Virus record (IMG/VR): IMGVR_UViG_3300012344_000014
Coordinates: 42,581 to 106,580 of that record
Length of the DNA stretch: 64,000 nucleotides
Reading direction: 5' to 3' (one strand)
Source: a virus
Taxonomy: Duplodnaviria; Heunggongvirae; Uroviricota; Caudoviricetes
Position 1 is the stretch's first letter; each line of letters begins with the position of its first letter. Position numbers and translations under genes: made by a program. Shown here piece after piece: positions 1-64,000 of this stretch. The notes below the pieces were generated by a model, which saw only the letters and a program-made list of their open reading frames with translations, had not been told where the DNA came from and ran no database searches.

Positions 1-204
1 AGCCGGTTCAAGACGAAGATCGACAACGAGAAGCTGGCGTTTCTGGAGGGAGATGAAGAGATCGCCTATATCAGCAACAACAGAATGTATATCACAGAGG
101 CGAACGTGACGAACAAGCTCACGGTAGGCGCGAAGTCGCTGGGCGGCGTATGGGAATGGGAAGCCGTTACCGCGGGTATGGGACTTAAATATAAAAGGAC
201 GTAA
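1..204 (+). CDS. 3' end of a phage structural protein gene whose start lies upstream of the window
   Basis: Open frame from nt 1 to TAA at 202-204. An RBS (aggaag) and ATG at 219 follow. Confidence 0.4.
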   Translation, partial: SRFKTKIDNEKLAFLEGDEEIAYISNNRMYITEANVTNKLTVGAKSLGGVWEWEAVTAGMGLKYKRT

Positions 205-218
205 AGGAAGTGTAAGGC

Positions 219-1601
219 ATGAGCGTTGAGCAAGAAACCGAGGGTTGGATTAAGGTACAATACGACACCTTAAAACCGGGGGAAAAACAGACAATAACAT
301 TTGGCGGAAACATGAGGTGGCTATATAACCATCTGCGGTTTAATGTCGGCGGAAATGAGTACGACCGGATGTACACACACGACATGGAGGGTATTTTTAC
401 ATTCATCATCCCGGAGACGCTGACGGAATCCTGCTCGGTGCTGGTCACGCTCAGCATTATTGCACCGGACACAGAGCGTACGCTGGCGACGAAGCAAGTC
501 CGGTTCAATGTGGAAGTGCCGCCTAAGGAAGCAGTTACGATCCCCAGCGCTGTATTCGGCATACGGAACCTGAGCGGCGGCGCGGCGGAGCAATGGGAGC
601 TGCAGGACGGTGCGCTTTACTGCATCCGCAAGATGAGCGACGTTGTAGTTACGGCAACATTCAAGGCGGGGTATTACCACTTCGGCGACCTTGCGGTATC
701 GGTGGGGCGCTATTATAAATCCTTCTCGGTCAAATACACGTCCGACGGGGAGCTTGACTCGATACCGGCCTCGTATGATGCGGTGCCGGAAGCATCCCGC
801 AACAGCTGCGTGTATGGCAACAAAACCCAGTTGACCGTGCGCCATGTGTTCGAAAAGATTGACATCTTCGGCGACGAGGTGCGGTGCTACGCGTCGTCTA
901 CAGATTCGGCGAAACGGCGTGTAATAACGGAGGATGTAACGTTCGAAGTTGCCAGCTCCACAACGGGGGTCGATTTCCCAGGGCCATGGACGGGGAAGAC
1001 GCTGAAGGTGCTCGACTACAGTTCGCCCTCGATCTATGACATAAAAGCATACCGAAGCACAGAAGACGGGCTGCCAGACGACGAGAGTAATCACGTGAGC
1101 GCGAGCTGCAGCGTAAACATTTACTCGTTGGGTGAGAAGAACGCGCTGGAGCCGGCGGTAAGCGGCGGGAAAGTGGTGGAAGTCGAATTCCGGACGGTTG
1201 GCGATGAGGCGTGGACGGCGCTGGGCACGCAGGACGTGGATATTACGCAGACCTATGCGGTGGAATACCCAACAACAGAAGACCCTGTGGTGCATGAGGT
1301 GCGGGTTACAGTAAGCGATAAGCTCTCGACAATATCGAAGATCACAACACTTTCCTCGGGTGTATATCCGATTTTCTTCCCAGCCGGCGGGCGCGGGGTA
1401 TCTTTCGGGATGATTGGGAACGAGCAGGACGCGGTGCAGATTTCGGGGGACTGGAAGATGTATCATGGCGTCGGCACGACAAAGCGGGAACTGACGGACG
1501 CGTTCCTCCGAAGCGAAATCTGGACGGGGACGTCGGAGCCTTCTGACAGCTATGTACTGCCGAAAGGCTATCTGTACCTGCAGCTGGACACGGGGGAGTA
1601 A
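219..1601 (+). CDS. hypothetical tail/baseplate-associated structural protein (460 aa)
   Basis: Long ORF with RBS, first gene of a co-directional tail-fibre operon. No recognisable catalytic motif. Confidence 0.6.
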   Translation: MSVEQETEGWIKVQYDTLKPGEKQTITFGGNMRWLYNHLRFNVGGNEYDRMYTHDMEGIFTFIIPETLTESCSVLVTLSIIAPDTERTLATKQVRFNVEVPPKEAVTIPSAVFGIRNLSGGAAEQWELQDGALYCIRKMSDVVVTATFKAGYYHFGDLAVSVGRYYKSFSVKYTSDGELDSIPASYDAVPEASRNSCVYGNKTQLTVRHVFEKIDIFGDEVRCYASSTDSAKRRVITEDVTFEVASSTTGVDFPGPWTGKTLKVLDYSSPSIYDIKAYRSTEDGLPDDESNHVSASCSVNIYSLGEKNALEPAVSGGKVVEVEFRTVGDEAWTALGTQDVDITQTYAVEYPTTEDPVVHEVRVTVSDKLSTISKITTLSSGVYPIFFPAGGRGVSFGMIGNEQDAVQISGDWKMYHGVGTTKRELTDAFLRSEIWTGTSEPSDSYVLPKGYLYLQLDTGE

Positions 1602-1606
1602 ACGAG

Positions 1607-2620
1607 ATGGCGCTATATATTGGAAACGCGGACAACAAACCACAATATGTGGCGGGGCTGTTTTACGGCGACGCAAACAACAAACCTGTACGCGTAGTCG
1701 CGGGGTGGATTGGCGACGAAAACAACAAACCCCGGCTGTTCTATTCGCCAAACCTGGAATACACGGTAGACGCTTACGGCGCGGACTGGTGGGGCGGAGA
1801 ATTCTATATTAATATGCTGAACGTGAGCGGTGGCACAGGCCGATACAGATACAAGTTCACGCTGACAGTTGAAGGGAAAGACCCGCTTGTTTACGAATCA
1901 CCGGAGCCGACGCGGGCAACCTCATGCAGCCACACGTTTACGCTGCCGAATGCTGGCACCTATGCGACATGGGAAGCGACAGTTATGGACGCGGCTAACG
2001 CGCATTGTATGGGGAGCCAGAGCGGCCGGTTCGATGTGGTGCGGGTGCCGTTTGTTATGGGGTGTGAGGCGGCACAGATCAACCTTTATGCGAATGGCGT
2101 ATGGAAGGCAACAATTTACAGCAATGTTCTGAAAAACTACGACAGGAACAAAGCGAAAGCCAGCGTCAAAGAAGTAAACGACGACCTGACGGTAGAATGT
2201 TCGATCGATTATTATGACGAGAATTACGCCAGCCCGGAGGTATGGTTTACGGCTGAAAGTCCTGGTACATACAGGTTGGAGTATTTAACGCTTACGACCT
2301 CTAGAGGGGTAACCGCTACGGCTGGTTCTGGCGCGACCATCTCGGTGTACGTCAAATCAAAAACAGTTACCAATGTCGTCAACTTCTATGGTTCGTCTCC
2401 GCAACTTTACTTTAATGCGAACGAGGACACGCCGTCCATGGAATATGTAGACGCGGTATACGGTGTCACCAAGGTCAACAGCAAATGGTATTCTTTCAGC
2501 CATACGCTTGTCTATCAAAACGGTGACCTGTGGGACGGCAGTTATATTGGAACATTGTACTTCCTGGCTTCTGATTTCTACGGCGAGATCATACCCAGCA
2601 TGGACGTATATTACAGTTAA
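1607..2620 (+). CDS. hypothetical tail-associated protein with N-terminal NNKP repeats (337 aa)
   Basis: ORF tightly coupled to the upstream gene. Repeated '..NNKP..' motif; structural-module context. Confidence 0.6.
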   Translation: MALYIGNADNKPQYVAGLFYGDANNKPVRVVAGWIGDENNKPRLFYSPNLEYTVDAYGADWWGGEFYINMLNVSGGTGRYRYKFTLTVEGKDPLVYESPEPTRATSCSHTFTLPNAGTYATWEATVMDAANAHCMGSQSGRFDVVRVPFVMGCEAAQINLYANGVWKATIYSNVLKNYDRNKAKASVKEVNDDLTVECSIDYYDENYASPEVWFTAESPGTYRLEYLTLTTSRGVTATAGSGATISVYVKSKTVTNVVNFYGSSPQLYFNANEDTPSMEYVDAVYGVTKVNSKWYSFSHTLVYQNGDLWDGSYIGTLYFLASDFYGEIIPSMDVYYS

Positions 2621-2629
2621 GGAGGGTGA

Positions 2630-3811
2630 ATGGATATGGCAGACAAAATTTCTCTCGGCCGCGTTGTGACCGTACCGCGCGGCAAATATGACGCGAGCGC
2701 GGAATACAAAAAATAGGACATTGTGGAATATGAGGGCAACGGTTACATCGTGCTCAAGGACGTGAGCGGCACGGCGCCGACCGGCGCGAACGATGACCCG
2801 AACTATTCGCTTATCAGCCGGCGGGGGGCGACTTATACCCCGTCGGTGGACACAAGCGGGAACCTTACATGGGCAAACAACGCCGAACTGGAGAACCCGA
2901 CGGCGCGCAACATCACGGGGCCGAAGGGCGAACAGGGCGACCCCGGCAAGAACTTTACGATTAAGGGTGTATATGCGACGCTTGCAGCTTTGCAGGCAGG
3001 CGTACCAGCTCCGGCGCAGAGCGACTTCTATGCGGTGGGCACGGCCGGAGCGTATGAAGTTTACATGTGGAACAACAGCGCGTGGCTGAACATGGGATCG
3101 CTTCATGGCCCCGCAGGCCCCGCGTTCATTCCGAGCGTGGATGACGCCGGCAACCTGAGCTGGAGCGCGATTGAAGGCTACACCACGCCGACGACAAAAA
3201 ACATCAAAGGCCCTGCGGGCGACGTATGGAAGCCGACAGTGGCGGCGGATGGCGGAATCAGCTGGACGAAGGACAACACAGCGACTGCGCCGGCGGCTGC
3301 GAACATCAAGGGGCCTCAGGGCATTGCGGGGCCTGCGTTTGTGCCTACGGTGGCGGACGACGGCACGCTGAGCTGGGCACCTATTGACGGTTACACAACA
3401 CCGGCATCGAAAAACATTATGGGGCCGAACAAGATCACGGCGAACACGGCGACCGATTTCCCAAACACATCAGGGACGCAACGTTCCGGCATGCTGCGGG
3501 CGACCGGCGGAAAGGTGACGCTGGCTGTCGCGGGGCTGGATTACGCGGCTCCTCCGACCGTTACATCCATCACCCTGACGGCGGCGGGATGGACAGAGAA
3601 GGCGCAGACCATCAGCACAGGGCTGAGCATGGTGACGGCGAGCAACACAATTATTGTGGAGCCCGCGCCGGCCTCTGTCGCCGTATGGCGGGAGTGCGGA
3701 ATTTATTGTTCTGCACAAGCTGCGGGCAGCCTTACATTCACCTGTGTTGAGGACGCTCCCACGGACGCGGTAACTGTGAACGTCATGGCGATGGACACGA
3801 CGACGGCATAA
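2630..3811 (+). CDS. tail fibre protein containing an in-frame TAG (2714-2716) read as sense
   Basis: RBS aaggaggg then ATG at 2630. The 28-codon N-terminus (MDMADKISLGRVVTVPRGKYDASAEYKK) is in frame with the fibre body (DIVEYEGNGYIVLKD...) across a single TAG. Shares a collagen-adjacent segment and C-terminal domain (LTAAGW...YCSAQAAG..F.C) with the other fibres; ends TAA. Confidence 0.7.
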
Positions 3812-3906
3812 CACGTTGTCTACCGAAACCTGTTTTCGTTCGATAATATACAGAGGGAGGAGTTTTTAATTCCTACCATTTTTTGTAAATCATGGAGGTG
3901 AGAAGC

Positions 3907-4248
3907 ATGTGCGATGATACCTCTGCAATTGAATTTGTGCAGGGCGATTCTGTCGACCGAATTTTTCTGCTGCAGGACGAAGCTGGCGAAGCGGTAGACC
4001 CCACCACAATCGCCGCTGTATATTTTACCTGCCGGGCTGCGAAATTCCAGCAACAGCTTTTTTATGACGAAACCCAGCAGGCATATCTGCTTACGATGAC
4101 ATATGACGATACGCGCGTTATGCCGAAAGGCCGATGGACGTACGACTTGACGGTTGAGTTTGTCGACACAAAACGGCGAACGGCGACGTATAACGGAACT
4201 TTTAATATCTTGCCAAAGATTAATTGTGTTGCTTACGAGGGGGGATAA
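3907..4248 (+). CDS. hypothetical small structural protein
   Basis: ORF 3892-4248; the internal ATG at 3907 has the better RBS (ggaggtg). Confidence 0.5.
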   Translation: MCDDTSAIEFVQGDSVDRIFLLQDEAGEAVDPTTIAAVYFTCRAAKFQQQLFYDETQQAYLLTMTYDDTRVMPKGRWTYDLTVEFVDTKRRTATYNGTFNILPKINCVAYEGG

Positions 4249-4250
4249 CT

Positions 4251-4535
4251 ATGGCCGGGTCTACCGACTCTCCGAAGATAACTGTAAGCGTGCGGGAACC
4301 CCCGAAGATCAACGTTGTAATCGGAACCGGCGGGGGCGGCAGTTACACGCTCTTCCCCGCGACCGACAAGACGCTGGGCGGCATCAAAGTGGGCGACGCG
4401 CTTACAATTACGAAAGACGGCGTACTGTCCGTGCTCAGAGCGGACGCCGTGGAAGAAGACAACACGTTGCCCATTACATCCGCGGCGGTGCATACCGAAA
4501 TCGGTAATATTGCCGTTTTGCTATCTACAATATAA
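4251..4535 (+). CDS. hypothetical protein (94 aa)
   Basis: RBS gagggggg then ATG at 4251; ends TAA. Confidence 0.5.
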   Translation: MAGSTDSPKITVSVREPPKINVVIGTGGGGSYTLFPATDKTLGGIKVGDALTITKDGVLSVLRADAVEEDNTLPITSAAVHTEIGNIAVLLSTI

Positions 4536-4547
4536 GGAGCTGATATT

Positions 4548-5759
4548 ATGCCTCAGACCACAATTGCAACTGAGATTGCGCGTATACAGACAGATAGAAA
4601 TACAATCAGAACAAAATAGGTCGACCTTGGCCTTGCAACTTCGACGGCGACGCTGGACGATTTAGCAGCCGCGATTGAGGGGATCGAAAACAGGGGCGCG
4701 GTCAACGCCAGTGTCACTGAAGGCAACACCTATACCATCCCGAAGGGTTATCACAACGGGAGCGGCACCGTCGCGGGCGTTGCGGGCGGCGGCAACTACA
4801 CGCTGCAGGCGAAGAGCATCACGCCCACAAAGAAGGGACAGAACGTCACTTCCGACGACGGGTATTACGGCCTGTCTGCTGTAACCGTCGCGGCGATCCC
4901 CGAAGCTTATCAGGACGTTTCGAGCACAACTGCTGCGGCCGGGAATGTCTTGGCTGGTAAAGTGTTCGTCACGGCGGCGGGCACAGTCACGACCGGTACG
5001 ATGGTCAATAACGGCGCGGTTGCAAAGACATTGGATGCATCGACGACCAGCTATACCGTTCCTGCCGGATACCACAGCGGCGCTGGAAAAGTGCAGATCG
5101 TGACGGAAACCAAGTCTGTCACGCCTGCGGAATCTGCGCAGGACGTCACGCCGACAACCGGTAAGGTGCTGAGCAAGGTAACCGTCGGCGCAATCCCGGC
5201 CAAGTACGCGGACGCGACCGACGTGAGTGTTACGGCCGATAAGCTGCTCAAGGACGAAACCGCAATCGGCTGGGACGCGGAGGCGGAGGCCCCTGTGGCC
5301 GTGACCGGCACCATGCCGAATAACGGGGCTATCTCAAAGACACTGGACACAACGACAGCCAGTTATACCATTGCGAAGGGCTATCACGACGGTACCGGCG
5401 TGATTAAGCTGGTAACGGAAACCAAGTCCGCTACCCCGACCGAATCCACGCAGACAATTTCCCCGACAGCCGGCAAAGTACTTTCGAGCGTCACTGTGAA
5501 TCGTATTCCGACCAAGTACAAGGACGCGACCGGCATGACCGCCACGGCGGCGGGGATGCTGGCGGATACGACGGCGATCGGCTGGGACGCCGCCAAGTCG
5601 CTCCCTGTTGTGCTGACCGGTACAATGGCAAATAATGGCAGCGTTACTACCACCATCGACGGCCTGACGACCACTTCGGTTTCTATCCCTGCCGGTTACA
5701 CGACTGGCGGAACTGTTTCTCTCACTGATGATATTTATACCGCTCTTGCGGCGATTTAA
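4548..5759 (+). CDS. tail protein with four tandem ~90-aa repeats; in-frame TAG at 4617-4619 read as sense
   Basis: ATG at 4548 (RBS aaggag). The sequence MPQTTIATEIARIQTDRNTIRTK-TAG-VDLGLATSTATLDD... runs in one frame into ORF 4950-5759. Repeats of '...TTSYT.P.GYH.G.G.V.IVTETKS.TP.ES.Q..PT.GKVLS.VTV..IP.KY'. Confidence 0.65.
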
Positions 5760-5773
5760 GGCGGTGAAATAAG

Positions 5774-7663
5774 ATGGGAAACGTTCAGGGTGAGATTGAT
5801 CGCATTAGCGGCGCGAAGACCACACTGGGTGACTATCTCACCCAGAACGGGGTCAGCGTGGCCGACAGCGACAAGATTGACACGATGGCAAGCAAGCTTT
5901 CGACCGTAACGGCGAAGCAGGATAAGATTACTGCGAAGGGGATCCTTAAAGGGGATGGCGCGGGCACCATCACGGCGGCAGTGGCGGGGACGGATTACCT
6001 GACCCCGCAAGGGAACGCTGCGACGGCGACAAAACTGGCGACAGCCAGAACCATTGCCCTTGGCACCGGCGCGACCGGTACCGCGACAGGCTTTGACGGC
6101 AGTGGGAATATTACGATTCCGGTTACGGCTGTGAAGGAAAAGTATCTGAGCTGGGGCGGGAAAAATATCGTTGGAGATATTGCGCCTGTTGACGCGAGTA
6201 TGAGCGGAATGCTCGGCGCGGTTCGCAGCAATTTCATGAATCCTGCGGGAATTACAGTCGAATATTCCACGGATAGCGGCGTGACTTGGACAGATTATGG
6301 AGCGTCGGATAGTGATAAACGCGCACTTGTTAGCGAGTGTGCTTCTATGCCCAACTTTAAGCTGGGCAAGTACACCGATGGAGCTACGAGAGCAACAGAC
6401 CAGTTAAGGATTACAATTGATGGCGTTGCTGGCGGCGTTTACTTTAGTTTGAAGACGCTTTGTATTTATATGACTACAGGTGGGGCTTCGGGCTGTAAAT
6501 GCAAAGTTGAACACGCTCAGGGTAAAGCAGGTGCAACCGGTTTAAGCGATCTATCTTTTGTTACTGACGGAACTTATGATGTTGCTGGCTGGTCTGGTTG
6601 GAACAGTATTCCTTGCTCGTTAGCATATGGCGGTAAACGTACAAGAACTGATAATTCCAATGCAATCAGATTAACATTTTCTATTACAACGCCATATAGT
6701 CAGAGCCAACAATGCTGTATATATCGCGTTTTGATGCTGGGTACTACTTGCTGGGTTGGAAACAGTAATCAAGCAACATATGGAACGGCCTATCAATTAG
6801 ATGTGAGCCAGAATGTTGTTTTCCCCGCACAAGTTGCCGCCACCAAATTCAAGGGCGCGCTAACGAACGCTCTTAAGATCAACGGCAAAACCTACGACGG
6901 TTCCGCTGCGGTTAACGTGGGCGTTATCGGTGCGGCATACGGCGGCTCGGGGAAGACGACGCTTACGGATAGCGCGAACGCGTTTATAAACGCATTGACC
7001 AGCGGGACTGCAACTCCATCCGACGGAGACTATTATATCAGTCAATGGGCAAATGCGGCAAGCTCAACGGACGTGCAAAAAGCTACGTATGTGCGGCGAC
7101 CGATCAGCTCGCTTTGGACATACATCAAATCCAAAATCCCTTCGTGGGCATTGGCAGCGTCGAAGCCGACCTACACGGCAACCGAAGTGGGCGCTGAAGC
7201 GAGCGGCGCGGTGAGCACGCACAACACCAGCACGTCCGCGCATAGCACGCTGTTCGCGAACAAGGTGGACAAGGTGACCGGCAAGGGACTGTCCAGTAAC
7301 GACTATACGACCTCTGAGAAAGAAAAGCTTGCTGCGATTGAAGCGGGCGCGCAGAAGAACGTACAGGCGGACTGGGCGGCCACCAGCGGCGCAGCCGCCA
7401 TACTGAACAAACCCACCTTGCCCACCGTCGCACAGGCGCAGGTCACGCTGACGGCGGCGGGATGGAGCGGCACTACTCAGACCGTGACTGTATCCGGCGT
7501 GACGGCTGATAACATGGTCATCGTCACCTATGCGCCCGGCAGCCGCGCGGCATGGACGGACGCGGATATTTACTGCTCCGCGCAGGCGGCGAACGCGCTG
7601 GTCTTCACCTGCTCGGATACGCCTACAGAAGACGTGACCGCGAACGTGGCGATCTTCGGCTAA
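5774..7663 (+). CDS. tail fibre protein (629 aa)
   Basis: Carries the motif 'VTGKGLSSNDYTTSEKEKLAAIEAGAQKNVQADW' shared with ORF 10510, and the C-terminal module 'LTAAGW...YCSAQAAN..FTC' shared with ORFs 2630 and 10510. Confidence 0.8.
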   Translation: MGNVQGEIDRISGAKTTLGDYLTQNGVSVADSDKIDTMASKLSTVTAKQDKITAKGILKGDGAGTITAAVAGTDYLTPQGNAATATKLATARTIALGTGATGTATGFDGSGNITIPVTAVKEKYLSWGGKNIVGDIAPVDASMSGMLGAVRSNFMNPAGITVEYSTDSGVTWTDYGASDSDKRALVSECASMPNFKLGKYTDGATRATDQLRITIDGVAGGVYFSLKTLCIYMTTGGASGCKCKVEHAQGKAGATGLSDLSFVTDGTYDVAGWSGWNSIPCSLAYGGKRTRTDNSNAIRLTFSITTPYSQSQQCCIYRVLMLGTTCWVGNSNQATYGTAYQLDVSQNVVFPAQVAATKFKGALTNALKINGKTYDGSAAVNVGVIGAAYGGSGKTTLTDSANAFINALTSGTATPSDGDYYISQWANAASSTDVQKATYVRRPISSLWTYIKSKIPSWALAASKPTYTATEVGAEASGAVSTHNTSTSAHSTLFANKVDKVTGKGLSSNDYTTSEKEKLAAIEAGAQKNVQADWAATSGAAAILNKPTLPTVAQAQVTLTAAGWSGTTQTVTVSGVTADNMVIVTYAPGSRAAWTDADIYCSAQAANALVFTCSDTPTEDVTANVAIFG

Positions 7664-7676
7664 GGGGGCGGCGCGC

Positions 7677-8765
7677 ATGATCTATAACAGCTCGACAGGC
7701 TCGACCGATATTCTGGTCTGGCAGAGCGTCGAAATCACCACCCCGCCCACGCGGACGACGTATAACATTGATGAAGCGTTCGACCCGGCGGGAATGGTCG
7801 TTTCGCTCGTTTTTGCGGACGGCACGCGCATCGCAACGAACGCCTATACCGTCTCGCCTGCCACGCTCACGCTGGAAACCACGGCCGTCACGCTGACGGT
7901 CTCCTTCGGTGGAGGGACAAAAACCGTCACGCAGGCCGTGACGGTGCAGGAAAAGAAGTCGATGAGCTATTCCGGCGCGCACACGGTGAAGGAAATCACC
8001 GTCGGTGGCGTGACGTACACGCAGTACACAATTACCGGTTCCGGAACGCTGACCGTCGAAGGTACGTACAACGACGCTGCGATATGGCTCTGCGGAGGCG
8101 GGGCAAACGGAACCACTCCGCAATATTCCGGAGGGCCTGGCGGCGCGGGCGCATACTGCGCGCAAGCAGACAATCAAACACTGCATGGAACTTATGTGAT
8201 TACAATTGGGGCCGCATCCGCCGCTACTTCATTTGGAGATCTATTGAGTGTCGCGGCTGTGTCTGGTGCGAGCGGAGGTACGGGCGGCGGAAGCTCAGGC
8301 GGCGAGGTCTACTGGGCAACTCAATATGAAACATCGGAGAGGCTGTGGTATAACCAGGGTGCTGGTGATAAAGTTGCAAAATATCCATTTTCTGATACAG
8401 CCAGTTTCCAGCCCCACTGCGCGGGAGGAGGCGGCGGTGCGTATTATCAGCGGACTCCCTCTCAGGACTTTGGGGCTACAGGTGGTGCAGGCGGCACAAA
8501 CGGCGAATCTGGCAAAACAGGCAGCCTGGTGTCTTACTCTGGAATTGGTAGCTTCTATGGAGGGAGTGGCGGGAGTCGCGGCGGCGGTAGCGGAGGGTCT
8601 TCAGGCAAATCAGTTGATGCGTCCGCTGGTGGCAATGCAACGTTCTACGGCTCTGGAGGTGGTGGTGGCGGATACTATGAAGCGACAGCGATAGGCGCCG
8701 CAACACAGAAGAAATCCGGCGGCGCTGGCTATCAGGGCATCGTTTACATCCGCGTGCCCGCTTAA
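7677..8765 (+). CDS. glycine-rich tail-fibre-associated protein, paralogue 1
   Basis: 'TITGSGTLTVEG...WLCGGGANG' core, poly-Gly tracts, and conserved C-terminus 'GAGYQGIVYIRVPA'. Confidence 0.65.
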   Translation: MIYNSSTGSTDILVWQSVEITTPPTRTTYNIDEAFDPAGMVVSLVFADGTRIATNAYTVSPATLTLETTAVTLTVSFGGGTKTVTQAVTVQEKKSMSYSGAHTVKEITVGGVTYTQYTITGSGTLTVEGTYNDAAIWLCGGGANGTTPQYSGGPGGAGAYCAQADNQTLHGTYVITIGAASAATSFGDLLSVAAVSGASGGTGGGSSGGEVYWATQYETSERLWYNQGAGDKVAKYPFSDTASFQPHCAGGGGGAYYQRTPSQDFGATGGAGGTNGESGKTGSLVSYSGIGSFYGGSGGSRGGGSGGSSGKSVDASAGGNATFYGSGGGGGGYYEATAIGAATQKKSGGAGYQGIVYIRVPA

Positions 8766-8789
8766 ACATAAGGGATAAAGGGTGATTTT

Positions 8790-9608
8790 ATGATTTTCAA
8801 CAGAATGATCGGCGGCGGCGGGAAAGCGACGATAACATACAGCGGAACCCACACGACCGAAAGCTATACATTAAACGGGCAGACCTATACGTAGTATAAA
8901 ATTACCGGCTCGGGTACATTAACCGTCAAAGGCAAAGCGAAAGGCGTCAAGGTGTGGCTTTGCGGAGGTGGGGCAAACGGATTGGGTGGAGATGCTTCTG
9001 GTGGCGGGCGTGGCGGCGGCGGAGCGTTTTGTGCTCAGTATGACAGCCAAAAGTTATCCGGCGTATACACGATTGCAATCGCAAGTGGCGGTGGGAACAG
9101 CAGTATAACCACAAACGGGAACGTTGTTTTCTTAGCAAATGGAGCTAGCGGCGCGAACGGCGGCACGGGCGGCGGCGGCTCGGACGGCACTGGCGGCACG
9201 GGTGACGGAGTGACGAAGTATCCGTTCAGTGATTCCACCACTTTTCAATGTCATTGCGCGGGAGGCGGCGGCGGTTCAGGTAAGTATGTCACAAACTATG
9301 ATTGGGATAACTACACAGAATATTCTAATGTAGCTTACGCCGGGAATGGCGGTTCCAACGGCGCGGCAGGCGGTAAAGGCTCGTCACCCGTAACTTACAG
9401 CGCACGTAATGCTCCCGGAGGAAGCGTCGGCGGCGGAACCGGTGGCTCTAAGTCCGCGGGAAGCGCTGCGACGTTCTATGGGAGCGGTGGAGGTGGCGGC
9501 GGGAGCGAAGATTATTCCATTTCGCACGACCCCGGCTACGCAAACCGGAGTTACAGCGGCGGTTCCGGCTACCAAGGCATTGTATACTTACTCGTTCCAA
9601 TTGAATAA
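8790..9608 (+). CDS. glycine-rich protein, paralogue 2; in-frame TAG at 8892-8894 read as sense
   Basis: ATG at 8790 (RBS agggataaaggg). 'TLNGQTYT-TAG-YKITGSGTLTVKG...VWLCGGGANG' aligns across the TAG with paralogues 7677 (TYTQYTITGSG) and 12744 (TYDLYTLTGSG). C-terminus 'GSGYQGIVYLLVP'. Confidence 0.6.
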
Positions 9609-9625
9609 CAGGAGGATATAAAGGA

Positions 9626-9886
9626 ATGAAATTTGCAGTTTTATCGACGGACCATACGATGGTTGAAAATGTAATTGTGGCGCGCGAAGACCAGCAAAGT
9701 GAGCTGCAGATCGCGCTGGGGCGCGTACTGATCGACGCAGGGCCTCTTGGCTTGACGGTCGGTGATCTTTTTAACGGCAGTGCTTGGACGCGCAATATAG
9801 AAGGGGAACAGGTCACGCTGCCCATCGGCGACAGCGCGGCTGTCACGGAAGCAATTGCAATTCTGGAAGGAGCGGATGACGAATGA
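9626..9886 (+). CDS. hypothetical protein (86 aa)
   Basis: RBS aggagg; TGA stop overlapping the next start. Confidence 0.45.
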   Translation: MKFAVLSTDHTMVENVIVAREDQQSELQIALGRVLIDAGPLGLTVGDLFNGSAWTRNIEGEQVTLPIGDSAAVTEAIAILEGADDE

Positions 9887-10488
9887 ATATGAGCGAAAGC
9901 CAGCGAACCAAACTGAAAGCAATTCGAGCGGCGATGGACGGCGGCGTAACGCTTGCGGCGGCGCAGGGCGCAGTTGAAATTAACGCCGTAGTAGAAATGA
10001 TCCGCCCTTGGAAGGCGGGCGCATATGCAGTAGGCGATGTTCGAGTTTATGCAGGCGTCCCGTACAAGTGCGTGCAGGCGCATGACTCGACCGAAAACAC
10101 GGACTGGACCCCGGATAAATACCCGGCGCTGTGGATGCAGTATCATGGCACATCCAAGGAGACGGCGCGGGCATGGGTTGCCCCGACCGGCGAGCAGGAT
10201 ATGTACCGCAAGGGCGAATGGATGATCTTCACGGACGGTAAGTATTACGAGTGCCTGACCGACACGAACTACAGCCCCACCGATCTGGCGAGTACATGGA
10301 AAGCAGACGGAGAAGAAACCGGAACCGAAACCGACGAATGGCCTGCGTTTGTTCAGCCGACCGGGGCACACGACGCATACAAGACCGGCGACAAGATAAC
10401 ATTCAATGGCAAGCATTACATCTGCAAGATGGACGGCTGTACCTATTCTCCGACCGACTACCCGGACGGCTGGACGGAACAGGCATAA
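9883..10488 (+). CDS. carbohydrate-binding protein with three CBM5/12-like repeats
   Basis: Three repeats of 'W..G.Y..GD.V.Y.G..Y.C.Q.H.S...W.P...P.LW'-like sequence. Confidence 0.55.
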   Translation: MNMSESQRTKLKAIRAAMDGGVTLAAAQGAVEINAVVEMIRPWKAGAYAVGDVRVYAGVPYKCVQAHDSTENTDWTPDKYPALWMQYHGTSKETARAWVAPTGEQDMYRKGEWMIFTDGKYYECLTDTNYSPTDLASTWKADGEETGTETDEWPAFVQPTGAHDAYKTGDKITFNGKHYICKMDGCTYSPTDYPDGWTEQA

Positions 10489-10509
10489 CAAACAGCGGAG
10501 GCGAGGCGG

Positions 10510-20032: not shown

Positions 20033-20073
20033 AAAATGGACGGCCTTCTACTGGGCATGTCCATTTTTGTTTG
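20033..20073 (+). terminator. rho-independent terminator after the HicA-like gene
   Basis: aaaatggac...gtccatttttgtttg hairpin plus T-tract. Confidence 0.55.
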
Positions 20074-20102
20074 TAAACGGCAGACCGCAATGATGGGGTG
20101 GG

Positions 20103-20720
20103 TTAAATAATTTCGTCCATTGTTTTCACAATGATGTCGCAGACTCCGTGCTCAAGGCAAAAAACGGAATCCAGTTCCCAGTCATTGTTGCGCTTTTTAT
20201 TCAGCAGCTTAGCAGGAATGTTGGTCTTCTTGAGGATATGTTCCTTCATGGCTTTTAGGGAACTTTTGTAGCTGTCGGCCGCGTCGAACACCTTGGTGCT
20301 GTCGCCGGAAAGGGAGGCGCTGCCCTCGTGGATTACAACGCGAGCGCGGGGAAGCATGAAACGCTTATGACCGCTGAGGAAGATGATACCAGCCGCTGAA
20401 GCGCACACGCCCATGTTAACCGTATAAACCGGCGTCACAGAGGATTCGATTGTATCAATGAAAGACCACATCATATCGGCGTCGCCGCCGTAATTCATCA
20501 GATACAGCCAGATCGGTTTGCGCTCATTGACCGGCTTGCCCGCGTCTTCAATGTTCCAGCGGAGGATCAGCCGCTCATACTCGAGCATGTTGATATCGAC
20601 TTCGCCGTCGAGCCAGAGTTTGCGCTCTTTTTCCAGCTTGTAATAGGATACCAGTTCAGGATCTGGCAACTGATAATTGCCAACGTTATCAGAAAGAATA
20701 GGAAGTACAAGTCCGTCCAT
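20103..20720 (-). CDS. clpP: ClpP-family serine peptidase
   Basis: ClpP-like fold length with 'GVCASAAGIIFLSG' catalytic-Ser region. Confidence 0.75.
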   Translation of the reverse strand: MDGLVLPILSDNVGNYQLPDPELVSYYKLEKERKLWLDGEVDINMLEYERLILRWNIEDAGKPVNERKPIWLYLMNYGGDADMMWSFIDTIESSVTPVYTVNMGVCASAAGIIFLSGHKRFMLPRARVVIHEGSASLSGDSTKVFDAADSYKSSLKAMKEHILKKTNIPAKLLNKKRNNDWELDSVFCLEHGVCDIIVKTMDEII

Positions 20721-20731
20721 ATGTTCTCCTC

Positions 20732-21442
20732 TCAGGATCTATGTTCTACGCTGTCAGCCCAGTTGGACACAACACCGCGATAGTTATGGGTCAGTTTACA
20801 GACGGCGGCAAAAGGTTCATATCTCGCCTCGGCCAGATAATCCACAAAGCCGGAATGTTCAGGCCGGTGATACAGATCGCACTGGCCGGTATGACCGATG
20901 ACGATTGTTTTGCAGCTGTCATGGATGCGGGTCAGGGTTTTCTTGAGCTCATCGAAGTAATAGTTCTGCGCTTCATCGATGATAACGACCTTATTTTCGA
21001 TGTTTTGCCCGCGGAAGAAGGTGTGGGACACACAGTCGATATACGCGGTATCCTCCTTTACGTTCATCATGTTCTCCTGCTTGACAGCGTGCATTACATC
21101 GATGCCGGCCTTGAGCGCCGCCTGATAAAACGGCTCGTTATAAACAGAGAGCTTATCCTGCACGGTGCCGGGGAGAAACCCGATCTTCTGTTCCTGTACA
21201 GGGGAAGTGACGTAAACGATGCCCTCATAACGCCCATATTTGACGAGCAGTTCGGCCGTCATAACTGCGATGGTTGTTTTGCCGCAGCCGGCTTTCGCAT
21301 CGCAGAGAACGATCAGCTTTTCGGGGTCCCAGATCGCGTCGCGAAACGCCCTCTGTTCGCCGTCAAGCTGGAGGCCGAAGAACGGATGATCGTCCAGTGT
21401 CTCCGGCGGGTTAGAATAATCGATAGTTTTTCGTTTTGCCAA
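20732..21442 (-). CDS. phoH: PhoH-family ATPase
   Basis: Walker A 'GCGKTTIAV' and PhoH-like core. Confidence 0.85.
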   Translation of the reverse strand: MAKRKTIDYSNPPETLDDHPFFGLQLDGEQRAFRDAIWDPEKLIVLCDAKAGCGKTTIAVMTAELLVKYGRYEGIVYVTSPVQEQKIGFLPGTVQDKLSVYNEPFYQAALKAGIDVMHAVKQENMMNVKEDTAYIDCVSHTFFRGQNIENKVVIIDEAQNYYFDELKKTLTRIHDSCKTIVIGHTGQCDLYHRPEHSGFVDYLAEARYEPFAAVCKLTHNYRGVVSNWADSVEHRS

Positions 21443-21470
21443 ACCGTATCATCACCTTTGCTTTTAATGG

Positions 21471-21499
21471 TTGTATATTGTCGCCCCGTGCCGTATAAT
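21471..21499 (+). promoter_or_regulatory. sigma70-like promoter (TTGTAT-17-TATAAT) for the second HicA-like gene
   Basis: ttgtat at 21471 and tataat at 21494. Confidence 0.5.
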
Positions 21500-21518
21500 G
21501 AGTGCGGAGGTGATTTTC

Positions 21519-21734
21519 TTGAAGAAGAACATATCTTCTCGGGAAGTTATCTCAATACTCAAAGAGCACGGATTCGTAGAAGACAAACGCCGGAGGACGG
21601 GCGGAGACACTATCTTTGTTAAACAGGGCTAGACGTCACACGTAAAAGTCCCCACAGGCCGGGAGTCGATACGAATCGGTACTTAGGTTAGTATCGAGAA
21701 ACAGTCCGGATTGCCCATTCGGTGTTAGCTGTAA
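21519..21734 (+). CDS. hicA: second HicA-like toxin paralogue with three in-frame TAG codons (21630, 21684, 21726)
   Basis: RBS ggagg then TTG at 21519. MKKNISSREVISILKEHGFVEDKRRRTGGDTIFVKQG-TAG-TSHVKVPTGRESIRIGT-TAG-VSIEKQSGLPIRC-TAG-L, ending TAA. The TAG after 'GT' is at the same position as in the first HicA. Confidence 0.5.
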
Positions 21735-21790
21735 TGGGCTCCGGGCGGCTTCCGCACTCATTGCACGGCGCAGGCCGGCAATATGCGAAG

Positions 21791-22063
21791 TTAGTCGGAT
21801 TCTACCTTCGCCACGAATTCATCAATCGCGTCTTCAACAGGCATTGCTTTGCCCGATACGCGGCTGTAAATCATCCCGTTGCGCCCATACAAGTACAGGT
21901 CCCCGCCGGCATAGGCTTTAGAAACCCGCTTGAGAACGTCCCATCCCATTGCGGCGGCAACCTCATCCAGATAGATCAATGTGGTAATCGCATCGTCAAT
22001 CAGCTCATGGTCCTGGTCGCGGAGAGCGGAAAGTCCATCGATAATTTCATTCAATGTTTTCAT
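21791..22063 (-). CDS. hypothetical protein (90 aa)
   Basis: ORF track; directly upstream of glyA. Confidence 0.45.
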   Translation of the reverse strand: MKTLNEIIDGLSALRDQDHELIDDAITTLIYLDEVAAAMGWDVLKRVSKAYAGGDLYLYGRNGMIYSRVSGKAMPVEDAIDEFVAKVESD

Positions 22064-22066
22064 GCT

Positions 22067-23308
22067 TCACCTCATAAACAGCGGGAAATTAAGGGCAAGA
22101 TCGCGAACGTCTTTCGCATAATCCGACGGGTTCGCGCCTTCAAGAATATCGGCGATTGTGTTAGCAATAAATTTTACTTCCGGCTCACGCATGCCGCGCG
22201 TCGTAATGGCGGGAGAGCCGATGCGGATACCGCTTGCCACGTTGGGGCTTAGCTTCTCGCCGGGAATGGTATTCTTGTTAACCGTGATATGACACGCGCC
22301 GAGAGCGGCCTCAATTTCCTTGCCTGTCTTGCCCGCATGGGAGACATTGAGCAGAAGCAGATGATTATCGGTGCCGCCGGTGACAAGACGGACGCCGCGT
22401 TCGGTAAGAACCCGCTCGAACGTCTTCGCGTTTTTTAGCACGTGCTTCTGATACTGCTTAAAGCCGGGTTCTAGCGCTTCCTTAAAGGCAATAGCTTTGG
22501 CTGCGATGATATGTTCCAAGGGGCCGCCCTGCAGGCGGGGGAACACCGCAAGATCAATCTGCCTGGCATACTCGGCTTTGCACAGAATCAACCCGGCGCG
22601 AGGACCGCGTAACGTTTTATGTGTGGTAGTCGTTACAAAATCAGCGTAGGGGACAGGAGAAGGATGAAGCCCCGTCGCGACCAGACCTGCGATATGCGCG
22701 ATATCGGCCAGAAGATAAGCGCCGACGCTATCGGCAATCTCGCGGAACTTTTTGAAATCGATCACACGGGAATAAGCGGAAGCGCCGCAGACGATGAGCT
22801 TCGGCCGATGCTGCTGAGCGAGGTCATAAACCCTGTCGTAGTCGATCAGGCCGGTTTCTTCATTAACCCCGTAGAGCACCGCGTCGTAAAGCCGACCGCC
22901 CTGGCCTTGCGGATTGCAATGGCTCAGGTGGCCGCCGCCGCTGAGCGACATCCCCAGCACCTTATCGCCCGGTTTGAGCACCGCAGCGTAGACGGCGTTG
23001 TTGGTCGTGGTGCCGCAATGCGGCTGCACATTAGCATGTTCGGCCCCGAAGAGCTGCTTCGCGCGCTCAATGGCCAGACGCTCGATTTCGTCAATATACT
23101 CACAACCGCCATAATAGCGCCTGCCGGGATACCCTTCGGCGTATTTACAGGTCAGAATAGAACCGGCCGCGGCCAGCACGGCGGGACTTGGATAATTCTC
23201 CGAGGCGATCAGTTCGATTCCGCCCGTCTGACGCAGATATTCTTTACGAATTAGGGCAGACACTTGCGGGTCAGTCTGCTCGATCGTTTCCAGTTCACTC
23301 AATTTCAT
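22067..23308 (-). CDS. glyA: serine hydroxymethyltransferase
   Basis: Full-length SHMT with the PLP-lysine motif '[13 protein letters not shown]'. Confidence 0.9.
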
Positions 23309-23492
23309 ATCCGTTTACAGGCATTTCCTTTCCGGCCGCAGACAGCGGCTCGTAGTTTTTTGCAGAACGCCAACACCATTGACGATTTTCATAGACGAGG
23401 AATTGCGGGTAGCCGTTCTTATCGTTACGAACAGCATAAACTTCGACGTTCCGGCCTGTGTGGAGCGCGGAAACAATGAAGGAGTTGGTCAT
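23295..23492 (-). CDS. hypothetical protein (65 aa)
   Basis: ORF track; ATGA-type coupling. Confidence 0.4.
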
Positions 23493-23731
23493 TCGACTCC
23501 GAGCGCCTCCGCTTCGCTATAGCCAGGCATCCCGCTGAAGCGTTCCATGACGGCGTCGCGCTGCGACTGACCTAGAAAGTGTTTCAGCAAATAGTCGCAA
23601 TACAGATTCAGGTTCTGACAGCGGACAAGCGTGTGCTCGTAATCTCGAACGAGCGTTTTATACCTCACCGCACAGCCGCCTTTTTTACAGGAGCAGACGC
23701 GTTTTACTTCGCCCATAATATTAACCTCCAA
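23489..23731 (-). CDS. hypothetical Cys-containing protein (80 aa)
   Basis: ORF track; RBS ggagg. Confidence 0.4.
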   Translation of the reverse strand: MEVNIMGEVKRVCSCKKGGCAVRYKTLVRDYEHTLVRCQNLNLYCDYLLKHFLGQSQRDAVMERFSGMPGYSEAEALGVE

Positions 23732-23897
23732 AGAAACCGCCCCAGAGGAGCAGGCCGACCATCATTCCTGTTCCTACAACCGACCCGATACAGCCGGCTG
23801 CTATTTTAGTCGGGTCTTTCTCTTTAAGAGCGTTTAGCAAATTCACAAGGAAAGAAAGCGAATACAGAATAATTACAATAATTTGAGGAGCACCCAT
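23724..23897 (-). CDS. small membrane protein (57 aa)
   Basis: RBS gaaagg then ATG. Two hydrophobic segments; below the ORF-track size threshold. Confidence 0.3.
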
Positions 23898-23901
23898 CAC
23901 A

Positions 23902-24378
23902 TCAAACCTTTCTATGTTGGAATTTATAAGTGATATTGGAGTAGTTCATTGCCATACCGTTTTTGCCGGATGACAGCAGCCACATGGACTGATTGGTGTT
24001 CGGTGAGTCGAGCCCACCGCGCTCTTCAATGTAGGGGCCGATTTTGTAGTAATCAACCCAGCACTGAAGGGAGAGATCGAACACCTGCGAGCCGGAATAG
24101 AGGCAGGTTTTAAGTCCCGCCTTCCGCACCGACATCAGGCATCGCGCCAGCGCGTCTCGGTCATTCCCCTCACCCATAAAGCAGACGCAGGTAATTCGGC
24201 CCGCATACTCCTTGAGTAAAGTTGGAAGATCGTGCTCAAGATCATAGCCGACATCCTGCTGCAGCTCCGGCGAGTGACAGCCGGGGCAGCGATGCGGGCA
24301 GTTTGAAACCTCCACCGCGAGACTGATTTCATCAGGGACTTCCTGCAGGACGACGCTGTAACCGGTGTATTTAATCAT
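23902..24378 (-). CDS. nrdG: anaerobic ribonucleotide reductase activating protein (radical SAM)
   Basis: 'CPHRCPGCHSPE' CxxxCxxC cluster. Start 'MIKYTG' overlaps the stop of the upstream gene (ATGATTAA). Confidence 0.8.
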   Translation of the reverse strand: MIKYTGYSVVLQEVPDEISLAVEVSNCPHRCPGCHSPELQQDVGYDLEHDLPTLLKEYAGRITCVCFMGEGNDRDALARCLMSVRKAGLKTCLYSGSQVFDLSLQCWVDYYKIGPYIEERGGLDSPNTNQSMWLLSSGKNGMAMNYSNITYKFQHRKV

Positions 24379-24556
24379 CGGCCGGTACCTGCACATAGAG
24401 GCCGCAGCAACATTCCTTTGTCGTCCGGAACGCAAGGCACGGACATTTGTTATCATCAGTCTTCTCGACCCGGCAGGGGCAATAGCCGTTGTTAGCGGCT
24501 ATTCTCCCCCTGAGCATCGCGACGAAATCCTTATCAGGATTCAGTTTGATTTTCAT
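24371..24556 (-). CDS. ferredoxin-thioredoxin reductase catalytic-subunit-like (FDR-like) small protein, copy 1
   Basis: 'GYCPCRVEKTDDNKCPCLAFRTTKECCCGLY' CPC...CPC...C.C motif. Paralogue of ORF 30201-30446. Confidence 0.5.
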   Translation of the reverse strand: MKIKLNPDKDFVAMLRGRIAANNGYCPCRVEKTDDNKCPCLAFRTTKECCCGLYVQVPADD

Positions 24557-26855
24557 ATTCCTGTCCACCGAAATACCTCCGGTCATATTCATTCTTGCGC
24601 TCGGCCGACCACTTCGACACGCGGGTCAGATAGCCGATGATGCGCGTGGCATAATCCAGATTTTCACTGCTGCACTTTGGGCACTTCTCCAGCTTGTGCT
24701 TGCTGATATACCCGCAGTCGTTGCAGATGGTATTGGGAACGTTGAAGGTAAAATACGAGCAGCCTTCATGAATCGCGTTGAGAATGAGCAGCTCGTACTG
24801 GCGAGCGGTGAGGTGTTCTTCGAGGTTGATATGGCAGGCGCTGCCGCCGTCGAGATTGCGGATATAACGATCGCCATGCAGCCGAATCTTATCAAGAACC
24901 GTTGTTTTAGGATCTTCAACCACGAAGAAATAGCTGTTATAACACGCTCTCGGGACGGAGAGCCCGTCGGCTTTATCCCATTTGGCGTTCTTCACGCCTA
25001 AGCTTTCGGCTGGCACGTACTCCGTGTTAAACATAACGCCCGGCTCGGCATCGGCCACGTTCCGCCGGTGAATCGTATCAAGGATGAGATCAGTGAACTC
25101 GCCGTAAGCCTTGTTGTCACCGACCGGAATGCCCAGATACTCCGCCGCCTCGACCAGACCGTTGATGCCAACGGTAAGATACTGCTTCTCCGGCGAAACG
25201 AACCCTGCGTCATAAAGCGGGATCATATGCTTGGCCTGCGCATCCTTCACCATCGCGTTATACGCTTTCAAATAGCGATGGACATGCGCGGTCAGATCGT
25301 CAAGCGAGGCTTTGACCTTGGCCAGATCGCCGCCGCAGCCCTGAACGAGCCGGTTGATATTGATGGTCATGACGCGCTTGGAGCCGGTCGCGATGCCGCC
25401 CGCGCCAAGGCTGTAAGTGAACTGGTTTTCAACGATGTTGTTTTTCAGGCGGCAGTTATGCGTAATTACTCCGGAGGGAAGCATGAAGTAGGGCTCGCAC
25501 CCATCATCAACCTCGAGGCAGTAAACATAATCGTATGTATTGGCGCTCTCGATCACCTCAGATACCGGGCGGTATGTATACATCCTGCTTTCGGGATCCC
25601 AACACTGGACTTCATCCCCCTCGACGAGCTCCTTCGCCTGGACGTCTCCGCGCCGGGTGGGGAAAAGATGGTTATCCGTCACCTCATACATATGGCGGGC
25701 GTTCGGCTTGACGTCGATTGTGATAAAATACATCTGACGGCCGGGGAGACGAATGAGAGTCGCGGGAACCACTTCCTCACCGAGCATAACCCGAACACGA
25801 AAATCCTGTTCCTGTTCAAGCATCTGGTAAAGACGCTCTGCAGCCCCGACAAGCAATGTGTTATGCTGGTCCCAGACGGAGAACAGTGTATCCGGCGCAA
25901 AGCAGCACGAACTCAAGCTATCCACGCTATCGCTGGTATAAGTGAAAAAACTGTGCCCTTCGGCATACATCTCGGCGATATGCTTCAGTGCCCGCTGGTC
26001 AACAGCCGTCTTGCCGTTGTTCAGGAGAGAGAACGTTTCGACCGGGAAGGTGATGATCTTGCGGAGCCGCTCCTGATTAAACCACTTCATAAACCGAACC
26101 TGCAGCCACCAGAGGGACTCCCAGAGATCGGTCATTACTGTGCCGTCCGGGAAGGCGAAACCTTCGAACAGCCCGCGGAAATACGGCTCATCAAAATAGG
26201 AAATATTCCAGAAGACGGCCTGATTGCCGCGCGCCGCCGCCGGTTGATTGACCGAGTAGACAACCTGCGCGAAGGTATCGGTGATCACGTTATCAATGGT
26301 GCGCTTGCGGCCGAACAGTTCGGCTTGCGTATCCGGCTTCAGATAATAATCTTCGCCGTATTCCTTGACGAGGAAATAGTTCATATAGGCGAGAAACTCC
26401 GGGGTGGCAATCGCGCCGAGCACCTGAGCGGAAGCGGCGAACACCAGATTGACAAACCCGCCGGCGAAACTTTGCAGCGTCTTGGGAGCGTCCGACGTGC
26501 CGCCCAGCCCCTTCAAGCCGTGCAAAAGAAACGGGTACATAGTGATGCTAGCGCAATAGATCTGCGGGGTCTGGCCGGTTTCATCATGGCAATAGACACG
26601 ATGGGTTTCGAGGTTATCAATGTAGCTGTCGGCCTCTTCCTCGCCGTACATGGCGGTGAGCATATCATGCATCATCAACCGGCTGGTATAGATGCGGCCG
26701 CGCTTACCGCTTTCGGACGCGAGGGTGGCCAGATTCTTTGAACTGACATTGGAGTTTGGATCATAGTCGCTGCTTTCGGCGGCGCATTTTTCATCCATAT
26801 AACGTCTGATGAAATTTGCTTCCGGACGATAGCGCGCATATTTGTCGGGGATCAT
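24534..26855 (-). CDS. nrdD: anaerobic ribonucleoside-triphosphate reductase (class III) containing a mini-intein
   Basis: Glycyl-radical motif 'RIIGYLTRV' and C-terminal Cys4 cluster. A ~150-aa Hint-only insertion is present. Confidence 0.9.
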   Translation of the reverse strand: MIPDKYARYRPEANFIRRYMDEKCAAESSDYDPNSNVSSKNLATLASESGKRGRIYTSRLMMHDMLTAMYGEEEADSYIDNLETHRVYCHDETGQTPQIYCASITMYPFLLHGLKGLGGTSDAPKTLQSFAGGFVNLVFAASAQVLGAIATPEFLAYMNYFLVKEYGEDYYLKPDTQAELFGRKRTIDNVITDTFAQVVYSVNQPAAARGNQAVFWNISYFDEPYFRGLFEGFAFPDGTVMTDLWESLWWLQVRFMKWFNQERLRKIITFPVETFSLLNNGKTAVDQRALKHIAEMYAEGHSFFTYTSDSVDSLSSCCFAPDTLFSVWDQHNTLLVGAAERLYQMLEQEQDFRVRVMLGEEVVPATLIRLPGRQMYFITIDVKPNARHMYEVTDNHLFPTRRGDVQAKELVEGDEVQCWDPESRMYTYRPVSEVIESANTYDYVYCLEVDDGCEPYFMLPSGVITHNCRLKNNIVENQFTYSLGAGGIATGSKRVMTININRLVQGCGGDLAKVKASLDDLTAHVHRYLKAYNAMVKDAQAKHMIPLYDAGFVSPEKQYLTVGINGLVEAAEYLGIPVGDNKAYGEFTDLILDTIHRRNVADAEPGVMFNTEYVPAESLGVKNAKWDKADGLSVPRACYNSYFFVVEDPKTTVLDKIRLHGDRYIRNLDGGSACHINLEEHLTARQYELLILNAIHEGCSYFTFNVPNTICNDCGYISKHKLEKCPKCSSENLDYATRIIGYLTRVSKWSAERKNEYDRRYFGGQEYENQTES
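25455..25904 (-). mobile_element. mini-intein (Hint domain, no endonuclease) inside nrdD
   Basis: N-terminal block 'C-FAPDTLFSV' after extein Cys; C-terminal block 'YVYCLEVDDGCEPYFMLPSGVITHN' followed by +1 Cys. About 150 aa. Confidence 0.7.
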
Positions 26856-27064
26856 TCAACAGATACTCCTTTGCTGAGATATTTCATGGCCTGCGCAAAG
26901 TTCATGAGATTGCCGTCCTTGTCTTCGAGGGCGGGGACAACCTGAATGCCTTTTGCCTTCAGCTGCTCCGCATCGGAAACAATATTGCATGGGATCTAAA
27001 GCTGCGCGAGCCGCTCGGCAAGCAGGTCGCACATGGGGCAGCCGGGAAGAGTATAAAGCGTCAT
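26852..27064 (-). CDS. nrdH: NrdH/glutaredoxin-like redoxin with in-frame TAG (26996-26998)
   Basis: MTLYTLPGCPMCDLLAERLAQL-TAG-IPCNIVSDAEQLKAKGIQVVPAL... has a CPMC active site and thioredoxin-fold pattern. TGA overlaps the nrdD ATG. No ORF>60 aa in the track because of the TAG. Confidence 0.65.
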
Positions 27065-27079
27065 TTCGGAATCAAACTC

Positions 27080-27125
27080 CTTTCATATAATAAAGGGAAC
27101 ATTTTCATGCCCCCTTTTTCACATT
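27080..27125 (-). promoter_or_regulatory. conserved ~40-nt promoter-like element, copy 1 of 3, upstream of nrdH-nrdD-nrdG
   Basis: Minus-strand reading gtgaaaaagggggcatGAAAATGTTCCCTTTATTATatg. Near-identical copies at 32550-32600 and 51770-51815. Confidence 0.5.
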
Positions 27126-27627
27126 TGAAAAATTTTATTTTGAATAAGCCACGCGACGCCTACCGCAACCGCATCAGATTCGTCGTCGCAGGCGTAACGC
27201 TGAGGGCCGACATAATCCTCAAGCATCTCGGCCACGCGGTCTTTCTCCGCATTGGCGTCGCCGGTGACGATGCGCTTGGTCATGCGAGGATCGATCTCTT
27301 CAAACTCTCTGCCTGTCAAATGCCAGGCATAAAGATCGGCCACGCCGACAACCTTATGCAAAACCCCGATGGTCTTCATCTGATAGCGGCCGGGGTAAAT
27401 CGCTTTCTCTCGAACCAATATGGCGTCCGGATAAGCGGTCATATATCGCTTCTATTCGCGCGCAATCTCCAGAAGCATCTGGCCATGCGTTTTCTTGCGG
27501 GCATACTTGTTGTTGACATTGCTGAGCTCGCGCACGGTGATCGTATTATTCTCACAATGAAGCAGCGCAAAGCCGGGGCGATGGAGCGAGAGATCGCAGG
27601 CGAAGACATCGACGGCGGTTTCAGGCA
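27119..27627 (-). CDS. ruvC: RuvC-like Holliday-junction resolvase with in-frame TAG (27452-27454)
   Basis: N-terminal 'VDVFACDLSLHRPGFALL' (RuvC 'ILGIDPG..TG' equivalent) lies in ORF 27452-27889; C-terminal 'ESDAVAVGVAWL' lies in ORF 27119-27442. Same frame, separated only by TAG. GTG start with RBS gagggga. Coordinates +/-3. Confidence 0.6.
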
Positions 27628-27977
27628 CAGGGCGTCCCCTCGCTTTCACGCGCCAGCTTATCCGTCTCATAGGCGAAGAGCGCGCGGACAATGGCGTGCG
27701 CCAGATGATCATCGCTGATATCGCCGGCAAGATAAGCGTACAGATGTTGGATGCAATGCCCGATATGCTCCTCGGGCGGGATTTTTGTATAGTTACGGCA
27801 GGCGAAGGTTTCGCCGTATTTCTCAGCACCGGCCTTCGCGACTTCAGCCGCGGCAAACATTGCATGCACGGGCAGAAGCTGGAAAGCATAAGGGCTGCGG
27901 CTTTGCTTGCCGCCTTCGCTGTTCACGACGACGGGGACGTCTTTACCGACCCCGAAGATTACATTATCGCCAAGCAT
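27621..27977 (-). CDS. hypothetical protein (118 aa)
   Basis: ORF track; coupled to downstream genes. No firm family assignment. Confidence 0.5.
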   Translation of the reverse strand: MLGDNVIFGVGKDVPVVVNSEGGKQSRSPYAFQLLPVHAMFAAAEVAKAGAEKYGETFACRNYTKIPPEEHIGHCIQHLYAYLAGDISDDHLAHAIVRALFAYETDKLARESEGTPCA

Positions 27978-27986
27978 TTTATCACC

Positions 27987-28709
27987 TCAGAAATCAATAA
28001 AATCATGATACAGAAAACGGGTGCGGGGCGGCACGCGGCGATCAAGATGCCAATGCCCGCAGAACCATTCAGGCTCGAGCGCGGCGGCGTCTACCTCGTC
28101 CATCCAGCGTTCCATGGTATAATCGGGAGGGCCTCCATAAATATTGGGAGCGCATCGATCCCACGGAATCATGCTCTGGGGGCAGGTATGGGAGAGGATA
28201 ACATCGGGGCGATGGACGCGCGCGGTTTCCAGAATAGAATCTCTTTCAGGTTTTGAAAGCTGCTCATCAGGGAACCAGCGATATTGCGGGAACCCCTGCG
28301 CCTGACGCTCGAGCCGGATAAACTTATCGATGCTGTAAGCGCCGCCGATCACCATGACGCTCGTGCCGCTGAAATCATACAGGCCGCCGTCTTTCGCATA
28401 GAGAATATTTGGAAACTCATCCTCGACGAGCACAGGGCCTGAAAGATAAGAACTGACATAGTCTTCCTCGCGGCAGACTTTGCGGCTGGGGCGCTGATCA
28501 TGGTTGCCGCGAACCATAAAGAACGTCAGCGGCAAAGCGGCGAGCTCGGCCTTGAGTTTTCTATCCCGCTTACCGCCAAAGTAATTCACCCCGTTATCGC
28601 CAAGCACAACCATGAGATCTCCGCCGGCGTCTTTGCCGACGTCGTGAGACTCGCAGAAGAGTTCGACGGAACTATAATCGCCGTGTTTATCGCCGGTAAG
28701 CCAGATCAT
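27987..28709 (-). CDS. metallophosphoesterase (calcineurin-like Ser/Thr phosphatase family)
   Basis: 'GDKHGD', 'GDNG', 'GNHD' motifs. ATG at 28709 overlaps the upstream TGA. Confidence 0.75.
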   Translation of the reverse strand: MIWLTGDKHGDYSSVELFCESHDVGKDAGGDLMVVLGDNGVNYFGGKRDRKLKAELAALPLTFFMVRGNHDQRPSRKVCREEDYVSSYLSGPVLVEDEFPNILYAKDGGLYDFSGTSVMVIGGAYSIDKFIRLERQAQGFPQYRWFPDEQLSKPERDSILETARVHRPDVILSHTCPQSMIPWDRCAPNIYGGPPDYTMERWMDEVDAAALEPEWFCGHWHLDRRVPPRTRFLYHDFIDF

Positions 28710-29071
28710 TGCGTGCTCCTTTTTAATCTCTGCCCGCATTGCGGGCAATATCGATCGGTTCGTTTAACTTCGTTGGGGCAGGCGGGGCAGCGCAGTGTAT
28801 GAAGCTTGCGCCGCCCATCATCCATGGTTTGTTCCAGCGGAGGGAGGGGATTATCCCGGTTCTTGCGCCATTCAACCAGCTCGCTGGCGGGAACCAGTCG
28901 GAACTCTCCGCTCTCCCAATCAAAGCCGAGATAACCATGGGAAACTTCGACGCCCGCCGGAGGCCCCAACGCGGGGAAGCCCAGGGAAATGAGGACTTCC
29001 ACCTTGTCAGGGTCACACAGCGTACCCGCAACCGCCTGGCGCACAGCTTCGTTTAGCTGAGAAAGCGTCAT
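28706..29071 (-). CDS. hypothetical protein with C-terminal zinc ribbon
   Basis: 'CPACPNEVKRTDRYCPQCG'. Confidence 0.5.
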   Translation of the reverse strand: MTLSQLNEAVRQAVAGTLCDPDKVEVLISLGFPALGPPAGVEVSHGYLGFDWESGEFRLVPASELVEWRKNRDNPLPPLEQTMDDGRRKLHTLRCPACPNEVKRTDRYCPQCGQRLKRSTQ

Positions 29072-29349
29072 CTGCGGGCATCGGCGAGCGTCACGTCATA
29101 AGCGACGTCGTCCGGGATCTCCAGCGAGAGAAGCATCTTGTAAAGAGCGGCGAAATAAGCGGCGCGCGTGCGGCCGGCGTTAATCGCCTGCTTCATCTCC
29201 TCGGGCAGGTTTTCCTTCGGTTTCGGGGATTCCTTCACTCCCTCCGGCTTTGCCGGTTTCTCCGTCTTCAGGGAAGAGTCTGTTTTCGGCTCCTCCTTCT
29301 CCGCAAGAAAGTTGAGCAGATCCCACAGTTCTTTCATTTCGTTTGCCAT
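29068..29349 (-). CDS. hypothetical protein
   Basis: Likely start MANEMKELW (RBS aaagga); ORF track 29068-29445. Confidence 0.4.
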   Translation of the reverse strand: MANEMKELWDLLNFLAEKEEPKTDSSLKTEKPAKPEGVKESPKPKENLPEEMKQAINAGRTRAAYFAALYKMLLSLEIPDDVAYDVTLADARR

Positions 29350-29691
29350 AATTTCGAATCCTTTCACCATATTTAATATCAATCCATGCGCGCAGGAACG
29401 TGCCTGCAACGCAGACCGTGACGGCCAGCACCCACGCGGCCACATAGGAAACCCAGTGCGTCAATATCCAGATGAGCGCGGTAAGTACCGCCGCCCCAAG
29501 AAAAACGCCAAGGAAATCAATCAACATCTACATTACATCACCACCTCGGAAGAGAATGATTATCATCGTCAGGGAAAAAATAGGCAAGCGCGATACCGGA
29601 AATAAGGAAGAGCGCCGCAGCCCATGGAGGCAGCCCTAATTCCGCAAACCGTCTATATACGACGCCTGCCATAAAACCAACTGTAAACATA

Positions 29692-30201
29692 TTACACCCC
29701 TGTGCTGCCAAATCCCCCGTTACGCACACCGGACGCAGTATCGTTCGCGGCCGTCAGATAAGGGAGGAAAATGCCCTGCATAAACTTCGCGCAGCCCGGC
29801 AGACGAACGGGCTCTTCGGCGGTGAGCTTGGCCTGAATATGCCCCTCATTAGACGAATAGTAATAATCGCTGTCGACGATCCCGGTGCTGTTGCGCAGGC
29901 GCAGGCCATATTTGAAACCGAGCCCGGATTTGGGAACGATCGCGAGGACTACGCCGGGCGGCATATGGCAGCGGATACCTGTCGGCAGAGTGAGCGGATA
30001 CTCGGGGAGGACTTCAATTTCATAGGGAAGGAAGAAATCATAGCCCGCCGAACCGGCCGTTGCGCGGCAGGGAAGCGGAATCGCCTCCCAGATCTTACGC
30101 GTTTCAGCCACGCCCAAAGGGGCGATTTGCCTTCCTTTTTCGAACGTCTCCCGGAACTCGTCAAAGGAAACCTTTTCAAAATAGATTTCGTCGGTATTCA
30201 T
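29692..30201 (-). CDS. dut: dUTP diphosphatase
   Basis: Motifs 'ATAGSAGYDF', 'IVDSDYY', 'RNGGFGSTG'. Confidence 0.85.
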   Translation of the reverse strand: MNTDEIYFEKVSFDEFRETFEKGRQIAPLGVAETRKIWEAIPLPCRATAGSAGYDFFLPYEIEVLPEYPLTLPTGIRCHMPPGVVLAIVPKSGLGFKYGLRLRNSTGIVDSDYYYSSNEGHIQAKLTAEEPVRLPGCAKFMQGIFLPYLTAANDTASGVRNGGFGSTGV

Positions 30202-30446
30202 CAGACATACCCCTCGTTTACAAATTCTTCATCCACGTTCGGATTGCGGATATACATGCCGCAGGCGCAATCGCCATGCTCGCGGAAGTCTTTACAGGGG
30301 CACTTCGTATCCTTCGTCTTTTCCCTCTTGCAGGGGCAGAAACCCGAGTTGGCCTTGATTCGTTTCCGAAGGTTCCAAAGAAATTCAGAGTCTGGATTCT
30401 TGATAAACCCATCAAGCATTCTTTTCCTCCCATGTGATATCATCAA
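30201..30446 (-). CDS. FTR/FDR-like catalytic-subunit-like small protein, copy 2
   Basis: 'GFCPCKREKTKDTKCPCKDFREHGDCACGMY'. Start probably at internal 'MLDGFIKNPD'. Confidence 0.5.
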   Translation of the reverse strand: MMISHGRKRMLDGFIKNPDSEFLWNLRKRIKANSGFCPCKREKTKDTKCPCKDFREHGDCACGMYIRNPNVDEEFVNEGYV

Positions 30447-31080
30447 AAATAACGGGAAACAGTTTCTGGAATTCGCAAAGCAACGGGCGCATGAGCGAGC
30501 GCATTTCCGGATAAGCGGCCGACGAGGTGCGCAGCTGAAAAATATGCCGCCATTCCCGCAGGTTTGCCTTCATGACGATGATGCAGGCGGTAGAATTGGG
30601 GAGCACCTTGCGCGCGTCTTCCGCCTTCATGCCGCACTCATACCTGAGATACCGGTAATAAGTTTCGGCATGCTCCATGGACGCATCCCAGCCGCGGGAA
30701 GCGCACCATGTTTTCGCATCCAGATCGGGGCCTTCGGCTGGAAGATAGATATCCGGCCGGATGAAGCTGATATCTCCGGTCTTATCATCTTCGACATAGC
30801 GCTGGCTCTGAACGCAGAAACTGGGGAGCCGGTGCCGTGTGATCTCGGCCAGGACATCGCGCCCGGTGACGAGCTCAACCATGGCGTCGCCAAACTCAAT
30901 AGGGGCTTCATGCCCCCGCTTTATAAGCCCGCCAAGAAACTTGCGCCAGCTATCGGCCGTGATTTTATCATGCGAGCGATAGCAATTACGGGCGGCGTAT
31001 TCGATAAGGCGCAGCGTTTCCAGTGCGCGCTCCGGCGTGGACGGCGAGAGAATCTTAAAAGACTGGTTAATTACCTTCAT
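30412..31080 (-). CDS. thyX: flavin-dependent thymidylate synthase
   Basis: ThyX motif 'RHRLPSFCVQSQRY'. RBS ggagga then ATG at 31080; the ORF track N-terminal extension is spurious. Confidence 0.85.
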   Translation of the reverse strand: MKVINQSFKILSPSTPERALETLRLIEYAARNCYRSHDKITADSWRKFLGGLIKRGHEAPIEFGDAMVELVTGRDVLAEITRHRLPSFCVQSQRYVEDDKTGDISFIRPDIYLPAEGPDLDAKTWCASRGWDASMEHAETYYRYLRYECGMKAEDARKVLPNSTACIIVMKANLREWRHIFQLRTSSAAYPEMRSLMRPLLCEFQKLFPVIFDDITWEEKNA

Positions 31081-31444
31081 CGAAGGTTGATTCCTCCTTT
31101 CCTTCTTCATTATTAATGAGGGAATCCGCCTCGACGCCGTCCGTGTTTTCAGGATCGGTTTCAGCGTATTCGCTATCCCGATCATAGAGGTTGCCGCGCA
31201 TATCGCCGTTGAGGCGCATGAGCAGCGTTTCAAACCGGAGAGAGGAGAGCATAACGGTGCCCTCGTTAAAGAGAATGACGGAGCGGATTTTGCGCCCGAC
31301 CGTCGCATCCAAGAGATGCTTACGGCCTTTGGCAGCTTTGACCTATTCTTTCGAAGTCATGGTGCGCGGGTTAAGAACGGCAATGACATGATTGGCGCAG
31401 ACGGCATGCTTCAGGCCAGCGTTGACAAAGCGCAGTTCTTCCAT
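31067..31444 (-). CDS. RemA/DUF370-like small regulatory protein with in-frame TAG (31343-31345)
   Basis: MEELRFVNAGLKHAVCANHVIAVLNPRTMTSKE-TAG-VKAAKGRKHLLDATVGRKIRSVILFNEGTVMLSSLRFETLL... aligns with B. subtilis RemA ([64 protein letters not shown]). TAG falls at RemA Met/Leu. Confidence 0.55.
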
Positions 31445-32527
31445 TTATTCTTCACCTCCAAGGAGATATTGTTCGAGGATGTCGGTAAGGTTTGCAAAAT
31501 TGAAGCCGGTGCCGCCGCCGAAATTGGGCATCAGCTGGCCGTTCCATTTTTCGATCATCTGCTGCTGGATTACAAGCTCGCTCAAGCCGGCCTTGCTGGC
31601 TTCCAATTCAGCCTTGGTGGCTTCGGCGGCATCCAGCCTGGCCTGCTTATCAGCCGCGGCACGGGTCTTGATCACATAGGCTTCGTTATCCACACGGATC
31701 TTTTCAGCCTCGGCGGACGCCTGTGCGTTGATCAGCGCGACAGCCTGATCGCTTTCCGCCTTGATGCGTTCCTGCTCGGCTTTCTGTTCGGCCTGTTTGA
31801 CGGCGACGTCGTATTCGGTTTGCGCGGAAATTTTTTCTTTCTGTTGGCGCAGTTCGGTGTTGGTGAGTTCAGCGCTGAGGCGGGCACGCTCCTCAAGAAT
31901 GGCAGTATACTCCGGCGTAAAATCGTACGTCTTCATGTTGACGCGGAGAATATTGATACCGTACGGTTTCGTGATCTCATCCAGCCGCTCGGCGATCTGC
32001 GCGGGAATTGCTTCCTTATTATTGACGATATCCTCGCTATCATAAAGGGAGAAGACCTGTTTGATAATCGCCAGAGCGTTGGACTCGACCAGGACACCGG
32101 TGTAATTCTTGCCATAGTTGGTATATACATCGTAAGACTTTTCCGGCGCGAGCTGATGCTGAATCTCGAACTCAAAGACAGGCACGAGCTGACGATCTTT
32201 TGTTTCGGCGGTATCAGACGTGGTCGGCTTCGAAGTGCCGCTGGCGATGCGCAGGGTTTGTACCTGATTAGAAATCAGATCAAGCGAATCGACAAACGGG
32301 ATTTTAAGAAACCAGCCTTCTGACACGCCTTCCTTCTGAACAACTCCCGCCCGACGCAGTACGCCGGTATGGTTATACGGAACGACTCCCACTGCGTTGA
32401 CGCTAAGTACAAGCACAAGAAGCGCGCAGGCGGCGATAAGAATTATTTTTTTGATACGTCGAGATCGGATGCGCTCACGCTCGGCGGCCATATCTTCCAC
32501 CGTTTTGCGCCAATTTCTTGTTTCCAT
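31445..32527 (-). CDS. SPFH/band-7 (prohibitin/HflKC-like) membrane protein
   Basis: N-terminal TM, SPFH core, and long coiled-coil C-terminus. Confidence 0.8.
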   Translation of the reverse strand: METRNWRKTVEDMAAERERIRSRRIKKIILIAACALLVLVLSVNAVGVVPYNHTGVLRRAGVVQKEGVSEGWFLKIPFVDSLDLISNQVQTLRIASGTSKPTTSDTAETKDRQLVPVFEFEIQHQLAPEKSYDVYTNYGKNYTGVLVESNALAIIKQVFSLYDSEDIVNNKEAIPAQIAERLDEITKPYGINILRVNMKTYDFTPEYTAILEERARLSAELTNTELRQQKEKISAQTEYDVAVKQAEQKAEQERIKAESDQAVALINAQASAEAEKIRVDNEAYVIKTRAAADKQARLDAAEATKAELEASKAGLSELVIQQQMIEKWNGQLMPNFGGGTGFNFANLTDILEQYLLGGEE

Positions 32528-32549
32528 AACAGAACCCCTTTCAAAATTT

Positions 32550-32600
32550 TCTTTTCATATAATAAAGGGAACATTTTTCACCCCGCTTTTTCAGTTTGAG
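32550..32600 (-). promoter_or_regulatory. conserved promoter-like element, copy 2, upstream of the SPFH operon
   Basis: Minus reading ctgaaaaagcggggtgaAAAATGTTCCCTTTATTATatg. Confidence 0.5.
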
Positions 32601-35600
32601 CGGGCGAAACAGAAATTTTTTTGTAGCCGTCCATCCAAAGCTCAGTCACGCCGGGCTTGACAGAACGTTTGCCATCCTGATACTGATAGGCGGGCTTCTT
32701 CTGCCAGCCAAGGAGCTTGATGACGTCGCCGGCCTTAACGGGATCTTTAGCGAAATCAGGCTTGCGAATTTTCATCACACCGGTGTCTCCGGTGGAGACG
32801 CTATAGAGCTTCAGCTTGGGGCTATATTTCTCATCCACATCAATGACGGCGTAGCAGCCCTTCTTTTCGGGATAGACGCTGAGGGGCGCGCCGAAATAGT
32901 CGCACTCGAAGGGAATGATTTCCTCCATGGGGAGATCTTCATCCGGCAGGGAAGACTCCAGATCGCGCAGGACGGCGAGACGTTTCTGCTGCGTCTTCTC
33001 GACGAGCCCTTTATAGAACCGGTTCTCGCCGGACTTGAACTCCTGAAAGAGCTTGAGCAGTTTGGCGGAGCCGCCGAAATCGCTGAAGTATCCCATCTTG
33101 ATGAGCGCGGTGATGCTGGTGGCGTCGAACGCCGGAGACATATCCATATCGTAAAGCAGATCGGTGAAGTAAAGATACAGCGTATCGCGCATTTTATAGA
33201 GCGCGTCGGCGACTTTTCTACTGACGTGCTTGACGGAGGTGAGCGCGTCGGCGATGGTGTGCGCGCTTTCATCGATAAAGAAATCGCGGTTATCCTGCCC
33301 GAACTTGCAAGCGACGACGCGGATGCCGAACGCCCGACGCATTTCCTCCTTGGCTTTGGCGATGCGGTCTTTATCCTTCTTGGCGGCGTAGGCGCGAAGC
33401 AGGGTGGTGTAATACTGATAAGGATAGTGCGCCTTGAGCCATGCGCCGTAAAGACTATCCAGCGCGACGCAGGTGGCATGCGATGCATTAAAAAGATAGG
33501 AGCAGGAATCGTTGATGATCTGCCAGATTTTATCGGTGGTGGCGAGAGCTTCGGCCTCAGTGACATGCTCCTCCTCCACGATGCGCTGAGAGAACGTGGC
33601 GCGGAACTTTTCCTTGAGAGCGAGCACCTTTTCGGGATGCTTCTTCGAGATGGCCTTGATGGCGGCATAGGATTCAGCCCCAGTGAAACCGCCATGCTGT
33701 AGGACTTTCATGATCTGCTCCTGAAACATGAGGAAGCTGTCGGGAATTTCTTTCGTCTGAAGCAGGTTATCCAGCGAGGGGATACCATAATCGAAATGCC
33801 GGCGGGCGAGGAATGTATCGATCATCGACTTGAAGCCCGGGCGGATGGCGGCGACGAACGCGGCCAGCTCGGTAATATTGCGCGGCTTATAGCGGGCGAC
33901 CTTTTCAGTGGCCTTCTCGCGCTCAACCTGATTGAGCCCCATGGTATAGCCTTTGGCGTACATATCCCAGACTGGATCATCCGGCGGGCACATGGCGAGC
34001 AGTTCGTTAACAGAGGGGAGGGGGATATTGGCGGCCTTGTAGGCGGCGGCGTTGATGTTGACGACGGTGACGGAAAGAAGATCGTTTTTTAGATATCCGT
34101 ATCGATCCGCTGTCGCCCCGTCGATAAAAGCGGCATAAATAGTTCCCTTCTTGCCGGTTTTGCTATTGATACGATAAAGCCCAATTTCCCGGCGGATATC
34201 CTGATCGGTCAGAAGATAGGAACAGGGGCTGGGGGAGATGGAATCGACCATGCCAAGATATTTATTGGACATGCGCAGCTGCTCATGATACTCCTTGGGC
34301 ACGTAATCGAACGGATCGATGGCTTCGCGGTCTTCATCGTCTTCGGCGTATTTTACATCAAGCTCATACTTTTTCAAGCTGTCAGAGATGGCGTTAGCCG
34401 TTTCGAAGGCGACGTTGGTAGAACGGCAATACATCTTCCAGGCGGAAAGCCGTTTGAGCGTGCCAAAGGCGACCATCTGCGCGCTATGCCACTCGCCCAT
34501 GACCTCGGCCTGCGCTTTTTCAAACACCTCAACGTTGCCGCAGTTCAGATCCAAATCCGGCATCTGACCGGTGCTCAGGCGCTCTTTGGAAATAAACCGG
34601 TCGGGGTACATGGTGACGGGCATCTTCAAGCGATCAACGGAGGAGAAGCCGAGAAGCATATTCGTCAGGAAACTGACGCCGCTATTATGGACGACCATAT
34701 GATTAAGTAAGTAGCTGTGTGAATTTTCGATATGCAGATCGTAGACTTTGCACTTCTGCCGAGGTAGAAGATTGATTCCAGTAACTGGAATAAGCCAGTA
34801 CTTGTCGTTTTCAGATATTTTGCGTGACATCCCATAAGGAGTTGAATAAACGGGAATAACCCATTTATATGAGGTTTTGCAGTTATAACCGCGTTTATCA
34901 AACCAACGATCTCGCACTGTAAGCCGCGGCGGCTTCTCTCCAGCTTTCATACAAAGAATATTAAAGGCGTTCATCAAGGAAGGAGATGTATTGTCAAAGC
35001 ATTTACGATCCGATTCAGCAAAACAGCCATCGGTACGCATAAGCCCCGATAAAAAAGCTTTTGATTTCTCGTTATCAAGAAGCAAAATCTCATCGGGGAC
35101 AACTTTATCGTTTCCCTTTTTTGAAATGAAATACGTACAGCCAAGATATTTAGCAAAGGAAGAAGCATGCAGGGTAAGTTGAACCAATTTTTTATTTTTA
35201 GCTTTCGCTTCATAAATAGTTCCGCCAACCCGCGATGCCATAGTCTCAAAGATTTTGCGATTGTAAATATTTTTTTCGTTCTCCGCATTGATGGCAATAC
35301 CACAGACATAACTGCCGTCGTTTCTATGTCGAACCCAGCCGTCTCCATACATCATACCAAGGAATTCGTAATAGAGCGCGTCTTTAACGACCCATCTGCT
35401 CATCAACCGAAAACAAGTATCCTTATATTTTTGCGTAAGCGCTTCTTGAGTATCAACACCATAATAATCGAGTATTTCTCTTTTTGCTTTATTGAGATAT
35501 ACCCCAGGGCCACGACGAACTTCCGCGGAAGTTCGCCCAACAACAAAATTGTATAACGCTGAACGGGAGATGTGGAATTTTTTCATCAGGATTTCCCAGC

Positions 35601-37089
35601 CAAACGCTTCGCGCATCATGTCTTTGCGTAATTCAAAAATATGATCTCCGTCAAATATAGAGGCTCTGCTAATGTATTTGCTGAGATCAACCACTTCGGC
35701 AGTTTGTGAGGCCGGCTGAACAATCTTCGGAATACAAAGCAAATCCCCTTTCTTCAGCCGCGATGCTTCCACCCAGTCATAAGAGCCGTTCAACCGGCAA
35801 ACGAGAACACGATGATCCAACGTACATGTAGGATAAGAGCCAAACATCTTATTCGCCGGAGCCTGAATTTCAACAAGGGGTTCGTCAATATCATAAGAGA
35901 AGGTTTCAATTACTTTTTGATAATCCCCATCCTTATCAATTACAACGTCTCCAGGAGCCACTTGCGAAATTTGTTTCAGCCCGGTCAGTGTTGGCACACG
36001 CGCAGTGTCGGTGAAACAGCCCCTTCCAGATTGGGTTAACACCCCGCCTTCCCGCTTGGCAGTATCGACAACGCGGTTATCAATAAGAAAATAATCCGAA
36101 GTGTTGGTACCGGTAACGGCGTCTGTCTCATACCGGATCGCTTCTTCGTATTCCGGCCAGCGCTCCTGCGGCACTTCAGCTTTATACTGATCCCACGCCT
36201 GATGTACAAGGTCGAGATATTTTTGATTGCGCTCTTCCTGCGTCATGTCGGGATAAGCCGCGGGGAGCTTGCGGCGTTTACCAAACGAGACATCCTCAAA
36301 ATCCAGGAAGACGTTTGTGTTTTCCATCGCTTCATTAATCTGGGCGACGGACAGAACGCCCTGCGCCTTGAACCTGTCGAGCAAATGCTTTTCAGAGGGA
36401 TAATCCATATCCCAACCCTCTTCATCTTCATATTTAAGATGATGGGACTCAAGCAGCTGATCGCGCAGTTTGGAATCCTCCGGGTAAATGAAATGGGAAT
36501 CGGTTGCGGCAATGAGCGGGATATTATACTTGCGATAAAGATCGAGCACGAGCCGGTTGACATCCTTCTGCTTATCGACGTTATGCGCCTGAACCTCGAG
36601 CATGAAGCTGCCGCGGAAATGATCGTTCAAGAGCGTAACGAGCCGTTCGGCCTCCTCCGCGCCGTACTTCCAAATACCGCCGACGCAGGCTGTGGTAACG
36701 AATACATCCTTCGGATCGAGGGCCATGAGCAGATCCAGATCGACGCGGGGGCGATAGTAATAGCCGGTGATATTCGCTTCGGAGAGCGCATAATTCAAAT
36801 CGCCGACGCCTTTGCGCGTCTTCGCTGCCAGAATGAGATGGCAGTTGGATTTGTCTTTTTCGAAGCGGTCCTTGACGAAATAGGCTTCGGTAACATAGCG
36901 CCACTTCAGGCCATACTTTTCAGCTAGCTCGGCGCACTCCCAATAGTTGCCCTGCGTGCCATGGTTACAGGAGGAAAGAACCGTCTGGTTCAGTTCGACG
37001 GCGCGCCTGGCGTAATCCTCCATGGTGGCGACGCTGTCGGCAAGCATGATATTGGAGATGTGATCATGTTTATGATAATTGACGTACAT
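32578..37089 (-). CDS. dnaE: DNA polymerase III alpha subunit (DnaE-type, PHP domain) interrupted by an intein
   Basis: PHP start 'MYVNYHKHDH', palm and fingers motifs. 'GRG|S' extein junction split by a 445-aa insertion. RBS ggaggt then ATG at 37089; the ORF-track N-terminal 135 aa is spurious. Confidence 0.9.
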   Translation of the reverse strand: MYVNYHKHDHISNIMLADSVATMEDYARRAVELNQTVLSSCNHGTQGNYWECAELAEKYGLKWRYVTEAYFVKDRFEKDKSNCHLILAAKTRKGVGDLNYALSEANITGYYYRPRVDLDLLMALDPKDVFVTTACVGGIWKYGAEEAERLVTLLNDHFRGSFMLEVQAHNVDKQKDVNRLVLDLYRKYNIPLIAATDSHFIYPEDSKLRDQLLESHHLKYEDEEGWDMDYPSEKHLLDRFKAQGVLSVAQINEAMENTNVFLDFEDVSFGKRRKLPAAYPDMTQEERNQKYLDLVHQAWDQYKAEVPQERWPEYEEAIRYETDAVTGTNTSDYFLIDNRVVDTAKREGGVLTQSGRGCFTDTARVPTLTGLKQISQVAPGDVVIDKDGDYQKVIETFSYDIDEPLVEIQAPANKMFGSYPTCTLDHRVLVCRLNGSYDWVEASRLKKGDLLCIPKIVQPASQTAEVVDLSKYISRASIFDGDHIFELRKDMMREAFGWEILMKKFHISRSALYNFVVGRTSAEVRRGPGVYLNKAKREILDYYGVDTQEALTQKYKDTCFRLMSRWVVKDALYYEFLGMMYGDGWVRHRNDGSYVCGIAINAENEKNIYNRKIFETMASRVGGTIYEAKAKNKKLVQLTLHASSFAKYLGCTYFISKKGNDKVVPDEILLLDNEKSKAFLSGLMRTDGCFAESDRKCFDNTSPSLMNAFNILCMKAGEKPPRLTVRDRWFDKRGYNCKTSYKWVIPVYSTPYGMSRKISENDKYWLIPVTGINLLPRQKCKVYDLHIENSHSYLLNHMVVHNSGVSFLTNMLLGFSSVDRLKMPVTMYPDRFISKERLSTGQMPDLDLNCGNVEVFEKAQAEVMGEWHSAQMVAFGTLKRLSAWKMYCRSTNVAFETANAISDSLKKYELDVKYAEDDEDREAIDPFDYVPKEYHEQLRMSNKYLGMVDSISPSPCSYLLTDQDIRREIGLYRINSKTGKKGTIYAAFIDGATADRYGYLKNDLLSVTVVNINAAAYKAANIPLPSVNELLAMCPPDDPVWDMYAKGYTMGLNQVEREKATEKVARYKPRNITELAAFVAAIRPGFKSMIDTFLARRHFDYGIPSLDNLLQTKEIPDSFLMFQEQIMKVLQHGGFTGAESYAAIKAISKKHPEKVLALKEKFRATFSQRIVEEEHVTEAEALATTDKIWQIINDSCSYLFNASHATCVALDSLYGAWLKAHYPYQYYTTLLRAYAAKKDKDRIAKAKEEMRRAFGIRVVACKFGQDNRDFFIDESAHTIADALTSVKHVSRKVADALYKMRDTLYLYFTDLLYDMDMSPAFDATSITALIKMGYFSDFGGSAKLLKLFQEFKSGENRFYKGLVEKTQQKRLAVLRDLESSLPDEDLPMEEIIPFECDYFGAPLSVYPEKKGCYAVIDVDEKYSPKLKLYSVSTGDTGVMKIRKPDFAKDPVKAGDVIKLLGWQKKPAYQYQDGKRSVKPGVTELWMDGYKKISVSPAQTEKAG
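34684..36018 (-). mobile_element. full-length intein with LAGLIDADG homing endonuclease in dnaE
   Basis: Begins 'CFTDTARVPTL' after GRG and ends 'LNHMVVHN' before Ser. Two LAGLIDADG motifs ('LGMMYGDGW', 'LSGLMRTDGCF'). Confidence 0.75.
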
Positions 37090-37104
37090 AATACCTCCAC
37101 CCCT

Positions 37105-37133
37105 TGTTATTTCAAATGAGACATGATATACTT
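37105..37133 (+). promoter_or_regulatory. sigma70-like promoter (TTGTTA-17-TATACT) for the + strand island
   Basis: ttgtta at 37105 and tatact at 37128. Confidence 0.5.
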
Positions 37134-37165
37134 TGTTTATAATGCACGAAAGGATTTGAACGACA

Positions 37166-38071
37166 ATGGCAAAACGGTTTGTGGCGATTGCGCTGAGCAT
37201 TATACTTCTGCTTTGCGGCATCGCAAACGCGGAAACGCTGAAGATGCTGGATACGGGAGACGAAGTGCTGGCCCTGAAGAAGGCACTGACGGCGGCGGGA
37301 TATCTGGAAGCGACAGAAGAGACGACGAACGTATTCGACAAGGCGACGAAGAACGCCATCGAGGAGCTGCAGAAGGATTTTGAGCTGGAGGAAACGGGAA
37401 TTGCAACGCCGGAAATACAGGTGATTTGTACGCTGTTGGGGAAACTTACGGAAACGAAATCAACCGCCGGACAAGAGGAAGCAGATGCCGACATGGTAGT
37501 TATGCCGGATGTTTACGGCATAACAGCAGAAGACGCAGCAGAAGCATTGAAAAAGCTTGGCCTCTATGTTATTTTTACGGAAAGATATGACGACTCGCAA
37601 GAAGGAACGGTGTGCTATACCGGTTGTAAACCCGGAGAGAAACTAAAAAAAGGAAGCAAGGTAATTGTGCGCGTTAGCAAGGGGCCTCGCAGGATTGAAT
37701 CCAAAGCCAGCACCATTACCTGGTGGCACGTGAAGGGGTCTAATAGTGATGATTACGAATTTGAAAATCCTTACATTTACGAAGATACGCTCATCATCAA
37801 ACTTGACGTGACACTCAACTCTGAATACAGCCTGCGTTGGCGGGGATATGGCACAGCCTGCATTACGGACAGATTTGATAAGACCGTTCCGATAGAGGTA
37901 AAGTATGAAAACGAGCAAATCAAAAAGGGCGAAACACAAACAATCACTCTGAGAATCCCTCTGAGAGACCTCGACGTTAAGAAGCCGACAACCTTATCTG
38001 TCGAGCTTCAGCTATACCGCGGTAAACAAACCCCGACGCAAATCCGTCTGGATTTCACAATGACATGGTAA
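37166..38071 (+). CDS. secreted protein with peptidoglycan-binding domain and PASTA-like domain
   Basis: Signal peptide MAKRFVAIALSIILLLCGIANA; PG_binding_1-like 'DEVLALKKALTAAGYL...'; PASTA-like 'MPDVYGITAEDAAEALKKLGLYV...VIVRVSKG'. Confidence 0.6.
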   Translation: MAKRFVAIALSIILLLCGIANAETLKMLDTGDEVLALKKALTAAGYLEATEETTNVFDKATKNAIEELQKDFELEETGIATPEIQVICTLLGKLTETKSTAGQEEADADMVVMPDVYGITAEDAAEALKKLGLYVIFTERYDDSQEGTVCYTGCKPGEKLKKGSKVIVRVSKGPRRIESKASTITWWHVKGSNSDDYEFENPYIYEDTLIIKLDVTLNSEYSLRWRGYGTACITDRFDKTVPIEVKYENEQIKKGETQTITLRIPLRDLDVKKPTTLSVELQLYRGKQTPTQIRLDFTMTW

Positions 38072-38175
38072 ATGAAAGCACAGCACAAAATGACCATTGA
38101 CGTTTTGCGCTCCGGCGATGTATGATATAAATGATATCCGAGGTAATATTCAGTCCCTCCCAAAGGAGAATGAAT

Positions 38176-38421
38176 ATGAAAAAAGGTATCATTATCACGC
38201 TCGCGCTTGTTACATTTCTTGTAGCTGTTTTCAGCTTTGACATTCCGGCAATATCCGCGCTGGGTATTGCTTAGGCGCTGGAAACATTCCTGCGCAAGTG
38301 GGATGGCGCAAGTACAGCCTGTTTGATCGTAAGCCTTTTAGGAATGTACTCTTCTCTGTTTGGATGGATCGGCGTCGCCCTTGCTGCGCTTGATCTATAC
38401 CAGACATAGAGGAAACGATGA
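38176..38421 (+). CDS. small two-TM membrane protein with in-frame TAGs (38272-38274 and 38407-38409); true stop TGA at 38419
   Basis: RBS aaaggag. MKKGIIITLALVTFLVAVFSFDIPAISALGIA-TAG-ALETFLRKWDGASTACLIVSLLGMYSSLFGWIGVALAALDLYQT-TAG-RKR then TGA. Paralogue of 38548. Confidence 0.45.
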
Positions 38422-38433
38422 AACAGGCGGAGA

Positions 38434-38462
38434 AGAAGCCCCCCACGGGGCTTTTTCTTTTA
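38434..38462 (+). terminator. rho-independent terminator
   Basis: gaagccccccacggggcttttt then cttt. Confidence 0.6.
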
Positions 38463-38547
38463 TGGGCTGGAATAAACAGACAGAATATGATATACTATCA
38501 TTGATATCCGAGAAAATATTTAGTCCCTCCCCGAAAGGAGAATAAAT

Positions 38548-38793
38548 ATGAACAAAGATATCAAAACCAAAGCTGCGCTGTTCCTTGCCGCAGTTAACGT
38601 ACTGCTGGCGATTGCCGGTCTGTTCTTCCCGCTCGCGTCGTTATAGACGCTGGCCTGGGCGCTGGCTGGCTTCCTGCAAAAACAGGACGTCGAAACCGCA
38701 TGCTGTCTCATTGTGGGCCTTTAGGGGATGAGCTTCTCCGCCTTTGGATGGGTCGGACTCGGCATTGCCGTTGCCGCCCTGATACTGGCGCGG
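38548..38793 (+). CDS. paralogous small membrane protein with two in-frame TAGs (38644-38646, 38722-38724)
   Basis: MNKDIKTKAALFLAAVNVLLAIAGLFFPLASL-TAG-TLAWALAGFLQKQDVETACCLIVGL-TAG-GMSFSAFGWVGLGIAVAALILARKAQ then TGA. First TAG is at the same position as in 38176; second TAG aligns with Leu of paralogue 'SLLGMY'. Confidence 0.45.
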
Positions 38794-38803
38794 AAAGCGC
38801 AAT

Positions 38804-38837
38804 GAGACGAAGACGGAGCCTTGCTACAAGCAGGGCT
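38804..38837 (+). terminator. rho-independent terminator
   Basis: ggagccttgctacaagcagggctc then tttcttttt. Confidence 0.55.
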
Positions 38838-38880
38838 CTTTCTTTTTGCCAATGGCCATTTTGTGCCGTGCTTTACAGAG

Positions 38881-40083
38881 TTAATTTTTCAATTCGACGA
38901 GATACTTGACGGTCGTCTGGCATTCCTGATAGACGATGATCTCGTCGTTGCGGAGCATTGCCCCTTCATGCGCATGCAGACAGTTCGCGCCGGGACATGC
39001 GGCCTGAAGTTTTTCATAGTTGAAGGAGTTATAAGCGCCGGAGAAAGAATGAACGTCGTACGGTTTGCCGTAGGCGACCTCATACAGTCCCATAAAAGCG
39101 CTGTTCTCACTGCCTTTAGCCCAATAAGAACCGGAAAGGGAAGTGTAACCAAGCGACTTGCGCGCCTTTGTGGCGAAATAGATACCGTAACCGAACATCT
39201 TGCCGGTGATAACCGCGTTGGTGGGCTTGAGAACAAGGCCGCCGGTGAGGATGGACCACCAGTTTTCATTGCGGCTGCCATGCCAGAGCAGCTTGGTAGC
39301 GATATGAGCAGGCTCGACATAATTATCGAACGCCTGCTGGGTACGAAGGTTCCGAACCCGCCACGCCTGACGGAATTTATCGGCGCAGGAACCGAGGCAG
39401 GACTTGATTTTAATGATGTCTTCGGGCGTTGCTTCTTCAAAGACAAGACCGTTCGCCTCGAGGACGGTCTGCTGTACTGGAGCAGTATCGACAACTTTTA
39501 CCGGCTGCGGGACATAGACCTGACCGCGCATAATATCCAGCAGATCCTGTTCTCGGCGGATAATATCGCCGAACTGGTCGACCGAAGTGGCCAAATGAGA
39601 GCGGACGCTGGCCATGCGGCGGGGAATAATGCCGAACAATTCCGACAACAGCAGATTAAAATCATTCAAGCTGCGTTTATCAACCAGCGCGTTCAGCATG
39701 AGCTGCGCTTCATCGACCATCGCCATAGTGACCTTGTTGGACGAGATGGTGTAGTTCTCCGCAACCGCCTGCCGCGCCATTTCTCTCAGCCGGCGGACAA
39801 TTTCAGCGATGGGTTTCTGCAGGATCGGCCGATAATCATCTGTAACAGGCTGTACTTCAATCAGGTCTTGCACAAGCCATGTACGATCAACATACCCTTT
39901 GGAAAGCTTTTCGTTGTATTTCTTCTCCCAGTCCCGGAGGGAGTAAGTCCGGCGCTGCGGACTCGCCCCCACGCGGCCATAAGCCGCCTCCCAGACGAAG
40001 CCCATCGGGGTCATATCATAATATTTATTATTGTTGGCGTCGGCGGATATTTTCACCAGCCGCCGCGGCGTATATTCCATCAC
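38881..40083 (-). CDS. PARP-like ADP-ribosyltransferase with N-terminal WGR domain
   Basis: WGR: 'KYYDMTPMGFVWEAAYGRVGASPQ'. Catalytic domain 'LLWHGSRNENWWSILTGGL...GKMFGYGIYFATKARKSLGY...GLYEVAYGKPY' retains the His/Tyr/Glu triad. Confidence 0.7.
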   Translation of the reverse strand: MMEYTPRRLVKISADANNNKYYDMTPMGFVWEAAYGRVGASPQRRTYSLRDWEKKYNEKLSKGYVDRTWLVQDLIEVQPVTDDYRPILQKPIAEIVRRLREMARQAVAENYTISSNKVTMAMVDEAQLMLNALVDKRSLNDFNLLLSELFGIIPRRMASVRSHLATSVDQFGDIIRREQDLLDIMRGQVYVPQPVKVVDTAPVQQTVLEANGLVFEEATPEDIIKIKSCLGSCADKFRQAWRVRNLRTQQAFDNYVEPAHIATKLLWHGSRNENWWSILTGGLVLKPTNAVITGKMFGYGIYFATKARKSLGYTSLSGSYWAKGSENSAFMGLYEVAYGKPYDVHSFSGAYNSFNYEKLQAACPGANCLHAHEGAMLRNDEIIVYQECQTTVKYLVELKN

Positions 40084-40535
40084 AGCGTATACACCAGAAT
40101 ATCGACGCGCGTATCCTCAAAGGTTTCGAGAATCAGCTCACGAACATCATCCCAGTTCAAACGATCGAGCCCGCAGCCGATGCGCGGCATGGCGAGGCGG
40201 GTGATCCCACGCTCCTGAATGTGCCGGCGGAGATCGAACAGAGCGGCTCCAAGCGTTTCAAGCGTGGGTTTTTCATAGCACCGTTCTTTGGTGACGAGGT
40301 TATAGACATCCAGCACAGGGAGCGCGCAAGGCCCCCAGCCTTCAAAATCATATTCGCCGTACATCTGGCGAAGCTTTTCCTTCATATTATACTGGGTATC
40401 AATCTGCCTGGCGACGCCAGCGCCCAGAGCAAAATCCGCGCTAATGCAATGCACAAGCGCCCAGCCGCGGGGCGCGCTGAGCAGATCGCCTTTGATTTCA
40501 GAGAACGTCAATTTCGGATTACAGGTTTCGCACAT
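40080..40535 (-). CDS. macrodomain protein (ADP-ribose binding/hydrolase)
   Basis: 'LVHCISADFALGAGVARQI' and 'ITRLAMPRIGCGLDRLNWDDV' macro motifs. Translationally coupled to the PARP-like gene. Confidence 0.7.
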   Translation of the reverse strand: MCETCNPKLTFSEIKGDLLSAPRGWALVHCISADFALGAGVARQIDTQYNMKEKLRQMYGEYDFEGWGPCALPVLDVYNLVTKERCYEKPTLETLGAALFDLRRHIQERGITRLAMPRIGCGLDRLNWDDVRELILETFEDTRVDILVYTL

Positions 40536-40550
40536 ATCAATTTCCTCCTG

Positions 40551-41861
40551 TCAATAATAGCTGACTTCTTTGCCGGGCTCACGCAGATCTTTGAAAACCG
40601 GGAAACGGAGCGACTCGACGCCCGATTTATCCTGCGTGACCTCAAAATACTGCACCGTAGCGACCCGACCGATAAATTGGGACGGATTCGCCCAGACCTC
40701 GCGGCGGAAAGAATCCGTCATGCCGGAGCCGACACGGACGGGATTGCCCTTAAAATCCACCACCAATGCGCCGAGCGTGCCCTTGAAGCGGCCGCCGCCT
40801 TCTTCAACACCGGTGATTGCAAGATCACAATCCTGCATGGCTTTAACCTTAAGCAGATTCCGGGTGCGCTTGAACTCATAGGGCGCGTCGAGCAGGTTGA
40901 TCATCACGCCTTCATGATTGAGGCCGCGCTGAATTTCAAGATGGCGAAGGATTTCATTCGCATCGCCGCCGACATAGAGGACGGGAACGACCTTGATATG
41001 CTCGACATCATGGACGATCGCTTCCAACTCCTGCCGGCGAAGGTAATACGGCGTGGTGCAGTCATGGTTGAGAAAGACGCTGTAATCGACGATATCGAAA
41101 GCGTTGAAGACGACGCCGCGCTTCTCGCCATCCCGGCGGACGACCTGCACGGTGCGCTTATACTGCTCTTTGCTGGGAATATTCTCCCTGTCCGCGATGA
41201 GCAGCTCGCCGTCAAGCACAAAGCCAAGCGCGCCGCTATCGGTAAGCGTGAGAATATCATCTTCCAACTCGACAAGCCCTTCGATGGGCTGACCCTGCCG
41301 GGTATAGAAACGGGGCGACTTGCCCTTCTCGGCCACGCACTGACAGCGAACGCCGTCCAGCTTTTCGGTAAGCGCGAAACGTTTGCCTTCAACCGCTTCG
41401 GGATGCTCGAAATATTTCTCGGCCAGCATGCATTCATACACGGGAATAACCGTGCGGCCAAGAACCCTGTTGACCGTCTTGGCGGAAATACCGAGCGGAA
41501 TATCTTTACAGAGGAATCGAACAAGGAACTCGCGCAAGGCCGGGTCGGCTATATTGGAGAGCGTATATTGCAGCTTGGCGAGAACTTGCATATCTGCGGC
41601 GCGCAGGCCGGACAAATATTCGCACATGGTAAAAAGATCATCCCAATATGAAGCCAGCGTGATATTCAAATTTTTCTCAAGCGACCTGCGCTGAACATGA
41701 AAGACGACCATAGGATCGAGCAGAAGCTTCAGGGCGGAAAACGCCGCAGGACTCTGGGCGCAGGCCAGAATTTCCGGCTCTTTCGCCTTGCCTCGCGCGG
41801 TTTGAATCGCATCGAAGCAAGGCCTGATTTCGTGAAGCTGAGATTCAAGAGTGAAAGACAT
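40551..41861 (-). CDS. ATP-dependent DNA ligase
   Basis: Adenylation motif I 'EKLDGVRCQ'; nucleotidyltransferase plus OB domains. RBS aaggaa then ATG at 41861; the ORF-track N-terminal 101 aa is spurious. Confidence 0.75.
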   Translation of the reverse strand: MSFTLESQLHEIRPCFDAIQTARGKAKEPEILACAQSPAAFSALKLLLDPMVVFHVQRRSLEKNLNITLASYWDDLFTMCEYLSGLRAADMQVLAKLQYTLSNIADPALREFLVRFLCKDIPLGISAKTVNRVLGRTVIPVYECMLAEKYFEHPEAVEGKRFALTEKLDGVRCQCVAEKGKSPRFYTRQGQPIEGLVELEDDILTLTDSGALGFVLDGELLIADRENIPSKEQYKRTVQVVRRDGEKRGVVFNAFDIVDYSVFLNHDCTTPYYLRRQELEAIVHDVEHIKVVPVLYVGGDANEILRHLEIQRGLNHEGVMINLLDAPYEFKRTRNLLKVKAMQDCDLAITGVEEGGGRFKGTLGALVVDFKGNPVRVGSGMTDSFRREVWANPSQFIGRVATVQYFEVTQDKSGVESLRFPVFKDLREPGKEVSYY

Positions 41862-42167
41862 GATGTATTCCTTTCTTGATTGATGTATAATTGCGTTATG
41901 CGGCCAGAGGCGAGGGAACCCATTTCGCACGATACGTTGAAGGGAAGGAGGCCACAGCTTCAAATGGAGAAGATAGTAACAATTTAGAACATTATTCTGA
42001 TTGTGCTTCAGCTGATTGCAGCTGCGTTCGAGTTGGCTAAACCACAGGACACCGCTGTGACCATCCATGTTGAGGGCAATAACAACAACGTTATTGTCAT
42101 TGTCAACACTGGGATGAAGTAACAACCGCCAGTGATGACGCGCCGTGTTACTTCTCCGGCGCATAAC

Positions 42168-42198
42168 GCAAAAGGAATTGCGCGCGAATCGCGCAAGG
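42168..42198 (-). terminator. hairpin plus T-tract on the minus strand after the PAPS-reductase-like gene
   Basis: ttgcgcg-cgaat-cgcgcaa stem with ttcctttt on the minus strand. Confidence 0.4.
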
Positions 42199-42201
42199 AA
42201 A

Positions 42202-43064
42202 TTACACAGATAAATACCAGGCCATTACCTCTTCAGGCGAAGACCACAGATCGTTCGGCAAACCACGTTCGTCCCGCGCTTTCAACATCCGGTCGAACGC
42301 GCGAAGATACGCTTCTTCATATTTCGGATATCGTTCAAAATCGCGCTGGCGATTTTTTACGGAGCCCATCGGGCAACCGATACAGCCGAGCCGGCCATAG
42401 CCTTCATCATACAGACGGCAATGCGGAACCTGAACCACATCGTTCAGGAAAGACCAGACTTCCTCTGTCGACCAATCGATGATGGGGTTGACGAGCGTTT
42501 TCATGGTACGATAACAAACTTCCACCATACGGCGGGACGAATCGTTATCATCGTTCAGGATGATACCGCCCTTCGAGCCTTCATGGAAATCGATGCCGCG
42601 CGTTAACGCAATCCGTTTCGCCCTTGCGGGCTGCTGGAGGATTTCCACAGAGCCGTGCATGGCGGCGCGGCGAGGGCTTTCCGCCCAGCGGACGCCCGTT
42701 ATTGTAACACGCCCCTACCCGCCGGACTCTTTCAGATCGGCACAGCAATACCGCGCGCTCCGGGACGGCGGCTTGCCAACGGCGGGAATCAAATTCCACA
42801 TGGTGATCGGGTTTCCGGCCGCGTTATACGGGATTTCCCGCGCTACGTCAGGATAATGATCCCGAATGAAACGAACCAGTTCAGGCGGGTCCACGCTTGT
42901 GACGCGATAATGCGCATCAAATTTAACGCCGGCCATTTCGCACAGATGATAAACGCATTGAGAATCTTTGCCGCCGGAGAAGGCGACATAGTACCCCTCT
43001 TCGGGCTCGAAGGTACGCAGCTTCAGGAGCGCCGCGTCGATTTTTCTCTGATCGATCATCATCT
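42202..43064 (-). CDS. PAPS reductase-family (PP-loop ATP pyrophosphatase) protein with in-frame TAG (42715-42717)
   Basis: The N-half (ORF 42715-43116, 'AFSGGKDS' PP-loop) and C-half (ORF 42202-42660) are in the same frame, separated by one TAG: ...CADLKESGG-TAG-GRVTITGVRWAESPRRAAM... Start ATG overlaps the upstream TGA. Confidence 0.65.
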
Positions 43065-43931
43065 CTCCAATATCTCCTCGCAGAGGGGGCAGGAATTCAG
43101 CACGCCGCAGATCCACCGGCAGAAATACTTATCTTTATGCGGCCTCCAATCAAACTCAAAGAGAATTTTCTCGATCGTATCGACGACCCAGGCCATGGCG
43201 GCGTTATATGCGGCCGCGTCGAACGGTTCATCAATGAAGGTGCCATCCCGGAACATGTTGAAGCGCAGCCGGGCGGGGAAAACGCCGAATTTCTGCTTGA
43301 CAAACGCGGCGTAAACATAGAGCTGCTTGCGATAAGTATCCAGTTCCTTTTTCATGGAGCTCATGGACTTGGATTTATGATCGATGACCTCAATTTCGCC
43401 GGTTTCGCGATTTTTGAGCACCAAGTCGGCGATTCCAACGAAAGGATAACCGCCGATTTCAATTTCGAACCGCTCTTCAGCGGCCAGAATATCATATTGA
43501 TCACCGAAGCCGGAGAAAGTCTCGAAATATTCAAGGCCAGCGTCGTAATATTTCTGCGGCATGCCTTTGGGGAACGGGGGGAAGGAGTGCTGAAGCGCCT
43601 GATCATATCCTTCCTCATACTCGGACGCCATAAGAAAGTCGGGGAGCTCGCCCTTCGCCCATTTTTCCAGAATTTCATGACAGTGCGTACCGTATTCGGC
43701 GAAGGCGTTATTCTCATTGGGGACGCGATCGATATACTGGAGTTTATAAGCCAGAGGACATTGTTCAAAGGTTGCCAGACGGGAAAAAGACCACTTGGTT
43801 TCGGGAGGAATAGCGGCATCACCTCGATGGATATGGTATAATGGCTCTGCGCAGACAACGCCGAGCCAAGCCTTTATAAAAAGGAAGGTGTAACGACTGG
43901 ACACGGAGCGCCCTGCAAGGGGCGAAGGCAC
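43059..43931 (-). CDS. PD-(D/E)XK nuclease, Cas4/RecB-like, with C-terminal Cys cluster
   Basis: '...IADLVLKNRETGEIEVIDHKSK...QLYVY' nuclease core and 'CRWICGVLNSCPLC' Fe-S-like Cys cluster. Confidence 0.7.
   Translation of the reverse strand: MPSPLAGRSVSSRYTFLFIKAWLGVVCAEPLYHIHRGDAAIPPETKWSFSRLATFEQCPLAYKLQYIDRVPNENNAFAEYGTHCHEILEKWAKGELPDFLMASEYEEGYDQALQHSFPPFPKGMPQKYYDAGLEYFETFSGFGDQYDILAAEERFEIEIGGYPFVGIADLVLKNRETGEIEVIDHKSKSMSSMKKELDTYRKQLYVYAAFVKQKFGVFPARLRFNMFRDGTFIDEPFDAAAYNAAMAWVVDTIEKILFEFDWRPHKDKYFCRWICGVLNSCPLCEEILER
43825..43842 (+). promoter_or_regulatory. extended -10 promoter (TGgTATAAT) driving a structured ~190-nt leader and small ORF
   Basis: ggatatggtataatgg at 43831-43844. 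Confidence 0.45.
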
Positions 43932-44036
43932 AGTCTGAACTTACGGGCGACTGTAAGAGCCGCAAGGCCCCGCAGACAACAAGGCGGGTAACAAATTGCG
44001 AAAGCCGGTGGGAGAATTTGGAGGTTTATCGAAAGA

Positions 44037-44378
44037 ATGTCAATTTTAATTTCATAGGCGTTGTCCTATTGGTTGCAAGTCATAGGAAACTATGACGGAT
44101 TGGTTCACTTGTTCCCGACCGCCGCGGCGACCCCGCCGGGCAGATTGTTGCTGATGGCAATCGCTATCGCGCTTGTCGTCTTTATGGTACTGTACGACCG
44201 ACCCCACCATGAATGGTCAAAAATGATGGCCCCATACCGCGGTAACGCGGTATTTGGAATCTCCGTAAATTCGGCGAACGTCTGCGCGTTCCCGTTACAC
44301 CTTCGGGGGGGAATGTTTTATTTATCAGCCTTCAGCGCGGTGACGGCGGCCAGCTTTCGGGCTTCCTCTTCGATATAA
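44037..44378 (+). CDS. small hydrophobic protein, family copy A (conserved core NYDGLVHLFPTAAATPPGRLLLMAIAIALVVF); in-frame TAG at 44055-44057
   Basis: RBS ggagg. Paralogue of 61206-61442 with mostly synonymous differences in the core. The 3' extent is uncertain: a hairpin terminator lies at ~44237-44262. Confidence 0.35.
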
Positions 44379-44872
44379 AGCTCGCGGGCGCGGCGCTTGA
44401 TACGCGCCTTCAGGCGGCGCTTTGCTTTGGCGCGGAGCTTTTCTTCTTCTTTCTCGCGCAGTTCGCGCTCCTTCGCCTGCATGGCTTCGAAGTCATATTT
44501 ATCGCAGATCTTTTTGGCGCGGGTGGTGCTGCCGTAAAGCTTCTTGACGACGCAGGCGCAGAAGGCGGCGTATTTATCATAGGTTTCGCCGGGCATGAGG
44601 CGGACGGAGGTTGTGGTATCATCGTTCCAATGAACGACGGTGGTATTGTTGGGGTGCGCGATTTTAAGGATATCGGGGAGAAGCTTCGCCGGCTCCTCCG
44701 GTGCTTTTGTTTTAAGGGGCGCGGAAGCAAGACAAACACCGACAGCCTCCGCCGGGATTGTAACAGAGTACGGATAAACATCTCCGACGGTACACGCAGT
44801 CGACGAGAACGTGGGAAGTTCGGTCATAGACGAAGTGGTAAAAACGGAAGCGTCATTCATCATAAGTATCAA
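44318..44872 (-). CDS. hypothetical protein (184 aa) with Lys/Arg-rich coiled-coil C-terminus
   Basis: ORF track. Confidence 0.45.
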   Translation of the reverse strand: MILMMNDASVFTTSSMTELPTFSSTACTVGDVYPYSVTIPAEAVGVCLASAPLKTKAPEEPAKLLPDILKIAHPNNTTVVHWNDDTTTSVRLMPGETYDKYAAFCACVVKKLYGSTTRAKKICDKYDFEAMQAKERELREKEEEKLRAKAKRRLKARIKRRARELYIEEEARKLAAVTALKADK

Positions 44873-45131
44873 GTCCTTTCATTCGAATATCACGGAGGTG
44901 ACCACGGAAAGCGTATTCGGAAACATGGAGCAGGGTTTTAAGCTGGTCGCGGGTATATTCCCCACCAAAGCCCTTGTAGAGATGGCGGATAAACCACTCA
45001 TAAACATAAGAGCGGCACCCGTCCGGGTCGCGATAATATTTGCATGCGCTACAGTTTCTGCTATGCCGGTCGAAGCAACCGAGCATCAATGTGGAGACGA
45101 CCCCACGATCCCATCTGCGATACCTAGCCAT
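44853..45131 (-). CDS. hypothetical Cys-containing protein (92 aa)
   Basis: ORF track. Confidence 0.4.
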   Translation of the reverse strand: MARYRRWDRGVVSTLMLGCFDRHSRNCSACKYYRDPDGCRSYVYEWFIRHLYKGFGGEYTRDQLKTLLHVSEYAFRGHLRDIRMKGLDTYDE

Positions 45132-45688
45132 TGTTTTCCCTCCATTAATTTTGTCCGAATTCGCGCGCCCGTTTCCGCGACGCGCTGCTGAACGCGTTGG
45201 CGGCTGAGCCCGAGCTCGTCACCGAGCGACTGACAGGTTTTGCCACCTATATGATAACACAGATACAGCCGCGCCGCATCCTCGCCGACAATGGATTTCA
45301 TATAAGAAACGATGCGCTGCGCATCCATAAAGGCGTCTGCATCGGTGATACAGCGCTGATCGCCGGGGAGATAATAGTCGATCATCATATCGGAAAGAAA
45401 ACCGACGCCACTCTCTGGTTTACGGGACTGCGTGTTATTATACGCGTTAAGATGGGAGAGCTCGCTGCGAACCTGGTGCCAGAGATAAGTCGACCAGGCG
45501 CATTTGCCGGGGACATAGCTCTGCACGGCGCGAACCGCAACAAGATGGACGAGTCCAAGCGAATCATCGAACCCCAAATCCCGTCGATAACGCGCAAGCT
45601 TTGAAGCATAGAGGACAAGCAGCCCATAATTCCGCTCGAGGAAGGCGCGCTGCGCATCAGTGAGCGGCGGACAAATTTTCTTTCTCAT
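45086..45688 (-). CDS. sigma-70-family RNA polymerase sigma factor (regions 2 and 4)
   Basis: Region-4 HTH 'CQSLGDELGLSRQRVQQRVAETGARIRTKL'. Confidence 0.75.
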   Translation of the reverse strand: MRKKICPPLTDAQRAFLERNYGLLVLYASKLARYRRDLGFDDSLGLVHLVAVRAVQSYVPGKCAWSTYLWHQVRSELSHLNAYNNTQSRKPESGVGFLSDMMIDYYLPGDQRCITDADAFMDAQRIVSYMKSIVGEDAARLYLCYHIGGKTCQSLGDELGLSRQRVQQRVAETGARIRTKLMEGKQWLGIADGIVGSSPH

Positions 45689-47517
45689 TAGAACGGCAAT
45701 GTCTGAGCCAGCATGATGCCATACTCCGGCATGGAATCGGCGCGCGGGTCAGGCTTCTGCACTCCCTCCTTATTCCAGCTGAAATTATTCAGATCGCCTT
45801 TATCGGCCTGATAGATGCGGCGGCTATCGCCGCAATAACAGCACTCGATGAGTTTTTCAATGCCGCCTTCGCGGTTTTTGATGATGCGCAAATTCGGGCG
45901 CTCAACAACGATGGCGGAATCTGCAAGGTTGACGATCTGTGAAGAACCGGCGACATCAAATTTCCCAAATTGTTCGCCCGCTTTACGCTTGCGCGGGTGA
46001 CAAACGGCCAGCACATGGACTGAAAAACGAACGGCAAACTTTTTGAGCGCGCCGATAAACTTGCCCTGCGCACGGGTTTCCTCATCGACGTCAGAGAGAG
46101 AAGTCATCAGGTTATCGACAAGAAAAAGCTTGCAGCCATAGCGGCGAACCGCCATGGTGAACACTTCGAGAATGGATTCCGCCTGATTATGCTCGAAGAT
46201 TTCGTTATTATCGAAGAGAAAAAACTTGCCGCCGTAATATTCCGAAAGCCGCTGCTGAACCTGCCAGCTGAGAGACGGCACCTGTTTTTCTCGAACAGGA
46301 TCATACTTCAGGCCGATATAATCAGAGCCGGCGCACTGGAGATTGATCCATTCCTGAAACTTCTCCTTGCGAAGTTCGCCGGAATAAGCACAGACGCTAT
46401 AACCCTGCTCGATTGCGTTGAGAAGAAGCAGCCCGGTTAGGGTACTTTTACCGTTTCCGGAATCACCCGTAAAAACGGTGAGGCCGCCCTCGACAAGCCC
46501 GCCAATCGTCGCATCCAGCGCAGGGATCATCGTCTTGATTCGGGGAACGGTCGTCGGGTCATACGGGGTGACGGTGCCGAGATCGAGCAGACCCTTGATG
46601 GGAACCTGTCGGGCATTCTCGACCATATCGATCAGTTCGAATGGGCCCAACGCAAAGAGGATTTCGTTCGCGTCCTTACATTCCTTGCCGCGGTCTTCCC
46701 AGTAAGGGTAATCCTCAACGATGGCGCACCGCGACTCGTCCAGCCGCTTGGCCACCTGCTGAACCATCTTGCGGCCGGGGTCGTCGTTATCGCCGAAGAG
46801 AATAATACGCTTGAATTTTTCCAGCCAGTCCCAGCAGTTCTCGATCCAGCTGAAATCCTCGCAGCCGGAGGGGACAGAAACGACGTTGGTGACGCCGGCC
46901 TCATAAAGGGACATGGCGTCCAGCTGGCCTTCCGTGATGACGAGCGGCTGGGCGAAGGAGCACATATCCATCCCGAAGAGAACAGCCTTTGTGCCGGGGG
47001 CGCGCCACTCCTTTCCCTTCTCGCCCTCTTTCGGCTTCCACGGCCGGCGGAATTTCTCAAAGACGTTGACGCCGTTTTCATAAAAAGGGAAGACGATCAT
47101 GCCGGCGTCGTCGGACTGGATCTTAAAAGCGTCGACCGTTTCGCGGCTGATGCAGCGCTTCTCAAAATACTGATAGATCGCTTCCGTGGGCGGGTTGAGA
47201 TGCGTATCGGGGAGCTTCCACGCTTTAGGCTTTTGTTTGGCGAGGCTGGAGGAGCGAGCGGAGCGGGCGGCATTGGTATCGCCGAAGAATTCGGCCAGCT
47301 CGTCAAAGTGCCCGCGCTTGCCGCAGGTGCCACGCTTGCAGACAAACACTCCTTTATCGATGGAGAGCGCGAAGGTTTCCTTATCCCCATTATCCCCGCC
47401 GTGACAGAAGGGACAATACTCCGGGACGATTTCTTCGCCCCCATCCTGCTTGGGTTTCACCTTAAAATTGCCGAGATACTGATCCGCGAACCGGATCATC
47501 TGATCTCTGTTATTCAT
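45688..47517 (-). CDS. bifunctional primase-helicase (zinc-binding plus Toprim plus DnaB/SF4-like helicase)
   Basis: N-terminal 'CPFCHGGDNGDKETFALS...CKRGTCGKRGH', Toprim region, and Walker A 'GDSGNGKSTLTG'. Confidence 0.85.
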   Translation of the reverse strand: MNNRDQMIRFADQYLGNFKVKPKQDGGEEIVPEYCPFCHGGDNGDKETFALSIDKGVFVCKRGTCGKRGHFDELAEFFGDTNAARSARSSSLAKQKPKAWKLPDTHLNPPTEAIYQYFEKRCISRETVDAFKIQSDDAGMIVFPFYENGVNVFEKFRRPWKPKEGEKGKEWRAPGTKAVLFGMDMCSFAQPLVITEGQLDAMSLYEAGVTNVVSVPSGCEDFSWIENCWDWLEKFKRIILFGDNDDPGRKMVQQVAKRLDESRCAIVEDYPYWEDRGKECKDANEILFALGPFELIDMVENARQVPIKGLLDLGTVTPYDPTTVPRIKTMIPALDATIGGLVEGGLTVFTGDSGNGKSTLTGLLLLNAIEQGYSVCAYSGELRKEKFQEWINLQCAGSDYIGLKYDPVREKQVPSLSWQVQQRLSEYYGGKFFLFDNNEIFEHNQAESILEVFTMAVRRYGCKLFLVDNLMTSLSDVDEETRAQGKFIGALKKFAVRFSVHVLAVCHPRKRKAGEQFGKFDVAGSSQIVNLADSAIVVERPNLRIIKNREGGIEKLIECCYCGDSRRIYQADKGDLNNFSWNKEGVQKPDPRADSMPEYGIMLAQTLPF

Positions 47518-47518
47518 A

Positions 47519-48028
47519 TCAATCCATCACATTCGTTCGGAGAGTATAGCTGCGGCTATCGACCAGCTCTTTACAGGCGCGGCATTTGCCCTGCACCTGC
47601 GCAAGCTGGTTAATGGCCTGCTTATCGGCGAAGAAATCATAAACCGGCTTGAGCAGGTCCATTTCGTTTTTACACTGCCGGCGTTCCCGGCGGACAGCGG
47701 CCAGCCGCCTATACATATCATAGCCTTTGGAGGCGTTCAGATTATCAGACAGCTCGATAACATGGAGAAGATCCTGCGTTTCCTGATCGAACTCCTGCCA
47801 GCGGCGCTCGTTTTCCTCATAGCGGGTGACGGCGGAGCGGGCGAAATCGAGAAAGGCGCGAATCTGATCAACCGGTTGGAGGGTATCGTACTCCTGCTTG
47901 CGATATAACCTGAGCACGGGGGCAGGAGCGGGGGATGCGGAAGCTGACGGCGGCTGCTCCGGGTTTGAATTCAGGATATCCTTCACAATCCGCTGCGAAA
48001 GCGGTTTATATTTGAGCTTTTTCCCCAT
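47519..48028 (-). CDS. hypothetical protein (169 aa)
   Basis: RBS gggaggtg then ATG at 48028 overlapping the upstream TGA; the ORF-track N-terminus is spurious. Confidence 0.5.
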   Translation of the reverse strand: MGKKLKYKPLSQRIVKDILNSNPEQPPSASASPAPAPVLRLYRKQEYDTLQPVDQIRAFLDFARSAVTRYEENERRWQEFDQETQDLLHVIELSDNLNASKGYDMYRRLAAVRRERRQCKNEMDLLKPVYDFFADKQAINQLAQVQGKCRACKELVDSRSYTLRTNVMD

Positions 48029-48029
48029 A

Positions 48030-49544
48030 TCACTTGAGCACCTCCCAAACAAGCAGGTAACGATCGCTGCGCAGCTGCTCCATGAGGCACTGATAGGGAT
48101 CGAGCGTGCCGGACATGACCATCTTTGCAATGTTAGGCGAGAAACCGGAAACGAGCGCGACGCCGAAATCATTTTCCCTGACGGGAATGGTATCGGTGCG
48201 GCCGCAAACATTCCAAAAGACCAGGCGGGGCAGGGAATAACCATAAAAATCGTACTTCTCCCTCACCTCATCGAACAGACTGCGATTGAAGTGCGGATAA
48301 CACCCGGCGTCGAACTGCATATCGGAAATGATGAGGATATTTTTCGGAAGCTCTTCCTGCCTGAGCTTATTTTGAACCGCCGTATCAAGGATAAGATCAA
48401 ACACAGCCTCGATATTCGTATTCGAACATTCATCATGCCGGCGGGCAATGCGCAGCTTGGACAGCAGCGTGCTCGCGCCGGAAAGATCGACCAGCTGAGG
48501 ACGCACGGAGAAGGTGATATAGCGATTACGGTAAACGCCATGCAGCCGTTCGGCAAAATAAATCGCCAGACCGTGCGCGATATCGAGCGGCTGAACACCG
48601 CCGGCTTTCAAACCGCACGTCATACTGCCGCTGCCATCGGCGACGACGATGGTTTCCGCTCCATCGGGGACGGTATCAGGGAGCGCCCGCCAGAGCGCTT
48701 CAAGCGCGTCGTCCACACGCCGTTCATCTTCGTCATATTTTGCGGCGATTTCATGCGGCATGAGGACGGAGGAATTAATCTTGACATCCTTCACGCCGGC
48801 CTTGAGATCTTCCAGATATTGCCGCCGGCGATCTTCATCATGCTTAAGGAACGCCTTGCGATAAATCAAATTCGCGCGGGAGGGGACGGTATTATAATTG
48901 ATTTGCCCCCACTCGCCGGCTGACATTTTCAGCTCGATAACATCCAGATAGCGGCGCAGCTTTGCGACGGCGCGGCGATAATTGCGCGGCGTGACGTGAA
49001 ACTTTGCGGCCAGCAATTTTGCGGCTTCGCGATGGGAGGGGACGCGGCTCTTTTCGGATGGAAGCCATTTGGCAAGGAGCGAAATCGGCCGCTTTTGCAG
49101 CATATCCGCCGTATCCTGCCGCATCTGATCGGCAAGGATATCGAGAACGGAAGAAGCGAGCTGCGTATCGAGCAGGGTAAACAAATCGTCCCAGCGGCCA
49201 TACTCCGCGAAAAGCGGGAGCAGGCGCATCAGGGCATAAGGAAACTCGCGCGCCAGATAGCGGGCGCAGACGCGAAAGAGCCGCCGTTCGCCCATACCCT
49301 GCCGGCAATCGCGGGCAAAGAAGAGCCAGACGATCGCCGCGGCCATATCTTCCGCACAGGCGGCGGCAAACATCGTTTCGATCTTCTCTTCAGGCGCTTC
49401 CCGCAGAGAGGAGACGGCAAAATTCAGATCAAGCAGGGCATGGCCGCTGGTGCGATAAACCTTCGCGCCGTTATCGGTATAAGAAACGTTCGCCGAACTA
49501 TTCACGAGCGTTTCATTCATCTTATCATAAAAATTAACAGCCAT
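48030..49544 (-). CDS. von Willebrand factor A domain protein (DUF2828-like)
   Basis: MIDAS 'VVADGSGSM'; large N-terminal domain typical of phage vWA proteins. Confidence 0.7.
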   Translation of the reverse strand: MAVNFYDKMNETLVNSSANVSYTDNGAKVYRTSGHALLDLNFAVSSLREAPEEKIETMFAAACAEDMAAAIVWLFFARDCRQGMGERRLFRVCARYLAREFPYALMRLLPLFAEYGRWDDLFTLLDTQLASSVLDILADQMRQDTADMLQKRPISLLAKWLPSEKSRVPSHREAAKLLAAKFHVTPRNYRRAVAKLRRYLDVIELKMSAGEWGQINYNTVPSRANLIYRKAFLKHDEDRRRQYLEDLKAGVKDVKINSSVLMPHEIAAKYDEDERRVDDALEALWRALPDTVPDGAETIVVADGSGSMTCGLKAGGVQPLDIAHGLAIYFAERLHGVYRNRYITFSVRPQLVDLSGASTLLSKLRIARRHDECSNTNIEAVFDLILDTAVQNKLRQEELPKNILIISDMQFDAGCYPHFNRSLFDEVREKYDFYGYSLPRLVFWNVCGRTDTIPVRENDFGVALVSGFSPNIAKMVMSGTLDPYQCLMEQLRSDRYLLVWEVLK

Positions 49545-49555
49545 TGAAACCTCTT

Positions 49556-50107
49556 TCAGGCGGCGAACGCCGCATATTTTTTTCGGATACGCTGCAGGGT
49601 GCGCATGGCCGTAGCATCGCCAAAGCCGGCGGCACGCCCCGCATCGCGCGTGGTGGCACCGTTCATTTTCTGCTGGACAAGTATTCTTTCAGGCTTGGAA
49701 AGGGTGCCGAGGAAGATATCGAAATCAGCCTGTGTCTCGATATCTTCCGCAGTAGAGCCTTCTTTGGCATAATAATCCAGCCCATCGAACATAATCGACG
49801 AATCAACGGGATAGGAAATGGTTTTTGTGAAATCAGTCGTGCGCTTGGGGATATGGACGACATTCATCTCCATCAGGTAGCGGCACATTGCGTTCGTCAT
49901 ATCAAGAAGCGGGGCTTTGCGCGCCGTTTCGATATCGGGGCTGCGGCGGATATGCTCCAGCATAACAATGGACGCTTCCTGAAAGAGATCCTCCGCGCAG
50001 GCGCTATAATTTTTGTCATTGCGGCGTCTAAACTGATGGACAGCTGACCAGACCAGATTTATACAGGAACGAAAAATCTGGTCTTCCTGACCGGGAGAAA
50101 GATTCAT
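49556..50107 (-). CDS. second sigma-70-family sigma factor
   Basis: Region 2-like N-terminus and C-terminal HTH 'TTRDAGRAAGFGDATAMRTLQRIRKK'. Confidence 0.65.
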   Translation of the reverse strand: MNLSPGQEDQIFRSCINLVWSAVHQFRRRNDKNYSACAEDLFQEASIVMLEHIRRSPDIETARKAPLLDMTNAMCRYLMEMNVVHIPKRTTDFTKTISYPVDSSIMFDGLDYYAKEGSTAEDIETQADFDIFLGTLSKPERILVQQKMNGATTRDAGRAAGFGDATAMRTLQRIRKKYAAFAA

Positions 50108-50185
50108 TTGGCATCCTTTCTGCCAGCAGCCTGATATAAACGTTTTCTATGGGCGATTTACGAAATTACGGGATGAGGAGAAAAA

Positions 50186-50689
50186 TTAAAAGGGAAGATC
50201 ATCCTCATTGAAACGATTGGCGGGAGCGGCAGCGGGCGCAACAGGAGGCTGCACAGCGTAATTATTATAAGCGGGGACGGGCTGGGCGGGGGCATAAGCC
50301 GGAGCGGGCGGAGCGTATCCGTAAGGCTGGGGCTGAGGCTGAACTGGTGCGGCGGCCTGCGCATCCTTCTTAGATGAGAGGAACTGCACCTTGCCGGCAC
50401 GAAGCTCGAGGGAGAATTTCATTGTGCCGTCGCGCCCCTGATAGGAACGGACGCTCGGCTCGCCATCACAATAGACGGGATCACCCTTATGGAGATACTT
50501 GGCGCAGGCGTCTGCCTGCTTGCCCCAGACGGCGACGCGATAAAAGGTCGCGGCTTTTTCTTCGCCGTTGCGGGGCTGATAATCGGGGTCAACGGCCACG
50601 TTAAAGTTGGTGACCATATTTTCGCCGACCATACGGTTTTCAGGATCAGCCGTGAGACGGCCGATGATTTCAGTTCTATGAAGACTCAA
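50186..50689 (-). CDS. ssb: single-stranded DNA-binding protein
   Basis: OB fold and C-terminal acidic tail '...DDLPF'. Confidence 0.9.
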   Translation of the reverse strand: MSLHRTEIIGRLTADPENRMVGENMVTNFNVAVDPDYQPRNGEEKAATFYRVAVWGKQADACAKYLHKGDPVYCDGEPSVRSYQGRDGTMKFSLELRAGKVQFLSSKKDAQAAAPVQPQPQPYGYAPPAPAYAPAQPVPAYNNYAVQPPVAPAAAPANRFNEDDLPF

Positions 50690-50706
50690 TGCTTTTCCTC
50701 CCTTTC

Positions 50707-51741
50707 TCAGGCGGCAAACGCGGCGTAAAGCGCGTCGAGCGTAGCCTGATCTTTAATGGTACGATAATTCGCGGTGCCGCCGGTGATCGATTTGACTTTT
50801 GCCAGCAAATCGGCGCGTTCCATCGTTTTTGAAGCGGCCTTGATAGCAGCATCTACCATTTCCGGCGTGACAGCCGAAGCGGGGATGGGAGCGGGCGGCT
50901 CGCTGAAGGGGAGCTGCGATTCATCCATCGGGGATGCGGCGGCGGGCATCGGCTCGGAAACGGGAGCCTTTACGGCGCGCTCAATAGGCGCCGTTGCGGC
51001 TTCCGGCTTTGCGCCGGCCAGCCAACCGTGAATCTTCGCGCCGACTTCAGGCGTGATGACGAAATACTGGCCGTCGAACAGGCGGGTACGATCCTTCGTG
51101 GCGCATGCCTGATGCGCCTGATCAAGCTCGAAGAAGGTGGTGACTTCATATTCCAGACCATCGCGGAACTGAATGCCCATACCCTTCTGGACGACCTTCT
51201 TGCGCCCGTTTTCCTCTTCCATAGCGTACTCTTTCTTGGAGCGCGCAGTGATGATGACGTGCATATCACACTGAAGGATTTTATCAATGAGCTTATTGTG
51301 CAGCGGAGTCACATCCCGCCAGGCGGTGTAGCTGTTGCCGCTGCGCTTGGCCGCGTTGGCCTGCATTTCAAGCAAGCCGCCTTCGCCCGTCCATGCATGA
51401 GTGAGCGAATCGATAATGAGGAATTCCATGCCGGCGCGTTGTGCTTCGTCAATCGCGTCAATGTATTTCTGGGGCCCGAAGGGCGGAGTGATATCAATTT
51501 TGCAGAACTCTCCGATTCGCACATTGCCGACCTGCTCATCGACGAACAGATTGGCGGAGCGGTTTTCGGTATCGACGACGCAGATTCTATCCCAAACCTG
51601 CGCGTCCGGCCAATCGGGATGGTCTGCGTGGACAAGACCATAGGCGAGCAGGAGAGAGCTCATCGTTTTGCCGCTGCCGGAGATGCCGCCGATGCCAAGC
51701 TTGATGCGTACCTGCGATTTTCTCGCTTTACTGATTGCCAA
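50707..51741 (-). CDS. RecA-like AAA_24 ATPase (Sak4-like recombination/annealing-associated)
   Basis: Walker A 'GIGGISGSGKTMSSL'. TTG start with RBS gaaggggg. Confidence 0.7.
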   Translation of the reverse strand: MAISKARKSQVRIKLGIGGISGSGKTMSSLLLAYGLVHADHPDWPDAQVWDRICVVDTENRSANLFVDEQVGNVRIGEFCKIDITPPFGPQKYIDAIDEAQRAGMEFLIIDSLTHAWTGEGGLLEMQANAAKRSGNSYTAWRDVTPLHNKLIDKILQCDMHVIITARSKKEYAMEEENGRKKVVQKGMGIQFRDGLEYEVTTFFELDQAHQACATKDRTRLFDGQYFVITPEVGAKIHGWLAGAKPEAATAPIERAVKAPVSEPMPAAASPMDESQLPFSEPPAPIPASAVTPEMVDAAIKAASKTMERADLLAKVKSITGGTANYRTIKDQATLDALYAAFAA

Positions 51742-51769
51742 GGTAAAATACCCCCTTCTCGAATTTTGT

Positions 51770-51815
51770 TTTTCAATAATAAAGGGAACATTTTCGGCAC
51801 CGTTTTTTCACTTTT
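51770..51815 (-). promoter_or_regulatory. conserved promoter-like element, copy 3, upstream of the Sak4-like operon
   Basis: Minus reading gtgaaaaaacggtgccGAAAATGTTCCCTTTATTATtga. Confidence 0.5.
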
Positions 51816-51843
51816 CGAAAATTTTCTTCGAAAAAATTTTTAT

Positions 51844-52800
51844 TCACCACGGCAGCGTATTCACCGCCCTCGCGAGCTGCTCGGGATGGGAGTGATCATA
51901 CCGGTTGGTAACGCGCAGAGACGAGTGGTTCGCGCAGTCCCTCGCCACGCCGGCGCCGTTACGCTTTTCAACCTCGGAGATGAAAGTATGCCGCAGGCAA
52001 TGAGGCCCTGTGGCAAGGCCGAGCTGTTTCTGCTTGAATGCGAGCGCGCCGTAAACGGTTTTGCGGTTCATCGGCTGACCGTGCGTGGAGAGGAAGAGCG
52101 GGCGGGAATGATCGTCCGCGTCGGGGCGGGTTTGAAGATATGCGTCGAGCACGTCGTAGAACGAATCCTTAACGTAAACATCCTCCCAGTTGCCGCCCTT
52201 GCGTTTGCAGTAAATTTTGCCGCGTTCGCCGTCGAGCACGTCGCCGATGGTCAGGGCGCACAGCTCGCTCACGCGCATGCCGGATTCCAGAATAAGCGTG
52301 CAGATGGCGCGATCGCGCAGTTTATTGCGGCCGGGCATATCGCCGAGCAGTTTGCGCGTCTGCTGGACGGTCATGTATTTCTCCTTGCGCTCCCATTTGG
52401 GGACGGCCTTCTCATTGGGGAGCTTATGCGTGGTCAGCACGCCGCTGAGATCTTCCGCCGTGGCCTGCGCGACCTTCCACGCCCAGCGGAGGAACGGGTT
52501 GAGCATGCAGACGTAATTATTGCGCGTCGTCATCTTGCAACGAACGGACAGATGGTTATAATACGCATCCAGCACGGACGGCGTAAGGCCGGAGAGTTCG
52601 TTCTCCCCGACCTGCACGCCGTAGTTCCGCTCCAGCTGCCGGAGGATGCGGTTCAAGACCTCGGCGCAATGCGCCGCTGAAACATCCGAAGCGCCGCCCG
52701 CCTTATAGCTTGCGGCGTAGCGTTCAACCAGCCTGTACATTTCCCTGTTCCCTCCTTCTGCGCGCGGCGACGATCTGCTTATATTCCTCAACGACCTCAT
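51844..52800 (-). CDS. tyrosine recombinase (XerC/D/phage-integrase family)
   Basis: 'HCLRHTF' and 'RVTNRYDH' (R-H-R-Y catalytic residues). Confidence 0.8.
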   Translation of the reverse strand: MRSLRNISRSSPRAEGGNREMYRLVERYAASYKAGGASDVSAAHCAEVLNRILRQLERNYGVQVGENELSGLTPSVLDAYYNHLSVRCKMTTRNNYVCMLNPFLRWAWKVAQATAEDLSGVLTTHKLPNEKAVPKWERKEKYMTVQQTRKLLGDMPGRNKLRDRAICTLILESGMRVSELCALTIGDVLDGERGKIYCKRKGGNWEDVYVKDSFYDVLDAYLQTRPDADDHSRPLFLSTHGQPMNRKTVYGALAFKQKQLGLATGPHCLRHTFISEVEKRNGAGVARDCANHSSLRVTNRYDHSHPEQLARAVNTLPW

Positions 52801-52916
52801 TCAGCCGGGGCGTGCGCAGATAGCGCCAGTAACGCGTGCCGAACTCATCCTTATAGGAATTCTCATAGCGGATATCGTGGACGTGGATGAAGGTTTCGAG
52901 GGCGAAGTTGTTCGTT

Positions 52917-53162
52917 TCAAAGATTTCGGGATTCTGATTCATCATAATAATTTTGTCCTCCTAATTGTTTTTCGGTTTCGGAAAGATAGAAGAGAATTGC
53001 CTGCCGGATTGCTTCCGATCTGGTAAGCCCCGCCTGCCGGCAGAGGGAATCGACGCGATGAACAATCCAGGGCTCGAGCCGGAGATGAACGCGTTCGCTG
53101 CGGGCTTCCGCCCCAAGGGTTTTGCGGCCGGCTCCGCGTGGGTTTTTGATTTTGTCACACAT
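52917..53162 (-). CDS. ribbon-helix-helix (CopG-like) DNA-binding protein
   Basis: 'RVHLRLEPWIVHRVDSLCRQAGLTRSEAIRQAI'. Confidence 0.5.
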   Translation of the reverse strand: MCDKIKNPRGAGRKTLGAEARSERVHLRLEPWIVHRVDSLCRQAGLTRSEAIRQAILFYLSETEKQLGGQNYYDESESRNL

Positions 53163-53301
53163 AATTAAACACCTCGTTTCTGCGACATATGATACCCGAC
53201 GCGGAAGGAATTGTCAAGAGGAAATGCGAACGAACGTTCTTATTTATTTAACGCCGCGTCAAAAATTCGCGGCGGGGACGGGCTATTTTTGACAGTTTTG
53301 C

Positions 53302-53916
53302 TCAGTGCTTATGGAAGACGACGGACTGGCCGCCGGCAAGATCCCAGCATTTGGCGCAGGCGGAACAATTGCCGCTGCAGGGCATGGCGTCAGCAGGGAC
53401 GCGGGTTTCGCGCCCATCCTGCATGAAGGCGACGGGATAATAACCCGGCAATGCACTAGGCATTTCGACGCCCGGCCACGCGCTGAGCACGAGACGGAAA
53501 TTTTCGGGGAGGGTTTCGCGATCGATTGCGGCGAAGAGGTCGTACCGCTTAGTGAAGGCAAGAAACTTGGTGCTGGGATGAGAACGAATAACGCGCAGCC
53601 ACATATCGAGATATTCGCGGGAGAAGAAATCGCCGGAGACATGAATACGGAACATACGCGGGGCGTTAGGGGAATCAAAATACCAGGCGAGATAGGCTTC
53701 AAGGGCGGGGAGATCCTCTTGAGCGAGGGAGAAGTTTTCCGCATAGGCGTTGCGGACGCTGGGGCGGAGGCGTTCCAGCTTGCGGGCATAGCAGCCTTCG
53801 CAGAAGCAGGTTTTGCAGGCGGAAGAGGAACAGGACGCGCCGGAAGACAAAGAAAAAGACGGGATCGCTCCCATCTTCGTGTTGCCGGCGCTGATATGCA
53901 CGGGAAGTTTATTCAT
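53302..53916 (-). CDS. hypothetical Cys-rich protein (204 aa)
   Basis: ORF track; multiple CxxC motifs. Confidence 0.45.
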   Translation of the reverse strand: MNKLPVHISAGNTKMGAIPSFSLSSGASCSSSACKTCFCEGCYARKLERLRPSVRNAYAENFSLAQEDLPALEAYLAWYFDSPNAPRMFRIHVSGDFFSREYLDMWLRVIRSHPSTKFLAFTKRYDLFAAIDRETLPENFRLVLSAWPGVEMPSALPGYYPVAFMQDGRETRVPADAMPCSGNCSACAKCWDLAGGQSVVFHKH

Positions 53917-53984
53917 TTGTCAGGACTCCTTATAGGTTGAGACGGCGGAGAGGGAAGGAACCTCCTTTCTTTTTGAATTGAGGG

Positions 53985-54009
53985 GTAAAAGAAAAGCCCC
54001 CGGAGGGGC
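53985..54009 (-). terminator. rho-independent terminator after the abiEii gene
   Basis: gcccctccgggggc hairpin with ttttcttttac on the minus strand. Confidence 0.5.
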
Positions 54010-54011
54010 TG

Positions 54012-54941
54012 TCAGGAGAACATGCCGCTTTGGGCGGCTTCTTCGAGGACGGGGGCGACTGCGGAATAAGGAACCGGAGAATGGAGGAAATAGGTTGTGA
54101 TTTTCTGATAGTCCTCCTCATAGACACGCGACCGTAAGATTTCGTGAAGCAGGGCGGGGACGTCGGCTTCCGGCAGAGCGGAAGGACAATTCCCCATTTG
54201 AACGCGGGCGGCGCGGACTTCCTGAACCAAATCGCGGAAAGCCGTATCGAAAACAACACGTGGACGAATCATATACAGATCGTAAATATGCCGCGAATGA
54301 CGAGCGATACAGGGAACGCCGGTTTCATTCTGTTTGAGATAGTAATCGCAGACGGCAAAGATCTTATCGATGAACGTGCGGGAAAGGCTTTGCGTCTGCA
54401 TGACGAATGGGGCGAGGGAGTATTCTTCGACGATATCCATGTTTTCCGTCTTGAGAAACTGATAAACATAGCTGTCTACCATGCCCTGTTCGACGGGGAA
54501 AGCCGAAGAACCCAGCACGACCTCCATGATTACGCCTGAAGCAAGCGCAGTTGGCTGGAGCTCACCGACCGGTGAATAAGCGAACGTATAACGGTTGAAA
54601 TCGCGCCGGCTATGCGAGTCATCCCAGTCCTGAATAGGAACGCCGAGCGCTTCAGAAATGCCGGCGATTGTTTCGTGTTTTAATTTGTGGCGCTGCCCGA
54701 GTGTTACATACTCGGCGAACGCAATATCGATATCTTCAGAGAAGCGATCGATCACATGATGGCATTTGGAGAGCGAGGTGCCGCCCTTAAAGACACAGCG
54801 CGGCGCGCGTTCGTTCAGAAGACGAAGCACCATGGTGACGTAATAATCTTTTTCGATGATCGGCACTGGCTTGCCAAGGCTATCGGCGGCGGAGAAAAGA
54901 ACGTCTCGGAAAAGATCTTTTTCTTTATGAAGAAGACGCAT
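54012..54941 (-). CDS. abiEii: AbiEii/AbiGii-family nucleotidyltransferase toxin (DUF1814)
   Basis: 'GGTSLSKCHHVIDRFSEDIDIAF' NTase motif. Confidence 0.75.
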   Translation of the reverse strand: MRLLHKEKDLFRDVLFSAADSLGKPVPIIEKDYYVTMVLRLLNERAPRCVFKGGTSLSKCHHVIDRFSEDIDIAFAEYVTLGQRHKLKHETIAGISEALGVPIQDWDDSHSRRDFNRYTFAYSPVGELQPTALASGVIMEVVLGSSAFPVEQGMVDSYVYQFLKTENMDIVEEYSLAPFVMQTQSLSRTFIDKIFAVCDYYLKQNETGVPCIARHSRHIYDLYMIRPRVVFDTAFRDLVQEVRAARVQMGNCPSALPEADVPALLHEILRSRVYEEDYQKITTYFLHSPVPYSAVAPVLEEAAQSGMFS

Positions 54942-55567
54942 CAGTTGTCACCTCCTTTAAGAATGCCCGCTTCATACATCATTCGCAGCGTTTTTGCGGG
55001 GAAAAGCGGAAGGTATTTTTCAAGCTGAGGAAGCGTCAACCCCACATTTTTCATATACCGGCGAATAGCTGGGGCCGTCTGGGCGACCGAAAGATCAGAG
55101 TAGGAATCCAGATCTTTGAACAGATCGAGCAGTTGGAGCGCTTTGGCATTTTCCGCTGTGACGGTGACGCGCGGCTTGCGAAGAACGAATTCCTGATTGC
55201 GGATTCGCACCGTCCTGCGCCACGAATTCGTCCGATTGGTTACAATTTCCCGCACCTGCGGAACCTGCAAGCTTGCGCCAACCTGATTGGCGAACGTGAA
55301 ACCGGAATAGTATCCGTCCGTAGCGCCTGCGCGGCTGATATATTTGCGCAGCGCCACAAGATCGGGGGACAGCGATGCGCCTCCCCTCAGGCGCGTCTGC
55401 GCCGGAATATAATATACACCGTTTTCATAGCGGACGATTTTTCCTGCGTCGCACAGCGTTTTGAATTGCTGGCGGAGACTGTCTTTACGCACGCCGGGGA
55501 GAGAAACGTCCGAAAGAAAGATGGGCTCGTTCGGCCGATACTGCGAACGCAGATAATCATACAGCAT
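54941..55567 (-). CDS. abiEi: AbiEi-family antitoxin/transcriptional regulator
   Basis: Position, 1-nt overlap with the toxin gene, and wHTH-like N-terminus. Confidence 0.65.
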   Translation of the reverse strand: MLYDYLRSQYRPNEPIFLSDVSLPGVRKDSLRQQFKTLCDAGKIVRYENGVYYIPAQTRLRGGASLSPDLVALRKYISRAGATDGYYSGFTFANQVGASLQVPQVREIVTNRTNSWRRTVRIRNQEFVLRKPRVTVTAENAKALQLLDLFKDLDSYSDLSVAQTAPAIRRYMKNVGLTLPQLEKYLPLFPAKTLRMMYEAGILKGGDN

Positions 55568-55654
55568 GCGGGCACTCCTTTCACAAGATACAAATTATTT
55601 TCTCCACTTCTGTGATTATACAGCGCCAAAACTATTCCGTCAACCGGGGCTTGG

Positions 55655-55924
55655 TTATTTCATTTTGTTGAGAATGTTTTCATCCGGCGCATGTTCCATC
55701 ATGATCATGACGTACATGGTGCCGTCCGGCTTGCGGAAGGCGGTAATGGTATCGGGCGGGAGGATATCTTTCAGTTCTGAATTCCCGCTGGCGGGAAGAG
55801 CTTTGCCGTCGCGATCCTCGTTATCATAGAGGAGCTTGAGACGGGAGGCGATGGCCATGGGGTCGGTATCCCAGCAGAGAAGTTTGTTACGGTTACCGGT
55901 TGCGCGAATCAGATAATAATACAT
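55655..55924 (-). CDS. hypothetical protein (89 aa)
   Basis: ORF track. Confidence 0.4.
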   Translation of the reverse strand: MYYYLIRATGNRNKLLCWDTDPMAIASRLKLLYDNEDRDGKALPASGNSELKDILPPDTITAFRKPDGTMYVMIMMEHAPDENILNKMK

Positions 55925-55978
55925 TCGATCACTCCTTTAGGATGAAGTATACTGTTCCAGGCACGAGGTGTCAATTGT

Positions 55979-56275
55979 TCAGGATGCGTTGCCGCTGCTC
56001 TCCAGTTCTTTTAGCCGTTTTTCAAGAGCGATTCGTTTCTCAATTTCAAACTCCATGCAGCGTTCATGATATTCAAGCGGGACAAAACCGGCGCGGACAG
56101 AGGCTCTGTAATGCGCACCAAGCGCGGTTTCATCCGGCGGGGACTCCCAGCCGCAGGCGTTGCAATAATAATGATAACCGGGAAAGGCATCATCGCGATA
56201 GCCCAGCGCTCGCAGAGACATCGCTTCGCCGCAGCCGGGGCAGAGGATTTTTTCAAGTTCCATTCGGGCGTTCAC
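55979..56275 (-). CDS. zinc-ribbon protein
   Basis: 'CPGCG...C..CGW'. Confidence 0.45.
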   Translation of the reverse strand: MNARMELEKILCPGCGEAMSLRALGYRDDAFPGYHYYCNACGWESPPDETALGAHYRASVRAGFVPLEYHERCMEFEIEKRIALEKRLKELESSGNAS

Positions 56276-56478
56276 CTCTTATAGACAAGTTGATTGCCGT
56301 CTTCGAACTCGACGGTAACGCTGACCGGGATACCGGTGCCGCACTGTGTATAGGAAAGATGCTTGCAGCGCACAATCTTGACAGGCTTTTTATGATTACG
56401 CTCGCATTTTTCTGCGTCGGATTTGGTTTTATACTGCGTGCCGCAGACCTCGCAGACATAGAGGGTGATAGGGGTCAT
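56272..56478 (-). CDS. zinc-ribbon protein
   Basis: 'CEVCG...C..C'. Confidence 0.45.
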   Translation of the reverse strand: MTPITLYVCEVCGTQYKTKSDAEKCERNHKKPVKIVRCKHLSYTQCGTGIPVSVTVEFEDGNQLVYKR

Positions 56479-56496
56479 TTAGTTCTCTCCTTTCAT

Positions 56497-56709
56497 TCAG
56501 CCGATGACCAGATCTTCATTAGCGCGGGCAAGATATTCTTCGAGGAATTCCTCGTTGGGGCAGGGAGCGACGGCGGCGTGCGTACGTTCGCGGGTTTCGT
56601 CGTCCATCGCTGCGACGACAACGTCCCAGAGGTTTCGCTCGGCGATTTCGAGGATTGCTCCACGGGCGGAAAGGAAAGTGTGACCGTTATCCAAGCTGAT
56701 ACGTTTCAT
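56497..56709 (-). CDS. hypothetical protein (70 aa)
   Basis: RBS gggagg then ATG at 56709. Confidence 0.4.
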   Translation of the reverse strand: MKRISLDNGHTFLSARGAILEIAERNLWDVVVAAMDDETRERTHAAVAPCPNEEFLEEYLARANEDLVIG

Positions 56710-56712
56710 TCT

Positions 56713-56892
56713 TCATCCTCCCAGTATTGCTGTTTGCATTCCGAGTATTGCGAAAAACATTGTCACGCCAAACGCCAATGCTGTAAATTCTACCCACCAC
56801 CTATCGTCCCGGCTGACTGCGGCAAGTGCAAAGTAGCCTACAAGCCCCATAATTGCCGGCAGAATTGGAATTGTGACGGTCGCCGTCGTCAT
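56713..56892 (-). CDS. small membrane protein
   Basis: Two TM helices; start MTTATV after the stop of the upstream gene. Confidence 0.4.
   Translation of the reverse strand: MTTATVTIPILPAIMGLVGYFALAAVSRDDRWWVEFTALAFGVTMFFAILGMQTAILGG

Positions 56893-64000: not shown

Follow-up and report, generated by a model that had tools for sequence, protein, structure and literature searches.

An antisense-oriented gut phage cassette whose end-paired RNA carries a small hydrophobic ORF with an in-frame TAG: a possible type I toxin mRNA

Why would a phage carry, on the strand opposite to all of the surrounding genes, a small hydrophobic reading frame behind its own promoter and a long folded leader? The question is raised by locus A, an autonomous cassette at positions 43834-44325 (plus strand) of the window, the whole 64,000-nt stretch of phage DNA analyzed here. 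The source is a widespread gut phage with a genome of ∼119 kb, and it carries integrases and antirepressors, which suggests that it is probably temperate. Locus A lies antisense between replication and recombination genes. Its neighbors encode a PD-(D/E)XK nuclease, a PAPS reductase, a DNA ligase, a sigma-like protein, and a primase-helicase, and all of them are on the minus strand, in agreement with the first-pass annotation, which had described the locus as antisense to the flanking early operons. From 5' to 3', locus A consists of a TGnTATAAT promoter, a four-hairpin leader of ∼190 nt, GGAGG, ATG, 5 codons, an in-frame TAG, and a 48-codon core. The evidence supports a self-contained unit that is driven by its own promoter, runs against its neighbors, and has a folded leader. 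Its main landmarks are as follows.

43834..43842, plus strand: extended -10 promoter TGGTATAAT, a motif kept in copies with the 5' end
44020..44024, plus strand: Shine-Dalgarno (SD) sequence GGAGG, within GGGAGAAUnUGGAGGUUU, the most conserved stretch of the element
44037..44057, plus strand: ATG, 5 weakly conserved codons, and the in-frame TAG (44055-44057), from the alignment of copies
44058..44201, plus strand: conserved coding core, ...LQxxxNYxGLxxLxPTA...G.LLLxAIAIxLxVFxxLxDR
44289..44325, plus strand: terminal hairpin (44289-44313) and U-rich tail (44314-44325), the likely transcript end

The promoter had been proposed as TGgTATAAT at 43834-43842, and TGGTATAAT occupies exactly these coordinates; the strong ribosome binding site, the small ORF with one TAG, and the peptide core quoted at the same time were also found to be correct. 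The motif TGNTATAAT occurs 8 times in the window versus 1.1 expected, and none of 100 shuffles reached 8. Among the aligned copies, TATAAT is at the same place in every copy having the 5' end, and TGnTATAAT is present in all of these except L139 and L141, whose TA insertion displaces the TG. No usable -35 element was found at the locus A promoter, which is why a sigma-70 two-hexamer scanner did not report it. Transcription probably starts near 43849. The distance from there to the ATG is ∼188 nt, consistent with the ∼190-nt leader originally claimed, and the RNA would be ∼470 nt long.

In total, 10 further distinct copies, together with several near-identical assemblies, were found in related phage contigs. 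The conservation in related phages on which the first-pass annotation had staked its proposal was thus observed, and at two genomic sites. The window itself contains a second copy, paralogue B, with the following parts.

61143..61442, plus strand: paralogue B, a leader-deleted copy
61143-61151, plus strand: TGTTATAAT
61152-61176 and 61379-61403, plus strand: 5' and 3' arms, 25 nt, 96% complementary
61178-61188 and 61370-61374, plus strand: AACGCCGAGCC and CGGCG
61206-61442, plus strand: ORF, which reads through the TAG position as CGT

Paralogue B has no leader, SD sequence (GUAAG is found instead), ATG, or TAG and may be decaying. Related phages carry a full-length element at its site, where the neighbors are Bro/Ant genes. 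The cassette of locus A has no counterpart at the corresponding site of L133-L136, and in L132 it is followed on the same strand by a second accessory gene (MBL fold). Outside this phage lineage, sequence searches suggest essentially no relatives. A search of 5.8 billion proteins gave only 3 homologous peptides, and a profile search of 1.84 billion representatives gave one real cluster (P0001) and one other match (P0004), which was rejected as a spurious, translated tandem repeat. A nucleotide search of INPHARED phages gave no match, and peptide-derived and DNA patterns gave no true match in IMG/VR, JGI metagenomes, and GTDB genomes, the 120 loci that matched an initial loose pattern being chance matches.

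Substitutions between copies are biased to the third codon position (e.g., 5/8/21 differences for L002 versus L001), and synonymous changes are almost confined to the frame of the ORF. The third-position bias supports the view, on comparative grounds, that the small hydrophobic ORF is genuinely translated. At the protein level, the first 6 codons show little conservation, with nonsynonymous changes at least equaling synonymous ones. The peptide has one strongly hydrophobic helix at residues ∼36 to 52 (Kyte-Doolittle value of 3.25 over 15 residues), followed by a polar tail, and is ∼55 to 66 amino acids long in copies having a stop. The ORF of the window copy enters the 3' structured region without a stop and formally runs on to 44378; four other assemblies of the same phage (L143-L146) and L131 also lack a stop before the 3' arms. 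The frame of the tail varies among copies because the length of an A run varies, and this part of the ORF is unconstrained. Locus A has a small hydrophobic membrane-peptide ORF of the kind found in type I toxin-antitoxin systems, in which such peptides have fewer than ∼60 to 70 amino acids. No match of the peptide to a toxin, holin, or other family was found in Pfam, NCBIfam, or PHROGs. A phage holin was rejected since neither the neighbors at site A (nuclease, PAPS reductase, ligase, sigma-like, and primase genes) nor those at site B (Bro/Ant) are lysis genes and no holin family was matched, and a tmRNA-like architecture was dropped in view of the SD sequence, the ATG, and a conserved ORF of 55 codons.

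The RNA is predicted to fold back on itself through two long-range helices, H1 and H2, with the following arms.

43848..43865, plus strand: H1 5' arms, outer UGCGCAGAC (43848-43856), AA bulge, inner CGCCGAG (43859-43865)
44270..44288, plus strand: H1 3' arms, inner UUCGGCG (44270-44276), AAC bulge, outer GUCUGCGCG (44280-44288)
43884..43895, plus strand: H2 5' arm GAAGGUGUAACG, 12 nt, 100% complementary to the 3' arm
44293..44304, plus strand: H2 3' arm CGUUACACCUUC, in the loop of the terminal hairpin

H1, the main end pairing, is absent from the first-pass annotation and was found in this analysis. It joins the first transcribed bases to a segment ∼420 nt downstream by 9+7 bp (43848-43856 with 44280-44288 and 43859-43865 with 44270-44276) and is present in single-sequence fold predictions. 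In the four type-A copies (alignment A7), every cell of H1 pairs, and one C-G pair is replaced by U-A. The copies at the other genomic site have an unrelated outer arm of 23 to 25 nt, which still pairs. The two outer arm types, GCGCAGAC/GUCUGCGC and GUUCAUGUCCACGGUUGAUGGAAGA/UCUUCCAUCAACGGUGGACAUGAAC, are unrelated sequences in the same position, and both flank one conserved inner pair, CGCCGAG/UUCGGCG. The unrelated arms and the compensatory changes support conservation of the 5'/3' pairing. H2, the second long-range contact, reaches the loop of the terminal hairpin and corresponds to the 12-nt complementarity noted earlier; the perfect match and the 3' arm at 44293-44304 hold, and the 5' arm is at 43884-43895 rather than 43886-43897. 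Of 200 shuffles, 1 contained a perfect inverted repeat of 12 nt or more. H2 is invariant across four type-A orthologues, with a 13-nt match in L002, and thus shows no covariation. At the other genomic site, H2 is absent or only 7 bp long.

Between the two ends lie a leader domain and several hairpins within and behind the coding core.

43895..43988, plus strand: structured leader domain, hairpins Pa-Pe, from the fold and compensatory changes
43895-43899 with 43931-43935, plus strand: Pa, which encloses Pb
43909-43913 with 43920-43924, plus strand: Pb, compensatory changes in relatives
43940-43957, plus strand: Pc, 7 bp, GCGA loop, compensatory changes in relatives
43959-43968, plus strand: Pd, GCAA loop (GCAA, GUAA, or GCGA among copies)
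43969-43988, plus strand: Pe, compensatory changes in relatives
44079..44096, plus strand: ORF-internal hairpin, 7 bp, GAAA loop (GCAA or GUAA in relatives)
44121-44141, plus strand: ORF-internal hairpin closed by GCC...GGC, pairing conserved
44153-44180, plus strand: ORF-internal hairpin, 8+3 bp, in the transmembrane-coding segment, pairing conserved
44234..44253, plus strand: internal hairpin, 8 bp, GUAA loop (GCAA, GGAA, or GCGA in relatives)

All three leader hairpins of the first-pass annotation are present and show compensatory changes in relatives, the second being better drawn as 7 bp with a GCGA tetraloop, and the junction sequences of the leader are nearly invariant among copies. Within the ORF, 4 of the 7 pairs of the hairpin at 44079..44096 change on both sides between copy types, and 95.7% of cells pair; the pairing of the hairpins within 44121..44180 survives nonsynonymous changes, with 96% to 100% of cells pairing. 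In the hok mRNA family, structure is likewise kept inside the coding region. The hairpin at 44234..44253 shows a C-G to G-C double change among relatives. A GNRA hairpin with a T-tract had been placed at 44237-44262; the hairpin exists, and its coordinates are 44234-44253 and the T-tract is only TTT. It was rejected as a terminator, since the orthologues have TC or TT here and the 3' partners of H1 and H2 lie downstream. Over the whole structure, 17 pairs change on both sides versus 8.0 ± 1.7 in shuffles (0/500), 87% to 93% of cells pair versus 29% to 42% with partners slid, and the plus-strand fold z-score is -4.4. In all, the data support at least nine helices in the locus A RNA, and GNRA loops cap several of these.

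We tentatively read locus A as a hok/AapA1-like mRNA, inert, stable, and end paired, that would encode a membrane-active peptide and be additionally gated by the TAG, and we give this reading a little less than an even chance. Transcription would start at ∼43849 from a host-type extended -10 promoter. H1 would join the first bases to the segment ∼420 nt away and the H2 5' segment would contact the terminal-hairpin loop, so that both RNA ends would be buried, as in the hok and AapA1 mRNAs, and the full-length RNA would be long-lived and poorly translated. Ribosomes loading at GGAGG/ATG would reach the TAG at codon 7, a stop in the host code, and the full peptide, presumably toxic to the membrane, would need either read-through of the TAG or low-level reinitiation at a TTG, ATG, or GTG just downstream. 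The architecture of a type I toxin mRNA is partly supported in this comparison, with class membership unproven. The first-pass annotation, which had proposed such an mRNA, is borne out in the end pairing, the leader, and the translated hydrophobic ORF and is not in an antitoxin RNA, a family match, or a terminator.

Like hok, which has a stable folded mRNA with tac/fbi end pairing, locus A has a small hydrophobic peptide on a folded mRNA, an extreme 5' end that pairs with the 3' region, a leader frame before the putative toxin, and covariation through the coding region. It differs from hok/sok in having neither Hok homology nor a Sok-like antisense gene, and its leader frame is in frame and ends at the TAG, whereas mok overlaps. 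Further differences are the C-proximal helix, the 150-nt GNRA-rich leader, the Gram-positive-type promoter, and the phage setting. Most described type I toxins have a hydrophobic helix near the N terminus, and the location of the locus A helix near the C terminus is a point against the toxin reading.

A 5'-3' long-distance interaction is a key structural descriptor of type I toxin mRNAs, and leader ORFs and 3' stem-loops also figure among their annotated or descriptor features (PMC8594479, PMC6733600; structural descriptors are also given in PMC9841398). In aapA1/IsoA1 of Helicobacter pylori, such a 5'-3' contact holds the full-length toxin mRNA in an inert state, and the mRNA itself encodes its folding pathway (PMC6733600). 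However, the AapA1 interaction sequesters the SD sequence directly, whereas no conserved anti-SD sequence was found among the copies of locus A, whose predicted partners differ from copy to copy. SD occlusion in the fold predictions is not consistent, being open in A and closed in L132. AapA1 has no sequence or taxonomic relation to locus A. Type I modules are also known in Clostridia prophages (PMC7699646). The modules of Clostridioides difficile prophages are comparable in their small membrane toxins, their temperate Clostridia phages, and their role in element maintenance, but their antitoxin RNAs are clearly defined and overlapping, their mRNAs are short, their helices are N proximal, and they have no homology to locus A.

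An antisense sRNA was to be looked for according to the first-pass annotation. In the aligned loci, no conserved minus-strand -10-like element and no minus-strand terminator were found, and the only source of antisense RNA seen at locus A is read-through of the flanking operon. No minus-strand terminator was found between 44318 and the nuclease gene. Without a terminator before the cassette, the transcripts of the early operon on the opposite strand would be antisense to it and might act as a neutralizing RNA. The coding start of the nuclease adjoins the cassette promoter, so the cassette and nuclease transcripts must overlap. A longer nuclease ORF, starting within the leader at GTG 43931 or 43904, was rejected because L002 and L132 have a 2-nt indel that disrupts its frame.

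Of the 11 distinct copies that include the start region, 10 have the TAG at codon 7, the exception being paralogue B (CGT), and four further assemblies of the same phage match the window copy at the TAG region. The PAPS reductase gene also has an in-frame TAG, inside the conserved LKESGG-x-GRVT motif and spanned by a single Pfam domain hit. Its orthologues have V at this position, and the TAG split recurs in four other assemblies. Long ORFs rarely end in TAG. With an in-frame TAG at a conserved domain position, as expected of a TAG-reassigned (code-15-like) genome, the phage evidently needs TAG to be read as sense in the PAPS reductase.

Under the standard code, the TAG would instead be a true stop that ends a 6-codon, mok-like leader ORF, with reinitiation 2 to 6 codons downstream at TTG, ATG, or GTG. 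Such leader-peptide coupling, which is possible though doubtful, involves no code switch, is compatible with the toxin idea, and would replace the gating step only. It would account for the in-frame start-type codon that every TAG-containing copy has within 6 codons past the TAG (TTG CAA after the TAG is universal, and ATG or TTG is at +2 in most copies) and for the poor conservation of the first 6 codons as protein. It also fits the outcome of a tRNA/tmRNA scan, in which no suppressor tRNA, and no tRNA or tmRNA at all, was found in the 64-kb window of the ∼119-kb genome, and leader ORFs are annotated at type I toxin loci (PMC8594479). However, the leader codons and the main ORF are in one frame, which reinitiation does not need, paralogue B reads through with CGT, and the evident need for TAG as sense in the PAPS reductase argues against the standard code.

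The cassette could also encode a benign "moron" membrane protein, which in the lysogen might, for example, exclude superinfecting phages or modulate the host, with the end pairing and hairpins only shielding the mRNA from RNases that depend on 5' or 3' ends. We consider this rather unlikely. Consistent with a moron are the cassette's own promoter and terminal hairpin, its opposite orientation, its sporadic presence (absent in L133-L136), the MBL-fold accessory gene on the same strand behind it in L132, the integrases and antirepressors of a probably temperate phage, and an SD sequence that is not reliably occluded in predictions. Nevertheless, a harmless protein explains neither the invariant codon-7 TAG nor the four-hairpin leader with its near-invariant junctions, nor the ORF-internal structure that is kept at the expense of amino acid changes, and the usual stabilizers are short terminal hairpins, not two long-range helices. 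On the mildest reading, locus A is a new accessory cassette with a new structured leader in a ∼119-kb gut phage.

A stronger form of the TAG-gated reading, which we regard as unlikely, is a code-gated toxin or lysis timer, in which the end-paired mRNA would yield the peptide only once the phage switches the cell to TAG as sense. The mRNA would come from the host-type promoter, perhaps in the lysogen already or in early infection, and stop-codon reassignment would add a second lock to its hok-like folding control. Its GNRA-rich leader would represent a new regulatory RNA fold. A precedent for TAG gating in either form is the proposal that in-frame recoded stops keep lysis-related membrane proteins from being made too early, and recoded lysis-regulator genes share with locus A a reassigned in-frame stop, a small transmembrane protein, and a gut phage origin (bioRxiv 10.1101/2021.08.26.457843). 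However, those genes are heavily recoded and located in lysis cassettes, whereas locus A has its one TAG at codon 7, is surrounded by replication and antirepressor genes, and has its own promoter and an elaborate RNA fold. If the hok/AapA1-like, TAG-gated reading is true, locus A would be the first case known to us in which such a toxin mRNA occurs in a phage with an alternative code and has a conserved recoded stop where the toxin frame begins, and it would offer a direct test of stop-codon reassignment as a timer of membrane-active proteins. As a compact RNA with overlapping coding and structural constraints, it is also suited to studies of mRNA folding pathways.

It is quite improbable that locus A is primarily a structured regulatory RNA, possibly dual function, e.g., antisense to the flanking early operon, with a secondary small ORF. 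The complementarity of its 5' end to the nuclease mRNA leader, the overlap of the two transcripts, and the unconstrained ORF tail would suit such an RNA, and GNRA-capped hairpins, near-invariant junctions, a closing helix, and the low plus-strand fold z-score (-4.4) are typical of or consistent with functional RNAs. However, the codon-position periodicity is clear, the peptide core is conserved at both sites, the SD sequence and the ATG are conserved, and the second site adjoins unrelated genes, which is difficult to reconcile with neighbor-specific antisense action. Known RNA families give no support either. Rfam 15 gave 0 matches in the window at the gathering score and nothing credible at E values of ≤10 on the window, paralogue B, and three orthologues. 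The one chance hit, to the group I intron RF00028, was rejected (15.4 bits versus a threshold of 50; E value, 0.27); its upstream half falls on the nuclease gene and the promoter rather than on the conserved element, and none of the orthologues L001-L003 gives the hit.

A DNA-level element, with the inverted repeats as the ends of a miniature mobile element or as a recombination site, is suggested by the 25-bp near-perfect inverted repeat in paralogue B, the patchy distribution, and the two copies per genome but is hardly credible, and the MITE or terminal-inverted-repeat form of it was rejected, since the arms differ completely between sites around a conserved interior, G-U pairs are tolerated, compensatory changes reach many internal hairpins, the a-b...a'-b' arrangement is unlike nested terminal repeats, the repeat does not include the promoter, and no target duplication is seen in the flanks. 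At the 3' end of the cassette, the terminal-hairpin segment includes a poly-G tract (44305-44311), whose length is 6, 7, 8, or 11 in otherwise identical assemblies.

The interval 43825-44378 sits within a gap of about 500 nt that separates two minus-strand genes. The element (locus A; 43834-44325, plus strand) comprises a promoter, a leader, a small ORF, 3' arms, and a terminal hairpin. Its basic parts and the genes flanking the gap are as follows.

From about 43810 down to 43059, minus strand: coding region of a PD-(D/E)XK nuclease, flanking the gap
43834-43842, plus strand: extended -10 promoter TGGTATAAT
44020-44024, plus strand: GGAGG
44037, plus strand: ATG, with an in-frame TAG at 44055-44057
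44234-44253, plus strand: GNRA hairpin downstream of the peptide core
44872-44318, minus strand: unannotated 184-aa gene, flanking the gap

Also on the minus strand nearby are genes for PAPS reductase, DNA ligase, a primase-helicase, and a protein with sigma-70 region 4, so that the cassette runs antisense to an operon for replication and nucleotide metabolism. Across the window the motif TGNTATAAT is found 8 times versus 1.1 expected, so extended -10 promoters are a genuine trait of the genome. The GGAGG, ATG, TAG, and peptide core agree with the first-pass annotation, whose observation is borne out and extended here. However, the hairpin at 44234-44253, which it took for a terminator, is internal, and its T-tract is not conserved. 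Promoters with TGNTATAAT also lie at 59974-59982 and 60381-60389 (plus strand), amid minus-strand genes adjoining the second copy (paralogue B); the latter precedes a 100-aa ORF (60408-60710) with a hydrophobic C terminus, and these promoters may mark a group of accessory genes that are each transcribed on their own. Within 43800-43931 (minus strand), near the N terminus seen in homologs, the nuclease gene lacks a canonical start codon. A longer frame beginning at either of two in-frame GTGs (about 43904 and 43931, minus strand) would run into the locus A leader; this extension was rejected because a 2-nt indel in the related contigs L002 and L132 breaks the frame. The nuclease start seems likely to be an ATT/ATC after GAGGTG, and the nuclease 5' untranslated region must overlap the promoter and 5' end of locus A.

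A sensitive self-BLAST of the window detected the paralogue at 61,2xx. No relatives of the element were found in IMG/VR, JGI metagenomes, GTDB genomes, or INPHARED, and a large protein collection contributed three homologs of the peptide, each from a short ENA contig (L001 to L003). Searches with the proteins that flank the element, the nuclease and the antirepressor, recovered further copies, including L131 and L132 at the nuclease site and L137, L138, L139 (with near-duplicates L140 and L142), and L141 at the antirepressor site; L143 to L146 are four more assemblies of the window's own phage. In the more distant nuclease-locus relatives L133 to L136, genes are tightly packed and the element is absent. 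The element is an accessory cassette, patchily distributed within a single phage lineage with genomes of about 117 to 123 kb that was seen in more than 60 sample blocks. Because it encodes two recombinases and several antirepressors, the phage is probably temperate.

15920-17605, minus strand: large serine recombinase
51844-52800, minus strand: tyrosine recombinase
57907-59052, 60590-61126, and 61414-62172: Bro/Ant antirepressor genes (at least three)

In L132, an MBL-fold (Lactamase_B) gene (2678-3457 of that contig) directly follows the element on the same strand, its own GGAG/ATG standing in place of the terminal hairpin just past the 3' arm of the long-range match H2; a second gene can thus be part of the cassette.

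The plus strand folds more stably than shuffled sequences (z = -4.4), with a weaker signal on the minus strand (z = -2.6). When the structure of the window copy was scored against a 7-copy and a 10-copy alignment, 87 to 93% of cells paired, versus 29 to 42% with partners slid, and 17 pairs were altered on both sides versus about 8 ± 1.8 in shuffles (0 of 500). These alignments indicate that the element is a conserved RNA structure as well as a coding sequence. In the leader, helix Pa encloses Pb (G-C to A-U double change in L132) and is followed by Pc (7 bp with a GCGA loop, varying A-U/G-C and G-U/G-C/A-U), Pd (loops GCAA, GUAA, and GCGA), and Pe (G-C to A-U and C-G to U-A). Three hairpins lie within the ORF. 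One, of 7 bp with a GAAA, GCAA, or GUAA loop, differs on both sides at 4 of 7 pairs between copy types, double changes that cost amino acid changes (VIG...D versus AVS...S). A group I intron match (15.4 bits; E value, 0.27) was dismissed as chance, since it did not recur in the orthologs L001 to L003 and half of it fell outside the conserved element. In B-type copies (window 61289-61311 and equivalents) and L132, the 5'-end CGCCGAG, CGCCGAGA and UCUCGGCG (both in the ORF), and the 3'-end UUCGGCG are mutually complementary, so that alternative pairings are possible and may constitute a folding switch; this is absent from A, L002, and L131.

The two ends of the RNA pair in a helix, H1. Its outer 9 bp join the first transcribed bases, 43848-43856 (UGCGCAGAC), to 44280-44288, and past an AA/AAC bulge its inner 7 bp join CGCCGAG (43859-43865) to UUCGGCG (44270-44276). 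A double change replaces GCGCAGAC/GUCUGCGC with GUGCAGAC/GUCUGCAC in L002 and L132. At the antirepressor site the inner pairing is identical, and the outer helix is about 23 bp of wholly different sequence. The strongest argument that the pairing itself is under selection is that two unrelated pairing arm sequences occupy one position around a conserved core, and for the same reason a DNA-level repeat element is a very improbable explanation. The 12-nt complementarity first noted, H2, is indeed perfect, but its 5' arm lies at 43884-43895 and not where it was originally placed. It joins this segment to the loop of the terminal hairpin (44289-44313), with a U-rich tail next, and an inverted repeat of this length arose in 1 of 200 shuffles. 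H2 is invariant in the four nuclease-site (type-A) copies, and is thus conserved without covariation; at the antirepressor site, L003-like copies have just a 7-bp counterpart found by eye. H1 and H2 cross each other, forming either a pseudoknot-like contact or alternative states.

Differences between copies fall mostly at third codon positions (5/8/21 at positions 1/2/3 for L002 versus L001 and 3/10/20 for L002 versus L003), and in pairwise comparisons synonymous changes are frequent in just one frame. This pattern indicates that the small ORF is translated; that the element is mainly a regulatory RNA, as its structure might suggest, is improbable. The peptide, which matched no family in Pfam, NCBIfam, or PHROGs, keeps the core LQxxxNYxGLxxLxPTA...G.LLLxAIAIxLxVFxxLxDR and has a single very hydrophobic segment at about residues 36 to 52 (Kyte-Doolittle, 3.25 over 15 residues), followed by a polar tail. 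The tail beyond DRP is unconserved: an A-run of 3, 4, or 5 bases shifts its frame between copies, a stop comes shortly afterward in L002, L132, L138, L139, and L141, and the ORF has no stop ahead of the 3' structured region in the window copy, L143 to L146, and L131. L138, L139, and L141 carry a second in-frame TAG about 10 codons past DRP, within the 5' strand of the GNRA hairpin (CCCCAUAG), and a TAA a few codons on. The poly-G tract of the terminal hairpin (44305-44311) has 6, 7, 8, or 11 G's across four assemblies otherwise identical to the window over the whole locus, which may reflect a slippage-prone tract or an assembly artifact; its length also alters the tail frame.

The ATG, five weakly conserved codons, and TAG recur in 10 of the 11 distinct copies with a start region, the sole exception being paralogue B, with CGT. 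Coding evidence elsewhere in the genome indicates that this phage needs TAG as a sense codon. The PAPS reductase gene (42202-43116, minus strand) has an in-frame TAG within a conserved LKESGG-x-GRVT motif, covered by one Pfam domain hit, where orthologs carry V; the split gene recurs in four other assemblies, and just 2 to 4 of 44 long ORFs end in TAG. No tRNA was found within the 64-kb window. Several plus-strand ORFs of the structural region (e.g., 4548-5759, 8790-9608, and 13747-14250) are longer and contiguous with their neighbors if TAG is sense. In every TAG-containing copy, a TTG, ATG, or GTG lies in frame no more than six codons past the TAG, so that termination and reinitiation under the standard code is a live alternative. 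A gate consisting purely of such leader-ORF coupling is possible, if rather unlikely, and would be compatible with an end-paired toxin-like message.

By analogy, the element could plausibly be a hok/AapA1-like end-paired mRNA for a membrane-active peptide with the TAG as a second lock, a reading that we favor tentatively. Burial of both RNA ends would yield a long-lived, poorly translated message for the putative peptide, and the TAG at codon 7 would act through a phage code switch or inefficient reinitiation. Read-through of the opposing operon may provide antisense RNA, because no minus-strand terminator was found ahead of the cassette between 44318 and the nuclease gene. A 5'-3' long-distance interaction, a 3' stem-loop, and Shine-Dalgarno (SD) control count among the key structural descriptors for mRNAs of type I toxins (PMC8594479; PMC6733600), and leader ORFs are annotated in the type I toxin database (PMC8594479). 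For membrane proteins, it has been proposed that recoded stops block premature expression (bioRxiv 10.1101/2021.08.26.457843), and Clostridia prophages are stabilized by type I modules (PMC7699646). The hok-like assignment of the first-pass annotation thus holds for the RNA architecture, but membership in the type I class is unproven. Counting against it, no antitoxin gene or conserved minus-strand -10-like element was found within the aligned loci, no conserved anti-SD was found across copies, no homology to known toxins was detected, and the tail and stop differ between copies. An unlikely alternative to a toxin message is a harmless moron membrane protein whose mRNA is stabilized. The element is of interest because it unites end-pairing, RNA structure inside its coding sequence, and a recoded stop that is conserved.

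Paralogue B, a leader-deleted copy, has the following parts.

61143-61151, plus strand: promoter motif TGTTATAAT
61152-61176 and 61379-61403: pairing arms, 25 nt, 96% complementary
61206-61442, plus strand: ORF

Related phages carry a full-length element at this site. Paralogue B has lost the leader and reads GUAAG in place of GGAGG, TTG in place of ATG, and CGT in place of TAG; divergence in its first nine codons is entirely nonsynonymous. The copy is either decaying or used differently, and it retains the end-pairing and the core ORF.
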